From Candidatus Borrarchaeum weybense (GTDB taxonomy: Archaea > Asgardarchaeota > Sifarchaeia > Borrarchaeales > Borrarchaeaceae): 64,000 nucleotides of DNA. The translations under genes and the position numbers were made by a program. The stretch covers positions 1,137,068 through 1,201,067 of the forward strand of contig JAHQJS010000004.1 of the NCBI GenBank assembly GCA_019057385.1, given 5' to 3'. This document shows, one piece after another, positions 1 to 64,000 of this stretch (within the stretch, counting starts at the first letter, position 1; the number at the start of each line of letters is the position of its first letter). The notes under the pieces are model-generated. The model made no database searches and had not been told where the DNA came from. It was given only the letters and a program-made list of their open reading frames with translations.

Positions 1-2
1 TG

Positions 3-896
3 AGTAATAACGATCTAGAAGAGATCAAGAATTTAGAATCTCTTACTAATCTCCAGAAATTAAACCTTAGTGGTAACAATATAGTAGAAATCAAAGGATT
101 ATGGCATCTCATTAATCTCCAAGAACTAAACCTCAGTAATAATCAGATGAAAGAGATAAAAGGATTAGCACGTCTTATTAATCTTCAAAAACTACACCTT
201 AGCGAAAACAGTATAGAGGAAATTAGAGGATTAGAGCAACTCATTAATCTTCAAGAACTAGATCTTGGGGGTAACAATATAAAAGAAATTAAAGAATTAG
301 ATGCTCTAACCAGCCTCCAAATTCTAAATCTTCGTTGGAACTATATAAACGAAATTAAGGGCTTGGAGAACCTCACTAACCTCCAAAAACTCTACATGCA
401 TCATAATTTTATCGAAGAGATCAAAGGATTAGAAACCTTTATCAATCTCCAAGAACTAAACCTCAGAAGCAATTATATAAATGAGATTAAGGGCTTAGAG
501 AACCTCAATACACTACAAAAACTATTTCTTGGTAATGATATAGAAGATATCGTAGGGATGGGAAGTCTTGCTGATCTGGAAAAACTAGATCCTCGAAATA
601 CGATAGACGAGATTAAAGGATTAGAACATCTTACCAATCTTATAGAATTGTCCCTTCGTGCTAATGAGATTAAAGAGATACAAGGGTTAGAGAAACTCAT
701 CAACCTCCAAAAACTAGACCTTAGATTCAATCAGATAAAAGAGATAAAGGGATTGGAGCATTTCTCTATGTTACAGGAAGTAAAAATTAGATTTAATCCA
801 ATAAAACACAGTGAAAGCCATTTAGTAGGGAGACCTGGGCAGGAACTTGTAAGATACTGTCGAAAAAAGGTTGAAAAACTAACAAGAAGTGGTTGA
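3..896 (+). CDS. Leucine-rich repeat protein (SDS22/internalin-like 22-aa repeats), 5'-truncated by window edge
   Basis: Frame is open from base 3; repeats of LxxLxNLQxLxLxxNxIxEIKG. Confidence 0.9.
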   Translation, partial: SNNDLEEIKNLESLTNLQKLNLSGNNIVEIKGLWHLINLQELNLSNNQMKEIKGLARLINLQKLHLSENSIEEIRGLEQLINLQELDLGGNNIKEIKELDALTSLQILNLRWNYINEIKGLENLTNLQKLYMHHNFIEEIKGLETFINLQELNLRSNYINEIKGLENLNTLQKLFLGNDIEDIVGMGSLADLEKLDPRNTIDEIKGLEHLTNLIELSLRANEIKEIQGLEKLINLQKLDLRFNQIKEIKGLEHFSMLQEVKIRFNPIKHSESHLVGRPGQELVRYCRKKVEKLTRSG

Positions 897-1166
897 AAAA
901 CGCGTGAGTCCTTTTTTGTTTTTTCTTGATATACTCGAAAAACTATTAAATACTGTAGTTGATGGAACTAATTCTAATATACTTATCAGAAGTCTTATAT
1001 GAAATCGGCAGATATGGTGAAACGGGATTTTTCAACAATCTTTTCAATTGTTACACGGTTTTTAATGTACAAGGATCGACTTTATAAAGGTGAGCGTACT
1101 ATATAAGATATATCCGCCCAGCTCTTTACTATAAAATTTGTCAAATGCCTTAGGAGCAGTGAATTC

Positions 1167-2447
1167 ATGGTATCAAATGAGCAAATTATCGCATTAGGAA
1201 TTTTTATATTCGTCTTTGCCCTTATAGTCTCTGGCATTAAAGAAAAAACTATTGCTGGCGTTTTTGGACTTGTTTTGTTAGGTTCTTTTAGAATTCTCGC
1301 TGTTGAAGAGATGATCGCATATGTAGACTGGGAAGCAATTATGTTGCTCTTTGGGCTGATGGTAATAGTGGGTGCATTTAGGGAGGCGGGTGTTTTTGCA
1401 TATCTCACAGCCTACATAATCAATTTTACTAAATGTGATCCAAAAAGGATGCATTATATGTTCATTGGCTTGACGGCATTGCTAGCTTCTTTTTTAGATA
1501 GCGTTACGGTAGCGTTGTTTATGGTCACCGTAACGATTATGATTTGCGAGGTGATCGAAGTTAACCCAAAACCGTACATCGTTTCAGAGATTTTGGCAGC
1601 AAATGTAGGCGGAACGGCGACTGCAATAGGTAATCCTCCCAGTATAATGATTGCATCCGCTGCGGGCTTAACATTTGTTGAGTTTGCTGCAAATATGGCT
1701 CCGATAACCATAGCGTGTCTTGTACTTCTTACGCTATTCTTAAGATGGTACTATAAAGATTCCCTAGAGAAAGCTAAAGTTGCGATGGAAAGCTGTCCTG
1801 TAGCCCCTAGAGCACTTGTCACAGATGAAAATCTCTTCAGATTATGTATTATTGTTTTTCTGGTTTTCGTTGGATTAATGATTAGTCATAGTTTTATTCA
1901 TATAAGTCCTGCGATCATTGCATTAGGTTGTTCTGGTGTTCTTTTATTCGTAGGAGGAAAAAAGATGACAAAAATATTACATAAAGTTGAATGGTCGACT
2001 TTACTTTTCTTTGGTTCATTATTTGTTGTTGTAGGAGGACTTGATAAAGTTGGAATCCTATATATAGTTGCTGAAGGTATAGCAGGTCTTATTGGTCAAA
2101 ATATGGTAGCAGGAATATTTTTGATTGCATGGACCTCTGCATTAGGCTCTGCTGTAGTAGATAATATACCTCTGGTTGCTACACTTCTTCCAATTGTATT
2201 TAATATTTCTCAAATCACAGGCCTTGAACAAAAGCCTTTATTGTGGGCTATGGCTCTAGGCGCATGCATGGGTGGTAATTCAACAATTCTTGCATCATCA
2301 GCAGGAATTGTAGCTCAAGCTGCTACCGAGAAAACTAAGTACCCAATTAAATTTTACGAATTTTTAAAGGTTGGCCTACTATCGGTGTTTTTAACAGTTG
2401 GTGTAGGAAGTATTTATCTTGCCATCCGATTCGGAGTTTTTGGTTGA
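1167..2447 (+). CDS. ArsB/NhaD/SLC13 (P-protein-like) ion transporter
   Basis: About 11 TM segments; ANVGGTATAIGNPP and VDNIPL motifs. Confidence 0.85.
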   Translation: MVSNEQIIALGIFIFVFALIVSGIKEKTIAGVFGLVLLGSFRILAVEEMIAYVDWEAIMLLFGLMVIVGAFREAGVFAYLTAYIINFTKCDPKRMHYMFIGLTALLASFLDSVTVALFMVTVTIMICEVIEVNPKPYIVSEILAANVGGTATAIGNPPSIMIASAAGLTFVEFAANMAPITIACLVLLTLFLRWYYKDSLEKAKVAMESCPVAPRALVTDENLFRLCIIVFLVFVGLMISHSFIHISPAIIALGCSGVLLFVGGKKMTKILHKVEWSTLLFFGSLFVVVGGLDKVGILYIVAEGIAGLIGQNMVAGIFLIAWTSALGSAVVDNIPLVATLLPIVFNISQITGLEQKPLLWAMALGACMGGNSTILASSAGIVAQAATEKTKYPIKFYEFLKVGLLSVFLTVGVGSIYLAIRFGVFG

Positions 2448-2498
2448 GATAAAAGCCTATAACGGCTCATGATCTATTTTATTGACATAATCTAATTT

Positions 2499-2543
2499 GT
2501 GAAATACCCCACCCTGTCGGAAGGGGGCTTTCCGCCGATTAAG
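2499..2543 (-). mobile_element. 45-bp single-hairpin IS200/IS605 end relic (PATE-like)
   Basis: Minus strand reads TTTAA|cttaatcggcggaaagcccccttccgacagggtggggtatttcac; resembles both ends of the tnpB element at 15986-17370. Confidence 0.65.
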
Positions 2544-3830
2544 TTAAAATCTAAAGAATGAGAGAAATACAAGGAAGATGAGTACAATAGAGGCTAAAAG
2601 AACTGTGTCTATCATTACATATTTCAATAAATTACGCCCTCCTCCCCCTAGTTTTACATACACCAGTTTATTCATAACAGCGGAGACCACTGCTGCTAGA
2701 ATAGTCATTACTGCAATATAGTCAGATATTCTGCCTTGTGCAAACAAAACAGAGACTGAAAAAATTACAGCACCTGATCCTGCAAAACCTCCAATTACGC
2801 CTGCAATGACCAAACCTGCCTCTCCAAACGTTTGTTGCATTATTAACGTTAAAAATGTAATTCCAACAAATAAGACAATAAATTGCAACGCTGATTTAAA
2901 GGAAAAAGGAGATTCCACTTTAGGGGTTGGCAAACTCATTTCTTTTCGTGGATATCCTCTTACAACACCAGCCATAAATGCCAGCACAAGCGGAATAGCG
3001 GTATATGCTAACAAAATTGGTGCTAAAATTGCGGCAATTAATAGATTTCGTAAGATCATTGTAGCATTTGTAATTACAATCGCTTTCGAGAATAATTTTC
3101 CTTGCTCCTTCTTTTCTCCTGATTTACGTGCAATATTTGTAATACTTGAGACGGTTGCTTCACTATTAGCAACGCCACCAAAACTAGCGAATAGAAACAA
3201 GCCTTTTGTTCCAAACTTGTTGAGCGCAATATAGTTCAGAAATCGAAGGCTCAATAATAGAATTAAAAGATAATATAGCAGACGTAGATTTATAGTGTTA
3301 AAAAAGGGCTCAGTTACATTGGGAATTAAAGGAAATAATAGCAGGAACAAGACACTTAACTCAAGTGCGGCTATTAATTCTTCATAGGTCAATTCTTTTA
3401 CAATATCGCGTAATTCTTCCTTTACACTCAAAATAAGCGTTACAAATAGAGCAACGCTAACCGGGAGTAAAATAAAACCATAACCAACCAAAATCCCCAT
3501 TAGAAATGCAAGTCCAAAGGAAATAGATGTTGTAACGCCAGGATCTTTTGTTTGAGTTATTTTATACCATGTATGCCCACCAATAAGAATTATAGCAAAA
3601 ATTGAACTAACTATCAAAATAATTGAAGCTATCTGTGGAATTAAATCAGCAGCAATAGAGGTAAACGTTCCAAGAAGACTCAATAACCCGAAACTCCGAA
3701 TACCTAGTATTTTAAAATTTCCTTCTTCTCTTGCCGCCTTTTGTCTCTCGACCCCAATGATAGCTCCTGCACTGAAGCCGATTATTATTCTGATGGCTAG
3801 TTCTGCTGAAAGTGATGGTTCGATCTGCAC
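2544..3830 (-). CDS. MgtC/SapB family membrane protein with DUF4010-type C-terminal domain
   Basis: GAIIGVERQ, GIRSF, GVTT and GGxxxSxA motifs; polytopic. Confidence 0.85.
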   Translation of the reverse strand: MQIEPSLSAELAIRIIIGFSAGAIIGVERQKAAREEGNFKILGIRSFGLLSLLGTFTSIAADLIPQIASIILIVSSIFAIILIGGHTWYKITQTKDPGVTTSISFGLAFLMGILVGYGFILLPVSVALFVTLILSVKEELRDIVKELTYEELIAALELSVLFLLLFPLIPNVTEPFFNTINLRLLYYLLILLLSLRFLNYIALNKFGTKGLFLFASFGGVANSEATVSSITNIARKSGEKKEQGKLFSKAIVITNATMILRNLLIAAILAPILLAYTAIPLVLAFMAGVVRGYPRKEMSLPTPKVESPFSFKSALQFIVLFVGITFLTLIMQQTFGEAGLVIAGVIGGFAGSGAVIFSVSVLFAQGRISDYIAVMTILAAVVSAVMNKLVYVKLGGGGRNLLKYVMIDTVLLASIVLIFLVFLSFFRF

Positions 3831-4188
3831 AATGTTCCTTCCTAAATAGTGAAATGAAATATTTTTAGAAGATCTTTATATTTCTTTTTTCGATATCAAT
3901 AAAACTGGAAGATAAAACTATAAAGAGGATGGCGCAAACTTGTTGGATAGCTAAACAAATCAACTCCTTTTCAGTACAATAAGATGTGATTAGATAACTA
4001 TAAAATTTACAAAGGTTTCACTGTGAAAATACGTGATGCCAAAATAGTGTGATGATTTTTAAAAGTGCAATTAATCTCCCATATGACTTTAAGAAAAGCA
4101 ATATTACATCAATTAAAAATCTTAAAACAACAGAACTGGTTAAAAGTCCTCATATAAATTTATTTATTAAAGTCTTTGATATAAAAGT

Positions 4189-4311
4189 TTACCAAATTCT
4201 ATATTTCCGCCAATCGGATGGAATGAAGTCTTCAATGTCTATTTTTTCCGAAATTTGTAAAGAGAATGACTTCTTTTTGTCCTGAACTGCAATGACTATG
4301 CTGTCACTCAT
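4189..4311 (-). CDS. Possible 40-aa small protein (MSDSIVIAVQDKKK...WRKYRIW)
   Basis: ATG-to-TAA ORF in an otherwise empty AT-rich gap; no motif. Confidence 0.25.
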   Translation of the reverse strand: MSDSIVIAVQDKKKSFSLQISEKIDIEDFIPSDWRKYRIW

Positions 4312-4624
4312 CTTTCATCATCAAGAATCCTTTTTGACAATTGTAAAAATTAAACTTTTAGTTATATTAATATCCAACACAATTGTGTAGCTAAATATTT
4401 AAAAATGTTTCCATTTATATTTACAAACGTAAAATTTAGTTATGTAAATATAACGTATCATAATTCCGGCAAATTTTTTCATCAGCATTGTTTTGCCTAA
4501 AATCCACTAAATAACCTTAAAATTTCTTTCAGCTCCATAAAGTCACTAATATCTCAGACCAAGATTGTAAAATCGAAAAATTGAGAAAAAGAAATTAATT
4601 AAGCGCTCTAAATCGTGAATTTAC

Positions 4625-6085
4625 ATGCAACGACACAAGAATGCCCCATAGCTTGAACTTGGGGATGAATTGTATCAAGCGATTACGTTTATAACTTCTT
4701 GAAAATTTTGCTGAGTTTATAAACAAGGATATAGTAAGTAGAGTGAGAATCTGTATGCTTAATCATTATCTGGATAGTTTAGTTTGTGCGGAGAACTTGT
4801 GTCATGTCAATTAAGAACGAGCGGATCAAAGTTACATTGAAGGACACTAAGGAGCGCCGTAAACAGATGGAATGTCGGGTGTATACCGTCAAGCTTGACC
4901 ACTCGCACTTAAACCAAAACTCCTTAAAAATCTTAAAGCGATTATTCTTGGAAGCGAAATGGCTGTACAATTATTGTGTGGGTCATCCTGATGTGTTTTC
5001 TATTGATGATAAAATAAAGGCCGTGCCGGTGAAGGTTAAAGACCAGTTTGAACTTCGCCAATTAAGGCAGTTATCGTCACACATGCGTCAGAGCATCATT
5101 ACGCGCACCCAACAGAATATCCGTGGCTTAGCGCGTGTGAAAGCCAAGGGTCACAAAGTTGGACGGTTGAAGTTTAAGTCGTACGTGAAATCCATCCCGC
5201 TCAAGCAATACGGCAATACCTACAAGCTCATCAACGGTAACTACTTGCAGCTTCAAAGGCTACCACAACAATTGCGTGTCAACGGCTTGGAACAACTGCC
5301 ATCTAATTGTGAATGTGCCAATGCTACCTTACTGCACCAGCATGGCGATTATTACGTGGCGATAACTACCTATACCTCACGAGAACACAAACCAGCGATG
5401 GTAGTGCCAGCAAAATCAATTGGCATTGATTTTGGGGTAAAGAATCAGTTATCGCTGTCGAACGGCGTACATATATGATACAAGATACCAGTTACGCGCC
5501 GTATCAAGCAGTTGTGTAAGAAATTAAGTTGTAAACAGTATCGCAGTAAGAATTGGTGGAAAACGCTCTATAAGTTGCTCAAAGCCTACGCCAAAACCAC
5601 CAATATTAAACGGGACATTCGCAATAAACTGGTTCATTTCCTCGCCACCAATTTCCAAATGGTGTGTTATCAAAATGAGAATTTAGGCGCCTGGCAACGC
5701 CTGTGGGGTAGAAGAATGCTGTCAACCAGCCTGGGTGGAATCATACGCATGCTTGAAGTCAAGGTGCATACACCGGTGGAAATTGACCGTTTCTTTCCCT
5801 CTACCAAGATTTGTTCGCGTTGCGGTCATCAGCGGACTATGAGTTTAGAAGAACGCACCTATGTGTGTCAGCATTGCGGTCTGGTGATAGACCGTGATTA
5901 TAACAGCAGTTGTGTGCTAGAACACGAAGGTCATAAAATACTAGGTAGGGGACCTACCGAAGTTACGCCTGCGGAGACTAATACCTCTACCTTAACGTTG
6001 GAATATCTGAACCAGATAGCCTACGTTAAGGCAAGTATGGTCGCAGAAACAGGAAGCCTCACCGCTTTCGCATGAGGTAGTTCAC
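4625..6085 (+). mobile_element. IS200/IS605-family (IS1341-type) tnpB-only element 1
   Basis: TTTAC at 4620-4624, LE hairpin cccca..tgggg, RE gcctca..tgaggtagttcac; empty site restores the host reading frame. Confidence 0.85.
4804..6075 (+). pseudogene. tnpB: TnpB interrupted by in-frame TGA (5476-5478)
   Basis: ORFs 4786-5478 and 5512-6075 are in the same frame; GIDFG, CSRC..CQHC, DRDYN motifs. Confidence 0.85.
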
Positions 6086-8533
6086 TTCCATTCTCTCAAT
6101 CGCCATTTTTATTGCGTCTGCATGTTTATCATAAAACGGCGCGTTAAGTAGAGTGTTTCTAACATCATCTTCATTGCCTAGCCCTCCACTTGTCGCTACA
6201 ACAAGAAAAACTCTTTGGAAATGCATTGGATGTAATTTTTGGAGTTCTTCGAGGTTATCTACAAACCATTGCCAGCTATCATCTGTGAATGCAAGATTGT
6301 TTCCTGCACTGGCGATAGTAATATATTTGTTTTTGAGCGGTAATTCAACTAACGCAAACTTTAATGCCTCAAGTACTTTATCTTTTGTGTTGAAGCCTCC
6401 AAGAGCGCTTGTAATCATTATTTTTTCAGTTTCAGGCGTTTCTTCAGCCAAAACTCTGTTCTTAAAATAGTCCATTGCCTGTTCGTTGACTTCAGCTCCT
6501 ATTCTTAATATTGTTGAGCGTAGATCCGCATGAATCGATTTACCATCTAAAATATCTTGAAATTTGGCTCTTCCGAATTCTGCAATCTTCTCGGAACCAA
6601 ACTTGAAAGCGGCCCAAAGGAGAGCGGCTCTTGTGTCTGAATCTTGAGGTGTTTCATCCGTCTTTGGCTCTAATCCATAAACTTCAAGTGCATTTAATGA
6701 GATTTTTTTGCCAATAGCCATTATTTTGTCTCTCATAGGTTTGCTTATAAAATAAGCGTGTCTCAAATGCCCTATCAGAGAGTCAACAGGTAATGGCCTA
6801 GTCTCTTTAACAAACCAGTTTTCGACAAATTCCAGGTATTCCTTTAAGGAATAATCCCCTCTTCTAACCAGAGCATAAAAATCGTTTTCAATCCCAAAAC
6901 TGTCTACTGGGTTTAGTTTCTGTTCTTTAATCAACTTGCCTAACTTAGTTAACATCTCTTTTTCATACTTGACTCGATAAAATGCCATATGGTTTGTATT
7001 CAACTTAAAAGCGATTGTATCTTCTGGAATTGATACACTTAGAGTTTGTTCTTTCATGATTGTAGTGATTGTTTTTGTTTCTCCATTCTTCAGGAAGAGT
7101 AAAATGTCAATTGGTAGTAGCCAAGTCTTATCTGATTTGTGTGGTAAAAACTTAAACTCTTCCTGTTTGAGGAATAAACTATTATCTTGTCTTCTTACTT
7201 CAACGATGGGAAAGCCTGACTGATGAATCCAAGATTCAGCAAATTCCTTTACCGGTTTGCCAGATGCTTCTTCAAGTGCAGACCAAAATTCTTCTGATGT
7301 TGTGTTTGAGTATGCGTATGTAGTTAGATAGTGATTTAAACCCGTTTTAAAATTCTCTTCTCCTAAAAATGAAAAAACTAGCATCCTAAGTATACAAGCA
7401 CCCTTTGAATAAATAATTGGTGCGCTTGCTGCATCTATGCTGGCTTCTTCCTCGCCAGGAAGTTCAATTGGCATAGTTTCAATTAGTGAGTCTCTTCCCA
7501 GAGCCTCAATCAGGTCATCATTAATGAAGCGATCCCACATTTCCCATTCTGGATGGTAATGCGCGACAATGACGAAATTGCCAAAAAAGGTAGCAAACGA
7601 TTCGTTAAGCCACAGATATTTCCAATCCTCAGGAGTGACCAAATCTCCAAACCACATGTGTGCTGTCTCATGCGCAACCGTCATTGCGACTCCTATCAGA
7701 CCCCGTTTAGATGTTATCCCTGGCCACACTAACAGGGCGTTCTCACGATACAATGTAGCGCCCCAGTTTTCCATTGCACCAAAAGCAAAATCAGATACGG
7801 CAATATAATCACATTTCGGGAGAGGAAATTTAACACCTGTATATTCTTCTCCAAAAGTTAATGATTGTCGTGCTATTTCTAGGCCAAACTTGCCATATTG
7901 TATTTTTCCTGGAGTTGTTGCTACTCTAACTAATGGTTTTGTAGATGAATCTTCAATGAATTCGAAATCTCCTACACCAAGAAAAACGAGATATGTGGAC
8001 ATGGGTGGAGTACGTTCAAATCGAACCAACTTCTTTCCGTCACCCAGGTACTTTTCTTCAATAATGGGCATATTGCTTATCGCTTTAAGATTTTCAGCAA
8101 TGATAAATTCGATGTCGAAAGTTGCTTTCTTTGCTGGATGATCGAAGCATGGAAACGCTCGCCGCGCATCTCTCTCCTCAAATTGAGTAACAGCAACGTA
8201 TCTTTCTTCTCCTTCAATTTCATATTTTGAACGATAGAAGCCAATCAGTAAGTCGTTGATATTCCCAGTATAATCAATTGACAGCTCGATAGTGTCTTTC
8301 ATTGTTTCTGGAAGCATTATTGTTGTTTCTTGCTTATCAGCATCAAAAGAGAATTCACAATCGTGGAATGTCTCATCTTTTTTTACCTTACAACTCCGGA
8401 AAATCAAATCATTTACATTCAAAACAACTTTGTCAACTGATTTTTCAGCCTTTGTTTCGATATCAATTCTTCCCTCAAAGGTGAAAGTATCTAGATTTGG
8501 TTCTAAATGAATTGTGTAATTTACAGGTTCCAT
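6059..8533 (-). CDS. M1 family zinc aminopeptidase (tricorn-interacting factor F2/F3 / PepN-like)
   Basis: GAMEN, HETAH..E, ARRAFPCFD; last 8 codons supplied by the IS right end. Confidence 0.95.
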   Translation of the reverse strand: MEPVNYTIHLEPNLDTFTFEGRIDIETKAEKSVDKVVLNVNDLIFRSCKVKKDETFHDCEFSFDADKQETTIMLPETMKDTIELSIDYTGNINDLLIGFYRSKYEIEGEERYVAVTQFEERDARRAFPCFDHPAKKATFDIEFIIAENLKAISNMPIIEEKYLGDGKKLVRFERTPPMSTYLVFLGVGDFEFIEDSSTKPLVRVATTPGKIQYGKFGLEIARQSLTFGEEYTGVKFPLPKCDYIAVSDFAFGAMENWGATLYRENALLVWPGITSKRGLIGVAMTVAHETAHMWFGDLVTPEDWKYLWLNESFATFFGNFVIVAHYHPEWEMWDRFINDDLIEALGRDSLIETMPIELPGEEEASIDAASAPIIYSKGACILRMLVFSFLGEENFKTGLNHYLTTYAYSNTTSEEFWSALEEASGKPVKEFAESWIHQSGFPIVEVRRQDNSLFLKQEEFKFLPHKSDKTWLLPIDILLFLKNGETKTITTIMKEQTLSVSIPEDTIAFKLNTNHMAFYRVKYEKEMLTKLGKLIKEQKLNPVDSFGIENDFYALVRRGDYSLKEYLEFVENWFVKETRPLPVDSLIGHLRHAYFISKPMRDKIMAIGKKISLNALEVYGLEPKTDETPQDSDTRAALLWAAFKFGSEKIAEFGRAKFQDILDGKSIHADLRSTILRIGAEVNEQAMDYFKNRVLAEETPETEKIMITSALGGFNTKDKVLEALKFALVELPLKNKYITIASAGNNLAFTDDSWQWFVDNLEELQKLHPMHFQRVFLVVATSGGLGNEDDVRNTLLNAPFYDKHADAIKMAIERMEVNYLMRKR

Positions 8534-8659
8534 CTATTCTCCCTCTTTCTAGAATTATAATGACTAATCGAATCAACTGTTTTGAATATTATTCGTTATT
8601 AAGTTTATAGATGATATCCTGATTACTTGTGACACAAAAAACCAAATCAATTATATCTT

Positions 8660-9289
8660 ATGTTGTACAAGAATTCAAAAGAAACAGTGATAGGAAGTGA
8701 TAATGTGTCAATGCAATATTGCCCTCACTGTGGTGCTGCATTAGATGATCCTAGTGCTAAGTTTTGTCCAAGTTGTGGCGCATCAGTAGCTGTTGCAGTT
8801 ACTCCTACAACAGAAGTACCGCCACCTCCACCGCCTCCACCAACTGAAGTTCCACCTCCTCCCGTTTCTCCAGCAGTACAGGTTGAATACGCTGGCTTCT
8901 GGGAACGTCTTTTGGCATTTATTCTTGACGTAATAATCATTGGTATTGTAAGTTGGATAGGATTTTTTGCGATTATTGGTGGTGCGATGGATTATCTTGG
9001 TCTCAGTGGCCTATTTTCTTGGTTACTAGCATTTCTTTACTTTTGGGCATTGGAATCATTTAATAGAGGACAGACTATAGGAAAAATTGCCTTAAAGCTA
9101 AGGACAGTTGATGAATATAATCTTGAGCCGGCAACACCAGGCAACCTTGTCATCAATAATCTTAGTAGAGGCTGGTGGGTCATTATATTAGACTTCATAA
9201 TTGGCATTTTAGCGAATCACGGCGACGTACAAAAACGTATAAGAATTCTACAAAACTTAAGTAAGACAGTGGTTATAAAAACAACTTAA
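8660..9289 (+). CDS. Zinc-ribbon + polyproline + RDD family membrane protein (start possibly 8711)
   Basis: CPHC..CPSC, P8 tract, YAGFWERLLAFILD and GQTIGK RDD motifs. Confidence 0.85.
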   Translation: MLYKNSKETVIGSDNVSMQYCPHCGAALDDPSAKFCPSCGASVAVAVTPTTEVPPPPPPPPTEVPPPPVSPAVQVEYAGFWERLLAFILDVIIIGIVSWIGFFAIIGGAMDYLGLSGLFSWLLAFLYFWALESFNRGQTIGKIALKLRTVDEYNLEPATPGNLVINNLSRGWWVIILDFIIGILANHGDVQKRIRILQNLSKTVVIKTT

Positions 9290-9332
9290 AACTCTTAATA
9301 TCATTTTTTTCTTTTTCTTCAACAAAATCCGA

Positions 9333-9455
9333 CTATATCCGTCTCCAAAAACCACAGGATGCACATCTTTGAGTGCTATGCGAAAGTATATACATTGGAA
9401 GTCCACATCTAGGACAGATAAGCCCTCTGTTAATTCGCTTAGATACTCCTTCCAT
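9333..9455 (-). CDS. 40-aa zinc-finger microprotein (CPRC-x13-CASC)
   Basis: MEGVSKRINRGLICPRCGLPMYILSHSTQRCASCGFWRRI; GTGGT SD-like upstream; not in the ORF track. Confidence 0.65.
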   Translation of the reverse strand: MEGVSKRINRGLICPRCGLPMYILSHSTQRCASCGFWRRI

Positions 9456-9652
9456 TTTTTTCAACCACTTAAGGTATTACTTGGATGTTACACAAACCCT
9501 GAGTAATCTATATTCTGTTGATAATTCTACGTTTTTAAAGAAGCAATGAGATCAACCAATTTTTAAGCAAGGTGATTCTAAATACTTTGTTAATCTCAGG
9601 AATTGATGAAGAGACTTTTTACATCTCTTTCATATAATTTGGAAGCATGAAA

Positions 9653-9685
9653 ATAAATAAACATTCAGGTAAAGTCCTCCGCAAA
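9653..9685. repeat. Dispersed 33-bp repeat, copy 1 (copy 2 at 25755-25787)
   Basis: ATAAATAAACATTCAGGTAAAgTcCTCCGCAAA, 31/33 identical to copy 2. Confidence 0.75.
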
Positions 9686-9757
9686 AGGTGTATCGTTCTG
9701 AGTCAGAAATAAGAATTGGGACTTCTATATACACCATTGCAAGAGAAGTAGAAATTA

Positions 9758-10780
9758 TTATTCCAACCACTCTGGGATCGTACAACATGCTTCAATCTTT
9801 TTTATTTTGAGATTTAGTTCAGTCAATTCTCGAAGTGCACTTCTTGTTGGAAGTACAAGTCGGTCTGCGCCTGATTTGATGATTTGTTTGTCAATTTCAA
9901 TACGCATACGTCCTTTGGGTCGCATACAACCTACAGAAAGGGGAGTTTTCGGAAACATTAATCTAGCAATAGCAACAATTTGTGCAAAAATTTCGGGGCT
10001 CGGAGCAGGTGTATGTTCCATTAGCGTTTCCCGAGTGGGTATGAGGCCAATAATCACTATTTCATCTGGGTTTATCTGGCGAGCCATTTCCAATGCATTT
10101 AACTCACCAACAATTTTTCCAAAATGAATTCCTAAACAGACGTGGGGGGCAACATACGAAATGCCTGATTGCTTTAACATCACTAAATTATTAAAATAGT
10201 CTTTAGGTGCTTTATCCAGCCCGTAAACTTCCTTAATTGTTCTTTCATTACCAATAACATCTACGGATGCAATATCAACACCTATTTTTCCCAACTTTTT
10301 AGCGATGGATCTGGAAATCAAGCCTGTATGAGCGTTAAGCACTAAATTTGTTTCTTTCTTAATTTCAGCAATGGCATCAAGAAATTTTTCAAAGGGTACT
10401 GCAGCATTTTCGTCTAGTCCACCACTCAATAAGCATCCGATAGCCCCATTCCTCTCCAATTCATAACATATTTCAAGCAACTTTTCAGGAGAACTTCCAT
10501 CTAACATATGCTCCAGATAATGTTTATCACAATGGGCACAACTTAAAGAACATTCACTTCCAGTCAAAGAAATCGAAGGAAATCTCTCCCCAGGGAAATA
10601 TGCTCTCAAAACCCTCCCAAAATGTTGTAGGCGAATATTAAATGCAGCCTTTTGAATAATCTCGACATCCTCTGGGAACGATTGAAAAAGGAACTTGGCT
10701 TCCTCATAGGTTATTGGTCTTTTAGAGGCGTTCTTCAAAATTTCCTTCACTTTTCGAGTTTGAGGTTCTTCCTGTAGCAT
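9758..10780 (-). CDS. lipS1: Radical SAM lipoyl synthase LipS1-type
   Basis: CxxxCxxC plus GCMR and C-terminal CC motifs; adjacent to lplAB. Confidence 0.8.
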   Translation of the reverse strand: MLQEEPQTRKVKEILKNASKRPITYEEAKFLFQSFPEDVEIIQKAAFNIRLQHFGRVLRAYFPGERFPSISLTGSECSLSCAHCDKHYLEHMLDGSSPEKLLEICYELERNGAIGCLLSGGLDENAAVPFEKFLDAIAEIKKETNLVLNAHTGLISRSIAKKLGKIGVDIASVDVIGNERTIKEVYGLDKAPKDYFNNLVMLKQSGISYVAPHVCLGIHFGKIVGELNALEMARQINPDEIVIIGLIPTRETLMEHTPAPSPEIFAQIVAIARLMFPKTPLSVGCMRPKGRMRIEIDKQIIKSGADRLVLPTRSALRELTELNLKIKKIEACCTIPEWLE

Positions 10781-10781
10781 T

Positions 10782-11072
10782 TTATCCCCGTAAAGCTGTT
10801 AGTAAAATGTCTAAAAAGTCCTCTGGACCGGCTCCCAAGATTTGAATCATTTCGTTTTCAAAGAATTTTGTTATGATCTCTCTTAATTTATTTTCGTCAT
10901 TCTGTGCTCCATTTAACATATTTTCAAGCGTGTGGATTTCTTCTTCTGGATGCATATAGAAATCGCCAGTGAACATAATATTAACGATTTTACTCATGCT
11001 TTCGTCAGTTTCAACGGTTACTCGAAGCAATTTACCACCCGGGACCTTTTTTTCTGCCTTATTTTTCAACAT
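10782..11072 (-). CDS. lplB: Lipoate-protein ligase C-terminal subunit (LplB)
   Basis: KVPGGKLLRV...ITGDFYMHPEE-type motif; directly downstream of lplA. Confidence 0.85.
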   Translation of the reverse strand: MLKNKAEKKVPGGKLLRVTVETDESMSKIVNIMFTGDFYMHPEEEIHTLENMLNGAQNDENKLREIITKFFENEMIQILGAGPEDFLDILLTALRG

Positions 11073-11081
11073 ATGACCTCC

Positions 11082-11873
11082 TTAGCGTTTGAAGACCCAC
11101 TCTTTGGCACCATATTTTTCTGCCTTAAATTTTACTGCTAATTCTTTTTCACTTTCTGTTAGTGTCCCTCTTTCAAGCTGAATTGAAAGTGCCTTTGAAA
11201 AACCTCGTTCTAATGCATCTTTTAATGTCTCAAAATCAACAAGCGTATCTCCAAGTTCTCGTCGAATTGATGTAACTCGTTGTTCAACCTGTTCTATTAA
11301 TTTATCACTTATCTTTTCTTTAGAGACCCGTAAAACAGAGAACATTTTCTTAACGTCTAAATCTCTCAAAATCGTTCCATGTTGAAGCATAACGGTTTCT
11401 TTATTAGGTTTCCGTCTTGTTTGGGCATTGCCTGAAATTTTTTTAGTCCCAGAAATGATATCATTAATGGGTTTAAAGGTAGCGTCAATACCGATATCGT
11501 TAAGTGCATAAATTATACCTTTGCAGATCAAATGATATGATTCTATTATATCCTTTGGAATTTTTGGATCATTATCTCGTACTAAAACGCTATACGTAAT
11601 TTCTCCTTCATAATCGTGATAGACGGCTCCTCCACCTGTAATTCTCCTTACCACATCTACGCCCTTGCTTTGACAGGCTTCAATATCTACTTCTTCATAA
11701 ACACTCTGGAAATATCCTATTGAAACAGTAGAAGGATTCCAACGATAGGTTCGGATGGTGTTCGGAGATTTTCCATCCGAAATATGAGTTAGAATAGCTT
11801 CATCAATTGCCATATTGGTTGCACAATCATTTGTTTCTAATTCGAGTACTCTCCATGTATCCATTTTGTCCAC
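11082..11873 (-). CDS. lplA: Lipoate-protein ligase catalytic subunit (LplA)
   Basis: NMAIDEA, RRITGGGAVYHD, KISGNAQ, QHGT. Confidence 0.93.
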   Translation of the reverse strand: MDKMDTWRVLELETNDCATNMAIDEAILTHISDGKSPNTIRTYRWNPSTVSIGYFQSVYEEVDIEACQSKGVDVVRRITGGGAVYHDYEGEITYSVLVRDNDPKIPKDIIESYHLICKGIIYALNDIGIDATFKPINDIISGTKKISGNAQTRRKPNKETVMLQHGTILRDLDVKKMFSVLRVSKEKISDKLIEQVEQRVTSIRRELGDTLVDFETLKDALERGFSKALSIQLERGTLTESEKELAVKFKAEKYGAKEWVFKR

Positions 11874-12027
11874 CTTTCATACTTTATTCCCTTTTCACTA
11901 GAATGGCTACGTTCATTAGTACAAGATGATTTGAAAAGTCTTTTAGGTCCAATTATTTAAGTGCTTTCCGATAGCTGTAGGCGACTCTTTATTTTGTGTC
12001 AACGGATAATTTAGTGTGGCTGAAGGT

Positions 12028-12507
12028 TCATTCTTCTATTTTTGTGATGTATTCACAATAGGGATCCCCCGCACACAATCCTTTAACTCGTTCAAGGATA
12101 GCCTTTGGGTTTATGGCTTTAACAATAAGATTCATGAAGATTAAGGGCCAATCGCTGATATCTTTAGGCTTAGTTAACCAGGCACACCCAGCAGGGATTT
12201 TAAATTTCATAAGTTTTTTAGACTGCTCAAGCCTAGTGGCGTCCATCCCAGTAAGCTCCCACCAGATGCCCCACCACTTATCTATTGCTTCAATATCGTT
12301 TCCTTCTATTTTGAAGACATCTTTAAGTGTTTTTGTCATATTCTTTACTCTATCCTCCCTTTTCCAGACCCCTTCAATAAATTCAAGTGCTGCCGCTGCA
12401 CCATGTTTTTCGCGATACTCATACATGACTGATTTAAATAATGTTGTCAACATTCCCTGAAGATATTTGTATTTCAGTTCCCAAGGTATCGCCATTTTCT
12501 TGGCCAT
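12028..12507 (-). CDS. Hypothetical V4R/ATC-hydrolase-like small-ligand-binding protein
   Basis: C..W and C-x-GDPYCEY C-terminal motif; strong GGAGG SD; paralog fragment at 57798-57968. Confidence 0.6.
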   Translation of the reverse strand: MAKKMAIPWELKYKYLQGMLTTLFKSVMYEYREKHGAAAALEFIEGVWKREDRVKNMTKTLKDVFKIEGNDIEAIDKWWGIWWELTGMDATRLEQSKKLMKFKIPAGCAWLTKPKDISDWPLIFMNLIVKAINPKAILERVKGLCAGDPYCEYITKIEE

Positions 12508-12627
12508 AGTCTCCTCCTCACCTAAATTGGGTACTTATAGAGCGCCCCTCCTCGACGCGTTCAAGGACAAACTCCAGGAGTACTTCAATAAATGAAAATG
12601 CTACCTGATCCCCTTCCTTCACCTAAT

Positions 12628-13632
12628 TCATTCACCAATCAAATTTAATTCCCTTTTAACAGTTGCAATATGTTCTTTGGTTAACTTATAAGGATAATTG
12701 TAAAAGGGGCCTCTTGGCGACTCATTATAAAAAGGTCTGTTGCAAGAAGGACATCCTGAAGTACGAAAAGGAGCTCCCGAGTCGATTATACTATTGAGTT
12801 CTTCTTTTGTTACTCCATAATCAAGCAAAGTTCCTTCTTTAGAAAAACTCATTTGTTCAAACCTCTTTTTATGAATGACGATTAAATGCCTGATCAACTG
12901 AATTCTCCGATAAACAGTTATTGATGGCTGTGCACGATTTTCAAGGGCAGTTCCTTTAATTGGTGTAAATGAAAAGAGCCCAGGTAGAATTTTCAAGTCG
13001 AAAAGTCTTTGAATAAGTTGTGCAACATCTTTTTCGCTTTCTCCAAGACCAATAATGATATGTGTACTTACCTTTCCATTTCCAAAAATCTCTAAAGCGT
13101 CAGTCAGAAGTTCAAAGGTACGATTCCAAGAATAAGGTCCTCCCACGCCTTTTCCTTTTACTTTATTGAATATTTGTTCAGTTGCTGCGTCTAATGGAAT
13201 TCCAATGCGCTCCACGCCTAGTTCTTTAAGTGTAACCATTTGTTCTGCATTTATTGGTTGGCATGACAGGGATATTGGAATTTTAATGCTTCTTCGAATC
13301 TCTTTAACCAAATTTACAAGCGTCTGATAGAATTCTGGAAAATTTAAGGCTTGAATACATACTCTATGAATTTTTTTTCCTTGAATGGCCTTAGAAAGTC
13401 CTTCTATAACTTCTGTAGTCGAATATATAGGCCAAACTACTCGTGAAAGACGATCTAAGTCTGCAGTGCTTTCTCTTGCTTGGGGGCAGAAAACACAGTT
13501 TGCACTACACCTTGAGGGAACATAAGTCATTAGATATGCTGTAGTTGGCGCAGCATCAAGCCTGGATCGAATAAACCCAAGAACAATTGCTGTACCTAAA
13601 CTTACGCGTAGTTTGTTAGTTGTTTCTGGCAT
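12628..13632 (-). CDS. lipS2: Radical SAM lipoyl synthase LipS2-type
   Basis: CSANCVFC plus TSGCPSCNRP motif; likely start MPETT at 13632. Confidence 0.8.
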   Translation of the reverse strand: MPETTNKLRVSLGTAIVLGFIRSRLDAAPTTAYLMTYVPSRCSANCVFCPQARESTADLDRLSRVVWPIYSTTEVIEGLSKAIQGKKIHRVCIQALNFPEFYQTLVNLVKEIRRSIKIPISLSCQPINAEQMVTLKELGVERIGIPLDAATEQIFNKVKGKGVGGPYSWNRTFELLTDALEIFGNGKVSTHIIIGLGESEKDVAQLIQRLFDLKILPGLFSFTPIKGTALENRAQPSITVYRRIQLIRHLIVIHKKRFEQMSFSKEGTLLDYGVTKEELNSIIDSGAPFRTSGCPSCNRPFYNESPRGPFYNYPYKLTKEHIATVKRELNLIGE

Positions 13633-13793
13633 TTGCGTCTCCCAGTTTCCTTTTTCACAACAAACATTGCACAATACAGGCTAAAATTTTGTTGCCTTTA
13701 AAAAAATATGAGTAAAGTTTTAAATTTTAAATACTCTTATATCAGCATTTACAAACTTAAGTAAAGAATTTCGCTTATGGAGGGATTTGCGAA

Positions 13794-13964
13794 ATGGAAG
13801 AAAAAACGAAAATAGCAGTTTCCGGAGTATTATTACAAATAAAAGATCTTCTTCAATCTCTGACTGAGGAATTGAATAATGCAATGTTAAGGTTAGAGAG
13901 AATAGCTAAAGAAGCCGAAGATATTGCAGGAAAAAAAATTAAAGATCAAGAGTATGTAGTCTGA
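13794..13964 (+). CDS. 56-aa coiled-coil small protein
   Basis: GGAGG SD; MEEKTKIAVSGVLLQIKDLLQSLTEELNNAMLRLERIAKEAEDIAGKKIKDQEYVV with heptad pattern. Confidence 0.6.
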   Translation: MEEKTKIAVSGVLLQIKDLLQSLTEELNNAMLRLERIAKEAEDIAGKKIKDQEYVV

Positions 13965-14294
13965 TTTTCATCACTTTAATTGTCCTTATATCTTTCAGCT
14001 ATTCCCCTCACGTAAGATGTTTTACCTCAAGGGTTCATTTCCATGCACAAGAGTGCTTAATTGTCTTTTTCAAGAGATTTTAAGATTTTTAGAAGGCATA
14101 TGAAGAGCAAATTTGTGAATATATTTCGAACTCATTTAGTTTTATTGAATATATCCTATGCACTCTGTAGCTGTGACGTTGACATGAGGGTATCGCAACT
14201 AGTCGATATAACATCTGGAGTTCGTGTTGTTCTCCCCAAAGCCATATTCAATAAATAATTGATTATCAATACTTTGACTTATACTTATGTTTAT

Positions 14295-14607
14295 GTGAGT
14301 TACCTCGTGTTAAAGCTTTGAGGCTTCCTGCTTCAACGACAGACTCGATCCCCTGGCGGGTTACGGAGGTCTTATCTCCACAGGCTTAAATTCCCTACGC
14401 CCCGTAGGTACTGCTAACGATGGGATACAATCGGAGTCTGCACCTTGTCTGCAAGTGTGCGAGTTATCCCTCCAATTGTTATTGATACCTTCCTCATTCC
14501 ACCTATATAACTTGAGGGAGACCCCTCAATGCACGTGATGAAAGTGAACTCTCACTCACGCAATTCATCACCACGCTGATGCGGTGGTGCTTTCTTGCTT
14601 AGCAATT
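14295..14607 (-). mobile_element. Non-autonomous IS200/IS605 mini-element A carrying a TnpB omega-RNA, no ORF
   Basis: TTTAC flank (14608-14612), LE hairpin, TATA, and a ~118-nt RE region nearly identical to 26938-27056. Confidence 0.85.
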
Positions 14608-14680
14608 GTAAAACTTCAAGAGAATAACGAGTGAAATTTCTACACTCCTGTCTCCATTCTTTAAATAATATTTTTTTAGT

Positions 14681-15847
14681 TCACTTCACATCTAAGAAGA
14701 GAATAAAAAGCACAGCAATAAATGCTGAAAGAGACATAGCCAAAAATGAAGCATAGTAGGCACCGGTGACGTCTTTAAGATATCCTACAATAGGAACAAC
14801 TAGTACCGAAATGGCGGTACAAGTTGAAATGATTCCAAAAGCAAAACTAACACTTTTTTCCTCTGTGAGTTCTTTAGGATAGGCATAAATAGGAGTAGGA
14901 GTCATGGCTGCAAAACAACCTAAAATAACTAAGATCAGAGGAATATACAAAATATCAACAATTGGAAAAATTAAGAGAAAAAAAGCAAAAAAAATATTTC
15001 CGACGATAATAAATACCTTACGACCGTATTTCTGGATAAGCCAACCTATCGTTGGTGCCATAGGAAGTGCACCTGCCATATATAGACTCATTATAACACC
15101 CGCTAAAGCTAAAGAAAAACCTTTTTCGCTAGTTAAGAATGTAGGTCCATAAGTGACAAGAGATACGGTTGTAAAGTTAAAACAAAACCATGCCAAAGCA
15201 ACTAGCCAGATTTTCTTATCATAAAGGACTCCCTTATGAAATTTAATTGAAACGCTGTCTAATTGAAACGCTGTACTTCGTTCTTTTAGCAAAAACAGGT
15301 TCAGAAACAATATAACAGCAATAACAACCATCCCTAATAGAAGCCAATTTCTCCATCCTCCAAAAATTTCACTAATTCTTGCTCCAATTGCAAGAACGAG
15401 GAGAACAGAGACGGGTATTGTTAAAGCGAATATTCCCATAGCTTTACCTTGTTCCTTCTGATTGAACCACATCGGAATGAGTGATGATGCTGTGACAAAC
15501 ACAAGTGTTCCACCTATACCTCCCACAAGTCGTCCGATTAACAAAATCGTAAAACTTGTTGAAAACACGGACATGAGAACCCCTATCAGGAGAAGTCCAA
15601 GTCCAAGTATTGATATTTTCTTAACTCCAAACTTGACTATGATTAAAGCTCCAGGAATAGATATAATGATTGCTGGTGCAGCAAAAAAAGTCATCAGTAA
15701 TCCCGCCTCTGCAAGGGTGATAGAAAATTCAGCAACAATAAGTGGAAGTACTGGAGGGATCGAATTTAACACGAATCCGTATAAGAACATTTGAAGAAAT
15801 GACAAAAATAGAGCTATCCAGCGGTAGGATGATTCGTTAAAATCCAT
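14681..15847 (-). CDS. MFS transporter
   Basis: 12 TM; GRLVGGIG, WF..KEQGKAMG motifs. Confidence 0.9.
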   Translation of the reverse strand: MDFNESSYRWIALFLSFLQMFLYGFVLNSIPPVLPLIVAEFSITLAEAGLLMTFFAAPAIIISIPGALIIVKFGVKKISILGLGLLLIGVLMSVFSTSFTILLIGRLVGGIGGTLVFVTASSLIPMWFNQKEQGKAMGIFALTIPVSVLLVLAIGARISEIFGGWRNWLLLGMVVIAVILFLNLFLLKERSTAFQLDSVSIKFHKGVLYDKKIWLVALAWFCFNFTTVSLVTYGPTFLTSEKGFSLALAGVIMSLYMAGALPMAPTIGWLIQKYGRKVFIIVGNIFFAFFLLIFPIVDILYIPLILVILGCFAAMTPTPIYAYPKELTEEKSVSFAFGIISTCTAISVLVVPIVGYLKDVTGAYYASFLAMSLSAFIAVLFILFLDVK

Positions 15848-15985
15848 AATATATAATCACCAAACTTGTTGTCTTCTACTTTTTCCCATAATTAATTACT
15901 TTACGGGCTTAATATGAGTTAGAGTCACTCCTTTTAAAGTTTCTGGGGCGCGAAATTTGTTTGTCCTTATTAAAAAAGTTTTTAA

Positions 15986-17370
15986 GAGTTGTAGTAGGAA
16001 GTCCCCTTCCGACAAGTGGGGGATGAAAGCCGCTGGTCTTATATAGACTTTTTGATTATTACTATTAGTAAAGAGTTCTACGTGAAGTCTATGAAACTCA
16101 CACAGAAAATCAGGATCTTTCCGACACCAGAACAGGAAACAGTTCTCTGGAAGCTCTCAGAGAAGTGCAGACTCATCTATAACTTTGCCCTTGCCGAAAG
16201 AAGGGACGCCTATAGAACCGGGGCAAAGAGGGTGAACTATCGCACACAGCAAAACAGCCTACCGCTCATCAAAGAACAATTCCCAGAGTATAAGTGGGTG
16301 TATTCTAAGGTCTTACAGTTTGCTCTCAGGTCGTTGGCTGCTGATTACAAGTCGTTTTTTGCCCTTCGAAAAAATGGGTGCGCCGATGCTTGTCCCCCGC
16401 GATTCAAAGGAAAACAGTACTTCACCACGATGATGTATAACCAGTCGGGATTCAAGCTCGAACCTGGAAAAATTACCTTTTCCCATAAATACAATGATGT
16501 ACCTTTGGTGTTTGTCATCCCGGACAAATTTTCTTTTGACGATAAGCAGGTAAAACAGGTCGCCATCTCTTCATACAGAAGTAAATATTTTGTGACTATC
16601 ACTTATGAGTTGGAAGAACCCCGCTATGTGGATAACGGTCTGTACCAAGCCATAGACTTAGGAATTACCCACATCGTTACGGCAGTCAATTCCCAGGGTA
16701 AGTTCTTGGTGGTAGAAAATCAGCGCCCAGACAAATATTGGAATCCGAAAATAGCCAAAGTACAATCACGGAAGGACAAATGCAAGAAATTCAGCAACCG
16801 GTGGAAACTGCTAAACGAGATCAAACACAAATACGAGCGAAAGCGTGATAATCAGACGCGTGATTTCCAACATAAGCTCAGCAAGAAACTGGTGGAAAAC
16901 ACTAAAGCCAACACCATTATTATTGGCGAACTGGAAGTTAAACACATGGCACATTCGAATAAGGTGCCAAAACACATTAGACATGGGTTAAACCGCGCCA
17001 CGCAGAACAGCGGGGCGCTGGGACGGTTCGTGCATTTTCTAACCTACAAATCGAGGCGAGTAGGTAAAAGGACAATAGAAATTGACGAACGAAACTCGAC
17101 TAAAGCATGCTGGGTGTGCGGAAAACTGCATTCAATGCCAATTTGGAAACGAATTATGAGTTGTGACTGTGGTAACGTGATAGAAAGGGATAAAAATAGT
17201 GCGATCATCCTGATGAAACGTTACCTATCACAAAATGCCAAGTGGACGGGCTATCGGGTGTTTCTCGATAATCTGCGACACACAGCCAAATGTAAAACGA
17301 AAGTTTCTCCCGCAGTAGGGAGTTAGGAGGACTCGCAGGAAGCCCCATCCGTCAGGATGAGGTAGTTCAC
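15986..17370 (+). mobile_element. IS200/IS605-family tnpB-only element 2 (left boundary approximate)
   Basis: LE hairpin tccccttccgacaagtggggga; RE catccgtcaggatgaggtagttcac. Confidence 0.85.
16091..17326 (+). CDS. tnpB: TnpB RNA-guided nuclease
   Basis: HTH N-terminus, AIDLG, CWVC..CDC, ERDKNSA; canonical RuvC-II Glu position reads IIGEL, with a candidate alternative Glu in IDERNST. Confidence 0.9.
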   Translation: MKLTQKIRIFPTPEQETVLWKLSEKCRLIYNFALAERRDAYRTGAKRVNYRTQQNSLPLIKEQFPEYKWVYSKVLQFALRSLAADYKSFFALRKNGCADACPPRFKGKQYFTTMMYNQSGFKLEPGKITFSHKYNDVPLVFVIPDKFSFDDKQVKQVAISSYRSKYFVTITYELEEPRYVDNGLYQAIDLGITHIVTAVNSQGKFLVVENQRPDKYWNPKIAKVQSRKDKCKKFSNRWKLLNEIKHKYERKRDNQTRDFQHKLSKKLVENTKANTIIIGELEVKHMAHSNKVPKHIRHGLNRATQNSGALGRFVHFLTYKSRRVGKRTIEIDERNSTKACWVCGKLHSMPIWKRIMSCDCGNVIERDKNSAIILMKRYLSQNAKWTGYRVFLDNLRHTAKCKTKVSPAVGS

Positions 17371-17550
17371 GAGTTGTTTTTCGTTGTTCTATTGAAATAT
17401 TTATTTCAGGATAGCAGGTTGATGTATGTGGGTTCACCTATTACTCACTGAAAGATACGCTGTCTTTTTGTAGCGATTTCTCAAGAGTATATGTGCCAGT
17501 AACTAACTGGACTCACACACTGCTATCGTCGTGGAGGAATGTTCCCAGTA

Positions 17551-17696
17551 ATGACCTCTTTGACGCAAACTTATCCACTCAAACTTCCACAAGATGATAC
17601 CTTACGCCATCAGCTAGATATTTTACGGAATCTGATTCTACACGCCTTTCAGCTGTCATAGCGGGGACATCACCCACCTACTTAAACTAGTGGGTG
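17551..17696 (+). mobile_element. Probable decayed IS remnant: 36-codon TnpB-like N-terminus plus hairpin
   Basis: GGAGG, MTSLTQTYPLKLP... (17551-17661), hairpin cacccaccta..tagtgggtg (17671-17696). Confidence 0.35.
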
Positions 17697-17766
17697 GATA
17701 GATATGTTTTAATAGTTGTCAATATTTGTTAATACATGTCTATGATGAAAGGATCGGTGAAAATTT

Positions 17767-18531
17767 ATGGACTGCTCTAATGGAATTTTTCTTCGATATG
17801 TCAATGGAGAACAAAAACTTCAACTTGACAAACCTATTCTTTTGATGGGCTTACCTGGAATGGGAATGGTAGGAAAGATGACGATAGCCTATCTTATCGA
17901 AGAGCTTCTTGCAGAGGAAGTAGTTCGAATTTATAGTTCATTTTTTCCAAGTATCTGTTTCCTCGATAAAGGAGGTTTAGGAAGACTTACTCGTTGCGAG
18001 ATTTATGCAGTAAATGACACAAAACCTAATTTTCTTCTATTTACAGGAGACTGCCAACCACTTTCATGCGGCATGGTACAGGTGATATCAACTGTTTTAG
18101 ATGTCGCTCAAGAAACTAATGTTGATACAGTCATCGCAATTGGTGGTTTACGCACCCAAAATGGACCAGATGTCGCTGCTTTTGTCTTTTCAGAAGATGA
18201 TGCTACATTTCTTGAAAAGTATGATGTAGAGATGTTGTCTTCAGGTCAAGTTACAGGCGCTGTTGGTGTTATGACTGCTCTTGCAGCTGAGAGGGATATT
18301 AAGTCATTTGGAATGTTAGGAAGGCTCTATTCTGAGGCCCCAGTAGACCCGATTGCAGCTCAAAATGTGTTAAAAAAACTAATAAACCTTTATAAGCTTG
18401 ACCTCGATCTTGATAAGTTTTCTGATATGATTGAAGAAGCACGAGAAAAAGAGGTTATACGAGAAAAACTTGTTGAGTCCATTAGAGAGAAAACTGATGA
18501 AGAAGAACGATCATCTTGCTATTTTATCTAA
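17767..18531 (+). CDS. PAC2 family proteasome assembly chaperone-like protein
   Basis: GLPGMGMVG, GDCQP, IGG, DPIAA motifs. Confidence 0.88.
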   Translation: MDCSNGIFLRYVNGEQKLQLDKPILLMGLPGMGMVGKMTIAYLIEELLAEEVVRIYSSFFPSICFLDKGGLGRLTRCEIYAVNDTKPNFLLFTGDCQPLSCGMVQVISTVLDVAQETNVDTVIAIGGLRTQNGPDVAAFVFSEDDATFLEKYDVEMLSSGQVTGAVGVMTALAAERDIKSFGMLGRLYSEAPVDPIAAQNVLKKLINLYKLDLDLDKFSDMIEEAREKEVIREKLVESIREKTDEEERSSCYFI

Positions 18532-18560
18532 AATTAGATGTTCATTCTTTCAAAACCAGA

Positions 18561-19259
18561 TTACTTCTCAATTTCTTTATTTTGTTTTTCATTGATCAGA
18601 TCTATATATAATGAATTAAAAACGGCATACAACTTCTCTGCCAATTTTTTCCCAATCCCCTTTACTTCCATGAAAGCCTCTGGTTTTGCGGTCACTAAAT
18701 TTTCAAATGTCTTGAATTTGATCAGTAATTTTCTTGCAAGTTCATCATTGATACTAGGGATGCCTTTTAGAATGTAATTTTGTAACTCAGAGATCTCTGT
18801 TGGTGCTTTTGTCATGCGAGTTGCAACACGAGTAACTCTATCGTTTTTTTCGCGTCGAATGATCGTTAAAAGAAGTTTAACAGTATCCTTCGTATTTCGA
18901 GAGAAAATTACAGGCATGTCGAGGTGTATAAACAGTGTAGCCAATGTCTCTAGAAGGATATTCCGCTCCAAATCTTTGCTGTCATCATCCTCTAAGATAA
19001 ATATAGGCCTTATAAATTGGTTTTTTAGCAATTCTGCATTTTTAAAGATATTACGCGTTTTAATTGATTCGTGAAACTCTTGAAATGTTTTAATGAAGCC
19101 CCCAATATCTTCCGAAACTATGAATTGAACTGGTTCTAAAGACTTTACTTCTAGAATAATGCCTCGTTTATTTAATTCATTGATAATGTCTTTTCTAACT
19201 GAAGAATCAATCATAATTTCAAAATCTTTTTCGTTTTTGGATTTAGATTCTGTATTCAA
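18561..19259 (-). CDS. ERCC4-domain + (HhH)2 protein, catalytically degenerate XPF paralog (ERCC1-like)
   Basis: Colinear with short archaeal XPF, but GDY..ERKxxxD reads VQF..FIKxxxE; HhH motifs IPSIN and VKGIG. Confidence 0.8.
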   Translation of the reverse strand: MNTESKSKNEKDFEIMIDSSVRKDIINELNKRGIILEVKSLEPVQFIVSEDIGGFIKTFQEFHESIKTRNIFKNAELLKNQFIRPIFILEDDDSKDLERNILLETLATLFIHLDMPVIFSRNTKDTVKLLLTIIRREKNDRVTRVATRMTKAPTEISELQNYILKGIPSINDELARKLLIKFKTFENLVTAKPEAFMEVKGIGKKLAEKLYAVFNSLYIDLINEKQNKEIEK

Positions 19260-19563
19260 CTTATATTACTCCATCGCGAATAGATAGACAAAGGCAAACA
19301 AAATCGAAAATGTTCTTATGCATAGAATAATCTTTCTTTTAAAAATATCATAATTTCTGCTACATCATCATATAATTTAACTAAATTACTGAAAATGTAT
19401 TCATCAGAATTATTACTTAATTTTGTCGGAATGAAAATCTAAAATCCTTTTATGAAAATGACTTAGCAGAAAATCCTTGACTATTAACAAGTTCAATCTG
19501 CGGAGGTTTTTTTCATAAGTTTAAATTACTGAAAAAGTAATAAAACTCTTAAAAAGGCATTTA

Positions 19564-20217
19564 GTGAAACCAGCAATGAAAAATACCAAAGTATACCAGA
19601 ACGAAGCTGAATTCAGTGTCAAAGCTAAGAGATATGTTTATGCTGCAAAATGTTTTAATTACTTAGCAAAACTCTTTTTAGAAAATAATAACGTTGATAT
19701 GGCTGCACAATATTTTGTTAAGGGCGCAGAACTATGGTTATCTTTGGAAAATTTCTTTGAAGCAGGTCAAATGTATCGTCAAGCCGCTAAATTATCAAAT
19801 CATCATTCACATCTTGTAAATAATGCACTCTCCTGTTTTTATGAAGCATTAACCACTTTTACTAACAATGCTAATTATTTTAAAGCAGGTCTTTGTGCAA
19901 AATATATAGCGTCCTGTTTTAATTCACTTGATCAAAAGGAGAAGCAATTTGAACATTTAAAACTGGCGGCTGAGTTATTTGTAAGTTCTGGAATGGAATA
20001 TTTAAAATTAAAACAATATGACAAAGCAATTAATTCTTTTGAGTATGCAGTAAGATGTTATGACTATTTAGGATTAGATTTACAATCAGAACAAATTAAA
20101 AGTAAGATTCATAAGTATAAAAACAATTTGCATTTATCTAAAGGGAAAAAAAATGATAAAATGCAATTTAATGCATCAAATAACACTCTTATGTCAATTA
20201 AAAAAAAATTTCTCTGA
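19564..20217 (+). CDS. Alpha-SNAP-like TPR protein
   Basis: Repeated AA..Y/F..AA helical hairpins (AAQYFVKGAE, AGQMYRQAA, AINSFEYA). Confidence 0.65.
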   Translation: MKPAMKNTKVYQNEAEFSVKAKRYVYAAKCFNYLAKLFLENNNVDMAAQYFVKGAELWLSLENFFEAGQMYRQAAKLSNHHSHLVNNALSCFYEALTTFTNNANYFKAGLCAKYIASCFNSLDQKEKQFEHLKLAAELFVSSGMEYLKLKQYDKAINSFEYAVRCYDYLGLDLQSEQIKSKIHKYKNNLHLSKGKKNDKMQFNASNNTLMSIKKKFL

Positions 20218-20244
20218 AAAATCATAAATTTTGAGAAATCATGT

Positions 20245-20661
20245 TTGGTGAGGTCTATGGTCAAAACAGTAACATTTGCACAAGTTATTGATCTAGATAC
20301 TCAAGTAAATATTCCTTCTGAATTTATGCAATTAATTGGCCCTCAAACTCAGAAAAATGCAGTAATCATCTATTCCCCGACAAATGACCTACTTAGAATT
20401 TTTTTCACTGACATTTCAGATATCTACAAAGTTGAGGCAAAAATAGATAGCCTTAGTCATGAATTCTTAAGCAGCTTAGGTAGTTTTTTAGGGGCACATG
20501 AAATCACTCCTCTTTATACAACTGGTTTTTGCGAGAAAGAATGCCTTTATGAGGGGTACTTTGAAATAGACCCCCTCAAGATGCCGTTAGAAGAGTTTAA
20601 AAAATATTTCTCAAATATACCGGGTATATCTGAAGTAAAAATGGTTCATTTCAAAATATAA
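20245..20661 (+). CDS. Hypothetical protein (possible AbrB-like N-terminus + ACT-like C-terminus)
   Basis: QVNIP N-terminal motif; IPGISEV C-terminal motif. Confidence 0.5.
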   Translation: MVRSMVKTVTFAQVIDLDTQVNIPSEFMQLIGPQTQKNAVIIYSPTNDLLRIFFTDISDIYKVEAKIDSLSHEFLSSLGSFLGAHEITPLYTTGFCEKECLYEGYFEIDPLKMPLEEFKKYFSNIPGISEVKMVHFKI

Positions 20662-20786
20662 TCGTTCAATTTAGCATATGCGTTAATTAACGATCTTTAT
20701 CAATTCTGAAAATGGATTAAACTCATAGAAATGTATTGAAATAGTTAATTTAGAACGTTCATGAATGAAAAAATGGTTGATTATCG

Positions 20787-21329
20787 ATGGTACAAGCGCA
20801 ATATTTTGACTCAGAAGAAGAAGCTCGCTATTTACTAAAAATTGTCCTTTTAGGAGATCCTTCAGTTGGAAAAACTAGCTTAGTAAAAAGATATGTCGAT
20901 AATATGTTTAGAATGGATTATATGATGACGATAGGCACAGATATTCGCACAAAAATGATTAGTATCAACGATGAGCTAGTAAAACTCGTCATTTGGGATC
21001 TAGGTGGCCAGCCACTCTTTGCAGATGTAAGAACTACTTACTGTAAAGGAGCAAATGGCGCTGTCCTTGCTTTCGACCTAACTCGGCAAAAAACCCTGAC
21101 GAATCTACATGGATGGGCTGAGATAGTATGGCGCTTTGTTGGAAAAGTACCAATTGCAGTTGTTGGAACCAAAGCCGATTTGAAAAGTATTCGTGAGACG
21201 TCAATGGAGCGAGCCTTAGATTTTGCTCGACTTACTGGTGCAAAAGTCTTTGAAACATCATCTAAAACTGGTGAAGGGGTAGAAAAAACATTTCAACATA
21301 TTGTTCAGCAGATCCTAGATGATCTCTAG
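20787..21329 (+). CDS. Rab/Ras-like small GTPase
   Basis: GDPSVGKT, TIG, WDLGGQ, GTKAD, ETSSK; no C-terminal Cys. Confidence 0.95.
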   Translation: MVQAQYFDSEEEARYLLKIVLLGDPSVGKTSLVKRYVDNMFRMDYMMTIGTDIRTKMISINDELVKLVIWDLGGQPLFADVRTTYCKGANGAVLAFDLTRQKTLTNLHGWAEIVWRFVGKVPIAVVGTKADLKSIRETSMERALDFARLTGAKVFETSSKTGEGVEKTFQHIVQQILDDL

Positions 21330-21344
21330 TGAGCTACCTCGTGC
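21329..21344 (-). mobile_element. 16-bp IS right-end relic
   Basis: Exact reverse complement of 27041-27056 (gcacgaggtagctcac). Confidence 0.6.
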
Positions 21345-21390
21345 CCCTTTCACTAAATAAATCAACATATAAGAGTCTCTTTTTGGAAAA

Positions 21391-21735
21391 CTAGAATTCA
21401 AATAGCTTTAACAGGGACTTGAATGCAACTTTTCCTTGATTTGTTAAAAAAAACGTATTTTCATTTCCTTTTTCTTGAATCAAGCCTGCAGCTTTCATGG
21501 CATTAAGTTTTGCTCGGATTACATTCTTTGGGAGACCTGAAATATGTAGACCGTCAATATTGTTGGGTGTTATACCGATCATAACCAGGAGGTTTGCGCC
21601 ACTTTCGCCTAGTAATGTAAAAAGCGTTTCTGTATCGATGTCAAAATCGTCTCCATTTGATTTCGTATAGATCCCCCAATCATTAACTGTTGTAACTAAG
21701 AAATTAATTAATTCCTTGCATATAAAATTTTGCAA
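21391..21735 (-). CDS. Winged-helix DNA-binding protein
   Basis: L..M..AGLI....FFLT.QG wHTH pattern. Confidence 0.6.
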   Translation of the reverse strand: MQNFICKELINFLVTTVNDWGIYTKSNGDDFDIDTETLFTLLGESGANLLVMIGITPNNIDGLHISGLPKNVIRAKLNAMKAAGLIQEKGNENTFFLTNQGKVAFKSLLKLFEF

Positions 21736-21850
21736 TCAAAAAATAAGTTTAAATGATTTTGGTGACACAATTTTAAAGATTTACGTATTATTCAGATTTT
21801 GAGAATTGTGACTACCGATAAGTTAATTTTCTTTAGGACTAAACATAATT

Positions 21851-21877
21851 AGGTGTATCTACACCTCAATATATTGA
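21851..21877. promoter_or_regulatory. Adjacent palindromes, candidate operator between the divergent wHTH gene and ABC operon
   Basis: AGGTGTA-TC-TACACCT followed by TCAATATATTGA. Confidence 0.4.
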
Positions 21878-21957
21878 CTTTATTAGGCAGCAAATGAACA
21901 GATAAAAAAAGTAAGAACATTAAATAAAAGGGAAATAAGCAATCTGGAGCAATTGTT

Positions 21958-22950
21958 TTGGTATTACAAAATATTTTCCGAAGAAAAATGGCAGCTCTTT
22001 TAGTTATAGTTCTTGTTCTTGGTATAGGAATTGGATCTTTTGTTGTTTATTCAGATTTCATTAAATCTGAGAATTCGATTAAAATAGGATACCTCCGTGG
22101 AGATCTACATCACTTGGCATTTTTCGTTGCCTCAGAAAAAGACTGGTACGAAGGTTTAGACATCGAAACATCATTTTTCAGTAATGGTGTAGAGGAAATG
22201 GACGCTTTCACTTCAGGATCAATAGATATCGGCTATCTAGGTATTGCACCTGCAATATTAAAACGGATAAATGCTGAGACTAACATAAGAATTATAGCTG
22301 CTGTAAACTACCATGGATCAGCCATCATGGCACCTGTAGACTCATCGCTCCATTCGATATCTGATTTAAAGGGGAAGACTATTGCAATCCCAGGATATGG
22401 AACAGTTCAGAATATCTTACTCAATATGGCATTAGAACAATCTGGAATAAATATAAACGAAGTAAATATGACTCATATAGGTCCTTGGAATATGCAGGTA
22501 ACATTAGAGCATGGAGGTGTTGATGCATTTATTGCTTGGGAACCATATCCTGCTAAAACAGTTGTAGAGGGAAGTGGAAAGTATCTAGTGAAAAGTAGTG
22601 AAATCTGGAAAAATCATCCATGTTGTGTTCTTGCTGTACGAGACGATTTTTTGAGAGATCATCGCGATATCGTCGAAAAGATCGTTAAAATTCATGTAAA
22701 TGCAACAAACTGGATTAAAGCAAACCCAAGTGAAGCTGCCTCTATTGGTGCGCAATGGACTGGAGTAGATCAGGACGTTGTTGTTTTAGCTATGAAAAAT
22801 ATCGAATATAATTACTACCCTGACCAAGAAAGCATGACAAAATACCTAGAGAAACTTATACAGTATGGCTACGTTGATAGTACACAAGTAGAGGACGTAG
22901 ATCTTTTTATGGATTCATTCATTGATACAAGTCTCATTGAGCAACTTTAA
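21958..22950 (+). CDS. ABC transporter substrate-binding protein (NitT/TauT/SsuA family)
   Basis: N-terminal TM anchor; DLKGKTIA, WEPY, HPCC motifs. Confidence 0.9.
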   Translation: MVLQNIFRRKMAALLVIVLVLGIGIGSFVVYSDFIKSENSIKIGYLRGDLHHLAFFVASEKDWYEGLDIETSFFSNGVEEMDAFTSGSIDIGYLGIAPAILKRINAETNIRIIAAVNYHGSAIMAPVDSSLHSISDLKGKTIAIPGYGTVQNILLNMALEQSGININEVNMTHIGPWNMQVTLEHGGVDAFIAWEPYPAKTVVEGSGKYLVKSSEIWKNHPCCVLAVRDDFLRDHRDIVEKIVKIHVNATNWIKANPSEAASIGAQWTGVDQDVVVLAMKNIEYNYYPDQESMTKYLEKLIQYGYVDSTQVEDVDLFMDSFIDTSLIEQL

Positions 22951-23080
22951 ATTACCCAATAACTTGGCAGGGACTTTATCTACTGATAACAGACGCTTGA
23001 ATCGTCTATGCACATAATGAACTTTTTTTAATGAAAAAAATATAAAAAATTGCGTTATTCATCTTAGATTAAGTGTGTAG

Positions 23081-23872
23081 ATGATGAACTTCTTTCGTTT
23101 CGAACGAGTAATTTATACTTTGAGTTCAATTGCAATTGCATTGATTTTCTGGCATGTTGTTTCGTATATCCTTAGTATTGCATATATACCGTCTCCAATT
23201 GCGGTGGCAATAGCATTTATGCGTCTATCCGTTGAAGGAGATGTTTTTGGCTATACATTGTTCCATCATAGCGTTGCAAGCCTAATTAGAATTGCTATTG
23301 GCCTATTTTTTGCTGTGATTATTGGTATCCCTTTAGGAATAATCATAGGACTCTCGGAAAGAGTCTCTTATTTTGTTTCTCCTATTGTGGAAGTAATAAG
23401 ACCGATTTCTCCAATAGCTTGGATTCCTTTTTCTATCATTCTATTTGGTATTGGCCTTACTAGTCATGCTTTTATTATCTGGTTAGGCGCATTTTTTCCA
23501 ATTCTTCTAAATACTTATGCTAGCATGAAAGGAACGTCTCAAACTTTCGTAGAAGTTGTAAAAAGCATGGGAGCGTCAAATCTACAAACAATTCGCTATG
23601 TTATCCTCCCAGGATCACTACCAGATATTATTACAGGATTTCGTATTGGTGTAGGCGTTGGCTGGATGTGTCTAATCGCTAGCGAGATGGTTGGACAATA
23701 TCCCCCTCTTGGACTGGGATTTCTTGTACTTTTTATGGCAGAAATAGGACGATATCCCTCTATGATTGCAGGAATGCTTACAATTGGTTTCTTTGGAATT
23801 CTTCTCAATTACATAATTCTTTTCTTGGAAAAGAAATTGTTTAAGTGGCGAGAAAAAATTGAAGTCTATTAA
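23081..23872 (+). CDS. ABC transporter permease (NitT/TauT family)
   Basis: RPISPIAWIP; EAA-like loop; ASEM. Confidence 0.9.
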   Translation: MMNFFRFERVIYTLSSIAIALIFWHVVSYILSIAYIPSPIAVAIAFMRLSVEGDVFGYTLFHHSVASLIRIAIGLFFAVIIGIPLGIIIGLSERVSYFVSPIVEVIRPISPIAWIPFSIILFGIGLTSHAFIIWLGAFFPILLNTYASMKGTSQTFVEVVKSMGASNLQTIRYVILPGSLPDIITGFRIGVGVGWMCLIASEMVGQYPPLGLGFLVLFMAEIGRYPSMIAGMLTIGFFGILLNYIILFLEKKLFKWREKIEVY

Positions 23873-24614
23873 AATCCAAGTTCAAGGCATATCAAAAACA
23901 TTTCAGTCATTAGAAATACTTCAGGATATTTCTTTCAATATATTTAAAGAAGAAATCGTTTGCCTTGTTGGACCTACTGGGTGTGGAAAAACTACACTTA
24001 CTCGTATTATGGCGTGTCTTGAGAAACCAGATACGGGGCGCATATTACTTGATGGCGAAGAAATATCAGTACCCGCAAATAAGATCGGATATGTACCTCA
24101 AGGTGAATCTTTGTTGCCTTGGCGCAATGTTTTCGAAAACATTTCTTTGGGTCTTGAAATTTCAAAAGAGGCACCGCAAAATCATAAAGAACGGATTTAT
24201 GATCTTTGTCGATGGATAGGATTAGCTGGTTTTGAAAAAACGTACCCAAAGGATCTAAGTGGTGGAATGAAACAAAAAGTTGCCTTTGCAAGAACTTTAA
24301 TTGTAGATCCTGTTATCCTCCTCTTGGATGAACCATTTGTTGCCCTAGATGCACAAACGCGTAATTATATGCAATCAGAATTACTTAGAATCAAGAAAAA
24401 ATTCAAAAAAACGATTTTTTTTGTAACACATAATATTGATGAGTCTGTTTTTTTGGCAAATCGTGTTGTCGTTCTTTCAAAGAGACCTGCGTGCATTAAA
24501 AAGATTGTAACAATTCCTTTAGAGTATCCTCGAGAGAGAACTAGTCTAGAATTCAACAATATTCGGAAAGAGATTTTAAATTCACTTGATTTCATTCCAT
24601 TACAAGGTCATTAA
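23859..24614 (+). CDS. ABC transporter ATP-binding protein (NitT/TauT family)
   Basis: GPTGCGKT, LSGGMKQ, LLLDEPF, VTH. Confidence 0.93.
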   Translation: MKSIKIQVQGISKTFQSLEILQDISFNIFKEEIVCLVGPTGCGKTTLTRIMACLEKPDTGRILLDGEEISVPANKIGYVPQGESLLPWRNVFENISLGLEISKEAPQNHKERIYDLCRWIGLAGFEKTYPKDLSGGMKQKVAFARTLIVDPVILLLDEPFVALDAQTRNYMQSELLRIKKKFKKTIFFVTHNIDESVFLANRVVVLSKRPACIKKIVTIPLEYPRERTSLEFNNIRKEILNSLDFIPLQGH

Positions 24615-24750
24615 TTCCTGTTTTTTTTGAATCGGCAGAAATCACATCTCATACGAGGAGTTGTGTTTACATGAGTTTATTTCAATGACTATTTTTATAG
24701 AAACGCATAAATGCTTGAAAAACTAATATATCAAATCCAATTTCACAAAG

Positions 24751-25035
24751 GTCAACTACCCCTCCCTTTCGGAAGGGACTTGAAAAAGTCTCTGTAGAGG
24801 GGTAGGAGATTAGCCTGAGTGATGTCTCCTTCAGGGCGGAGGCAAATGAACTACGTTCGGGGCTGAGTGTCTGAAAATCACCCCGGAATGCTCCTCAAGT
24901 TCCGGGCTCTGAAAGACATGGTGGACGACCCAGGTCGCTATCCTGAGACCTGCACCATCATCATGTCCGGTGCCTGCCCCAACATTGGCGATGAGGACCT
25001 ACCCGCGGATGCGGAGCTGACCTTTACAGGTCGTT
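24751..25035 (+). ncRNA. IscB-type omega RNA (HEARO) scaffold, standalone (3' end approximate)
   Basis: GTCAACTACCCC 5' hairpin, GATTAGCCT, CTACGTT, ATGCTCCTCAAGTTCC..CTCT, AACATTGGCGATGAGG; pseudoknot-capable CCTCA/TGAGG. Confidence 0.8.
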
Positions 25036-25156
25036 AAATATAGTTTGGGGCACCTGCTCTTGTCCCAGCAAAAAGGGGAGGTGCCCACCACTTTACAAAG
25101 AAATATACCGCAATTCATCTCCACCCTAGCGGATGGAGTCTTCTTGCGGAGGTTAG
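24751..25156 (+). mobile_element. 406-bp non-autonomous IscB-type IS200/IS605 mini-element without iscB
   Basis: Far end (25110-25156), reverse complemented, matches the LE of tnpB element 3 (ctccgcaagaagac..gatgaa.tgcg); followed by ATAAA. Confidence 0.8.
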
Positions 25157-25245
25157 ATAAAAATGGTCTTCGCTTGTATAAATAAGTTAATCGCTCACAA
25201 GAAATCTTCCCATTAACTTTGTGTTTTTTCTTAGGAGATACCAAA

Positions 25246-25362
25246 ATGAGTGAAGATGAAATGAAATGTCCGAAATGTGGTGGGCCAGTTGCCATTCGCA
25301 AAATTTCATTGAATAAAGTACAAATTTCCTGCGAAAGATGTGGACATACATGGGTAGAGTGA
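25246..25362 (+). CDS. 38-aa zinc-finger microprotein (CPKC-x17-CERC)
   Basis: AGGAG SD; MSEDEMKCPKCGGPVAIRKISLNKVQISCERCGHTWVE; not in the ORF track. Confidence 0.75.
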   Translation: MSEDEMKCPKCGGPVAIRKISLNKVQISCERCGHTWVE

Positions 25363-25434
25363 GAAATAATTCAACAAAAAACGAATCGCTCTAAGTGATA
25401 TTTCATTTCTTGTTTAGTTTCATAAACCATTAAT

Positions 25435-25668
25435 TTACGTAGTCTTTTTTATGAGTTCAAGGAAGTTTTTCTTAGAAAAACTGCCCACTTCGAATGCTTC
25501 CAATGCTACATGAAGTGATTCTGCTTTTGCGATACTTTCTTTATCCAACTCGTTGGAGGTATGTGCGGCATCCCAGAAGAGGTTGAAGAAATCTTTAGCT
25601 TGTTCAAATGAACTTTTTCCATCAGCAAATTTTTGCAATTCTTTCCATAATTCTGAAAAATGCATCAT
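25435..25668 (-). CDS. Hypothetical 77-aa helical protein
   Basis: Plausible composition; GGGG-rich SD-like sequence upstream. Confidence 0.55.
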   Translation of the reverse strand: MMHFSELWKELQKFADGKSSFEQAKDFFNLFWDAAHTSNELDKESIAKAESLHVALEAFEVGSFSKKNFLELIKKTT

Positions 25669-25754
25669 TACACGCCCCTTATTTTTCTACTACGAAAAAT
25701 GAAAATATTGAATTACAAAGTCTTATTCCCTTCTGCTAATTATCTAAGATCAAT

Positions 25755-25787
25755 ATAAATAAACATTCAGGTAAATTTCTCCGCAAA
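25755..25787. repeat. Dispersed 33-bp repeat, copy 2
   Basis: 31/33 identical to 9653-9685. Confidence 0.75.
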
Positions 25788-25968
25788 CGTGTGCATTGAC
25801 TGTTTCTGGACATTTATTTTCCAGAAAAATAACAAGAGGCTTATAGATTCGGTAAAAATCACATAAGTAGCATAATACCCTTTAATGCAAACGAAAAAAA
25901 CAAATGTATTGAAGAGCTCCTCAGTAAACTTGAGTTTAGAAAAAAACCGTATCTATTATTCTTTATGA

Positions 25969-26757
25969 CTAAGCTTCGTTTGATTCACTCGTGAGAATCA
26001 CTCTGCAATCCACTGCAATTACTTCCGTTTCAGTTGCGAAGAGAGGGTTTATGTCAATCTCCCGAATTATCGGCAACTGCTGTTTGGCTTTATCATCTTG
26101 TTCCCAAGATACATTCATTATTAACTCTGAGATCAGAAGCAAGGTTTTAACTATTGCATCCTTATTAACTGGAGGTTTTCCTCGTACTCCCTCTAGGATC
26201 TTTTTAGCTTTAATTTCATCAAGCATCTCTCGGGCATCATATTCGGTGATTGGAACTACACGAAAGCTCACGTCTTTCAGGACTTCGACGAAAATACCGC
26301 CCAGCCCAGTCATAATAAGTGGACCAAAAGTCGGGTCTATAGTTGTTCCAATGATGACCTCAACACCTTTTGCCATTTCTTCAACCATGATACCTTCCAT
26401 ATCTGCTCCTGGGGTTTTTTCATTAATTTTTGCCATTATTTCATCAAAGGTTTGTGCTGCTTCTTCAGGTGTAGATATACCTACAACCACACCTCCCATA
26501 TCTGTCTTATGAAGTAATTTAGGATCAGAACTCACGATCTTCATTACAACAGGGCAACCAATTTCTTCAGCCAAGTAATGTGCTTCTTCTGACGATCTTG
26601 CTACCCCAAATTTATTAACGGTGATTCCACAAGCTTTTAAGATGTCCTTACTTTCAGCAACATCCAGAATAGATCTATTTTCTCCTTTTGCTTTTTCGAT
26701 GATAGCATTAACCTTCTTGATATCAATCATATTTTTGACTTCTTGCATGAGATTCAC
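25969..26757 (-). CDS. acdB: Acetate/acyl-CoA ligase (ADP-forming) beta subunit, ATP-grasp
   Basis: PVVMKIVS, HKTDMGGV, DPTFGP, GLGGIFVE, DINP. Confidence 0.9.
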   Translation of the reverse strand: MNLMQEVKNMIDIKKVNAIIEKAKGENRSILDVAESKDILKACGITVNKFGVARSSEEAHYLAEEIGCPVVMKIVSSDPKLLHKTDMGGVVVGISTPEEAAQTFDEIMAKINEKTPGADMEGIMVEEMAKGVEVIIGTTIDPTFGPLIMTGLGGIFVEVLKDVSFRVVPITEYDAREMLDEIKAKKILEGVRGKPPVNKDAIVKTLLLISELIMNVSWEQDDKAKQQLPIIREIDINPLFATETEVIAVDCRVILTSESNEA

Positions 26758-26852
26758 CTTTACTAAACATTTTTGTATATAATGGAACTAGTATTAGAAG
26801 TTTTATAAACAGTAACAAAATCTGCATGACTCTTTCAGTTTCAATATTTTTA

Positions 26853-27056
26853 AGTAACTAAGCAAGAAAGCATCACAGCTTCAGCGTAGCAATGAATTGC
26901 GCTGAGTTTATATAGCTTGTTGATGAAAGAGGCTATAAGTACCTACGGGGCGTAGGGAATTTAAGCCTGTGGAGATAAGACCTCCGTAACCCGTCAAGGG
27001 GATCGAGTCTGTCGTAGAAGCAGGAAGCCTCGATGCTTTAGCACGAGGTAGCTCAC
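26853..27056 (+). mobile_element. Non-autonomous IS200/IS605 mini-element B: LE + TATA + TnpB omega-RNA only
   Basis: LE ctaagcaagaaagc..atgaattgcg shared with element A; TTTATATA at 26907-26914; scaffold 26938-27056. Confidence 0.85.
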
Positions 27057-27077
27057 ATAAATGGGTGTCTTACTATG

Positions 27078-27110
27078 ACATCCTTCTCACCCTTTCGGAA
27101 GGGGACTTCG
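27078..27110 (-). mobile_element. IS200/IS605 end hairpin relic fused to truncated acdA
   Basis: aagtccccttccgaaagggtgagaaggatgtca; the hairpin nearly matches 24761-24781. Confidence 0.6.
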
Positions 27111-27639
27111 CGCCGCTTTGTGAAACAAATCCAATTGGTCCTTTTTTGGAAAATTGCCAGCAAAACTTGCATTTAATTTATTGGCAGTTCTCATAAGACC
27201 GAGACAATTTGGACCAAGAATTCTCATATCAGCATTTTTCGCAATTTTAGTGATATCATTTTGAAGTTGTTTGCCTTCTTCACCAAGTTCCCCAAATCCC
27301 GATGTAATAATTATCACTGCTTTAATGCCCTTATCAGCGCTTTCTTGAATAACTTTTCTCACAGTTTTTGGTGGGACGCATATAATGGATAAATCAATTT
27401 CGTCCTTCACTTGTGTCACATTAGGGTAGCATTTAAAACCAAGAATCTCAGTTGCTTTAGGATTAATTGGAAAGATGCCTCCTTCAAATCTAAAATTTAA
27501 AAAGATTTGAAACCATAACATTTCCTACTCGGCCTGATGTTCTTGAAGCACCAACGACTGCGATATTTCTTGGTTCGAAAAAATATCGAATTTGTTTTAG
27601 CATTAACTCATTAGGCTGAAAATCAGAGAACCTTGTCAA
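27111..27639 (-). pseudogene. acdA: Acetate/acyl-CoA ligase (ADP-forming) alpha subunit, frameshifted and truncated
   Basis: FFEPRNIAVVGAS, PINP, ITSGFGE, LGPNCLG and SQSGA are spread over different frames; sequence ends at an IS hairpin. Confidence 0.85.
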
Positions 27640-27794
27640 TAACCATCATCTCTCCACATTAACGTTAATATTGTTTGAAAGTTGAGTTTCATTGCAGCTA
27701 ATTTTATATTTCCCCCTGATGTTATTTAATTATAGTAATTTTGTCGAGTTTAAACTATGCTTTTCTCTAAAATCAATGCAAGGGGAGAGAATTT

Positions 27795-28496
27795 ATGGTC
27801 AGGCCAATTAAACATCTACTGGATAAAAAATATGAATTGACTCCAGATCTTGATTTGGATAGTCTCCCATTGAATGCACTTCAATCAGTTTCTAAAGGAA
27901 TTTCTGATAAATTAAAGAAAGCAGGAATTAATACTATTCCTGAACTTGCTAATGCGTCAGTAGATTTAAAGGTAGAGGGTATTAGTAAAAAAGAGATCAA
28001 AAAGGCTATATCGTATGCTCAAGATGTTATGAAACATGCTAACGAACCTGGTATCCAAGAAGGCATAATGCCACTGGAGGAAATGCTAGATAAAAAGCGT
28101 GAAAAGACTCCTCATAATGAACTTGCTGGTTTAGAATTAGAAAGTATTCAAGGACTAACTAAAACTGATGCAGCTAAAATTAGACAGGCAAATATTGGAT
28201 CAACAATTCAAGAACTCGCTAGATCGAGTATAGATAGTTTAAAATCCGCAGGATTGAGTGATTACAAAGCAGGTAGAATTTTTGACTTTGCTACAATGAT
28301 TATGACTTATGCAGAACCAGAGCTAGTAGTTGAACCAGAGCTAGTAGTTGAACCAGAGCCAGTAGTTGAACCAGAGCCAGTAGTTACAAGAACTTACACA
28401 GATAAGAATGTGGGCATTGATAATCTAGTAATATATATTACTATTCTCGGATTTGCTATTGTACTAATCCTGATACTGTTATTTATTACAATGTGA
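27795..28496 (+). CDS. Tandem HhH-like domain protein with PE-rich linker and C-terminal TM anchor
   Basis: Two internal repeats (LLDKK..LKKAGINTIPELA / MLDKK..IGSTIQELA); terminal hydrophobic helix; no signal peptide. Confidence 0.7.
   Translation: MVRPIKHLLDKKYELTPDLDLDSLPLNALQSVSKGISDKLKKAGINTIPELANASVDLKVEGISKKEIKKAISYAQDVMKHANEPGIQEGIMPLEEMLDKKREKTPHNELAGLELESIQGLTKTDAAKIRQANIGSTIQELARSSIDSLKSAGLSDYKAGRIFDFATMIMTYAEPELVVEPELVVEPEPVVEPEPVVTRTYTDKNVGIDNLVIYITILGFAIVLILILLFITM
28314..28385 (+). repeat. 4 x 18-bp in-frame tandem repeat (EPE[LP]VV)
   Basis: gaaccagagc(t/c)agtagtt x4. Confidence 0.95.
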
Positions 28497-28603
28497 GTCA
28501 ATGTCCATTGCTTTGTCACGTTTCCAGATTCGATCATTTAATATAACATAAAAACGCTGTATTCTTAGAACATATTAACTATTAACAATTGACCTGAAGG
28601 TAA

Positions 28604-29692
28604 GTGGGGTTTATGTCAGCTAATGAAGTTTATCCTGAGGAATTGAAAAAGCTTTTAGAGCCCATCGTGTCTAAGAGGGCAGAAAGATTTGAAAAACGAT
28701 TAGAAAATATTCAAAGCAAGTCTACAGCTTATTTTCCACCATCAATCATAAACGACTACATTCAGGGCGTTAAAACATATGAAGAAATAATTAAACCAAG
28801 TTTACAGTCGTATCTAAGTGCTTTAACACTATTATTACAAAAGGAATATATCCTTGAAGGAATAGAGATTTATATCTCCTCACTTGAAAATGAGGGACTT
28901 TCAGGAAGTTTATTAGACAAGGAGTTTCAAAAAGCTACATCGACTTTGAACAAAGCAAATTCTTCTCTTGATGAGATCCTAAAGAATATGAAAACAACGC
29001 AAGAATTTGAGACAGTGCTTTTTGCATATAACTTTTTAAAACAGGCATTACGCTATCATAATGCGGCTTGTTTGAGAGATACAAGCAATTTCGTATTTCT
29101 TTTAAACTGCTTAGCTACAAAGAGCTTTGCTGAAGGTTTTTTGGACTTTGGAGAAGTTTGTATTTCTTTAAGAGATAAGAGGAAGGCAAACCTAGTTGGT
29201 GGTATGGATCCTTTAGATGAATTAGCGAAAACGATATTGAGATCTGCAGTGGCTTCCTTTCGGACAATAAGTTATCAACACATAAATAATCCTGAAGAGC
29301 AAGCTCTTTACGATCAGACGAGAATGTTTAGGTTATCACAGATGGAAAAAGCGTACGAAAAGCAAGAATACGTTTTGGCAATAACTATTGCCATCGATTT
29401 GTTTTACGACATGGAATTCATCAAACATGCAGGCTTCAACATGCATCCGCAATGGATGCAGAAAATTATTGAAGATAGACGCGTACAATTTGTTGAATTG
29501 ATTAAAGAGACACGCAAGAAAGGACGTTTTGATGGTCTTTTGAGCATCTATTATTTTGAACAATGCTTCATGCCATCGACCTCACCGAATTACCCTGCAC
29601 ATCTTATAGCCTCATTCAACACAGCAAGGATGTTGATAGCAAGTATGGAACGTGATTTGAAGAGACAGGCCGATGTGCTAACATATATGTGA
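28604..29692 (+). CDS. Hypothetical all-alpha protein
   Basis: 362-aa ORF; ends LTYM. Confidence 0.75.
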   Translation: MGFMSANEVYPEELKKLLEPIVSKRAERFEKRLENIQSKSTAYFPPSIINDYIQGVKTYEEIIKPSLQSYLSALTLLLQKEYILEGIEIYISSLENEGLSGSLLDKEFQKATSTLNKANSSLDEILKNMKTTQEFETVLFAYNFLKQALRYHNAACLRDTSNFVFLLNCLATKSFAEGFLDFGEVCISLRDKRKANLVGGMDPLDELAKTILRSAVASFRTISYQHINNPEEQALYDQTRMFRLSQMEKAYEKQEYVLAITIAIDLFYDMEFIKHAGFNMHPQWMQKIIEDRRVQFVELIKETRKKGRFDGLLSIYYFEQCFMPSTSPNYPAHLIASFNTARMLIASMERDLKRQADVLTYM

Positions 29693-29725
29693 TGTACATT
29701 TTTACAAAAAAAAAGGTGAATAACT

Positions 29726-30085
29726 GTGCCTTGTTTCGCAAGAGTATTTCAGAGCGCAATTGATTTGCTTAAAGAAAGATATAGAATCGAACTAAGACCA
29801 GAAGACGATGAAGAAATGGAAGAGATAGAGAACTGGCTTAAAGAAAAACTAGACATGAAAAAAGAGGAAAAACACGAGAAAGTAACAGAAAAACTTGAAG
29901 AATTGAAGAGAAAAGACCCAAACAAATTTAGGCAATTAGAGTACGAGTTCATTCAGTTTATAAAAAAATTAAGGAAAAAGCGCACTGCAACTCCTGAAGA
30001 GGAAAAAGAAAGCAAAAAAGAAAAGAAAGAAAAAAAGGAAGAGAAGAAAAGAAAAAAGAAAAAAGCAGTTTCCATGTACACATAA
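29726..30085 (+). CDS. Hypothetical charged protein with Lys-rich tail ending MYT
   Basis: AGGTGA SD; 33 bp after the previous gene. Confidence 0.7.
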   Translation: MPCFARVFQSAIDLLKERYRIELRPEDDEEMEEIENWLKEKLDMKKEEKHEKVTEKLEELKRKDPNKFRQLEYEFIQFIKKLRKKRTATPEEEKESKKEKKEKKEEKKRKKKKAVSMYT

Positions 30086-30437
30086 CTTTTTTTATATATC
30101 ATCTAAGGATAACAGGTCGTTTACACAAATTTCATCCATTTCTTTAACGATTTCGATTTCCAACCTAATTTTTGGATTCAGCCAGCTTTTTTCCGTAAAA
30201 AATATGTATAGGTATTGTGTAGAAATCTCAGGAATTCAAGATTTTGTGATTATTAGTGCTTTATCTTTTCCTGGGGTGTGTTCTTTACAGAAACAATTAC
30301 AACTCCAGAAATCACAATCCCAGAAACTACAATTATAGAAAATAAAGAGGGCAAAACGCCAAAAAAAGGAAAGCGTAAAAGTAGATCCAGAACGAGAAAG
30401 AAAAGATAATAGTCCAACAGTATTTTTATGAAATTGT

Positions 30438-31517
30438 TTAGCCAATACCTAATTCATCTAATATCTTCTCAAGTTTTTCAACTCGAATTCCGTACTTCTC
30501 AGCTAATAGCTTCAGCATACTGGGATCAAATTTGAATTTAGCACTTTTAATTAACGGTTCTAAAGGCTCTCCCCTTAATTCCAGTCTGAGTACATCAAAA
30601 CGGGCATAGTGTCCTAACGCGTCAAAATATGCTTTTGTATGACGACGGTCGTCTGCATCTAACTCGGCATAGAGAATTGTCTCCCTGTCGAAGACGGGTT
30701 CTTGGAGATAGACTCCAGCTGGGTTGACAATAAACGCTCCTCCTGCAGCTATATTGAAATCGGCACAATCTTCTGGCATTAAATCGTCAGGAACGTACTG
30801 ACTGACGCTGATCACAAACGTCTGTGTCTCAAATGCGTATTCCCTTATAGCATGTTCAATATCACAGAAATGTTGAGAGTCTTCATTTGGTCTATATCGT
30901 TTTTTGGCACCTGGATGTCTTTTCATAACCCACCATCCTGGCCAAACTGCACAGTGGATTTCTTCACCAAGTGCAGCCATTGCAGCTTTAAGTAGAGTCA
31001 TATGATGCTCGTAACAAACAACGCCGCCAATAGTGCCAATCTCTGTGTCAAAAACTCTCACGTCACTGATGTCGCCCATGCCCCAAACCATCCTTTCGCC
31101 ATGAGTTGGCATTAACTTCCTGTGACGTCCAAGTATTTCGCCATCGTTGCCTATGAAGAGTATCGTATTATAAAGTGTTTCACTACCCTTAAGATCGCTG
31201 ATTTCCGTACAGCCGATAGCAGCTATTAAATTGGCTTCCCTTGTAGCGTCAGCTAATATTTCAGTGTCACTGCTCGGGATTTTTAAGGAGTTCTTCTGAT
31301 ATTCAACCATATAGTCTGACCATTTAGAAATGGGCTGCAAACCTCTCCAATATGGGTAACCTGGGATGAATGTCTCTGAGAAGACTAGAAGTTTTGCCTC
31401 TGCCTTACCAGCTTCTTCTATGGTTTTACAAGCCTTGTCAATAGTAGCTTCTTTATTCATGAAGACCGGCGCGACTTGTGCAGCCGCTACTTTAACCTTG
31501 TCCAACATTTTTATCAC
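30438..31517 (-). CDS. Nitrilase (carbon-nitrogen hydrolase)
   Basis: Glu-Lys-Cys triad: SETFIPGYP, HRKLMPT, VCYEH; GHYAR. Confidence 0.92.
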   Translation of the reverse strand: MIKMLDKVKVAAAQVAPVFMNKEATIDKACKTIEEAGKAEAKLLVFSETFIPGYPYWRGLQPISKWSDYMVEYQKNSLKIPSSDTEILADATREANLIAAIGCTEISDLKGSETLYNTILFIGNDGEILGRHRKLMPTHGERMVWGMGDISDVRVFDTEIGTIGGVVCYEHHMTLLKAAMAALGEEIHCAVWPGWWVMKRHPGAKKRYRPNEDSQHFCDIEHAIREYAFETQTFVISVSQYVPDDLMPEDCADFNIAAGGAFIVNPAGVYLQEPVFDRETILYAELDADDRRHTKAYFDALGHYARFDVLRLELRGEPLEPLIKSAKFKFDPSMLKLLAEKYGIRVEKLEKILDELGIG

Positions 31518-31613
31518 AATTCGGTTATTTTCGGACTATTTTACATGTGAGTTGAATGAACATCTTTTTCATTGATATAATAGTATCTTTTCAATATTGG
31601 AAATTTTCTTAAT

Positions 31614-32873
31614 TTAAATTCTCGATTTTGGAGTGTTTGCTAGAATTATTGCCCTAAGAAGTTCAAAAGTAAGTTTTGGATTTTTGAAAGGTAAAAAAGA
31701 TAGTTTACTTGCAAAAGGTCTTACAAAAGACGATTGATAATCGATATCTCCGAATCTTTCTAACAAAGGTTCTAGATTATAATCACTCACAATTTCGAAT
31801 AGCGTATCAAGAGTGGAATCCTTTAGCTGATTTATAAACTTCCTCATATTAGCACTTTTTTTAAGTTCTGATCCAAACCCTTTTCGCCAGAGGCTCACAT
31901 AATTTTGTATTTGAAATGGAGTTTCTTTATTGAGAGCATCAACCGCAACTTTAGCTGCAATTTTCGCGCAGCTCATCCCAAAATAAAGTCCGCCTCCAGT
32001 TGTCGATTTCACATGACCTGCGGTATCCCCTACGAGCATTAAATTGTCTTTTACTGTTATAGGGACTGGACCGCCCATCGGAATAAGTCCTGCAAGTTTA
32101 TTCTTTATTTCCCAATTCTTACCAAATTTCTTGGAAGCAACTGGATGTTTTTTTATGAAATTTAGAAGGTTTTGAGAAGCTTGCTTTAAAGTACCTTTAA
32201 CACCGATACCTACTCTGGCAAGATGCTCGTTCACTGGAATAATCCATGAAAAGAAGCCTGGAGAGAATTTTGAAGAAAAATAAACTTCAACTGACTCAAT
32301 ATCCTCATACGAAACCGGGGATATTTCCATCTGGAAACTACTAATGAAATTCTTTTTTGTAGGTAAACCACATTGTTTTGCAATTAAGGAGCGCACACCT
32401 TCAGCATCAATAATCACATCAGCATGAATTTCAATATGACTAGAGTTCTGTCGTACAACAATTCCACAAATTCTGCCATTTTTTCTTAGGGGCTTTAGTC
32501 CCTTTGTTTTCAGAAGTACCTCTACTCCTTTATCTTGTGCCTCTTGACAAAGTTCTTTATCGAATGCTCCACGATCTACAATGTAAGCCTGAGGAATTCT
32601 CTTTTTCGCAAGAATACAATGTCCAGAAGGGGAATAGAAATAACTTCCTTTGACAGTATTTAGAATACTTTTTCTTGACAGATTTAATTCTCTACATGCA
32701 CGTGTAGATATTTTACCTGCGCATTGCACTGGCTTTCCAATTACTTTATGATCTTCAATGAGGAGAATTTTGTAACCCTTAACTAAGGTAGCGATTTCTT
32801 TTGCAGCATAAGATCCGCTAGGTCCACCACCTATCACAAGAACATCACATTTCATGTAAGGCTCCTCATTCAA
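31614..32873 (-). CDS. Geranylgeranyl reductase family flavoprotein
   Basis: GGGPSG, PVQCAG, WIIP, GDTAG, TGGG. Confidence 0.88.
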   Translation of the reverse strand: MNEEPYMKCDVLVIGGGPSGSYAAKEIATLVKGYKILLIEDHKVIGKPVQCAGKISTRACRELNLSRKSILNTVKGSYFYSPSGHCILAKKRIPQAYIVDRGAFDKELCQEAQDKGVEVLLKTKGLKPLRKNGRICGIVVRQNSSHIEIHADVIIDAEGVRSLIAKQCGLPTKKNFISSFQMEISPVSYEDIESVEVYFSSKFSPGFFSWIIPVNEHLARVGIGVKGTLKQASQNLLNFIKKHPVASKKFGKNWEIKNKLAGLIPMGGPVPITVKDNLMLVGDTAGHVKSTTGGGLYFGMSCAKIAAKVAVDALNKETPFQIQNYVSLWRKGFGSELKKSANMRKFINQLKDSTLDTLFEIVSDYNLEPLLERFGDIDYQSSFVRPFASKLSFLPFKNPKLTFELLRAIILANTPKSRI

Positions 32874-32964
32874 ATAAAGTAGATAATGTAGAAGTGAGGT
32901 ATCTATATATTTCCCTTAAAGAAAAAATAGAAATAGGTTAAAAAGATTCTATAACAGTATAACT

Positions 32965-34551
32965 TTACTTGGTGCTTCCTTTCAGTTCTTCTTTGAGTGT
33001 TTTTCTTAGAACCTTTCCTACGCTTGTCATTGGAAGGCTTTCTCGAAATTCCACAAGTTTAGGTACTTTAAATTTCGCAATTTTTTCTTCACAGAACTTG
33101 ATAATTTCTTCTTCTGTCGCGTTTTGTCCTTCTTTGAGTACAATGTATGCTTTCACAGTTTCTCCTCTGTATTCGTCTGGAATGCCAATGGCAGCAGCTG
33201 TTTTTACATTTGGATGTTCGTATAACACTTCCTCGACGTCGCGTGGGTATACATTATAGCCTGAAACATTGATCATGTCCTTCTTTCTATCTACGATAAA
33301 GAAATATCCTTCCTCATCCATAGTAGCAATATCTCCAGTACGAAGTTCACCGTTTACTAACGCAAGTTTCGTTTCTTCAGGTTTTTTCCAGTATCCCTTC
33401 ATCACATTAGGTCCACGAATCGCTAACTCACCACGTTCGCCGATAGGCAATTCATTTCCATTTTCATCTATAACACGTGCGACAATGTCAATAATTGGGA
33501 TTCCTATTGAACCTCCCTTTTTTCGTGCTATTGGGCTTAAATGAGTAACTGGGGCAGCTTCTGTAAGCCCGTAACCTTCCAAAAGATTTACACCTGTCTT
33601 GTCCGAAAATTGTCGCATTACTTGAACTGGAAGAGATGAACCACCAGAAAGCGCAAATCGAAGTGAACTAAGATCAGATTTTTCAAGTTCTGGGTAGTGT
33701 AAGAGCGCGATAAACGCTGTTGGAACGCAAGGTAAATATGTAATCTTATAGGTTGAAATCAGTTCAAGTACCTTCACTGGATTAAATCTTGGCATCAAGA
33801 ACACGGTTCCTGCACTTGAAAGTGGGCCTGTCATCGCACAGGTCATACCGAAAATATGCGTAAGTGGTAAGACGGCAATGGTACTTTCCTTTCCCTCTTC
33901 GAAATAAAACCAGTTAGTGAATGTTATAGCATTTGATACAAGGTTGTAATTAGTGAGCAGAGCTCCTTTGGGGATTCCAGTCGTACCTCCTGTGTAACCT
34001 AAGACTGCGATGTCTTCTGATTGTATATCTACTTCAGGAGGATTAGGTTCAGTTTTAGAAAGTAACTCATAAAAACTAAGAGTATTTGGAAAAGTTTCTT
34101 TTCCGACAATTATTACATTTTTTAGAGATGATTCTTTTCGAACATTTTCCACTACAGGATATGATTCTTCAGTGACTACTATAGTTTCAGCTCCTGAATC
34201 CTTGATTATGAAACCTATTTCTTTTTCGCGATATGCTGCATTACACGGAACAACAATTGCCCCTACCCGATTTACGGCAAAATAACTAATTAGATAAGCA
34301 GGGATATTCGGAAGATACAAAGCAACCTTGTCAGTGTATTTTACTCCCAATGAGTGAAGAGCCGCAGCAAACTTCTCAATTTGAGTATAATACAGCTCAT
34401 AACTCGTTCTTTCATCTTCAAAAACATACGCTGTAATATTTGGAAATGCTTCTGCAGATTCTTTTACCAATTGATAAAGCGGAACTTTTGGATATGTCAA
34501 AGTTTGTGGAATATCAGTTGGCCAATGTGCAATCCATGGCTTTGTTGTCAT
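32965..34551 (-). CDS. fadD: Long-chain fatty acid-CoA ligase
   Basis: YTGGTTGIPKG, EGYGLTE, TGD, VGKVLR. Confidence 0.92.
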   Translation of the reverse strand: MTTKPWIAHWPTDIPQTLTYPKVPLYQLVKESAEAFPNITAYVFEDERTSYELYYTQIEKFAAALHSLGVKYTDKVALYLPNIPAYLISYFAVNRVGAIVVPCNAAYREKEIGFIIKDSGAETIVVTEESYPVVENVRKESSLKNVIIVGKETFPNTLSFYELLSKTEPNPPEVDIQSEDIAVLGYTGGTTGIPKGALLTNYNLVSNAITFTNWFYFEEGKESTIAVLPLTHIFGMTCAMTGPLSSAGTVFLMPRFNPVKVLELISTYKITYLPCVPTAFIALLHYPELEKSDLSSLRFALSGGSSLPVQVMRQFSDKTGVNLLEGYGLTEAAPVTHLSPIARKKGGSIGIPIIDIVARVIDENGNELPIGERGELAIRGPNVMKGYWKKPEETKLALVNGELRTGDIATMDEEGYFFIVDRKKDMINVSGYNVYPRDVEEVLYEHPNVKTAAAIGIPDEYRGETVKAYIVLKEGQNATEEEIIKFCEEKIAKFKVPKLVEFRESLPMTSVGKVLRKTLKEELKGSTK

Positions 34552-34701
34552 TTACTAACCCTCGTAGTTATTGATACAGTTACGCATGTTTTACCAGAAC
34601 GATATTTAAATCTAATCGATAAAAGCAGGTGTCTTTTTATTAATTAAAAAAGAGATTACAAAAAACAACTTCGGAAATGAAACGGTGAAAAATGGATTGT
34701 T

Positions 34702-35619
34702 TCACTCCGACTTTTTTCTTCCCCGTAATTTCGTTATCGCAACTATTGCAGTTATAATGGTGCCGATAAAACCAATAACTGCCGCTAGCACAGTTGGAGT
34801 TGTCAAGAGATCCATAATGAGCTCGGTGGTGGTGGGCTCGTATTCTCTAATTACCAGCGTCACTGAAGTAATAGCAGTCTCGCCTCCGGTGCTTGTTCCT
34901 GTGACAGTAAGGATATGACTTCCTAGTGTTGCAGTTTCAGTCGTAGCTATGGATAGAGTTGAGGTAAAATCTGATGTGCCTGAAATTGGTGAGAATGCTG
35001 AACTACAGCCATCTGGAACACCTGAAATGCTTAGAGTAACAGTTTCTGGCGTACCTGAGGTCCACTCAACACTGATAGTGAAATTTGTCGTTCTGCCCCT
35101 CACAACATTTCTCGATGATGGTGAGGCGTCCACATTGAAGGCGGCAACAGGAGGCGCCCCTATATCAATTTTGTAAATTTTGAGATCACCGGAATCAGCA
35201 TGCCACAGGTATTGTCCATCCCACGCTAATCCTGTTGGTCTAGATCCTGGAGAGTCAAAGGAGTCGACTACGGCACCCGTAGAAGGATTGAGTTTGTAAA
35301 TTTTCTTAGTATCCCAATCGGCGCTCCAAAGATTTTGTCCATCCCACGTTAATTCTCTTGGATATGTTCCTGGAGAGTTAAAGGAGTCGTCTATATCACC
35401 CGTAGACGGATTGATTTTGTAAATTTTGTCATTAATGCCATCAGTGTGCTAGAGGTAGTCTCCATCCCACGTCAATCCATGTGGATCAGGTCCCAGAGCA
35501 GAAATGGATGAAACAACAGATTCTTGGGCCATCGTTGGGTTCGGATACAAATAGATCGCCGATAGGAGTAAAAGTAAACTCAATAGTATTAAAGAGTTTT
35601 TTCTATTTTTTGTACACAT
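34702..35619 (-). pseudogene. Secreted, membrane-anchored protein (signal peptide, 3 beta-propeller blades, Ig-like domain, TM) with in-frame TAG at codon 57
   Basis: Frame continuous from ATG 35619 except TAG at 35449-35451; three GLxWDGxxLW repeats. Confidence 0.8.
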
Positions 35620-35787
35620 TCAAATCCCCCCTTCAGGTCTTACTGAGATGCTTTTGGATGTTTAAATCAAAATTGTTTTATCAAATAGATCGCTATTTCG
35701 GGCAAAAAGCTAATGCTGTCCTCTAATATCCCCTCTACTCATATATAAATTGTATTGATGTATCTTGAACATTAATGTAATGGAGTA

Positions 35788-35808
35788 TTGTTCTCAAAAT
35801 GAGAACAA
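35788..35808. promoter_or_regulatory. Perfect inverted repeat, candidate operator
   Basis: TTGTTCTCA-AAA-TGAGAACAA between divergent genes. Confidence 0.5.
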
Positions 35809-35971
35809 GCAAATTACTTAAATCAAATCATGTTTCTTGTTGGTCACATTCTTTCATTGAAATGTTAATTTCAAATGATTTATTTACGATAATGAGTTGA
35901 TTAAACAAAATGTGTTTATTGTATTCATTTGTCCTATCTATGCAACTTAGAAGAGATTTTAAACGGTTAGA

Positions 35972-37774
35972 GTGGATATAATGGCAAAAGGACAGTACAA
36001 AAGTGCATTGTCTTATCAGTTGTCTGCACTTCGACGATACCCATTCTTAACCATGGTAAGTGTCGGTCTAGCCTTTCTTGCCTCACTGTTTCAAGCTTTA
36101 CCGATTATTATCCTTGGCCAAGCAATAGATGAACTGCACACATCGATGAGCTTGACGCCAAGGTTTATTACTTTTGTGTGGATGATTGTTGGAATTGCAT
36201 GTGCGCTCTTTGCTACGATATTTTTAGTTGGGTATAGCTTTGCAATTATGGTTCTCCGTTGGGAGCGTGATGCCCGACAGGAGTTTTTTGAAGTCCTGCA
36301 AGACAATAGCATGACGTTCCACGACCAGATAGACAGCAAAACACTACTCGCTGTTGCCATGCAAGATATCCGCTGGATACGGTTCTCGTTGAATCCAGCT
36401 CTAAGGACGATTATTACGACAATTGGTTCATTTTTGATAACAGTTGTTTTCCTTTGGCTGATTGATTTCACAATCGGAATCATTGCAGTGGTTGGAATAC
36501 CACTCTATCTCTATTTTGCCTACCGTTACGCCGTCACTGTTGAACCTATTAGACGCAAACGGTCTGAACAGAACGAAAGATTAACTAGTATTAGCCAAGA
36601 AGTCTTTAGAGGAATAGAAGTTGTTAGGGCGTTTGGTAGTGAAGAATATGAAGAAGAAAAATTTCGCAAGATTTCAATGGAGTATCAAGAAATACAGACG
36701 AATGAAGGGCGCTTAGCTGCGTTCTACCTCCCTGCTCTCATAATGACTGCTGTTACAGGATTATCTTTTCTCTATGGAGCAAATCAAGCTCTGTTGGGTA
36801 TTTTCTCAGTAGGTACTCTTGTTGAGATGCTTGGGCTTTTAATTGCACTGGACGCTTATGGCTTCATATTGCCAAGATTCCTGCTTGAAATTAGAGGTGG
36901 TTACATAAACGCCCAAAGACTTGTTAATATTTTAAACTGGAAAGATCCGATGACAGAACCCGACAAATCCCGTCTAACTGTAAACTGGGCTGGAGATATC
37001 GTATTTGAAAACGTGAACTTTAGTTATACTAACAATAATGGTAAGAATAGCAATTATGCGTTAAAGAATCTAAATTTCAGGATACCTGGAGGCTCAAGAG
37101 TTGCCCTTATTGGTGGACCTGGGGGAGGAAAAAGCACAATTCTGAAGTTACTATTGAGATTATATGATCCTACGGAAGGTCGTGTTCTAATCGATGGCAC
37201 TGATCTTAGGTCTATTCATACGAAAAAGGTCAGGAAAGCTGTTGGGTTAGTTGAACAAGACATCTTCCTCTTCAGAATGAGCATCAGGGATAATATTGCC
37301 TTTGGAAATATGCTAGCAAGTGATGAAGAAGTGATTGAAGCAGCAAAACGGGCACAGGCTCATGAATTTATCTCCCTTATGCCTGATGGATATGAGACTA
37401 AAATAGGGGAAAGAGGAATGACTCTTTCGGGAGGGCAGCGACAGAGACTAGCTATTGCTAGAACTATTCTACATGATCCCAAAGTTCTCTTGTTGGATGA
37501 TTCAGTATCTGCTATTGACGCACAAACCGAGTATTCCTTGAGAAAAGCATTATCAGAGGTGATGCAAGGGCGAACGAGTATAACAGTCACACAAAGGTTG
37601 AGAGCTCTTCTTGAATCGGATTTGATTGTAGTCGTTGATAAAGGTGAACTCGTGGCAATTGGAACTCACAAGGAACTGCTTAAAACCTCGGATCACTACC
37701 ACCGCATCTTTGAAAAATTGCCAGGTGCATTGCAGTATGCCAATGGAGTAATCAAAACGGGAGGTGCGATATAA
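35972..37774 (+). CDS. Heterodimeric ABC exporter subunit (degenerate NBD)
   Basis: TMD+NBD; LSGGQ; Walker B LLDDS and H-switch Q are degenerate. Confidence 0.92.
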   Translation: MDIMAKGQYKSALSYQLSALRRYPFLTMVSVGLAFLASLFQALPIIILGQAIDELHTSMSLTPRFITFVWMIVGIACALFATIFLVGYSFAIMVLRWERDARQEFFEVLQDNSMTFHDQIDSKTLLAVAMQDIRWIRFSLNPALRTIITTIGSFLITVVFLWLIDFTIGIIAVVGIPLYLYFAYRYAVTVEPIRRKRSEQNERLTSISQEVFRGIEVVRAFGSEEYEEEKFRKISMEYQEIQTNEGRLAAFYLPALIMTAVTGLSFLYGANQALLGIFSVGTLVEMLGLLIALDAYGFILPRFLLEIRGGYINAQRLVNILNWKDPMTEPDKSRLTVNWAGDIVFENVNFSYTNNNGKNSNYALKNLNFRIPGGSRVALIGGPGGGKSTILKLLLRLYDPTEGRVLIDGTDLRSIHTKKVRKAVGLVEQDIFLFRMSIRDNIAFGNMLASDEEVIEAAKRAQAHEFISLMPDGYETKIGERGMTLSGGQRQRLAIARTILHDPKVLLLDDSVSAIDAQTEYSLRKALSEVMQGRTSITVTQRLRALLESDLIVVVDKGELVAIGTHKELLKTSDHYHRIFEKLPGALQYANGVIKTGGAI

Positions 37775-39627
37775 TGTCTAGACGTCGTAGATTTATTGGA
37801 GAAACAGAGAAGCGAAGCAGACCGATATTTGTTCTCTTAATCAGAATGCTTGGGTATGTGGGTCGCTTCAAGAGGATCATTGCCATCGGAGTTATACTTG
37901 CCTTGGTTTCAACGATTTTCCAAGCGATTGATCCATTGGTTCTTTCATGGGGAATTGATCTTGTGCTGACTCCTGGTAGCACCATTAGGGGAATTTTGCT
38001 CCTTGGCGGTATTTACGTGGGACTAAGGCTCAGTAGTTGGCTACTTAATTCCATTAATACTTGGATCCTGTCAGGTGCGCGAGCTGGATTTATTCAAAAT
38101 ATTCAACAGGATTTATATAACCATCTGGTTCGTACTGATTTGTCCTACCTTAAGTCCGAACAGAGTGGGAATGTAACATCGCGAGTGACTTCTGATATCG
38201 ACGATCTTGGAATTGGGGTTCAGACGACAATAGATTTTTCAAGTCAAATTCTCTTATTAGTTATAACCTTTGTAATAATGTGGCTTACGAACCCTTTAAT
38301 CGCCTTGACGGCTTTGGCAGTCACTCCCGCCGTAGTCTTTGTTGTAGTACTATTTGGTACTGTAGGCCAGAGGATAATGTTGGCCTCGCAACGAGCCTAC
38401 GGTAAGGTCTCTGGACAAATCGCTGAGGATCTGAGTGGTATTCATGTTGCTAAAGCCTTCAACCGAGAGGAGGAAACAGCAGCAAAAATGAAACAACTTA
38501 ATCAAATGGCATATCGCCACGGATTACGCTTCATGATTTTAATGACGCTTATGCAGCCTTTAATAAGAGCAATGGGAATCATTGGAATCGCAGCCCTTTT
38601 ATTTGTTGGAGGTAGCTTAGCAATTGGTACAGCCCCAGTTTTAACACTAGGTGAAGTATTTCTTGGAGTAATTCTTGTTCAACGATTTCTTTGGCCTCTG
38701 CTCGCCCTTAGCTGGATGGCGACTCAGTTTCAAGCGTCATTAGCGAGCATGGATCGTATTTTAGACGTTCTTGAAGTACAACCAACGATAGTAAACTCTC
38801 CAAACGCAGTTTCTTTAAAAGAGACTAATGACGGTATCACTTTTGAAAATCTATCATTTGCGTACGTAGAAGGAACAAAAGTACTAAAGAAAATAAATTT
38901 CAAGATCGCTCCTGGTGAAACAGTTGCGATGGTAGGGCACACTGGGGCTGGAAAAACGACAGTTGCAGCCCTTGTCAATCGATTTTATGATCCTCAAGAA
39001 GGTCGAATCCTAATTGGTGATCAAGACATTAGGGATGTGACGCTTGAATCCCTACATGACACAATTGCCCTTATTTCCCAAGAACCTTATCTGTTTGACG
39101 CTAATGTCTTAGAAAATATTCGATATGGAAGACAATCTGCCAATGACCAAGAGATTGTTGATCTCTGCAAGCTTATCGGAGCTCATGAGTTCATTGAAGT
39201 TTTATCAAATGGGTATGATACAATTGTTGCTGAAGGTGGTAAAAATCTCAGTGCTGGTCAAGTTCAAATGATTGCTATTGCTCGGACAATGTTAGCCGAT
39301 CCCAAGATCCTTATCCTTGATGAAGCTACTAGCCGTCTTGATGCCTACTCGGAGTCACTGGTTCAAGCCGCGCAAGAAAAGTTATTTGCAGACAGAACCA
39401 CTGTGGTCATTGCCCACCGGCTTACGACAATCGCAAATGCATCACGTGTGTTCGTTTTTGATCACGGAGAACTCATAGAGCGGGGTACCCACAAAGAACT
39501 ATTACGTCTTGGGGGTAAATATAAAGCTTTATACGACACTTACTATGCACATCAATCAGTAGAAGAACTCTCCGAAGAGATTGCCAAGGTTGCTCAAGAA
39601 GAACTTGCAATGGTTTCCGATAAATAA
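37774..39627 (+). CDS. Heterodimeric ABC exporter subunit (consensus NBD)
   Basis: GHTGAGKT, LSAGQ, LDEAT, IAHR; TAATG overlap with partner gene. Confidence 0.92.
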   Translation: MSRRRRFIGETEKRSRPIFVLLIRMLGYVGRFKRIIAIGVILALVSTIFQAIDPLVLSWGIDLVLTPGSTIRGILLLGGIYVGLRLSSWLLNSINTWILSGARAGFIQNIQQDLYNHLVRTDLSYLKSEQSGNVTSRVTSDIDDLGIGVQTTIDFSSQILLLVITFVIMWLTNPLIALTALAVTPAVVFVVVLFGTVGQRIMLASQRAYGKVSGQIAEDLSGIHVAKAFNREEETAAKMKQLNQMAYRHGLRFMILMTLMQPLIRAMGIIGIAALLFVGGSLAIGTAPVLTLGEVFLGVILVQRFLWPLLALSWMATQFQASLASMDRILDVLEVQPTIVNSPNAVSLKETNDGITFENLSFAYVEGTKVLKKINFKIAPGETVAMVGHTGAGKTTVAALVNRFYDPQEGRILIGDQDIRDVTLESLHDTIALISQEPYLFDANVLENIRYGRQSANDQEIVDLCKLIGAHEFIEVLSNGYDTIVAEGGKNLSAGQVQMIAIARTMLADPKILILDEATSRLDAYSESLVQAAQEKLFADRTTVVIAHRLTTIANASRVFVFDHGELIERGTHKELLRLGGKYKALYDTYYAHQSVEELSEEIAKVAQEELAMVSDK

Positions 39628-39674
39628 ATCGCCTTTCAGGGAAAGTCAATATTTCGACGAATAAAACTTTTTAT

Positions 39675-41040
39675 AGTACTCTCCGCAAGAAGACCCCCCA
39701 ATGTGTTGGGGGGATGAAGTGCGTGTTTTACGTGTTTCACTTTCACCGTAGTGTCCCCCAGCTTTAAATAGGTATTTGCGTATAGTAACTCTCGTGACAT
39801 GAATTTCAGGGGAACACAGGGATACGTATGATGACACGGACTTACAAATATCGCGTGTATCCAACCACACAACAGGCAACTACGTTAACGCAATGGCTTA
39901 CTACCTGTCGTCTGTTGTATAATAACGCTCTGGCAGCGCGAAAAGACGCTTGGCACACTCACCAACAATCAGTTACCTATTATGAACAAGCCACCCAACT
40001 ACAAGTTGCTAAACAGACCAACCCGTGTTTGAAGGTGGTGCATTCTCAGGTACTCCAAGATACACTCAGAAGACTGGATAAGACCTTCAGCAACTTTTTT
40101 AGGCGTCTTAAGAAGGGGGAAAAAGCCGGTTACCCACGATTTAAAGGAAAATACCGGTATGATTCCTTCACGTACCCGCAAAGTGGGTTCTCCCTCGAAA
40201 AGAACAACAAGAAACTCCGGCTCTCGAAAATTGGAAGTATCAACATTACACTCCACCGCCTTATCCCCTCTGAAGGAGTGATCAAGACCTGTACTATTAC
40301 ACGCGATGTTGACCACTGGTATGCCTGCTTTACAGTAGCACTGCCTGATCCCGAGCCTGAGTCTCAGCAGAGAGGAATAAAGAAGGCGATAGGGGTGGAT
40401 GTTGGGTTAAAGAGTTTACTTACGTTTAATAACGGAGATACCATAGCTAACCCCCGTTGGTTAAGACACTCGGAGAAGAAAGTAGCGAAAGAACAGAGAA
40501 GAAAAGATAGGAGGCAGAAAGGGTCACATAACCGTCACAAACAGAACACAAAGGTAGCACAGGTACACCAGAAGATACGTAACCAACGGAAGGACTTTCA
40601 TCACAAGCTTAGTCGAACACTGGTCGATGCTTATGACCTAATAGTGTATGAGAATCTCAAGATCACCAACATGGTGAAGAACCATCATGTAGCGAAGTCG
40701 ATTAGTGACGCCGGCTGGGGGCAACTTATGTGTTTTACGGAGTACAAAGCGGAGGAAGCTGGTACTCTAGTAGAATATGTGAGTGCCTATAATACCACAC
40801 AACTGTGTAGTAGGTGTGGGAAGCTGGTACCGAAAACACTAGCAACTCGCATCCACAGCTGTCCTTACTGTGTCCTTGATGTAGCACGAGATCATAACTC
40901 GGCCATCACCATTTTACACCGATCACGCTACTATGTAGCATCACGATCAGGGCAGGAACTGTCCGTCGAGCCTGTTTGACATGTCCCGTTGGGGAATGGA
41001 TGATTCAGGAAGCCACCCTACTTGTAGGGTGGTAGTTCAC
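39675..41040 (+). mobile_element. IS200/IS605-family tnpB-only element 3
   Basis: TTTAT at 39670-39674; LE hairpin ccccccaa..ttgggggg; RE ccaccctac..gtagggtggtagttcac. Confidence 0.88.
39828..40979 (+). CDS. tnpB: TnpB RNA-guided nuclease, canonical D-E-D triad
   Basis: YKYRVYPT, GVDVG, VYENL, CSRC..CPYC, RDHNSA. Confidence 0.95.
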   Translation: MMTRTYKYRVYPTTQQATTLTQWLTTCRLLYNNALAARKDAWHTHQQSVTYYEQATQLQVAKQTNPCLKVVHSQVLQDTLRRLDKTFSNFFRRLKKGEKAGYPRFKGKYRYDSFTYPQSGFSLEKNNKKLRLSKIGSINITLHRLIPSEGVIKTCTITRDVDHWYACFTVALPDPEPESQQRGIKKAIGVDVGLKSLLTFNNGDTIANPRWLRHSEKKVAKEQRRKDRRQKGSHNRHKQNTKVAQVHQKIRNQRKDFHHKLSRTLVDAYDLIVYENLKITNMVKNHHVAKSISDAGWGQLMCFTEYKAEEAGTLVEYVSAYNTTQLCSRCGKLVPKTLATRIHSCPYCVLDVARDHNSAITILHRSRYYVASRSGQELSVEPV

Positions 41041-41071
41041 AGCCTTTCTCATCAGCATTAAGAGGTCAATA

Positions 41072-41410
41072 TTAGACCAACGAATGGCGCATTTGATGCT
41101 GTTTTATTTCGTCATCAGGAATTCCGAGAATCCATCCAAGCCAAGCAGTTCTTAAATTCCTCTCAAGGTATGGTATTGACCCAGCTCGCATACCTTTTTC
41201 GAATTTAGCACGACTTTCTATTTCACGAAAATATTCTGCGAAGACTTCTTCTTCTTTGGGCTTTTCAAATAAAACCCATTGTAAGATCGAGAGACCTACG
41301 TTTCTAAGACTTTGACCTATGACGCCTTGAGCGGAAACTCCGATGGCATCTGATTCAGCTCGCTTTTTCTGTTCTTCATATTTTTCAAGCAATTCATCTT
41401 CGCTTCTCAT
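41072..41410 (-). CDS. Hypothetical protein, paralog of 52716-53063
   Basis: Shared TAWLGWILGIPD motif. Confidence 0.75.
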   Translation of the reverse strand: MRSEDELLEKYEEQKKRAESDAIGVSAQGVIGQSLRNVGLSILQWVLFEKPKEEEVFAEYFREIESRAKFEKGMRAGSIPYLERNLRTAWLGWILGIPDDEIKQHQMRHSLV

Positions 41411-41560
41411 ATGATCACATATCCTGTAAATTTGGTATTTAATCAGGTATTTGTTCTATAGAAATGCTTTGGTTCAAACAAATTGATGAAAAGTCATTAA
41501 AAGATTTTTTTCATTTAATTTGTTGTGCTTCCGTCTCAGCTTTTTAAAAGACGAGCAAAA

Positions 41561-42565
41561 TTAGGAGGATAATTTCTCTTTCAAGACCTTTTTTTCAGAT
41601 TCTATCATCGCAAGGATCTCAGAATCCATTTTAAATAGTCTGTTGTGAAAATTTTCATTCAAGGGCATTTTTTGGTATAACTCTTTTCTTTGAACTTCAA
41701 GGAGCATAGGTGAAAGTCCCATAAATTCAGCAACGCAATAAATATGGTTACCATTCTTCTTGGCAGTCTTATAGACGTCTTCAAGATGATCTTTCCACTT
41801 TGCATCACGAAGTAAGTGATGATCTACTATAATCATATCAATCTGGGAAGCTAGTTTCTTGAGGTTCGCTATCCCACTCATTAAATCCTCTTTCGGTACT
41901 TGTCGTAAATAAGTAGGCGGGCCACCAATCAAAAGTAAGTTAGGTTTTTCCTCTTCTATTAGTGATAAAGTATATTCAGACATTGGCCCTTGTACATCTG
42001 AAGCGTGGAGAATTTTTTCATCATTATATTCGATAGCTGTCATTATTACCCAGCCAAAGCGACTGCCTTCTGGTCCATGCCAGACAGGCTCAGAACAACG
42101 AATAGTTGTTTGCTTAAACATAAATGACTGACTATCTGCAGGACGAATTTCGCAATCTTCACGCTTATAGAGGTAATATGATCGTCTTTTTTGAGAGTAA
42201 TTGATGGAGCTTCTGTTTGATCGATCTTTGGCTAAGATTATTTTTCCCGAATATAATTGCGTAGCAATAGTTTCATTTGTCCATTGATAGACCTGTGAGA
42301 GTGAAGTAGTATAATGATCGAAATGAAAATGTGAAATCACTAATACATCGCATTTTTTAGCTCTTTCTTGTATGAGTTCTCTAGTTAACTTCGCTGCAGC
42401 TAGTTCTTTAATATGAGGGGGAAGTCTATCTCGTCGAGGTGCCAGCGCCACACTTGGATCTATCAAGATGGCTAAATCTGGTGTTTTAACATAAAAACAA
42501 AATGATCGTGTACCAAGAGATTCCGCTCCTATAGGCTCAATATGGAGTTTTTCCAGACCTAACAT
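41561..42565 (-). CDS. Metallo-beta-lactamase-fold protein (UPF0282-like)
   Basis: AESLGTRS, SHFHFDH, SDVQGP, DHHLLRD. Confidence 0.88.
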   Translation of the reverse strand: MLGLEKLHIEPIGAESLGTRSFCFYVKTPDLAILIDPSVALAPRRDRLPPHIKELAAAKLTRELIQERAKKCDVLVISHFHFDHYTTSLSQVYQWTNETIATQLYSGKIILAKDRSNRSSINYSQKRRSYYLYKREDCEIRPADSQSFMFKQTTIRCSEPVWHGPEGSRFGWVIMTAIEYNDEKILHASDVQGPMSEYTLSLIEEEKPNLLLIGGPPTYLRQVPKEDLMSGIANLKKLASQIDMIIVDHHLLRDAKWKDHLEDVYKTAKKNGNHIYCVAEFMGLSPMLLEVQRKELYQKMPLNENFHNRLFKMDSEILAMIESEKKVLKEKLSS

Positions 42566-42645
42566 GTCTGTTGCCTTACTATATTATTTTGAATGCATGA
42601 TCGTCTCGATAGTTTTCTTAAATAAATATTGGTTTTTTGGATTCA

Positions 42646-43626
42646 TTATACTTCTTTATTCAATCGAATGGACTGTGTTGGGTATGGCATGTCTATACCA
42701 GCTTCGGTCAATGCATTTTTAATATTGTTCAGCATTCTGCTTTCTGTTTCAAAAACTCCGCCCGCTTTTGTTGTATCCACAAAAACCCTAGCTTCCATAT
42801 TAACTGCAAAGTCGCCTAGTTTTGTTACGACAATTTCTATCGGAGCAAAATAGCCTTGTCCTGATATTCCTGAGGTGACTGTAGCTGTATCCTTCTCTAG
42901 GACTTCTCGTATAATTTTTATCGCTTGCGATATGTCTGACTCATAAGCTATACCTATCTTGTGGAAAAGCCTTCTTAGCCGATGCGTTGAATAATTAATT
43001 ATCGCATCACTAGCTACCATTGAATTAGGCAAACTGATTAAAGTGTTATCAGGTGCGATAATAGTTGTAGATCGTAGATTAATCTCTATAACCTTCCCTA
43101 CTATATCATTCTTTTTCAACTGTATCCAGTCACCTATCTTGAATGCTTTATCAAAGATAATACTAACGCCTGCGAAAATATTAGCGACTGTTTGCTGGGC
43201 AGCAAGTCCTAATACGATTCCGGCAAAACCCGCACCGACTAATATCCCTTGAACGGCTGTAATAAGCCCAAAAACACCTAGAGTTAGTATAAAAGCGATG
43301 ATATAAATAAAATATCTAATTAGTCTTTTAAAGAGCATATTTAATCTTGTAGGAATATCAGCCACCCAGTGTATCACTTTGTCGTAAATGGTTAGGCTTA
43401 TTCTTACTGCATAAACTGCAACAAGCCAAATAATTACTATTTCTAACAACTGCGTTAGGAGTGGATAGGTAGTTGAAATCTGTACCCAATAAGAATAGAA
43501 ATTATATCTTAACATTAAAAAACCTAAAATTATTAGAAGAAAAATCACCGGAATTAAATAACTAGCTAGTATTCTTCTAGTTGTCGTTTGTATTTGAGAA
43601 TCATCAGTTTGCGAAATTCTTTTCAC
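42646..43626 (-). CDS. mscS: Small-conductance mechanosensitive channel
   Basis: GLAAQQTVANIFAG, FKIGDWI, LPNS, PYP. Confidence 0.92.
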   Translation of the reverse strand: MKRISQTDDSQIQTTTRRILASYLIPVIFLLIILGFLMLRYNFYSYWVQISTTYPLLTQLLEIVIIWLVAVYAVRISLTIYDKVIHWVADIPTRLNMLFKRLIRYFIYIIAFILTLGVFGLITAVQGILVGAGFAGIVLGLAAQQTVANIFAGVSIIFDKAFKIGDWIQLKKNDIVGKVIEINLRSTTIIAPDNTLISLPNSMVASDAIINYSTHRLRRLFHKIGIAYESDISQAIKIIREVLEKDTATVTSGISGQGYFAPIEIVVTKLGDFAVNMEARVFVDTTKAGGVFETESRMLNNIKNALTEAGIDMPYPTQSIRLNKEV

Positions 43627-43924
43627 TTCCTTTCAGAAAAATTAATGGCATAATACTATTAAGTTTAACCAAGGCGGCTTATAGTCTATTAAATATTTAT
43701 GTAAACCGAAATTCGTTGAGTTGTCACTTGTGTTTCTACTTAGGGAAAACGCAACTCAACTGTGATTCTATGAAGCTTAATAACAAGAGAAGGGTTTTTT
43801 AATCATAATAAATATTGCTTGTGTGTATGATAAAATTTTAATAGTCTCTAAGAGTGCTTTAAACACACTCCGCAAAACTAGTAAATAATAAATAAAAATA
43901 CGAGCAATCCGATGGTATTTTCAA

Positions 43925-45100
43925 ATGAAATTTCTATTAGGTGTATGCGGAATAGGACTGGGTCATGCAGGAAGATCAGTAAAACTTGCTGAAATGTTGA
44001 CTTCTCAAGGGCATGATGTTTTTTTCACATCCTTTGGTGTCGCCTCCGATTTTATCAAATTAAACGGGTACAAAGTTTACAGAATCCCGCCATATGAGTG
44101 GTATTCTGCGGGGACAGAACCCAATTGGTCAATGTCCGCGATTAACGGTGCGCCGATCATCCACCGCATTGTAAGGGGCTACAAAAAAATTCTAAAAATC
44201 ATAAAGAAAGAAGCCCATCTCGATTACATTATCTCAGATACTGATTTTCCTACGTTGCTGACACTTGCAAGACACAATTTTGAAGGGTGTATTCTCACAA
44301 ATACATTACGAATTGGCGTACTTGGGAAGCAGTTGCTCGAATACGGTGTGACAGGTCGAATACTTCGACCTAATTTGAAATTCCTTTTCAATAGGAAGAT
44401 AGATGCTCTCTTCCTCTATTTATACAAGCGCACTAACAAGGTTTATTGTTTCGATTTCCCCCCGCCGTACACACTAGCCAGACATAATATACTTCCTGAT
44501 GAGTCATTTGATGGTGAATTGCGGTACTGCGGCCTGATTAAAGGAAAAGACCCCCAAGAACTACCTTCTAAAGAAGAAATCATGGAAAAATTGGACTTAA
44601 ATCCCGATTTGCCGACAATATACATCGGCATAAGCGGACCGAATAAATACCAACTCATTAACTTTTTCGCAAACCATTATGATGGTTGCAAAGATAAGAA
44701 CATAATTATTACCACAGGAACGCCCTCTTCATCATTACCGACTTATAGAAATCAGGAGTTCAGAGTTTTTCATTGGTATCCTGTACGAGAGGAACTTCTG
44801 AAAGTTGCAGACGTTATCGTGGCCCGTGCTGGTTTAAACACGATTTCAGAAATTTTAACTTTCGGAAAGAAAAGTCTATTAATTCCAGAATTACAACCAG
44901 AGCAGATGGAAAATGCACATTCTCTAGAAAGCCTAGGTCTCTGTGTTACAATTCATCAAAAGGCTCTAAATGAAGAAATCTTTAATATTCAATTAGCAAG
45001 AGTATTAGAAAATAATCAAATGACAAAACGGTTAAAAGAATATCAATCACTTTGTAGACGATATGATGCACTTTCAATGATAACAAACGATTTTAATTAA
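43925..45100 (+). CDS. GT-B glycosyltransferase (family 28 / MJ1255-like)
   Basis: GIGLGHAGR, ARAGLNTISE, EQMENA. Confidence 0.85.
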   Translation: MKFLLGVCGIGLGHAGRSVKLAEMLTSQGHDVFFTSFGVASDFIKLNGYKVYRIPPYEWYSAGTEPNWSMSAINGAPIIHRIVRGYKKILKIIKKEAHLDYIISDTDFPTLLTLARHNFEGCILTNTLRIGVLGKQLLEYGVTGRILRPNLKFLFNRKIDALFLYLYKRTNKVYCFDFPPPYTLARHNILPDESFDGELRYCGLIKGKDPQELPSKEEIMEKLDLNPDLPTIYIGISGPNKYQLINFFANHYDGCKDKNIIITTGTPSSSLPTYRNQEFRVFHWYPVREELLKVADVIVARAGLNTISEILTFGKKSLLIPELQPEQMENAHSLESLGLCVTIHQKALNEEIFNIQLARVLENNQMTKRLKEYQSLCRRYDALSMITNDFN

Positions 45101-45155
45101 GCTTATTTTATATGAATAAAAAAAGAAGAACTCGATCTCAGTTCTAAAAATAACC

Positions 45156-45524
45156 CTAAAGGTCTAAAGCAGACCTTACCTTACTAGCAAACAGTTTCCC
45201 CTTTACTCCATGAGACTCAACCTTTATATTGCCATCACTTTCAGCTTGTTTTGCGAGATCCTTATCACCTGAATTAATTACCTTTTTAATAATATCACTT
45301 TTTCCTGTAATGGTGACGTGAGGGCCATCATGAAGTCCTTCGTCGATCGTGATGCTTCCATCAGTCTGGATCACAGCAGATGCTACATCTTCAGGATCTT
45401 GACCCACTACATTAATCTTAGCTGCACGTACGATCTTTAAGAACACTTTAGATTTTTTACTTTCCTTTAAATAGTTTTCAGCTTCTTTTAATCTCTTACT
45501 TACACATTCAAAAATTGTACTCAT
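45156..45524 (-). CDS. SCP2-like lipid-binding domain protein
   Basis: G.ITI.EG..D.P.VTIT...and G.IKVE pattern. Confidence 0.55.
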   Translation of the reverse strand: MSTIFECVSKRLKEAENYLKESKKSKVFLKIVRAAKINVVGQDPEDVASAVIQTDGSITIDEGLHDGPHVTITGKSDIIKKVINSGDKDLAKQAESDGNIKVESHGVKGKLFASKVRSALDL

Positions 45525-45691
45525 TATTGGGATGCCTCCGATAGTGCTAACTCAATTTCGGGATATTATTATATATAGTTTATAGTTTTTACGATTGAAA
45601 GTTGATTGGAATTCAACTTCTGAATAAAAGTTGAATGTATTAATAGCAATTTTCAAAAATCTTAAACAACAAATAGATGAAGTGAGAGATT

Positions 45692-46177
45692 ATGACTACA
45701 AAAAAGGAGCCTCATCAGGTAATTGAACTTACTGAAGAGTATGCAGAAGCGATCGAACAACTCTTCAAAGATGTTTGGCCACACGCAACAGAATATCCGC
45801 ATGACTGGCGAGAAAAAAGAATGCTATCCAAAGAAGAAATTATTGATGAGATGAGACAAGGATATCATTACTTTGGTATCAAATTTGAAGGCAAATTAGC
45901 TGGACTTTACAAAGCCCTAATTACCCCTGAGGGATGCTTCGGAGCACATCAGTCGATAAACCCGAAATATTGGAGGGGCGGCATGGGTGGAGCTATGTAC
46001 ACGCAATTTATAGAATTTGCAAAGAAGATGGGGTGTAAACGCAATTATTGCAACATTTTAATCGGTCAAACTGCTAGTGAAAAACTGGTAAAGAAATTTG
46101 GATTCAAAGAAGTTGGTGAACCATATGAACAGGCAAAAGGAATGCTTGTGCAGATGTATGAAAGAGAGGTAGAATAA
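45692..46177 (+). CDS. GNAT acetyltransferase
   Basis: INPKYWRGGMG motif A; KFGF. Confidence 0.85.
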   Translation: MTTKKEPHQVIELTEEYAEAIEQLFKDVWPHATEYPHDWREKRMLSKEEIIDEMRQGYHYFGIKFEGKLAGLYKALITPEGCFGAHQSINPKYWRGGMGGAMYTQFIEFAKKMGCKRNYCNILIGQTASEKLVKKFGFKEVGEPYEQAKGMLVQMYEREVE

Positions 46178-46180
46178 CGT

Positions 46181-47257
46181 TTGAACTATGCAACTTTAAA
46201 AACTGAATTACTTTGCCTAGGAGCAAAAGCTAAAACTAAACGACATTTAAGAAAAACTGGAGCTGGACCCGCAGGTGGATCTTATTTTGTTCTTCCAAAT
46301 AGGAGTCTAGTCCAAATACCTGTTGTAGGTCACTTCGTCCAAAATTCCCCTTTTTCAATTATTGAAGACTCAGATGTGTTATATCTCTTTAAAAACAGTG
46401 AAAAGGTATGTGAAATACAAGGAGTGCCTACACCGCAGTTCTATGGAATTAATACATCAGATGGCATTCCCATGTGGAAAATTGCATTAATTCACGGTGT
46501 AGACTGTCTTGCAACAACCGTAGACCAGACTTGTATACACTGGCGCCATAATTTACAATGCGATTTCTGCGGCATTGAATTATCACTCAAACATCACAGA
46601 ACGATTACGAGAAAATCACCTGAAAAATTGATAGAAGTAATACAAGCTGCACGTGCAGAAAATAGGGCTAATCATATCACGTTAACTATTGGTACACAAG
46701 CTGGAGAAGATCGAGGTGCAAATATTCTTTCAAAAACGACCAGAAGGATAAAAGAGGAAATTGATATCCCTATTCACGCACAAGCAGAACCCGCAGATGA
46801 AATATATCTAGGGAAACTAAAAGATTCAGGAGTAGATACGCTCGGAATTCATATTGAGACCACTGACCCCGATATTTTCAAAAAAGTGTGCCCTGGTAAA
46901 GCAATGCTCGACTTTGAATATTATGAGAAGATTTGGGGGCATGCAGTAGACATTTTCGGTAAGAATCAAGTAAGTTCATTTGTAATAGTAGGTTTAGGAG
47001 AATCAGATGAAAGCATTCTAAATGGCGCTAAGTGGATGGCATCAATTGGGGTAATTCCTTTTGTAGTTCCACTTCGACCAATTCCTGAAACGCCTTTAGA
47101 AAATGCAATACCTCCTTCGCCAGAACGAATGATTTATTTATATGAAGAAGTGGGAAAAATCTTAAAGGAAAATAATCTAAATCCTAATAAAAACAAAGCT
47201 GGGTGTGTTCGCTGTAAAGGATGCTCATCCGTTGATGAGTTTGTAATCGGTTATTAA
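46181..47257 (+). CDS. Radical SAM protein, MSMEG_0568/NitD-like
   Basis: GAGP, LATTV, extended Cx8CxxC, C-terminal AGCxxCxxCS. Confidence 0.8.
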   Translation: MNYATLKTELLCLGAKAKTKRHLRKTGAGPAGGSYFVLPNRSLVQIPVVGHFVQNSPFSIIEDSDVLYLFKNSEKVCEIQGVPTPQFYGINTSDGIPMWKIALIHGVDCLATTVDQTCIHWRHNLQCDFCGIELSLKHHRTITRKSPEKLIEVIQAARAENRANHITLTIGTQAGEDRGANILSKTTRRIKEEIDIPIHAQAEPADEIYLGKLKDSGVDTLGIHIETTDPDIFKKVCPGKAMLDFEYYEKIWGHAVDIFGKNQVSSFVIVGLGESDESILNGAKWMASIGVIPFVVPLRPIPETPLENAIPPSPERMIYLYEEVGKILKENNLNPNKNKAGCVRCKGCSSVDEFVIGY

Positions 47258-47468
47258 TAAAACCTTTCTCCCAGTTCTTTTGTGGAATTGATTTACTTTT
47301 TTTAAATCTTCATTAACTACATTCAAGATTAGAATGTAGAAAAAGCACTCTAATAATTTGCTCAAATAATTGAATATATAATGCAAAAAATCGAAAATAA
47401 CTGGACAAACAACTTTTGATAGAGGCTTGAATGCATGTAAGAGACGTTATAAAAAATTAGGTGATTAA

Positions 47469-49346
47469 ATGACATTTAAAGATTTAATAGACCCGAATCC
47501 TAAGAAAGCCTTCTTACTAGCTAATGAAGCTATAGCAAGAGCGGCTATTGAAAAGGATGTTAAAGTAGCAGCATTTTATCCTGGTTCTCCTACAAGTGAA
47601 ATTTTAGATACAATGTATATTCTTGCAGGATATTTAGACGACCTAAAAATGGAAGTAGCTTCGAATGAAATGGTGGCTCTTGAAACCGTAGCTGGTGCTT
47701 CGATGGCGGGAGTACGTGGATTTACTTCTATGAAAAGTGTAGGACTAAATGTTGCTGCAGATTCATTCTTTAGTTTGGGCTATACTGGTGTAAATGCAGG
47801 TTTAGTTTTATTAATAGCGGATGATCCACATGCCCATTCTTCACAAAGTGAACAGGATGCAAGGATTTTCGGTGAAGCTGCACATGTACCTATGCTTGAA
47901 CCGTCTTCTGCACAAGAAGCATATGATATGGTTAAGTGGGCTTTTGACTTATCTGAAAAATACAAAATGCTGGTTCTGATCAGAACAACAACACGGGTAA
48001 ATCATCAAAGTGGAATAGTACAGTTAGGTGAACTGAAGAGAAAACCTTTCAAAAGAAACGATTGGAAAGAGATTCAAAGTAAATATTACACTTTAAGTGC
48101 TACTGCTAGAAGGTTAAAAGGAGAGGCTCTAGAGAAACTGAAAAAAGTCGAAGAAGAATTTGAAACGAATCCATTCAATAAACTAACTTTAGGAGAAGGA
48201 GATATTGGAATTATTACTTCTGGTGTTTCATATCTGCATGTTCTAGAGGCTGTTGACATCTTAAATATAAATCCTCATATCTTGAAACTTGGAACTACAC
48301 ATCCTCTCCCGAAACAAATGATTGGAGACTTCCTTAAAAAAGTCAACAAAGTCATAATTGTAGAAGAACTCATGCCGTATCTTGAATTAAGAGTTACTGC
48401 AATTGCCAAAGATGCGACCCCATCAGTTGAAATATACGGAAAATATACAAATAATTTTGATTATGTTGGAGAATACACTGTACAGTCAGTCGTTAAAGGA
48501 ATTTCCTCCGTTTTAGGTCTTGGTAGCCCAGTGGATTACGATTTTTATCTTAACCGTGCTGAAAAACTGAAATCTATTTTACCAAAGAGAATGCCTACCT
48601 TCTGCCCAGGATGCCCGCACAGATCGACATTATGGGCAGTGCAACAGGCTATCAAGGAGCAAGACTATGTTGTCAACAATGACATCGGCTGTTATTCGAT
48701 GCTGCTTTTGGAGCCGTATGAAATTACTGACTCTTTATTGTGCATGGGGGCGTCTCTAGGCATTTCAAGCGGTATGCAACACGCACTTAATGATAAAGTC
48801 ATTTCATTCGTAGGTGACTCAACATTTTTCCATGCTTCATTGCCGGGGTTTGTAAACGCTGTGCATAATAAACACAATATTACTGTGTTCATCCTAGATA
48901 ATGCAGTCACCGCTATGACTGGTCAACAGCCAAATCCTGGTTCTGATTTTGGAGCACTTCCAGTTGTTGAAATTGACATCGAGGCCATCGTTAGAGCTAT
49001 TGGTGTCGAGCATGTTACCATGATCAATGCCTTTGATCCTAAGAACAACGTTGACAAGATAAAAGAGGCTTTAGAATTTGAAGGAGTTTCTGTTGTAATT
49101 TCAAAAGGTCCTTGTGCTTTATATAATGACCGCTTGAAGAGAAAACGCGGAGTTCCGATAATTCCGAATATGGTCGATAAGGAAGAGTGTAAGACTATCT
49201 ATGCTTGTATTAGGGACTTCTACTGTCCTGCAATTGAGATGGATATGGAAAGCCGGCAAGCTGTCATTCTAAAAGATTTATGCGATGGCTGCATGGTCTG
49301 TGCCAAACTCTGTCCAGTTTCGTCAATAAAAACTACAGGTGGTTGA
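47469..49346 (+). CDS. iorA: Indolepyruvate:ferredoxin oxidoreductase alpha subunit
   Basis: NEAIAR, YPGSP, CPGCPHR, GDSTFFH, C-terminal ferredoxin. Confidence 0.95.
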   Translation: MTFKDLIDPNPKKAFLLANEAIARAAIEKDVKVAAFYPGSPTSEILDTMYILAGYLDDLKMEVASNEMVALETVAGASMAGVRGFTSMKSVGLNVAADSFFSLGYTGVNAGLVLLIADDPHAHSSQSEQDARIFGEAAHVPMLEPSSAQEAYDMVKWAFDLSEKYKMLVLIRTTTRVNHQSGIVQLGELKRKPFKRNDWKEIQSKYYTLSATARRLKGEALEKLKKVEEEFETNPFNKLTLGEGDIGIITSGVSYLHVLEAVDILNINPHILKLGTTHPLPKQMIGDFLKKVNKVIIVEELMPYLELRVTAIAKDATPSVEIYGKYTNNFDYVGEYTVQSVVKGISSVLGLGSPVDYDFYLNRAEKLKSILPKRMPTFCPGCPHRSTLWAVQQAIKEQDYVVNNDIGCYSMLLLEPYEITDSLLCMGASLGISSGMQHALNDKVISFVGDSTFFHASLPGFVNAVHNKHNITVFILDNAVTAMTGQQPNPGSDFGALPVVEIDIEAIVRAIGVEHVTMINAFDPKNNVDKIKEALEFEGVSVVISKGPCALYNDRLKRKRGVPIIPNMVDKEECKTIYACIRDFYCPAIEMDMESRQAVILKDLCDGCMVCAKLCPVSSIKTTGG

Positions 49347-50808
49347 AACAGTTCTAATTAACTTACTATAACTTTATATCACCTCATATTATTGAAGCGT
49401 CCACCTTCTGTGTCAGCTTTTAGTTACATCCTGGGGTCTGTCTGTTTATAGGGATGAGACCCCATAATTACTACTAGTTGTTAAACATGACGGCGATTAT
49501 TACACTGCCAGGGGTCATCACCTCGGTTACTAACAGGGCATTGTTGAATGCCCTTCTGCGAAAATTCGGCAATGCCCGAAGACGGGCTTTTTCTCTGAAA
49601 CGCAAAGGTTTAGCGACTTCCTGTATCGAAACAATCCTTCAGCAAGAAATCGGGCTCAATGCCCGTTATATTAAGGACGCATATTACTCCATCAAAGATT
49701 TACCTTATAATACCACGTTTGGGGGGTTGAAGAACCAGCGGTTGCGCGAGAAAGGTAAAATTACCAAAGAAGAATACAAGCAACGCCGAAATGCGCTCCT
49801 TATCTCCCGAGGAGAACGCTCTAAGAAGGGCAACCTCAACCTCAGACTTGATTTTTCCACCATGCAACTGCGCATCAACACCTGTCGTAACGATAACAAG
49901 TGGATGTTTGCCAATGTATTCATCCCGCAAAAATATCTCGACAAATACCATGGATATCTGGACGGTTCGCACCCTTATACCGTGCTGCTTAAGCGGCGGG
50001 ACTTTGACCGGGGCTATGACCTGCGTATCAGCATTAAAATCCCCTGCATGATACAGGAGGCCTCACGGGTGATGACACTGGATATCAATGCTGGTCACAC
50101 CGATTTCGCTGTGATGAACAAGGAGGATGGCATGCCTGTAGCGATAGGGAGGTTCAACCATCATAAGACCCAGTACACTAGGCGGGGAAAACGCAACCAT
50201 CTGTTGAACATGCTGGTGAGAAAGATCGGCAACTTAGCGCGACATTACTATGCTGAGGTAGTGGTGGGATCTCTCAACACAGGTAAGTTCAAAAGTTACA
50301 GCAAGAAAGCCACACGGACGATTCGCCAGCTGCCGCAGTACCAGTTTAGGCACTTGCTGAAGCGGTTGGAGTTGCAGGGTACAAAAGTGAGTGAAAGGTC
50401 GGAGGCCTACACCAGCAAGTTAGGTGACGTCATCTCTCAGTTAATAGGGTATGACATTCACAAGTGTGCGGCGATGATGTTCGCACTGAAGGTCATCAAC
50501 TATGACTTATTTAAGCAGTTGAAGACGTTTCTCTTCGGAGTCCCATCATATGAGGCTTATGGAAGGCGGAGACGTGGGCGAAGGAGAGAAAGCGGGCTAA
50601 CTGCCCCCATCCAGTACCGAAAGTTTCTAAAAAGTATGAAGTTCTGGATGGCGATGAACTCCTCAATAGTAAAAGAGGATGGAGGCTACCTCCCGACTCC
50701 AGGTAGGGAGGGGTTGTCCTTTCTGGACAATTTAAAAGCGAACTTTCCTTGTCTGACCATGAACATATGGTAAGCTATATGAAGATATGGTAAGTATCGT
50801 GACCTGGT
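49344..50808 (+). mobile_element. IS607-like non-autonomous tnpB element inserted at the iorA/iorB junction
   Basis: TGGT core at both junctions; 10-bp-period subterminal repeats; excision restores TAATG coupling. Confidence 0.75.
49487..50773 (+). CDS. tnpB: Atypical TnpB-related protein (no zinc finger, altered RuvC motifs)
   Basis: SRG..KKGNLNLR, TLDINAG, VVGSL, SEAYTSK, DIH..AA. Confidence 0.75.
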   Translation: MTAIITLPGVITSVTNRALLNALLRKFGNARRRAFSLKRKGLATSCIETILQQEIGLNARYIKDAYYSIKDLPYNTTFGGLKNQRLREKGKITKEEYKQRRNALLISRGERSKKGNLNLRLDFSTMQLRINTCRNDNKWMFANVFIPQKYLDKYHGYLDGSHPYTVLLKRRDFDRGYDLRISIKIPCMIQEASRVMTLDINAGHTDFAVMNKEDGMPVAIGRFNHHKTQYTRRGKRNHLLNMLVRKIGNLARHYYAEVVVGSLNTGKFKSYSKKATRTIRQLPQYQFRHLLKRLELQGTKVSERSEAYTSKLGDVISQLIGYDIHKCAAMMFALKVINYDLFKQLKTFLFGVPSYEAYGRRRRGRRRESGLTAPIQYRKFLKSMKFWMAMNSSIVKEDGGYLPTPGREGLSFLDNLKANFPCLTMNIW

Positions 50809-50816
50809 GTTCAATA

Positions 50817-51449
50817 ATGGTAGCCGGTTATAATATTATGCTGTCGGGTGTTGGTGGTCAAGGACTTATGTTACTATCATCAATCATTGGAAATGCCTGT
50901 AACAAACTAGGACTGAAAGTAATAACTGGAGAACAGCATGGCCTCTCTCAAAGATCTGGCTCAATCTATGTCCATCTTAGAATCGGTGAAAAGGTACATT
51001 CGCCATTAATTCCTTATGGTTTCGCAGACATGATTATTTCTATGGAAGCTACTGAGGTTCTGCGTTATATTGAATTTCTCAAAGATGATGGAATCATCAT
51101 TATGAACAGACGTATTATGCATCCTTCTCTAGTAACTGCTGATATTGCAAAGCACAGAGATGAAAATCGTAGATATATCACCTTAGAACAGATATTTGCT
51201 CAGTTAAAACAAGTAACTAGCAATATTATTATATTAGACGCAACAAAACTTGCTGAACTTGCTGGGAATCCAAGAACCGAAAACACGGTATTGAGTGGTG
51301 CAGCCAGTGCTTTACAAGAGTTCCCCATCGATAAAGATGTTCTGAAGGAGGCTATCAAGGATTTGGTGCCATCTAAGACAATTGAAGAAAATATTAGAGC
51401 GTTTGACTTAGGCTATGAAGAGGCAAAGAAAATCCTTACGAGTCTATGA
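50817..51449 (+). CDS. iorB: Indolepyruvate:ferredoxin oxidoreductase beta subunit
   Basis: GVGGQG, HGLSQRSGS, N..AF..G; true start ATG 50817. Confidence 0.93.
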   Translation: MVAGYNIMLSGVGGQGLMLLSSIIGNACNKLGLKVITGEQHGLSQRSGSIYVHLRIGEKVHSPLIPYGFADMIISMEATEVLRYIEFLKDDGIIIMNRRIMHPSLVTADIAKHRDENRRYITLEQIFAQLKQVTSNIIILDATKLAELAGNPRTENTVLSGAASALQEFPIDKDVLKEAIKDLVPSKTIEENIRAFDLGYEEAKKILTSL

Positions 51450-51502
51450 GCTCACTTTTTTTATAATAGCAAGATACGAGAAAAAAGAGAGTCTACTAGT
51501 AG

Positions 51503-51573
51503 AATGATTAAACTTAAAAACAAAGAGAAAGAAAGAGAATCTAATTGACAAAATGATTAAATTTAAAAATAAA
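51503..51573. repeat. 22-bp direct repeat pair upstream of csp
   Basis: aatgattaaa(c/t)ttaaaaa(c/t)aaa at 51503 and 51552. Confidence 0.5.
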
Positions 51574-51692
51574 AATTTATTCTATGGTTTTTGTTTAGAA
51601 TCAAAAGAAGTTAAGAAGTTTTAAATTTCCAAGTTTATGCTTTTTTTCGTCTAATGAATTTTAAGTTAAAACCAGTATAGGAGGCTATATTT

Positions 51693-51890
51693 ATGCCAGA
51701 AGGAACTGTAAAATTTTTCAATACTATGCGAAACTTCGGCTTTATTACCGGCGATGACGGCAAAGACTACTTCGTCCACATTAGTGGAATTAAAGAAGGA
51801 ACAGTAATTGGTGATGGTGACCGGGTCGCTTTTGAGGTAGTCCAAGGCGATAGAGGACCGAAGGCTGAACAAGTTGTAAAAATTGAGTGA
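51693..51890 (+). CDS. cspA: Cold-shock domain protein
   Basis: GTVKFFN, FGFI, FVHIS, RGPKA; AGGAGG SD. Confidence 0.95.
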   Translation: MPEGTVKFFNTMRNFGFITGDDGKDYFVHISGIKEGTVIGDGDRVAFEVVQGDRGPKAEQVVKIE

Positions 51891-51902
51891 ATGACAAATC
51901 CA

Positions 51903-51928
51903 AACTACCCTTCTTGCGTGAAGGGGCG
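51903..51928 (-). other. Hairpin after csp resembling an IS right end
   Basis: Minus strand gccccttcacgcaagaagggtagtt. Confidence 0.35.
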
Positions 51929-52373
51929 ACAAATAATCAAGTAGATCGTATCTTATAGTTAGTAACTATTTCGCGTGCTATCTATAGTCCAAAAACTAAA
52001 AACCTTTAAACTAGCGTACAGCAACGTATCAATTTGCGGATTCCGCTAATTGACCTCACGATTCATCTATTTTTCTATCGAGAACTTAGCACAACGAAAA
52101 TGCCGCGATGTGAAAGACTTCCATAACATCTTTCATACTGACAATTTTATGGCGAATCATTTTCTCTGCACCAGGAATGTTACAGTAACAGTCTCTTCTA
52201 CTCCATCTTCATAAACTTCTTCAGTAGTCTGCAATTCCAAGAACCTCACCATTTTTTATCGTTTTTTTAATGATAAATTATTTATATTCATTCCAAAAAA
52301 AGCGCATTGCGTTGAAGATCCTTAAAAAAAAATAGAATATCGATTATGAAATCTATGCTAAGGTGGTATGTTT

Positions 52374-52523
52374 GTGGATGTTGAATTACAGGTAAATGGT
52401 AATAATATTCCTCTTCATAAATTTGCACAAAAAATCTGGCGTGGAGTCATTATTGGGCTTGTTAAAGAACTGAAAGGGGTTCCTGACGATATACATAATG
52501 TAAAACTACAGATTAAACTATGA
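52374..52523 (+). CDS. 49-aa protein resembling a standalone MobB C-terminal-type domain
   Basis: AGGTGG SD; V.L.VNG..IPL..F.Q.I....I.GLV..LKG. Confidence 0.6.
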   Translation: MDVELQVNGNNIPLHKFAQKIWRGVIIGLVKELKGVPDDIHNVKLQIKL

Positions 52524-52715
52524 TATTCTTAATATGCTTTAAGAAAATATTCTTATGTCAAATAGTAGATGACCAGTAATGCCAAATTTAGTCTGTCTGC
52601 TAGTTTTTGTTCACATCGATAAATTTCTATAGAACAAACTTAATCGTTCGATAGAAATGATTTTAAATCATTTATTCCTTGCTTGAGAAATGATGATTTT
52701 TACAGGAGGACGAAT

Positions 52716-53063
52716 ATTATCAGAAATGAAGAAGAGTTATGGAAAAAATACGAAGAGCAGCTGAAGTTATTAAAAAGTGATGATCAACCGAATCCCTTTG
52801 AGAGTATGTCGACGTTTCAATTAAGAAGAATAAGTATTTCGCTTCTTGAGTGGACGTTAGGCCTTAAAAGCGAAAAACCCACCGAAGAAGAAATCCACGC
52901 CGAATATATTAAACAAATAAAAAATCGCCCAAGACCACAAAAAGGCATTATGCGAGGTCTCCCTGCTCAGAAACGGAATGTAACGACCGCTTGGCTTGGA
53001 TGGATTCTTGGCATACCGGACAACGAAATAATGAAGCATCAAAAGCAGCATGAGGTTAAGTGA
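52716..53063 (+). CDS. Hypothetical protein, paralog of 41072-41410 (start uncertain: ATT/ATC, or TTG at 52683)
   Basis: AGGAGG at 52704-52709; IRNEEEL aligns with the paralog's MRSEDEL. Confidence 0.7.
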   Translation: MIRNEEELWKKYEEQLKLLKSDDQPNPFESMSTFQLRRISISLLEWTLGLKSEKPTEEEIHAEYIKQIKNRPRPQKGIMRGLPAQKRNVTTAWLGWILGIPDNEIMKHQKQHEVK

Positions 53064-53152
53064 GCATCATTAGTGTTTAGTATTTCCATAACAGTTCACA
53101 TTCGATAATCGTGAATAACTTTCTTATGAATTGAATGTACGGAGGCAAGAAA

Positions 53153-54061
53153 ATGTCTGCATTGGAAACAGTTGATCTAAGAACCGTTATAGATCCAATA
53201 TTTGAAAAAGTAGTAGGAAGAAGGAAAGAAGTAGTGCTTATTCTCTCGGCATTAAAAGCGGGAAAGCCCATTCTTCTTGAAGGACCCCCAGGAGTTAGCA
53301 AAACAACAATTTTACGAACTTTGAGTGGTATTTTAGGAGTACCATTTCATTTTGTTGAAGGTAATGAGGATCTAACAGCCTCGAAATTAATTGGCTATTT
53401 TGACCCTGCAGCTGTATTACAGACTGGATATCGCCCAGAGAATTTCAGAGAAGGGGCTCTTACGTTAGCAATGCGAGATGGAGGTATACTTTATATTGAA
53501 GAAATAAATAGAGCACCCCCAGACGCGCTAAACAGTCTAGTTGTAGCGCTTTCTGAAAAAGAAATTCATGTTCCACGTTTTGGGGAAATCTCTGCGAGCC
53601 CAGGATTCCGAGTTGTTGCTGCGATGAATCCTTATGATGATATTGGTGTTCAAAGAATTAGCAGAGCTATTCTTGATCGATTCACAAAATTAAAGCTGGA
53701 TTACCAGAGTAAAGAAGAAGAAATGGAAATAGTGCGTGTAAACACCAAGGACAACAGTGAAAAACTAATGGAGTTAGGTGTAGAAATAGGACGCCGCAGT
53801 CGAGATAACCCTGACTTACGCTTGGGAGCAAGTGTCAGAGGAGCTATTGATTTTGTAAACGTGGTAATGGAAAGACAAGTGTTTGATCCTTCACTTACAA
53901 AGGAAGATCTTATCGAATGCGCTTCCTTGACGTACAGCTCAAAGATCTGGCTCTCAGCAACGACAGAAAAAACCGAAGAAGATGTAATTAGGGATATCGT
54001 TAATGCAGTCTTCAATGAGATGGAACCAGAAACACTTGAAGAGATAAATAAAAACTCGTAG
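53153..54061 (+). CDS. MoxR/CoxD-like AAA+ ATPase
   Basis: EGPPGVSKT, IEEINR, AAMNP, DRF, GASVR. Confidence 0.88.
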   Translation: MSALETVDLRTVIDPIFEKVVGRRKEVVLILSALKAGKPILLEGPPGVSKTTILRTLSGILGVPFHFVEGNEDLTASKLIGYFDPAAVLQTGYRPENFREGALTLAMRDGGILYIEEINRAPPDALNSLVVALSEKEIHVPRFGEISASPGFRVVAAMNPYDDIGVQRISRAILDRFTKLKLDYQSKEEEMEIVRVNTKDNSEKLMELGVEIGRRSRDNPDLRLGASVRGAIDFVNVVMERQVFDPSLTKEDLIECASLTYSSKIWLSATTEKTEEDVIRDIVNAVFNEMEPETLEEINKNS

Positions 54062-54324
54062 TAGGGCGACTCGCGATCCATAGACCGCTCCTGTTTAATA
54101 ACTGATCTTTTTTCCATCTCTATTTAATATCTTTTTTCATTTTTTAACAGTTTATTTTACTGTTTTTCTAAGGGTAATTGCGCGCCTAATGAGCTACAAT
54201 TACACCCCCAATCCAACAACCTATTTTTGTATTCCATAAGTTTTTATCTATGAAATAATAGAGTATAGGAATAATTTCTTATAAAAATATTCCAATACAA
54301 AAATAGAAAAAAAAAAATTCGTAG

Positions 54325-56322
54325 GTGTTAAGTATGCCACAGATTTTTGATCCAATAAGCTTTGGTCGTATGAAATTAGAGAACCGTTACATTGCTGCGC
54401 CAATGCTGACTGATACGTTAGATGAAGATGGATCTATGACTGAACGCTATTTAGAAACCATGAAGTATACTGCAAAAGGGGGATGGGGGCTTGTCCTATG
54501 CCAAGCAACGCAGGTCCATCCAAGTGGACAAGTTGTTCGTAATGAATTAGCCGCTTATGACGATAAGTTTACACCTGGACTATACGAAGTTGCGGAAACT
54601 ATCAAACGAGAGGGCCCTCATGCAGGAATCCAACTCTTCCATGGTGGAGCTCTTTGTCATCCATTAGTGATTCGAAAAACAGTAGATGCACCGAGTCCGG
54701 AGTTTCCTCCTGAAACACCAGTTGCACCGAGTCCGATAAAATCTTTTCTTAACCCTGCCGTAACATGTAAAGAGTTGACGCACGAAGAAATACTGGAATT
54801 AGTTGAATGCTATGGGGCGGCAGCTGGAAGAGCTAAGGAAGCGGGATTCGAATGCATCGAAATACATGCCTGCCATGGGTCACTTCCACACCAATTTCGA
54901 ACGCCACGAAACAATCTAAGAGACGATGAATGGGGACAGGATAAGCACCTTTTCATTAAAAAAATTGCAGAGTCTGTGAGAAAAAACGTGGGGCCAGATT
55001 TTCCGTGGTGGTTTAGGATCAGTGCGGATGATCATGCCGCGCCAGGTACGCCCGGATTTACATTAGAGGACACGGCAACAAAACTCGTACCCGTCTTAGA
55101 AAAGGCTGGTGTAGCTGCTATTCATTCTTCAAGTGGGGCAGTAGATGCTTCAGGTGTCTGGGTGATTCAACCGCTTTATTGGGAGCAAGGATGTCTTGTA
55201 CCAGAAGCTAAACGCCTAAAAGAGGTGGCGACCGTACCTGTTGGTACTGTAGGCAAGATTATGGCTCCTGAGATGGCTGCCAGAATCATTGAGGAGGAGA
55301 GTGCAGATTGGGTTGCCCTCGGCAGACCAGCTTGGGCAGATCCCTGGTATCCAAAAAAACATTTTGAGGGACGACCAGAGGATGTTCGCCGGTGCATTTC
55401 TTGTGACTGGTGTACATATCTCTACATTCTCGCAAATGTGCCAGCTAGATGTGCTGTAAATTACTCCTTTGGACGGGAAACTCGATATCCGCCAGATGAG
55501 TATCTACAACCCGCTGAAACTCCTAAGGATGTCCTCGTTATCGGAGGAGGAGTTGCAGGAATGGAGGCGGCGAGAGTAGCTGCGCTTCGAGAGCACAACG
55601 TCACATTATATGAAAAGGACAATGAACTTGGCGGAATTATGCGCTATGCGTCCGATATCCCTTATCTCTACACTGGCGATTTAATGCAAATAGCTACATG
55701 GCAAATGACCCAATTGGAGAAACTTGGGGTCGAGGTAAAGTTAGGCGAAGCAGTAACCGTAGATCTCGTGGATAGAATAAACCCAGACGTCGTCGTAGTC
55801 GCCACTGGTGGAGTTTCTCCCAAACCGACAAGAATCCCAGGAATTGAACGCGCTATAACTTTTGACGAGTACTTGATGAAACGTCCCGAACTAGGTAAAG
55901 ATGTAGTAGTTTTAGGAGGATACGAAGGAGCAGAAGCATCGGTTTCTATCGCCCGACAAGATAAGAACGTGACCATGGTAAGTGAATCTGGTAGTATAAC
56001 AGAGGCTGCTTACTTCTTTAATCTTCTTAGAGTTGTGCCATTGACGCTGTTTTTTATGCCGGATGCAAATGTAAAATCTATCACTAATGCGACAATAAAA
56101 GAAATAACTGCTGATAGTGTTCGTATTGAGGTCGAAGGGGCAGAAAAAGTTCTTAAAGCTGATAATGTTGTTACATGCTTCCCAAGAGAACCCGTGGGAA
56201 TGGCTCTTTACAATTCACTAAAGGGTAAAGTCCCAGAACTCTACAAAGCCGGTGATTGTGTAAAAGCAGGAGCAACGTGGAACGCAATTGATGATGGAAA
56301 CTGGATAGCCCGTAAGATTTAG
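54325..56322 (+). CDS. Old-yellow-enzyme / 2,4-dienoyl-CoA reductase-like FMN/FAD/Fe-S oxidoreductase
   Basis: QLFHGG, EIHACHGSL, N.RDDEWG, CISCDWC..C, GGGVAG. Confidence 0.9.
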   Translation: MLSMPQIFDPISFGRMKLENRYIAAPMLTDTLDEDGSMTERYLETMKYTAKGGWGLVLCQATQVHPSGQVVRNELAAYDDKFTPGLYEVAETIKREGPHAGIQLFHGGALCHPLVIRKTVDAPSPEFPPETPVAPSPIKSFLNPAVTCKELTHEEILELVECYGAAAGRAKEAGFECIEIHACHGSLPHQFRTPRNNLRDDEWGQDKHLFIKKIAESVRKNVGPDFPWWFRISADDHAAPGTPGFTLEDTATKLVPVLEKAGVAAIHSSSGAVDASGVWVIQPLYWEQGCLVPEAKRLKEVATVPVGTVGKIMAPEMAARIIEEESADWVALGRPAWADPWYPKKHFEGRPEDVRRCISCDWCTYLYILANVPARCAVNYSFGRETRYPPDEYLQPAETPKDVLVIGGGVAGMEAARVAALREHNVTLYEKDNELGGIMRYASDIPYLYTGDLMQIATWQMTQLEKLGVEVKLGEAVTVDLVDRINPDVVVVATGGVSPKPTRIPGIERAITFDEYLMKRPELGKDVVVLGGYEGAEASVSIARQDKNVTMVSESGSITEAAYFFNLLRVVPLTLFFMPDANVKSITNATIKEITADSVRIEVEGAEKVLKADNVVTCFPREPVGMALYNSLKGKVPELYKAGDCVKAGATWNAIDDGNWIARKI

Positions 56323-56489
56323 CCTTCACTTCTCCTATTTTCTTTTTTTATTCATTCTCTGTTGTTTTGGAATGCTAGAAACGAAATCTATATAAAGCTT
56401 CAAAAATGCCCAGATACTTAATTAGTTCTCGATTGAGACTCGCCTCCTGTTTAGTTAATGATTTCAAATATTTTGGCGAGGAAAGGCCA

Positions 56490-57698
56490 GTGATATTCGC
56501 AAAAAGTGAGATAGACTCATCTTTTATTGACCAAATTTCATCGCTTAGCGGGCAAAATATTAGATTGTGCTCTCAATGCTCTCAATGTACTAGCAGTTGC
56601 CCAATTTCTTATGTTGACTCTTTTAACATTAGAAAATTGATAAGAGAGTTACAATTTGGTTTAAAAGAGAAAATCCTGCCTGGTGATGACATTTGGAAGT
56701 GTACTATGTGTTACGAGTGTTATGATCGCTGCCCAAATAACGTCAACATACCTAAAGTTATTGCAACGCTGAGAAAGTTGGCAATAGATGAAGGCTTAGG
56801 ACCTAAAGCAGTGTTAGATGCAGAAAAAAACATCCTAGAATCGGCGAATGTCTTTAACCTAGACGAAGAAACGAGAGAGTTAGCATTAGAGGACATAAAG
56901 GACAGACTTGCTGCAAAAAGAATATCTTTTCCTACAAAACCTAAAGCCAAAGTTGTATACTTTCCAGGATGCCTCTCTCTATATTTAAATAGAGCCCAAG
57001 AAATCGCCTGTTCAATCATTGCGATTCTCAATAAAGTTAAGGAAAATTGGACGTTTCTAGAAGAACTAAAATGCTGTGGACAGCCTCTTATCCTCACTGG
57101 CGCAGCTTCTGAAGATGATCTTAAGAAAATCGCTGAATGGAATGTGGACCAGATTGAAAAAAGTGGAGCGAAACGTTTGGTAACAGGTTGCCCTAGTTGT
57201 TTTCAAGCCTTTAAAGAAGAGTACCCTAAGATTCTAGGAAGAGAGCCAAATTTTGAAGTTGTTCACTTTATTCAACTTTTGAACGAGTACATTAATAAAA
57301 GACGCCTTCAGCGTCCTAGAAAACTGATCGAGCGAGTTACATATCATGATCCATGCGAACTCGGACGCGTTTGTGGAATATTTGATGAGCCCAGAGAACT
57401 CTTACTGAGAAAAAAACTCGTAAGTAGATTTGTTGAGAGTAAAGAGAGTTTAAGGAATAGCCGATGTTGTGGTGCAGGTGGTTTCTTAAAAAGTACGCAT
57501 GAAAAATTGTCTAATGATTTGGCTAATGAGCGAATTAAGACTCTCATAAAAACTAAAACTGGACAGCATGTCCCAGTTTGTATCACAGCCTGTCCAAGTT
57601 GCAAGTTAAATCTTATAGATGCTGCTCAACGAAATAATGACGAAATAAAAATAATGGACATAGCTGAACTGGTTGCGCAGCAATTAAGATTACTGTAA
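56490..57698 (+). CDS. HdrC/HdrD(GlpC)-like Fe-S oxidoreductase with two CCG domains
   Basis: Two CxxCxxCxxxCP motifs, CCG, YHDPC, CCGAGG; likely GTG start at 56490. Confidence 0.88.
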   Translation: MIFAKSEIDSSFIDQISSLSGQNIRLCSQCSQCTSSCPISYVDSFNIRKLIRELQFGLKEKILPGDDIWKCTMCYECYDRCPNNVNIPKVIATLRKLAIDEGLGPKAVLDAEKNILESANVFNLDEETRELALEDIKDRLAAKRISFPTKPKAKVVYFPGCLSLYLNRAQEIACSIIAILNKVKENWTFLEELKCCGQPLILTGAASEDDLKKIAEWNVDQIEKSGAKRLVTGCPSCFQAFKEEYPKILGREPNFEVVHFIQLLNEYINKRRLQRPRKLIERVTYHDPCELGRVCGIFDEPRELLLRKKLVSRFVESKESLRNSRCCGAGGFLKSTHEKLSNDLANERIKTLIKTKTGQHVPVCITACPSCKLNLIDAAQRNNDEIKIMDIAELVAQQLRLL

Positions 57699-57797
57699 AC
57701 TCACCTCGCGTATAGAATGTTAGATCGCACCTAAGTTAGAGACTTTCTACGAATGATTTCACCTTTTCTTCATAAGTGCAAGATTTAACTTCTTCTG

Positions 57798-57968
57798 AAA
57801 GTCACTAAGTGTGCGTGGAAAACAGCGTACAACGATCTCAGCGATTGGCTCTTAATTTGGCATGATATTGTTACTAAGACCATAAATCCAAAGGCAACCG
57901 TTGAACGCCCTAAAGGAATGTGTGCAGAGGATCCATATTGCGAATATGTTTGGAGAATAGAAGAGTGA
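57798..57968 (+). pseudogene. 3' fragment paralogous to 12028-12507
   Basis: CAWKT..DLSDW..INPKATVERPKGMCAEDPYCEYVWRIEE; no start codon or N-terminal half. Confidence 0.75.
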
Positions 57969-58166
57969 ACCTAGTACTTTAACGCGGTCTCTAAAGCTGT
58001 CGTGCATAGGAGTGAACATAAATGGGGGAATTATTGGAGAAAATACCGATTGAAACGTGTTGGGCAATAACTGCTAAAATTCTCTGGATATTCATATTTT
58101 TCTAAATTCTTCTTTTCTCACTGTAAGATCTGTTATAAAAAATGGAAAAAAACAAAGAGATTTAAG

Positions 58167-58472
58167 CTAAAAGATTTCATCGCCACTTTTGCCTTCAAGT
58201 TTTGGATGATTATCAAATCGTATTGCGCCTACTGGGATTTTTCCTTCCACTGCTTCAACTATTTTTACAACACCTTTGTGACCAAATCCCCCACATAATT
58301 CAAATGCTTCAATTCCTTCTTCTTCAACCAATTTCTTTGCAACTTCAACTGCTTCTTCATAGTTTTTTGCAGATACTATATACGCTTCTACTGATGGTGT
58401 TGAGACGATTGCTTTGTGTTTTTCAGGATCCCCATCTGGAGACAGGAAAATAAATGCAAATTTAAAAGCCAA
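58167..58472 (-). CDS. DUF6506-like small protein
   Basis: AFIF, ELCGGFG motif; GGAGG SD. Confidence 0.75.
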   Translation of the reverse strand: MAFKFAFIFLSPDGDPEKHKAIVSTPSVEAYIVSAKNYEEAVEVAKKLVEEEGIEAFELCGGFGHKGVVKIVEAVEGKIPVGAIRFDNHPKLEGKSGDEIF

Positions 58473-58578
58473 AAATATCCCTCCACACTTAGTATATTCT
58501 ATTTATATTCCTAGATTCTTCATAAAAGTTTTCTCAAAAATTTGTTAAATTCTAATGGGCAGATCAAAATATACATTT

Positions 58579-61500
58579 TCAAGCGACTTCCCCTATTTTT
58601 TCGTGGTTCTTTTTGTGAACTTTTTCTTTGATAGTTTCAGTAAGTTCCTTAACCAAGTTGGCAAACTTTTCTCCTTCACTTGCTGAGATCGATTCAAATC
58701 GAAATCTTTTTTCATCAATTTCATTCTTTTTCATCCAGCGACGGAAGCGTTTAATAGCAGAGTTAGTTCCAGAGATATAGTGACAGTCCTGAGGGTGACA
58801 ACCTATAACTGCTACTGCCCCAGCTCCTAGTTTAAAGGCCTCAGAAACAAAATCGACATCAACTCGTCCACTACACATGACACGTATAATTCTTATATTA
58901 GATGGATACTGCATTCGTGAAATTCCTGCAAGATCTGCTCCTGCATAGGAACACCAATTACAACAAAAAGCAATAATTTTCTCCTCAGGTGACTCTTGCA
59001 AGGCAGTACGCACTTGTGTGAGGATTTGCTCGTCAGTGAAATGTCTCATGGTTATTGCATCATTTGGACAGTCAGCCGCACAAACTCCACACCCTTTACA
59101 CAATGCTTCCGTAACTACTGCTTTTGATTCATTCTCTTGCACCTCTTTAAGTATGATGGCGCCATAAGGGCAGTTCTTAATGCAGATTTGACACCCTGTG
59201 CACTTCTCTTCATCAATGAAGGCTGTTATTCCTTCACTTACCACGAATCCTTTCGCCATGGGAATTGACGCCCTCATATCAGCCCCTAGTGCCTGAGCGA
59301 TCGTATCAGTTACTCCTTTTGGCGCTTGCGCACAGCCACAAAGATAAATACCATCGGTTGCAAAATCGAGCGGCCTTAGTTTCATATGCGCTTCTTGGAA
59401 GTATTTGCCTGCGCCTATTGGGATTTTCAACTTCTTTGCAAGGTCTTCTACCCCTTCACTTCCCTTAGTTGCCATTGTTAGTACAACTAGATCTGGTCGG
59501 AGTTCTATTTCATCACCAAGGTATGTGTCATACGTCCTTACTACTATGTCACCATTTTCAGTATAGAGTTGCGGTTTTCTTTCTTTTTCATATCTAACGA
59601 AGTTGATATCATAATTTTCTAATATATTTCGGTAATATTTCTCATCTTTGCCGCCCAGAACGATGTCTTGGTATAAAATGTAGATTTTTGTTCCTGGATA
59701 GATATCCTTAATGTATTTTGCATTCTTAATGGCAGTTGCACAACCGATTCTACAACAACCAGTTATGCCATTTTCTTCCCCTCTAGCTCCCACGCAATTG
59801 ATCATTACGATATTGTTCACTTTCTTTAAATCGTTATTTTTGAGCATATTTTCGAGTTGAAGTTGAGTTATCACATTTTCGTATTTTCCATACCCATAAT
59901 ATCCATCTGCATCTAGTTCTTTATGTCCAGTCGCAATAACGATCGTAGATACATTGAAATTTTTGCGTTGTGTACTTTGAGAGATAGTAACGACGTAGTT
60001 TCCGATATATCCCTCAATATCTTCGATCTCGCTTCCTGTATAAGCTTCAATATTCTTATGACTGCAAAGTTTAGAACTCCACTGCTTGAGCATTTCTTCA
60101 GCGGGGATATCATATGGAAATAATTTATACAATTTTTTGAGCATGCCGCCAAGTTCTTTTTCTCTCTCGACTAAATATACTTTAAAGCCCATGTCAGCTG
60201 CATTTAACGCTACAATAATTCCAGATATGCCTCCTCCTACTACTAGGCATTCTTTTCCAACAGAGAGTTTACTTTCCTTCTGAGGTTCAAGAAGACGTGC
60301 TTTAGCCACTGCCATAGCTACTAGATCTTTGGCTTTCTTTGTGGCTGCCTCAGGTTCATCTGTATGAACCCATGAGCATTGTTCTCTAATATTTGCAAAT
60401 TCAAAAAGGTAGGGATTCAATCCAACTTCTCGGAGAGTGTCTCTGAATAGATATTCATGCGTACGAGGAGTACATGCCGCTGCTACTACTCTGTTGAGAT
60501 GATATTCATTAATAACTTCCTTTATTGTTTCTGCATAGTCTGCAGAACAGAGAAATTGCCCTTCTTCAGCATGGATGACATTTGGAAGAGTTTTAGCATA
60601 CTCGACAATTTCCGACACATCGACTACAGCCCCAATATTCTTTCCACAATGACAAACGAATACACCTATCCTTGGTTTCTCTGTTAAATCAATCTCAATC
60701 TCTGGGGGCAACTCAAGCTCTTTGGTTTCTGTGCCTCTTACATCTTTTAAGGGAATTACAGCTTTGGCAGCAGCAGCACTCGCCTGCGCCACTGCGTCTG
60801 AGATGTCCATCGGTCCCTGACATGCGCCACAAAGATATATACCCTTTTTATTGGTTTCAAAAGGCCTTGAAGGGTCTGCCGCCTTAATGAATCCATCTTC
60901 ATCAAGTTCGATCCCCAGCATTTCTGCAAGTTTGGTATTTCCATCGTTTGGTATAATAGGAGGACATAGAATCAATAGATCTACTCGCAGAGTTTCAATA
61001 GTGTCCGTATCGATATTTTCATATCTAATCAATATATCTCCAGTTTCATGATCCTCTGAAACTTCTCCAGGTATACTTCGAATATATTTTACCTTATACC
61101 TTTCCTCCGCCCTTTTACGATATTCTTCATATCCTTTGCCATAGGATCTTCGATCAATGTAAAAGATGTAGGTTTCTGCGTCTGTTTCATGTTCTTTAGT
61201 GAGGATGGCTTCTTTTGCAGAATACATACAGCAAATTTTTGAACAGTATATTTTTCCTTTTCTTACATTCCTAGATAGAACGCATTGTATCCAGGCTACT
61301 TTCTTAATAGGTTTTTCATCTGAAAGTCTCACTAGATGGCCGCCTGTCGGACCTGATGCGCTAAGCAATCTTTCATATTGTAGGGACAAAATTACATTTT
61401 TGTAAATACCATAACCGTATTTTTCGATAGGTTCTAGAAGTTTGTAGCCTGTTGCCACTATTATACTTCCGACCCTAATCTCAATTATCTCTTCTTTTTG

Positions 61501-62052
61501 CCAGAAATCTACTGCATTGGGTCCTTCCTTTTCGCAGGCGGCAATGCAATCACGGCATCCCCCACCAAATTTCTTGCATGCCTCCATATCAACCGTGAAA
61601 ATATTTGGAACAGCTTGATCAAAAGGGCGATGTATTGCCTTTCGTTGTGCAATACCCATATCAAACTCGCTAGGAACTTTTACTATGCAAACTATTTCAC
61701 ATTCACCACAAGAGTTACATAAGTCCTCTTTCACATAACGTGGTTTCTTTAGTATTTTTACAATAAAATTTCCAGCGATCCCTTTCACTTCTTTGACTTC
61801 AGAATATGTCAGAAGTTCAATATTTGGATGCCTTAAGGCATCAAGCATCTTTGGAGCTTCGATACAGATACTACAATCATTTGTAGGAAAGGTTTTATCT
61901 AGCTGTGCCATATGTCCGCCAATGCTTGGTGTCCTCTCGACTAAATAGACCTTAAAGCCTTGATCAGCTATATCTAATGAAGCTTGAATACCAGTAATTC
62001 CCCCACCAATTACTAGAACTGCTCCAGATAATTCCTCAAGATTCTGCGCCAG
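58579..62052 (-). CDS. hdrA: HdrA-like flavoprotein (duplicated FAD modules) fused to MvhD; predicted CTG start
   Basis: Frame extends 47 codons upstream of the track ATG and includes VIGGGITG; GVFVCHCG, ACTPRTHE; C-terminal FCCNWCSY..MCSGRV..GCH..DCHY. Confidence 0.92.
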   Translation of the reverse strand: MAQNLEELSGAVLVIGGGITGIQASLDIADQGFKVYLVERTPSIGGHMAQLDKTFPTNDCSICIEAPKMLDALRHPNIELLTYSEVKEVKGIAGNFIVKILKKPRYVKEDLCNSCGECEIVCIVKVPSEFDMGIAQRKAIHRPFDQAVPNIFTVDMEACKKFGGGCRDCIAACEKEGPNAVDFWQKEEIIEIRVGSIIVATGYKLLEPIEKYGYGIYKNVILSLQYERLLSASGPTGGHLVRLSDEKPIKKVAWIQCVLSRNVRKGKIYCSKICCMYSAKEAILTKEHETDAETYIFYIDRRSYGKGYEEYRKRAEERYKVKYIRSIPGEVSEDHETGDILIRYENIDTDTIETLRVDLLILCPPIIPNDGNTKLAEMLGIELDEDGFIKAADPSRPFETNKKGIYLCGACQGPMDISDAVAQASAAAAKAVIPLKDVRGTETKELELPPEIEIDLTEKPRIGVFVCHCGKNIGAVVDVSEIVEYAKTLPNVIHAEEGQFLCSADYAETIKEVINEYHLNRVVAAACTPRTHEYLFRDTLREVGLNPYLFEFANIREQCSWVHTDEPEAATKKAKDLVAMAVAKARLLEPQKESKLSVGKECLVVGGGISGIIVALNAADMGFKVYLVEREKELGGMLKKLYKLFPYDIPAEEMLKQWSSKLCSHKNIEAYTGSEIEDIEGYIGNYVVTISQSTQRKNFNVSTIVIATGHKELDADGYYGYGKYENVITQLQLENMLKNNDLKKVNNIVMINCVGARGEENGITGCCRIGCATAIKNAKYIKDIYPGTKIYILYQDIVLGGKDEKYYRNILENYDINFVRYEKERKPQLYTENGDIVVRTYDTYLGDEIELRPDLVVLTMATKGSEGVEDLAKKLKIPIGAGKYFQEAHMKLRPLDFATDGIYLCGCAQAPKGVTDTIAQALGADMRASIPMAKGFVVSEGITAFIDEEKCTGCQICIKNCPYGAIILKEVQENESKAVVTEALCKGCGVCAADCPNDAITMRHFTDEQILTQVRTALQESPEEKIIAFCCNWCSYAGADLAGISRMQYPSNIRIIRVMCSGRVDVDFVSEAFKLGAGAVAVIGCHPQDCHYISGTNSAIKRFRRWMKKNEIDEKRFRFESISASEGEKFANLVKELTETIKEKVHKKNHEKIGEVA

Positions 62053-62219
62053 ATTTTTAGCCTCCTACCTTATCTTACTGGCGTGCTTTCTATGATAATG
62101 TCTTTGCTACTTATACAGATTTTTAATTGAGATTGTAAAAATATATCTATTTATGCAAAGCGTCCTTGTGAATTTTGCAAACGTGTTTTGCACTCTTCGC
62201 TTTAAAATTTAAGATAGTG

Positions 62220-63431
62220 TCAGAGTATTGGAGTGAATGTTTCTAAGGTGCGCTTTATAGAGCGTAAAAATTGTGCTGCAAGTGCACCGTCAACAACTCT
62301 GTGATCGAACGACAAGCTTAATTTAGTCATAGGTTTGATCACTATGCCTTCATCGACTACAATGGGTTTCTTGGCAATTCGTCCAACTCCTAAGAGAGCA
62401 GTTTGTTGTGGAGTTAAAATAGGTGTGAATTCATCAACGTCAAACATACCTAAATTAGAGATAGTAAATGTACCTCCTCTCACTTCCGAGATGGAAAGTT
62501 TATTTTGTCGTGCCTTCTCGACAAGATCCTCTATAATTGTATTCAACTCTTTCAATGATTTCATATCAGCATTAGGAATTACTGGAACAATGAGGCCACC
62601 GTCTCCGCGCGCTATTGCCAGTCCGACGTTTATATTGGGATTTATTCGAATTTCGTTTTCTTCTATAGTAGAATTGAAAATCTTGTAGGCTTGTAACGCA
62701 TCAGTTACAGCCTTGATAAGAATTGCATTATAAGACAACCTTAAGCGAGTTTTTTCTTCGAATTCTTTACGTAGTTTTACCATATTTGATGCATCTGCTT
62801 CCATCATCACTGTAACATGAGGGGCAGTTCGATAACTCTGAGTCATTCGTTCAGCAATGATTTTTCGAACTCCAGTTAACTGTATCCTCTCTTCCTCAGG
62901 AACAGCTGGCATAATTGTTCCCTGGTCTATTACTCTTAAAATATCTTCTTTTACAATCCGTCCCCCTGGTCCTGTCCCTTCAATCTGCGTTATATCGAGT
63001 TCGTGTTCTTTTGCAAGTCTTTTTGCAATTGGTGAGATTTTAATCCGTTCTGGCTTGACTTTTACTTCTTCTTCCTTTTTAATAACCCCTTTTTCTTCTC
63101 TTTCAGCTACTATGGGAACTTCAATCTTTAATTTTTCTTCGGCCTCTTTAACAGCTTTCTCTAATGCATCTGAAGAGTCTTCAACTTCCGAGATTATCGC
63201 TATCGTTTTTCCAATGGGAACTTCTTCGGCTTCCTTGACGAATATCTTATGGATGATCCCTGTGATTGGTGACTCGACTATAAATGAAACCTTTTCACTC
63301 ATAACTTCGACTATTTCTTCGCCTTGAGTGACAGTATCTCCCTGTGCTTTCAGCCATTCTACAACCATACCATTTTCTTGTTCTTCGTCCAAGCGAGGCA
63401 TAAAAAGAATCTTCGTAGAGATCACCCTCAT
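62220..63431 (-). CDS. 2-oxoacid/acetoin dehydrogenase E2 dihydrolipoamide acyltransferase
   Basis: Lipoyl domain (SEKV), PSBD GTGPGGRI, FDHRVVDG. Confidence 0.95.
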   Translation of the reverse strand: MRVISTKILFMPRLDEEQENGMVVEWLKAQGDTVTQGEEIVEVMSEKVSFIVESPITGIIHKIFVKEAEEVPIGKTIAIISEVEDSSDALEKAVKEAEEKLKIEVPIVAEREEKGVIKKEEEVKVKPERIKISPIAKRLAKEHELDITQIEGTGPGGRIVKEDILRVIDQGTIMPAVPEEERIQLTGVRKIIAERMTQSYRTAPHVTVMMEADASNMVKLRKEFEEKTRLRLSYNAILIKAVTDALQAYKIFNSTIEENEIRINPNINVGLAIARGDGGLIVPVIPNADMKSLKELNTIIEDLVEKARQNKLSISEVRGGTFTISNLGMFDVDEFTPILTPQQTALLGVGRIAKKPIVVDEGIVIKPMTKLSLSFDHRVVDGALAAQFLRSIKRTLETFTPIL

Positions 63432-63447
63432 TAGTTTATTTTTAAAT

Positions 63448-64000
63448 TTAAAATAATTTTTTGGCAGCTGCGACTATTTTGTCTTTATTTGGAAGCATGA
63501 GTTTAATCAGAGGAGGAGCTACAGGTTCAGGGATTTGAAGAGTAGCGACACGCATTATGGGACCGTCTAGATAATCGAATGCATCTTCTGCGACGATTGC
63601 AGCAATTTCAGCAGCAACTCCGCATGCTAAATGATTATTATCCACAACTACCAACTTATTTGTCTTCTTAACGGAGTTTATAATGGTTTCTTTATCAAGT
63701 GGAACTAATGTACGCGGATCTATGACTTCAACGTTGATTCCTTCCTTATCTTCTAGTTGTTCGGCTGCTTCAAGTGCCTCACGCACTAAGTTACAGATTG
63801 CCACAATAGTCAGATCAGTTCCTTCCCTCTTGACATCAGCTTCACCAAAGGGGATCAGATACTCTTCTTCTGGCACTGGACCTTTAATTAAATAGAGTTT
63901 TGCTGTCTCAAAAAACATAACGGATGCCTTGTCTCTTATAGCCGTTTTTAATAATCCCTTAGCATCGTACGGAGTTGATGGTACAACAACTTTTAGTCCT
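63448..64000 (-). CDS. 2-oxoacid/acetoin dehydrogenase E1 beta subunit, 5'-truncated by window edge
   Basis: GLKVVVPSTPYDAKGLL, EVIDPRTLVPLD. Confidence 0.93.
   Translation of the reverse strand, partial: GLKVVVPSTPYDAKGLLKTAIRDKASVMFFETAKLYLIKGPVPEEEYLIPFGEADVKREGTDLTIVAICNLVREALEAAEQLEDKEGINVEVIDPRTLVPLDKETIINSVKKTNKLVVVDNNHLACGVAAEIAAIVAEDAFDYLDGPIMRVATLQIPEPVAPPLIKLMLPNKDKIVAAAKKLF

Follow-up and report, generated by a model that had tools for sequence, protein, structure and literature searches.

A stand-alone, catalytically dead ERCC4-(HhH)2 protein in one genus of Asgard archaea

The locus and its gene

The window analyzed here is a stretch of 64,000 nucleotides on contig JAHQJS010000004.1 of Candidatus Borrarchaeum weybense (assembly GCA_019057385.1), an Asgard MAG of 4.18 Mb in 8 contigs, of which the contig carrying the window exceeds 1.2 Mb. 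On the reverse strand of the window, an uninterrupted open reading frame encodes a 232-residue protein with an ERCC4 domain followed by (HhH)2, for which we use the term pseudonuclease (Table 1). The start codon is likely the TTG given in the table, since relatives begin with ATG-TTG (MLNTESK), the source genome has AAG in place of that ATG, and an in-frame TAA lies two codons upstream (19257-19268, reverse strand); Met16 is the other possible start. A Pfam match to PF02732 (ERCC4; 8.9e-11, 42.3 bits against a cut-off of 24) makes the protein a member of the XPF/MUS81/Hef superfamily, and all 11 members of its clade that were tested match the same family. The C-terminal (HhH)2 region is likewise recognized by Pfam, through HHH_5 (Table 1) and HHH_2 (2.2e-08). 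The linker between the two domains, for which AlphaFold2 gives a pLDDT of 51 at residues 141-150, is strongly conserved within the clade (V142, R144, T147, R148, K151, A152, and P153). The C-terminal tails vary among orthologues, with no conserved tail that could be a PCNA-binding motif.

Table 1. Features of the pseudonuclease gene, its neighbors, and two related genes of the same genome (positions are those of the window unless a contig is named)
Feature	Position	Strand	Details
Pseudonuclease, whole gene	18561..19259	-	232 aa; likely TTG start 19257-19259, TAA stop 18561-18563
ERCC4-fold pseudonuclease domain, residues 14-138	18846..19220	-	AlphaFold2 pLDDT >90; Foldseek 1J22/1J24
IDSSV in place of VDxRE	19197..19211	-	Asp18 retained; Arg and Glu gone (aligned IDS-S); invariant in orthologues
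VQF replacing (G/A)D(Y/F)	19122..19130	-	Metal-binding Asp to Gln45; Q45 and F46 invariant in orthologues
FIKTFQE replacing ERKxxxD	19077..19097	-	Glu to Phe, Arg to Ile, Lys57 kept, Asp to Glu
Linker NDRVTRVATRMTKAPTE between ERCC4 and (HhH)2 domains	18795..18845	-	Predicted flexible
(HhH)2 domain, residues 156-218, ending in Hef-type conserved Tyr218	18606..18794	-	HHH_5 1.4e-09; 1X2I phmmer 3e-09
First hairpin GIPSIN, Hef-type	18747..18764	-	Alignment to Hef-type modules
Second hairpin KGIGKK, canonical GIG	18645..18662	-	Alignment to Hef-type modules
PAC2-family protein, convergent neighbor	17767..18531	+	Pfam PAC2 1.6e-31
SNAP-like TPR protein, divergent neighbor	19564..20217	+	Pfam SNAP PF14938 2.5e-08
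Active short XPF (P0173), 241 aa	Contig C6 943029-943751	-	Own catalytic motifs intact
Helicase-only Hef paralog (P0172), 531 aa	Contig C7 35997-37589	+	Walker A and DECH intact

The pseudonuclease gene is monocistronic in the window and has no adjoining repair gene, so its context provides no functional link. Across the genus, the gene order is MFS transporter, PAC2, pseudonuclease, (in some members) TnpB, SNAP-like TPR protein, small protein, and Rab-like GTPase. The PAC2 gene thus adjoins the pseudonuclease throughout, with no operon link evident, and the pseudonuclease gene is chromosomal and stably inherited. In the window, the SNAP-like gene opens a trio (19564-21329, forward strand) completed by a 138-aa protein that matches no family and a small GTPase of the Rab/Ras type (PF00071, 4.5e-42); the same trio stands beside the pseudonuclease in relative L066, and the SNAP-like gene alone does so in L069 and L077. 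Further, a 436-aa open reading frame of the TnpB/OrfB_IS605 type (16016-17326, forward strand) separates the MFS transporter from the PAC2 gene. That site is empty in genus members G001 and G004, and in other relatives (L013 5424-6704, L066 2508-3734) TnpB is found on the opposite flank of the pseudonuclease; insertions have struck this locus repeatedly.

Loss of the catalytic motifs and preservation of the fold

The catalytic signature of ERCC4-type nucleases is GDXnERKX3D. The first-pass annotation of this DNA described an ERCC4 + (HhH)2 protein with eroded metal-binding motifs, a catalytically dead paralog whose fold is preserved, and this description holds. In an alignment of the protein with about 100 Hef-type modules and the nuclease of Pyrococcus furiosus Hef (1J22), the three motifs that together make up the active-nuclease signature (GDXnERKX3D plus DxRE) are replaced as listed in Table 1. 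All 21 database orthologues (62-99% identity) carry the same substitutions, reading IDS-S, VQF, and FIKxxxE at these places, as do the four genus members found among species-representative genomes, and GGF(I/L)KTF(Q/K)E is present in every one of the 21; none of these close orthologues retains GDY or ERK, the pattern that the annotation had named as a sign of lineage-specific decay. The DGRLFxQ motif further downstream is eroded too (TRNIFKN). Twenty-three other positions that are conserved in at least 80% of Hef sequences are still present in the pseudonuclease.

An intact catalytic signature is found in all 146 nearest clusters, although an intein splits it in one of them, as well as in each of the 43 ERCC4 sequences that we examined from 40 Asgard relatives and the source genome. 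The cluster with the intein (representative P0138, 781 aa) was considered as a second dead ERCC4 protein and rejected: it is an active ERCC4-HhH2 nuclease interrupted directly after ERK by a LAGLIDADG intein of ~560 aa (Pfam Intein_splicing 7e-14; LAGLIDADG_3, a homing endonuclease family, 4e-18).

An AlphaFold2 model built from an alignment of 111 rows has a mean pLDDT of 89.7, the inter-domain linker being its sole low-confidence part, and Foldseek matches it to structures of Hef, XPF, FANCM, ERCC1, and MUS81. Nearest to the ERCC4 domain is the Hef nuclease domain (1J22/1J24; TM 0.87, rmsd 2.1-2.2, 27% identity), and nearest to the (HhH)2 domain is the Hef HhH2 structure 1X2I (TM 0.92, 35% identity). 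The top Foldseek matches (1.9e-15) include the short archaeal XPF of Aeropyrum pernix (2BGW/2BHN), which has the same size and two-domain layout. The central domain of ERCC1 also superimposes on the pseudonuclease (TM 0.80), at 14% identity.

Distribution, parentage, and selection

In the genomes of 40 relatives from 18 families of the phylum, the four other species of the genus are alone in having orthologues (63-86% identity). The class is small and has just one further genus, the sister genus; neither it nor any of 35 other Asgard genomes has an orthologue, and their matches, at 24-31% identity, are ordinary Hef C-termini. Searched exhaustively with a HMMER profile, 1.84 billion cluster representatives yielded a single 50%-identity cluster for the pseudonuclease (452 bits), the next match being a full-length Hef at 125 bits. 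Database relatives are labelled Promethearchaeota (Asgard archaea), and a search of sequencing runs located the stretch only in DNA metagenomes from sediment, marsh, and mangrove, with no RNA run among those listed. This restriction of orthologues to one genus points to a recent and independent origin from a Hef-type module within a single genus-level Asgard lineage. The empty site was not identifiable in the sister genus (G005), where the PAC2 homologues are only 33% identical.

The first-pass annotation had suggested a search for an active XPF or Hef elsewhere in the genome, and there are two. A full-length Hef of 766 aa has VDNRE, ADY, and ERKxxxD intact and scores 898.6 bits to NF010337, and a short XPF of 241 aa has VDNRE, GDF, and ERKxxxD intact; no reasonably complete genome of the genus lacks either. 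The short XPF belongs to a clade, distinct from Hef and from crenarchaeal XPF, that is recognizable by four insertions, by a WYRKP motif that is conserved, and by its ending in IFH at the C-terminus. This clade spans several Asgard families, including MAGs labelled Hodarchaeota; genus member G004 has a second copy (53% identity; contig C13 63506-64222). A third relative in the source genome is a helicase-only Hef paralog, with an altered motif VI (QRRNRTVK) and 40% identity to the Hef of the same genome. It has just eight close clusters (54-100% identity), after which come Hef sequences at 38-40%, and in a tree it is separate from the Hef of the genus and forms a clade of its own, with a stem length of about 1.65.

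Several lines of evidence bear on the parent of the pseudonuclease. Its best NCBIfam match is Hef, NF010337 (positions 561-779 of 781, 1.6e-42), at 145.6 bits against an equivalog cut-off of 610 and with no helicase domain; the family of the archaeal 3'-flap endonuclease Xpf, NF040956, is matched at 66.3 bits against a cut-off of 300. When the PDB is searched with a profile built from the clade, Hef (1J22, 8e-15) ranks above A. pernix XPF (3e-12), FANCM (4e-5), and ERCC1 (0.003). In maximum-likelihood trees, the dead clade is monophyletic (SH-aLRT 100), with a stem of about 1.5 substitutions per site, and falls somewhere inside the Hef-type radiation. AU tests on a 39-row tree reject neither a sister relationship to the genus's own Hef (p 0.41) nor one to the short-XPF clade (p 0.65), and the pairing with the latter probably reflects long-branch attraction, the stems of both clades being long. 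The four insertions and the truncated C-end of the short-XPF clade are absent from the dead clade and from Hef, both of which have a conserved C-terminal Tyr. To judge from the profile scores together with these shared indels and the Tyr, which we consider better evidence than the trees, the parent of the pseudonuclease is a Hef-type module.

The comparison with known systems can be put in similar terms. With the nuclease-(HhH)2 module of euryarchaeal and Asgard Hef (1J22-1J25, 1X2I), the pseudonuclease shares domain order, indels, first-hairpin type, and the C-terminal Tyr. However, it stands alone at 232 aa without a helicase, it lacks the Glu and Arg of DxRE, the Asp of GDY, and the Glu and Arg of ERK, with DGRLFxQ eroded as well, and it is 23-32% identical to Hef modules, whereas these are 30-47% identical among themselves. 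Unlike the short archaeal XPF, it has lost the catalytic signature and has no conserved tail of the possible PCNA-binding kind, in addition to its low NF040956 score. The C-terminal pseudonuclease-HhH2 region of FANCM (4M6W, 4BXO, 9HJO) is also a Hef-derived dead ERCC4 + HhH2 module, and resembles the archaeal protein both in the profile search and in Foldseek (about 1e-12); it differs in being fused to a helicase, and the archaeal protein has no PND match and a separate, recent origin by the evidence above.

The reading frame is intact in all five genomes of the genus and in about 20 metagenome clusters. Pairwise dN/dS of the pseudonuclease is 0.16-0.35; in the same genomes, the C-terminal module of Hef has values of 0.12-0.16 and the short XPF 0.12-0.24. 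The gene is clearly under purifying selection, with constraint somewhat relaxed relative to Hef. The first-pass annotation had argued that the gene is not simply decaying, and dN/dS values well below 1, together with substitutions shared by all 21 orthologues, agree with that. The segments that once formed the active site (IDSSVR, PxQF, and GGFIKTFQEF) rank among the most conserved parts of the protein, which suggests that the former active-site groove may have a new, constrained role.

A candidate dimer partner, its rivals, and the question of ERCC1

To our knowledge, all characterized dead ERCC4 paralogs (ERCC1, EME1/2, FAAP24, and Spo16) are heterodimer partners, ERCC1 pairing obligately with an active XPF by way of the HhH2 domains. 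We propose, with moderate confidence and by analogy with these proteins, that the product of this gene is a lineage-specific pseudonuclease derived from a Hef module and serves as a non-cutting, DNA-binding dimer partner of an active ERCC4 nuclease, most likely Hef. In outline, a Hef-type module would have been duplicated within one genus-level Asgard lineage, diverged fast, and then come under purifying selection, losing its metal-binding and catalytic residues while keeping the ERCC4 fold, the two DNA-binding hairpins, and the structural core. The pseudonuclease would dimerize through its ERCC4 and (HhH)2 domains, as all characterized XPF/Hef-family proteins do, and form the non-cutting half of a pair whose other half is one of the cell's active ERCC4 nucleases. 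We favor Hef for that part because it is of the parent type and because known dead ERCC4 paralogs pair with a relative; the short XPF is the alternative. The resulting complex would have a single active site, and the hydrophobic groove at the former active site (F55, I56, and F59) would be available for binding of a new kind. Such a protein would be a convergent analogue of the dead subunits in XPF-ERCC1, MUS81-EME1, and FANCM-FAAP24, not their ancestor. In a three-chain complex prediction with the Hef C-terminal module, the short XPF, and the pseudonuclease, the control scored as high as the test.

The strongest rival, which we consider rather unlikely, is that the pseudonuclease pairs only with itself, as a non-cutting binder of branched or duplex DNA that would, for instance, mark or protect flaps and forks, compete for them, or regulate the access of Hef and XPF. 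The protein retains both the DNA-binding hairpins and the domains that form dimers, its gene stands alone in the genome, and a stem of 1.5 substitutions per site is long enough that its interface could have parted from that of Hef. Yet the dead ERCC4 paralogs named above act as heterodimer partners, and every genome of the genus that is reasonably complete offers two possible active partners.

An arrangement of another kind is that the pseudonuclease and the helicase-only paralog are the two halves of a second Hef, split and FANCM-like, in which a translocase would work with a non-cutting module that anchors it to DNA. The second half of such a divergent Hef could be the helicase-only paralog, whose Walker A and DECH motifs are intact: this paralog likewise forms a long-stemmed clade of its own (about 1.65), its orthologues are all close (54-100%) and then separated by a gap from Hef (38-40%), and both halves occur in the genus's two complete genomes, in G004 as a fragment. 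However, the two genes are unlinked and lie on different contigs, the helicase-only gene was not found in the carriers of the dead nuclease G001-G003 (69-77% complete), and helicase-only forms of Hef arise elsewhere without a dead nuclease. We regard the split as improbable.

It is very improbable that the gene is functionless and decaying, or that its product still cuts by means of other residues: the missing catalytic residues, a weakened TTG start, and a dN/dS somewhat above that of Hef might suggest as much, but the intact frames in genomes and metagenome clusters, the dN/dS well below 1, and the conservation of the former active-site segments speak against decay, and with three acidic metal ligands and the Arg lost, catalysis of the ERCC4 type (GDXnERKX3D) is implausible.

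The first-pass annotation went further and saw a possible ERCC1-type subunit of a eukaryote-style heterodimeric nuclease predating eukaryotes. The likeness to ERCC1, and by analogy to EME1/EME2, FAAP24, and Spo16, consists of an ERCC4 fold free of catalytic residues joined to HhH2, active paralogs in the same genome, a fold match in Foldseek, and hydrophobic residues in the place of ERK (FIK in the pseudonuclease, LFL in ERCC1). To these can be added a weak, sub-threshold Pfam match to SPO16/SCRE, an ERCC1-like meiotic pseudonuclease: PF15162 covers residues 68-158 (window 18795-19056, reverse strand) in 9 of 11 clade members, at best with 18.3 bits (E 0.0019) and thus below the 27-bit cut-off, and the list of 25 families for 79 active Hef-type modules does not include it. 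This match may be convergence or composition, and both it and the change of ERK to hydrophobic residues fit convergence. A hairpin hallmark had also been claimed, human ERCC1 being said to have KSVN in its first HhH hairpin and GLG in its second. The claim is unsupported, because active Hef normally lacks GIG in its first hairpin, which reads GLPHVS in P. furiosus and GIPGVD in the source genome; most of the 146 relatives have xPxI(N/S/D), and sequences of the form xPx(I/V)(N/S/D/G) include GFPKIN, SIPNIN, and GLPSIN. The parallel with ERCC1 is therefore moot, as active Hef has the same pattern.

We judged the relation to ERCC1, EME1, and FAAP24 by profile, Pfam, and fold comparisons. In the 11 clade members, the Pfam family of Rad10/ERCC1 (PF03834) has no match at E values up to 10, and that of the FANCM/FAAP24 PND domain (PF17949) has none. 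The PDB profile search reaches ERCC1 through the generic HhH2 region only, below Hef, A. pernix XPF, and FANCM, and identity to the ERCC1 central domain is about half that to the Hef nuclease domain (14% vs. 27%). The pseudonuclease further differs from ERCC1 in that its HhH2 is Hef-like, it has no XPA or SLX4 context, and its origin appears independent, recent, and limited to one archaeal genus. In ERCC1 itself, LFL stands in the place of ERK and the groove there binds XPA (PMC2034474). In the standard view, the one XPF of archaea is a homodimer, archaeal XPF and Hef dimerize via both domains, and ERCC1 arose in the eukaryal lineage by duplication and subfunctionalization of XPF (PMC2034474, which covers ERCC1 only among dead ERCC4 paralogs). 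The narrow range of the pseudonuclease is consistent with that view and speaks against an ancestral ERCC1 in archaea. Had the protein descended from the duplication behind eukaryotic XPF and ERCC1, a broad, ancient distribution would be expected, and what we find is one genus and one 50%-identity cluster in 1.84 billion, so that a pre-eukaryotic, ERCC1-type subunit is largely refuted by distribution and hardly credible.

We return to the pseudonuclease as a proposed partner, recent and lineage-specific, of an active relative. Dead partners such as ERCC1 are, in the textbook account, exclusive to eukaryotes (PMC2034474), whereas here a stand-alone archaeal pseudonuclease is maintained by selection alongside active relatives; a literature search found no earlier archaeal stand-alone ERCC4 pseudonuclease, which is not proof of absence. 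This does not move the origin of ERCC1 to before eukaryotes. It does show evolution repeating the same route, in which a gene is duplicated and one active site is lost while the fold and the DNA-binding hairpins are retained. More tentatively, an Asgard genus may have recently and independently reinvented the pairing of an active ERCC4 nuclease, or of a Hef translocase, with a dead paralog. The parent Hef, the second active XPF, and the helicase-only Hef are all still in the same cell, which would make this a young and tractable example of a homodimeric XPF or Hef turning into an asymmetric complex of the XPF-ERCC1 or FANCM-FAAP24 type. Because the event is young, few sequence changes separate a homodimer subunit from a non-catalytic one, and a set of four small recombinant proteins could serve to map them biochemically.

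Follow-up and report, generated by a model that had tools for sequence, protein, structure and literature searches.

HEARO is the omega RNA of IscB, a nuclease ancestral to Cas9, and Asgard archaea are the archaeal group closest to eukaryotes. The ISC elements, which bear iscB, were defined by Kapitonov, Makarova and Koonin in 2016 (PMC4810608), with archaeal cases that include Methanosarcina lacustris; they have termini in common with IS605/TnpB elements and insert at specific targets without duplication (PMC4810608). In addition to omega RNAs adjoining iscB, standalone omega RNAs functioning with IscB have been reported by Altae-Tran et al. 2021, as cited in Hirano et al. 2022 (PMC9581776). 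According to Meers et al. (2023, bioRxiv 10.1101/2023.03.14.532601), the omega RNA of IscB lies at the right end of the transposon, reads inward, takes its guide from outside and needs transcription from outside the element. The same work states that protein-less PATE-like elements 'often encode omega RNAs' for use in trans. IS200/IS605 is the commonest IS family in archaea, including Asgardarchaeota. A study on Asgard mobile elements (Valentin-Alvarado 2024) does not mention IscB, TnpB or HEARO.

The window analysed here, i.e., the whole stretch of 64,000 nucleotides from the Asgard archaeon Candidatus Borrarchaeum weybense, contains a protein-less element at 24751–25156 (Table 1; positions given without a contig name are those of the window). 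The best reading of the element is that it keeps a right end with an overlapping IscB omega-RNA gene, a hairpin module that replaces iscB and a left-end palindrome. With a probability of roughly 70%, it is a PATE/MITE-like non-autonomous member of the ISC (IS200/IS605) elements, whose RNA could act in trans by loading the cognate IscB, so that the vacated site is cut again.

Table 1. Coordinates of the features of the element and its surroundings in the window.
Feature	Positions	Strand	Evidence
406-bp element, read as non-autonomous ISC (IS200/IS605-type)	24751–25156	+	Copy alignment, empty sites, outside contigs
HEARO/IscB omega-RNA scaffold	24751–25002	+	RF02033, 68.5 bits, E 1.5e-13, model 1–211 of 211
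Pair of 3′ omega-RNA hairpins not covered by the Rfam model (25003–25014, 25019–25032)	25003–25035	+	Conserved with the iscB-linked sibling
GC hairpin, remodelled module specific to protein-less elements, at the place of iscB	25048–25086	+	Fold; 8 + 5 bp stem
Subterminal imperfect palindrome of the far (left) transposon end; element ends at 25156	25108–25149	-	Single-stranded DNA fold, z −3.9
ATAAA target pentanucleotide (TTTAT on the transposon top strand), predicted 3′ TAM	25157–25161	+	After all four full copies
TATA-like box TTTTTATA in host intergenic DNA, putative outside promoter for guide and scaffold	24692–24699	+	Read in the sequence, 52 nt before the scaffold
5′ flank supplying the putative guide (…TCAAATCCAATTTCACAAAG)	24731–24750	+	Unique host sequence abutting the element
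TTTAT (39670–39674) and left end of a TnpB element, homologous to the far end	39670–39725	+	

Insertion Site and Copies of the Element

The element has an ABC-transporter operon on one side and a small zinc-ribbon gene on the other, and its transposon top strand is the minus strand of the window. Its G+C content is 52–59%, compared with 27–31% in the intergenic flanks. The ORFs overlapping it are all short (46 and 56 aa on the plus strand, 100 aa on the minus strand), and iscB is not among them. Four full-length copies are present in the genome, with identities of 100, 96, 90 and 85%, together with one partial copy. All four full copies can be aligned from GTCAACTACCCC to GCGGAGGTTAG, with similarity beginning exactly at GTCAAC (24751); the sequences to the left of the copies are unrelated to each other, and each copy is followed by ATAAA(A).

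In two genomes of the same genus, G004 and G002, the flanks are directly joined as an empty site (…CACAAAG|ATAAAAA…). In G004, the left flank is 96% identical and runs up to C45:16683, and the right flank, which is 88% identical, begins at C45:16682. Across the joint, the alignment shows …TCCAATTTCACAAAG|ATAAAAAAGG…; ATAAA is present in this empty site as well, and nothing is duplicated. The joint in G002 falls at the same point, with ACAAA at that position. Because the flanks of both genomes are joined exactly there, the 406-bp element is a precise insertion beside ATAAA without target duplication, which is the signature of IS200/IS605-type transposition. An initial annotation of this DNA, made from the letters alone, had given the same length of 406 bp and the ATAAA that follows the element and had proposed a mobile protein-less cassette with both transposon ends; the copy alignment bears out the length and the ATAAA, and the copies, the empty sites and the hairpins found at both ends bear out the cassette, the ends being of the IS200/IS605 type.

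Further copies of the element family were found in the congener G001, and others in unrelated metagenomes. On contigs from unrelated sediment and subsurface studies, cover stops at 24751 and at 25161–25164, with other flanks beyond. One of these outside flank pairs (AAATTACAAATA on the left, GTGACAGATCAAC… on the right) is that of the copy on contig C178 of G001, the flanks of which have no counterpart in the genome studied here. Near-identical copies with different flanks occur in this genome, in congeners and in sediment metagenomes. In the four sequencing runs examined, cover was found on the element alone, with none of the flanks of this copy and no joint across it.

A tandem of two elements was observed on contig C4, where a protein-less sibling (C4:705587–705994, minus strand) ends ~30 nt ahead of the omega scaffold belonging to a full-length iscB element (C4:705319–705554) on the same strand, so that the guide of this iscB element begins right after the ATAAA of the sibling.

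Omega-RNA Scaffold

The initial annotation had described an apparently complete HEARO/omega scaffold from 24751 to ~25035. In agreement with this, the covariance model RF02033 is matched over its full length and followed by two hairpins; in the account of Meers et al. (2023, bioRxiv 10.1101/2023.03.14.532601), RF02033 is a model without the downstream structural elements. The match of 68.5 bits is below the curated gathering score of 83 and is seen only with E-value thresholds, and therefore a default Rfam scan of the whole window with gathering thresholds returned no match. Since the iscB-linked sibling scaffold, which lies directly upstream of an intact iscB, scores equally on RF02033 (67.4 bits), the low score, judged by this comparison, is a trait of the scaffold subtype and no sign of decay. 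Genome-wide, the RF02033 scores of protein-less copies equal those of linked copies and reach up to 134 bits.

Conservation with the iscB-linked sibling reaches element position 295. A consensus fold computed from ten subfamily copies (six without iscB, three with iscB and one partial) has 84 pairs, 7 of which show compensatory changes, and the window copy keeps the helices; these comparisons indicate that the omega scaffold of the window copy is structurally intact. Averaged over all pairs of five complete protein-less copies, the omega part is 92.9% identical, the linker 67.4% and the far end 89.6%. These results fit selection on the RNA and on the far end, and the high conservation could instead reflect recent spread or gene conversion.

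In an alternative explanation, the element is a dead relic that was formed by internal deletion, spread while a matching transposase was present and is now inert, with an RNA that, if made at all, has neither partner nor effect and with conservation that reflects nothing but youth. The copies, at 85–96% identity, are hence fairly young, as this explanation would have it. However, the omega part and the far end are far better conserved than the linker between them, the stems carry compensatory changes, and the family is found with new flanks in several genomes and studies, all of which speak against an inert relic. Taken together with the evidence from the transposase, the guide and the hairpin module given below, the relic explanation is given a minor but appreciable probability.

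Transposon Ends and Transposase

On the minus strand of the window, the far end reads TTTAT|CTAACCTCCGCAAGAAGAC-TCCATCC-GCTA-GGGTGGAG-ATGAATTGCGG, the hairpin being followed by ATGAATTGCG. A TnpB element located elsewhere in the window has a left end that reads TTTAT|AGTACTCTCCGCAAGAAGAC-CCCCCAA-TGTG-TTGGGGGG-ATGAAGTGCG, in the same frame and with compensating changes in the stem. Homology between these two ends, with a TTTAT/ATAAA junction in common, had been recognized in the initial annotation and is supported by the frame found at 39670. The TnpB element contains a tnpB ORF at 39828–40979, in which a TnpB match covers 40716–40913, and its right end is at 41040. A pattern built on the shared end frame detected ~30 more such TnpB-type ends in the genome.

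At the near end, a hairpin (CCCTCCCTTTCGGAAGGG) lies within the first 30 nt of the element, and both ends thus have subterminal hairpins rather than terminal inverted repeats. The terminus of the element, in the sense of the top strand …GGGGTAGTTGAC, is homologous to …GGTAGTTCAC of TnpB elements; the right end of the TnpB element at 41040 is …GGTGGTAGTTCAC, and the terminus of the tnpA-bearing element is …GGGGTAGTTCAC.

Only one Y1_Tnp (tnpA) gene was found in the assembly, which consists of 8 contigs with N runs; it is located at C7:194149–194619 and is followed by a tnpB. The element around it has the right-end terminus in common with the window element, but its left-end palindrome differs and it has no TTTAT. 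A Y1 transposase common to the TnpB elements and the window element would be a reasonable assumption, because both ends of the latter are homologous to TnpB element ends. The sharing of TnpA with TnpB elements proposed at the outset can therefore be retained as far as the homology of the ends goes, while the different left end of the sole tnpA element does not agree with it. The missing match between this left end and that of the window element, i.e., the lack of a matching tnpA in the assembly, speaks for the relic explanation.

Other traces of such elements were also observed. An end of the same architecture, GCAATTCATC-ACCACGC-TGAT-GCGGTGG…CTTTCTTGC…TAAAA, is present at 14559–14610 (plus strand) and is probably where another IS200/IS605-type element, extending to lower coordinates, has its left end. 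As well, the window contains a second TnpB gene at 16016–17326 (436 aa), of the subtype that accompanies the only tnpA of the genome, and a TnpB fragment at 5773–5913. The TnpB zinc-ribbon domain has 41 matches in the genome, 40 of them above the family cut-off.

IscB Genes and Mosaic Origin

In the genome searched (4.18 Mb in 8 contigs with N runs, an unclosed assembly), the covariance model detected 36 HEARO scaffolds, of which 16 adjoin iscB and 20 are without iscB. The RRXRR domain of IscB has 16 matches in the genome, every one of them just downstream of a HEARO match. The initial annotation had supposed an IscB acting in trans, and a candidate partner is indeed found among these 16, namely one intact gene of 409 aa at C6:388164–389390 on the minus strand. 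The omega region directly upstream of this gene (C6:389389–389682) is 94–95% identical to the window element over the first 295 nt. The 409-aa product contains RRXRR and HNH domains, with RuvC-like GVDSG and HPNDA motifs recognized by eye, and its nearest relatives belong to MAGs labelled Candidatus Borrarchaeota (88%) and Hodarchaeota (54%), both of which are Asgard archaea. That the genome encodes a cognate IscB which is intact and shares the predicted TAM is a further point against the relic explanation.

The element of the 409-aa iscB is likewise bordered by ATAAA, but the palindrome preceding it is a different one, CCCTTCCC…GGAAGGGG. Two other iscB elements, with products of 403 and 404 aa, have far ends that match the final ~60 nt of the window element, with identities of 92% for the element at C6:903249 and 90% for that at C4:847245; in both, the matching far end comes directly after the stop codon and the omega RNA is of the main subtype. 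By these alignments, the window element is a mosaic of two ATAAA-type IscB lineages, with the omega part from one and the far end from another. Main-type protein-less copies keep the first six iscB codons (MRVPVI), and the window subtype breaks upstream of the start codon. A single intact parent in this genome was also considered and was rejected, as the iscB element with the matching omega part has another far-end hairpin and the elements with the matching far end have another omega subtype.

A second class of iscB elements (401 aa; e.g., C6:531818, C7:656436 and C3:137099) has a different palindrome at the far end, which nearly repeats the first hairpin of the omega RNA of these elements, and abuts (A/G)TGA(A/G) rather than ATAAA. 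At C6:787599–788402, an iscB is broken by one in-frame TGA, and the far end of this element carries the CCCCCCAAC…GGGAGG palindrome that is typical of TnpB elements.

Hairpin Module of Protein-less Copies

A GC hairpin at the place where iscB would sit had also been pointed out at the beginning, and its stem is confirmed by folding: the 132-nt stretch 25030–25161, which comprises the GC hairpin and the far-end stem, has a z of −3.1. A homologous module of ~70 nt is present between the omega RNA and the left end in 19 of the 20 protein-less copies (the example copies being L027:1383–1452, minus strand, and window 25044–25100). When the module was compared by BLAST with all 16 iscB-linked elements, it remained unmatched, and the far-end part of the queries was matched, as expected. 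The GC hairpin does not derive from iscB.

The module is a long hairpin in two parts, the tip of which is conserved (consensus CCCCUGUCUCCGCAGAAAGGG); the window version has kept the inner stem and lost the outer one. The 19 copies bearing it belong to three omega subtypes and abut two types of target, ATAAA and RTGAR. Among the 151 genomes of the phylum that were searched, the module was found in the five of this genus alone. The cells of the predicted module pairs in 20 distinct copies comprise 333 Watson-Crick, 45 G-U and 7 A-C combinations. As G-U far outnumbers A-C in the stems, the counts favour a structure that would form on the omega-sense strand, i.e., in the transcript. A conserved hairpin module that is specific to protein-less copies and has such a G-U bias is not expected of a dead relic.

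It is possible, and proposed here only tentatively, that the protein-less copies represent a distinct guide-only lineage built on one chassis, composed of the 3′ RNA hairpin module and the left end, onto which the omega scaffolds of at least three IscB lineages were recombined. The module might then act at the RNA level, for instance in 3′-end formation or stability of a trans-acting omega RNA. If true, this guide-only lineage would be a hyperparasite of TnpA and IscB in Asgard archaea that outnumbers its nuclease-bearing relatives.

5′ Flank, Guide and Expression

The TATA-like box and the arithmetic of a start site derived from it are correct as given in the initial annotation. The box is found in the empty sites, identical in G004 and as TTTCTATA in G002, and is therefore host DNA older than the insertion. 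An archaeal start ~25 nt downstream of the box would yield a guide of ~25 nt, the box being a putative promoter. TATA-like hexamers occur at −75 to −40 in 9 of the 36 elements, compared with 8.7% of random genome positions, which is a weak signal as the background is not intergenic.

The genes upstream, on the same strand, form the ABC-transporter operon (binding protein, permease and ATPase, ending at 24614), which is followed by a T8 run at 24622–24630 that probably ends it. Of the 16 linked copies, 11 are co-oriented with the upstream gene; the same applies to 13 of the 20 protein-less copies, a weak bias, but to only 1 of 5 protein-less copies of the window subtype. The subfamily is thus without orientation preference, in line with the relic explanation. 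On the downstream side, the insertion is closely followed by a small zinc-ribbon ORF at 25246–25362 (38 aa counted from ATG), which has a TATA-like TATAAATA ~60 nt before its start; the TTTTTATA box is on the opposite side of the insertion from this gene.

The 5′ end of the scaffold is also the transposon boundary (24751), and the empty sites join at the same base; the guide would thus be drawn from the flank. With an omega RNA that sits at the right end, reads inward and takes its guide from outside, ATAAA is predicted to be the 3′ TAM of the vacated site. A search for targets elsewhere, as suggested in the initial annotation, was negative: none of the 36 elements, the window one included, has a second perfect genome site for its 16-nt guide, and the window guide with ATAAA has 0 matches among the viral contigs of IMG/VR. 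Guides that match their own flank alone fit a homing model, in which the vacated donor site is the sole target, and argue against a defence or regulatory role. The lack of any other target for the guide also counts in favour of a dead relic.

These searches also bear on the explanation that the guides have been domesticated, with protein-less omega RNAs directing IscB against viruses, plasmids or host genes like a scattered primitive CRISPR array, and not serving transposon retention. The number of protein-less scaffolds relative to iscB matches (20 vs 16) and the published trans-acting standalone omega RNAs would be compatible with such a role, but neither a second perfect genome site for any of the guides nor a viral match for the window guide was obtained, and the empty sites show each guide to be the pre-insertion flank, so that guide content follows from the landing site. 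Domestication is thus regarded as very improbable.

Sibling copies are represented by contigs in three metatranscriptome libraries, and one such contig extends over the 5′ border into an outside flank, although none has the flanks of the window copy; contigs of RNA libraries may derive from contaminating DNA and cannot prove transcription.

Proposed Mobility and Maintenance

For the preferred reading, a non-autonomous ISC element with a trans-acting guide RNA, the following cycle can be proposed. A Y1 TnpA acting in trans would move the element as single-stranded DNA, and the same kind of Y1 enzyme might serve TnpB and IscB elements with common ends. Transcription entering from the 5′ flank would produce a guide and scaffold RNA, which the cognate IscB of 409 aa, encoded at another locus, might bind. 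This nuclease would subsequently cut the vacated site, recognized as a guide match followed by ATAAA, and recombination would restore the element. The cassette could thereby exploit both the transposase and the nuclease. Counted against this reading are the different left end of the sole tnpA element, the rarity of co-orientation in the subfamily, the probable terminator upstream and the mosaic build that lacks an intact parent.

Comparison with Known Systems

Elements of this protein-less omega kind have already been described in bacteria, and the window element adds to a known kind and does not constitute a new class. The novelty attributed to it in the initial annotation was overstated, as both standalone omega RNAs and omega-carrying PATEs have been published (PMC9581776; bioRxiv 10.1101/2023.03.14.532601). 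A literature search, itself incomplete, found no paper on IscB-type guide-only elements in Asgard archaea or on the hairpin module. The hairpin module of the protein-less copies, which the literature found does not cover, and the mosaic build are the parts most worth pursuing.

Like the standalone IscB omega RNAs (PMC9581776) and HEARO RNA (RF02033), the window RNA belongs to the same RNA family by covariance model, lies in a genome with many iscB genes without an adjacent one and has a 5′ guide from the flank. It differs from them in coming from an Asgard archaeon, in representing a divergent subtype below the gathering cut-off, and in residing on a complete mini-transposon with an empty-site control. 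It therefore offers a clean natural example, with that control, of an IscB guide-RNA gene moving alone in an Asgard archaeon, as well as a divergent omega-RNA subtype that is compact and for which ATAAA is the predicted TAM.

The PATE-like elements of Meers et al. (2023) likewise have no protein gene, and both of their subterminal palindromic ends are common with nuclease-bearing elements of the genome; the proposal is also the same, i.e., mobilization by TnpA in trans with a nuclease encoded elsewhere. In their PATE passage, however, TnpB is the nuclease named in trans, whereas the window RNA is of the IscB type, at the right end and with an outside guide. Moreover, compared with those PATEs, the protein-less copies of the window family have a conserved hairpin module of their own, which is absent from nuclease-bearing copies by BLAST.

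As has been described for ISC transposons (PMC4810608), the IscB elements here are without tnpA, have termini like those of co-resident IS605/TnpB elements and insert at a short target without duplication. The ISC elements treated there bear iscB, whereas the window element has lost it, and the targets are ATAAA/TTTAT here compared with GT|GA or N|ATGA among the targets in Table 1 of that source. In this genome, the 20 orphan scaffolds, set against 16 iscB matches, support a view already published, by which OMEGA systems are made up of modules (transposase, nuclease and guide RNA) that can be separated from each other.

Follow-up and report, generated by a model that had tools for sequence, protein, structure and literature searches.

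The question raised by this locus is what preserves a protein-free transposon derivative: the mobility of the element, or the guide RNA that it appears to encode. The element occupies positions 26852-27056 (plus strand, 205 bp) of the 64,000-nucleotide stretch of Candidatus Borrarchaeum weybense DNA that we analysed, here called the window (C4:1137068-1201067 of a 4.18 Mb genome in 8 contigs, designated G000). The ORF list of the window contains no open reading frame of 40 aa or more across it. It sits between two co-directional minus-strand genes, one for an ATP-grasp_5 protein (25969-26748) and one for a CoA-binding fragment (27087-27521), which make up an ADP-forming acetyl-CoA synthetase gene pair. 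From left to right there are a left end, a TATA box, a compact TnpB omega-RNA scaffold of 124 nt with TCAC as its last bases, and a guide derived from the flank. The preliminary description of this DNA had recognised an element of about 204 bp lacking tnpB, with a TATA box at 26907-26914, a scaffold start near 26938, the TCAC end and the flank behind it; all of these were located in the sequence, the features lying at most 1 nt from where that description had put them. The parts are the following.

26848-26851, plus strand: site of the transposon-adjacent motif, which is TTTT in this copy, TTTC in the Candidatus Borrarchaeum yapensis ortholog and TTAC in the family
26852-26906, plus strand: left end as defined by the family alignment, with AAAG at 26867-26870 on the 5' side of the hairpin
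26871-26876 and 26886-26891, plus strand: arms of the left-end hairpin, broken, three of six pairs lost
26892-26915, plus strand: promoter block containing the TATA box TTTATATA at 26907-26914
26916-26932, plus strand: spacer between TATA box and scaffold, homologous to what lies between TATA box and start in the parent element
26933-27056, plus strand: compact "M-type" omega-RNA scaffold, homologous to the coding 3' end of tnpB plus the right end
26942-26956, plus strand: 5' hairpin of the scaffold, CCTAC/GTAGG
26990-27000, plus strand: mini-hairpin of the scaffold, CCC-GTCAA-GGG
27024-27027, plus strand: GAAG preceding the right-end hairpin
27028-27048, plus strand: right-end hairpin CCTCG/CGAGG, intact in this element
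27053-27056, plus strand: end motif TCAC
27057-27072, plus strand: predicted 16-nt guide, equal to the DNA flanking the right end

The conserved scaffold block starts at about 26933 and the motif AGTACC begins at 26938, while the right flank after TCAC reads ATAAATGGGTGTCTTAC (27057-27073).

BLAST and nhmmer searches of the genome recovered a family of about 38 protein-free IS200/IS605 mini-elements (PATE/MITE), made up of 17 copies of ~204 bp, about 19 copies of ~313 bp and some fragments. When the copies are aligned, their resemblance ends precisely at TTAC to the left and at TCAC to the right, with unrelated DNA beyond; the exact borders shared by a whole family identify the sequence as an element and not a chance pattern. 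The family left end reads CACCAC-nGCTTCAGC-GTGGTG and the right end CCTCG-nnGCTTTAGCn-CGAGG, each with a loop of the GCTTYAGC type. AAAG lies 5' of the left hairpin and GAAG 5' of the right one, which we take to fit the IS608 pairing code for TTAC and TCAC, respectively. In most of the short copies the TATA motif stands at the same distance from the scaffold. The long subfamily is represented in the window by copy A (14295-14607, minus strand, ~313 bp), which has the left end and scaffold of the short copies and, in addition, a leader of ~90 nt between TATA box and scaffold. The interior of the long copies was considered as an N-terminal remnant of tnpB and rejected, as it is a 5' leader shared with the element at C6:869116-870825.

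The mode of insertion was determined by mapping the flanks of 50 copies from four sister genomes back to G000. Most of these insertions are lineage-specific; the family has therefore been active since the species split, and so many private insertions imply a working transposase. For copies filled in the genome of Ca. B. yapensis (G004) and in G001-G003, at least eight precise empty sites were found in G000, each reading TTAC followed directly by the flank, with no duplication. The family inserts scarlessly exactly 3' of TTAC without target-site duplication, which is the "peel-and-paste" signature of IS200/IS605, and it is a non-autonomous, IS608-like member of that group (PATE/MITE). The whole G000 genome contains one Y1 tnpA (C7:194221-194586). 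This sole tnpA belongs to a related but distinct TnpB family with other hairpins, a flank of approximately TTTAA and the same right end, ...GGTAGTTCAC; the TTAC family has been recently mobile despite this single tnpA lying in another family. At three sites in G004 (L125:1030, L114:1303 and L116:919) and one in G000 (C4:389402), the first 7-10 nt after TTAC copy the first 7-10 nt of the right flank, that is, of the guide region. Such a duplication is not expected of this family and could be the repair scar of RNA-guided cutting followed by microhomology-primed re-copying.

These properties place the family among known systems. PATEs often encode omega-RNAs that need TnpB in trans from other elements, as described for Geobacillus stearothermophilus (Meers et al. 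2023, PMC10055086), and PATEs were also reported from Haloquadratum (PMC3119063). The present copies resemble them in having both ends, no ORF, multiple copies and a need for TnpB from another element, and presumably in being mobilised in trans by a Y1 TnpA; they differ in the Asgard host, in an inherited archaeal TATA box ~24 nt from the scaffold, in a scaffold variant seen only in protein-free copies and, for the copy under study, in being immobilised yet conserved between species. As in IS608 and ISDra2, insertion leaves no scar and takes place 3' of a tetranucleotide (which for IS608, too, is TTAC), each end has a subterminal hairpin, the scaffold extends over the 3' end of tnpB and the right end, and the guide is flanking DNA. 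In contrast to those elements, tnpA and tnpB are both missing and the right-end motif is TCAC. This motif and the target-adjacent TTAC are one base apart, and avoidance of self-cutting at a filled site would hinge on that single nucleotide.

The origin of the scaffold was traced through the full-length tnpB elements. Among the 41 PF07282 (TnpB zinc-ribbon) matches in G000, one cluster of TnpB proteins of about 423-436 aa has ends related to those of the mini-element:

A-type tnpB elements: C5:22779-24292, C6:305859-307296 and C6:869116-870825, protein of about 432-436 aa
B-type tnpB elements: four intact copies and a broken one in the window, protein of 423 aa
4623-6085 of the window, plus strand: full-length B-type relative with related left end, TTAC flank and 140-nt scaffold, its tnpB split by a frameshift into ORFs 4786-5478 and 5512-6075

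The window also holds tnpB genes at 16091-17326 and 39828-40979 (both plus strand), which together with that at 4786-6075 (plus strand) represent three different groups. All A- and B-type elements have TTAC on their left flank. In profile and pairwise alignments the mini-element scaffold matches the last 140-150 nt of these elements, inside the tnpB ORF. Since the ORFs reach to within ~10 nt of the TCAC end, the homologous segment consists of the coding 3' end plus the right end, where omega-RNAs are encoded, and this homology supports the preliminary description in its view of the locus as an omega scaffold without tnpB. The A-type protein matches Pfam PF01385 (OrfB_IS605) and PF07282 (Cas12f1-like_TNB) as well as the solved structures of ISDra2 TnpB, with the GIDFG, DEN and DRDHNA motifs in the alignment, and is a bona fide TnpB.

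The M-type scaffold differs from the A- and B-type scaffolds in that a central segment of ~55 nt with a stem-loop is replaced by ~24 nt with a 3-bp hairpin, capped by GCAA in the family consensus and by GTCAA in the present element. In addition, the first stem is inverted between the scaffold types (CCTAC/GTAGG versus GGTAG/CTACC) and G:C is swapped for A:T in the right-end stem. Across an alignment of seven M-, A- and B-type sequences, 97% of the cells in three helices pair, compared with 26-43% in slid controls, and four pairs change on both sides; these compensatory pairs trace to few independent events, and variation within the family is too sparse for covariation analysis. The single-sequence fold was no better than that of shuffled sequences (z = -1.28), and a pseudoknot was not located in the scaffold. 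Searches of the window against Rfam gave nothing at gathering score and, in E-value mode, one chance match to a snoRNA (E = 5.8); no tRNA or tmRNA was found.

We found the compact scaffold exclusively in protein-free copies. BLAST and nhmmer detected no tnpB with an M-type scaffold in G000, no M-type scaffold lies next to any PF07282 match in G001-G004 or G035, and its junction is absent from the viral contigs. Hence the full-length tnpB with a matching scaffold that the preliminary description called for is missing from the six mapped genomes, and the cognate TnpB would be a related one, of A- or B-type. Among 251 Asgard genomes, the M-type scaffold is present in all five of the host genus and in two of the four of one other genus, and a scan of GTDB species genomes with the conserved scaffold motif hit exclusively Asgard MAGs (Ca. 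Borrarchaeum yapensis, Borrarchaeota, Ca. Sifarchaeum and Promethearchaeota). In ISDra2, a 116-nt scaffold is sufficient and an internal stem can be replaced by a GAAA tetraloop with a gain in activity (PMC10097598). Because of these two properties of ISDra2, the M-type is plausible by analogy as a compact, working guide scaffold: its 124 nt are near the 116 nt of ISDra2, and its central stem-loop is shortened as in the engineered "Trim2" omega-RNA (stem 3b replaced by a GAAA loop; PMC10097598). Unlike Trim2, the compact scaffold is natural, the deleted stem would correspond to stem 3b judging from position only, and it has no detectable sequence similarity to the ISDra2 omega-RNA.

The TATA box also derives from tnpB elements. 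In the short subfamily, the sequence from the left end through TATA box and spacer aligns colinearly with the left end of the A-type element C6:305859-307296 up to a CTATRRG motif ~25 nt past the TATA box, at which the mini-element jumps to the scaffold. A more distant, tnpA-holding group of tnpB elements (group C) has an equal layout, with the hairpin followed by TTATATAG. As the TATA box follows the left-end hairpin in full-length elements too, the alignments identify it as the inherited, ancestral tnpB promoter, apparently moved beside the scaffold by internal deletion. The preliminary description had suggested that this could be an independently transcribed guide gene; the box is present and conserved in position, its block shows no difference at 24 positions between orthologs, and a dedicated new promoter was rejected on account of the colinearity with the promoter of the parent tnpB element. 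The spacing between TATA box and start that is usual in archaea predicts transcription from about 26936-26940. No clear purine-rich BRE precedes the box, which is nearly symmetric, so that its direction is not fixed. For the sotRNAs of archaeal IS1341-type tnpB genes, one of which lies in a 120-bp truncated Halobacterium remnant that perhaps persists for its RNA, a BRE-TATA was not found upstream (Gomes-Filho et al. 2015, PMC4615843). The present case is similar in being an archaeal non-coding RNA from the tnpB 3' end, here predicted from sequence, on a defective remnant possibly kept for the RNA; it differs from the sotRNAs (PMC4615843) in its TATA box at promoter distance and in that retention is argued from rates between species.

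The sequence after TCAC is unrelated between copies, and the guide of the present element is unique in the genome, in which neither a second match nor a TTAC-flanked target was found. Eight 17-mer matches to the guide in viral contigs all lack TTAC and fit chance expectation.

What became of the element after insertion was followed in Ca. B. yapensis, where the same insertion stands between the same genes. The orthologs share identical flanks, a damaged motif in place of TTAC (TTTC in G004, TTTT in G000), a private GCGCTGAG before the TATA box and a rare scaffold haplotype, GGGAATTT with CCCGTCAAGGG, carried by 3 of 37 copies in G000 and 2 of 29 in G004. Because of this combination, the sequences support orthology by vertical descent and not by conversion. 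Both flanking genes are kept without the insert in G002, the locus is not assembled in G001 and G003, and a metagenome scan gave two contigs, both identical to the G004 allele; the constraint set out below accordingly concerns one independent species pair. Differences between the two orthologous regions were as follows.

Four-fold sites in the genes on either side: 24/95 and 10/41 (about 25%)
Third codon positions over the 150 nt that border the intergenic region: 0.36
First and second codon positions of the neighbouring genes: 6% and 12%
Adjacent-motif position plus left end (26848-26906): 12/59 (20%), neutral-like
Spacer: 4/16 (25%), neutral-like
TATA block: 0/24, P = 9e-4 against the neutral rate
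Scaffold: 5/124, P = 2e-10, one of the five differences falling in the first 77 nt
Guide region: 1/20, P = 0.02

Left end and spacer differ from the scaffold in divergence (Fisher test, p = 2e-4), and over ~300 nt divergence alternates low-high-low-high-low at the functional borders. Thus the parts that serve mobility drift neutrally and are broken in both species, and those that an omega-RNA would require are kept; the latter are more conserved than the replacement sites of the neighbouring proteins. This supports the earlier suggestion that selection may be keeping the RNA rather than mobility. The left-end hairpin is, as stated earlier, degenerate relative to copy A: with half of its pairs gone, it reads CATCAC...GTAGCA here as against CACCAC...GTGGTG in the family. 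A comparison of left-end and scaffold divergence across the whole family is confounded by subfamily differences and was not relied on.

The same data bear on the view that the element is a still-mobile selfish PATE, which TnpA could excise and whose omega-RNA would home by cutting the empty donor site for copy-back. The activity of the family, with its mostly lineage-specific insertions, and the Y1 tnpA in the genome would allow this. At this site, however, the TTAC motif is destroyed in both species, the left-end hairpin has been eroded differently in each, the two lineages departing from the family consensus at different sites, and the insertion has been fixed in place since before the species split. 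The copy is immobile, and we consider it very improbable that it is maintained by transposition.

A stronger competitor is an inert relic, that is, a dead PATE whose scaffold was reset by gene conversion from ~35 near-identical paralogs, or whose intergenic surroundings have a shallower history, the left end escaping rescue because it is less similar among paralogs. Several paralogs are 1.7-4.2% from the scaffold studied here, as close as the ortholog, so divergence by itself is not enough to exclude conversion, and short-tract conversion is possible within the scaffold, especially in its 3' third. The intergenic flanks outside the element are also conserved, with 4/97 and 4/57 differences (93-96% identical), other regions shared by G000 and G004 are 92-98% identical, and another shared copy (C8:44830) has a decayed right end in G000. 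Exchange between copies was seen elsewhere as well: besides this one, only three copies are shared by G000 and G004, of which one lies in an uninformative, 95%-identical region and the remaining two show replacement or recombination inside the element. A converting donor would, however, usually erase the private variants and the rare haplotype (about 5-8% of copies) that the orthologs share, and the 77 nt of scaffold carrying these variants differ at one position. Moreover, the alternation of divergence falls exactly on functional borders, third codon positions right beside the intergenic region reach 0.36, and left end and spacer match the neutral rate and do not exceed it. The rare haplotype and the fine alternation of segments argue against conversion or a shallow local history, without proving the point, and we regard the relic as unlikely.

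The two exchanges were observed as follows. At one chromosomal site, a 315-bp long copy in G000 (C4:389402-389088) corresponds to a 204-bp short copy in G004 (L122:968-1171), with identical flanks and scaffolds ~95% identical, which implies replacement of the interior or conversion between copies. Copy A (14295-14607, minus strand) matches G004 L119:1271-948 at 99-100% identity from the middle of the scaffold to 350 nt into the right flank. The left halves of the two copies are different and unrelated sequences flank them on the left, which indicates a recombination breakpoint inside the element.

Another alternative, which the conserved flanks would also suit, is a host element that has nothing to do with TnpB and is a structured or regulatory segment of the acetyl-CoA synthetase intergenic region. 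For instance, its TATA box could fire toward the minus-strand gene downstream, or it could bind protein as DNA or as RNA. Its position between the co-directional minus-strand CoA-binding and ATP-grasp_5 genes would suit such a role, as would the unfixed direction of the TATA box with no recognisable BRE. Yet a likely promoter of the downstream gene lies much nearer its ATG (TTATATAC, minus strand, about 26772-26784), antisense pairing would not call for constraint on the sequence, what is conserved falls on the omega-RNA module that the family as a whole conserves, and G002 keeps both genes without the whole ~375-bp insert that surrounds the element. Hence we judge a host element of this kind to be quite improbable.

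The reading that we prefer, at a probability of about two in three, is that of an old, immobile PATE, generated by internal deletion, whose promoter, scaffold and guide have been kept because the RNA is still made and bound by TnpB in trans. An internal deletion would have fused the left end, the TATA box and approximately the first transcribed bases of a tnpB element to a shortened, 124-nt omega-RNA scaffold; in the short subfamily almost no sequence would have been left between the start of the transcript and the minimal scaffold. An RNA transcribed from the TATA box, with its start at about 26936-26940, would consist of the scaffold followed by a guide of ~16 nt copied from the right flank. 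The copy was already inserted, with a damaged TTAC, in the common ancestor of the host species and Ca. B. yapensis; loss of the left-end hairpin in both lineages has since made its excision impossible. Continued production of the RNA and its binding by TnpB in trans is the most likely reason for the near-constancy of promoter block, scaffold and guide, and the intact A-type (about 432-436 aa) or B-type (423 aa) proteins of the same genome, which share the TTAC motif, are candidate partners; we infer the transcription start, the loading into TnpB and any action of the ribonucleoprotein. Against this reading, an immobile copy never regenerates a TTAC-flanked target that would account for a benefit of the RNA, and no tnpB with the compact scaffold was found in the six genomes.

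A more far-reaching version, which we hold to be possible though rather doubtful, is that the locus is an exapted, transposon-dead omega-RNA gene in which the host, or a host-TnpB partnership, has preserved promoter, compact scaffold and a fixed guide by purifying selection that predates the split of the two species, and that the MITE-only scaffold represents a minimised guide lineage living off the TnpBs of other elements. Its role would not be transposon homing, as excision of the copy is impossible and a TTAC-flanked target for its guide is lacking; it could, for example, tune or titrate TnpB or bind at its own locus independently of the TAM.

Omega-RNA-bearing PATEs have been published before, and what the present analysis adds is a comparison of rates between species, in direct support of an RNA module retained after mobility was lost, together with a compact scaffold seen in protein-free copies only. 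The copy is a natural experiment on whether single, stand-alone omega-RNA copies matter to the cell. Should its RNA prove to be expressed and loaded, a guide-RNA gene can outlast the loss of mobility, perhaps as a first step toward the domesticated guide systems TldR and CRISPR-Cas12, whose presumed ancestor is TnpB, and the 124-nt scaffold would be a naturally minimised guide for an archaeal TnpB. Asgard archaea, to which the host belongs, are the lineage nearest to eukaryotes, and the eukaryotic Fanzor nucleases are relatives of TnpB. With the guide RNAs of TldR, the domesticated nuclease-dead TnpB repressors (PMC10705468), the analogous outcome would be a guide RNA kept for a role at host level; in contrast to TldR (PMC10705468), there is no linked nuclease-dead TnpB in the present case, the guide has no match besides its own flank, and a regulatory target was not found.

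The surroundings of the element have been rearranged as well. Compared with G004 and G002, G000 has lost ~0.94 kb just to the right of the element, between two copies of TCGCGCC (junction 27108-27115). The loss truncates the CoA-binding, acetyl-CoA synthetase alpha-like gene (ORF 27087-27521, minus strand) to 144 aa; its last codons are read from the flank of the element, and at first and second codon positions it evolves at about twice the rate of the neighbouring gene. The element itself lies inside a larger insert of ~375 bp (26800-27114; L099 in G004), bounded by a TTAGAA repeat and absent from G002 (L100), which is either an older element that the mini-element jumped into or the result of a microhomology deletion in G002. 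Furthermore, the right flank at 27076-27116 holds a motif of ~41 nt that is repeated in the genome (e.g. C4:817184, C7:213988 and C6:90732) and resembles, in reverse orientation, the hairpin at the left end of group C, the TnpB family linked to tnpA.
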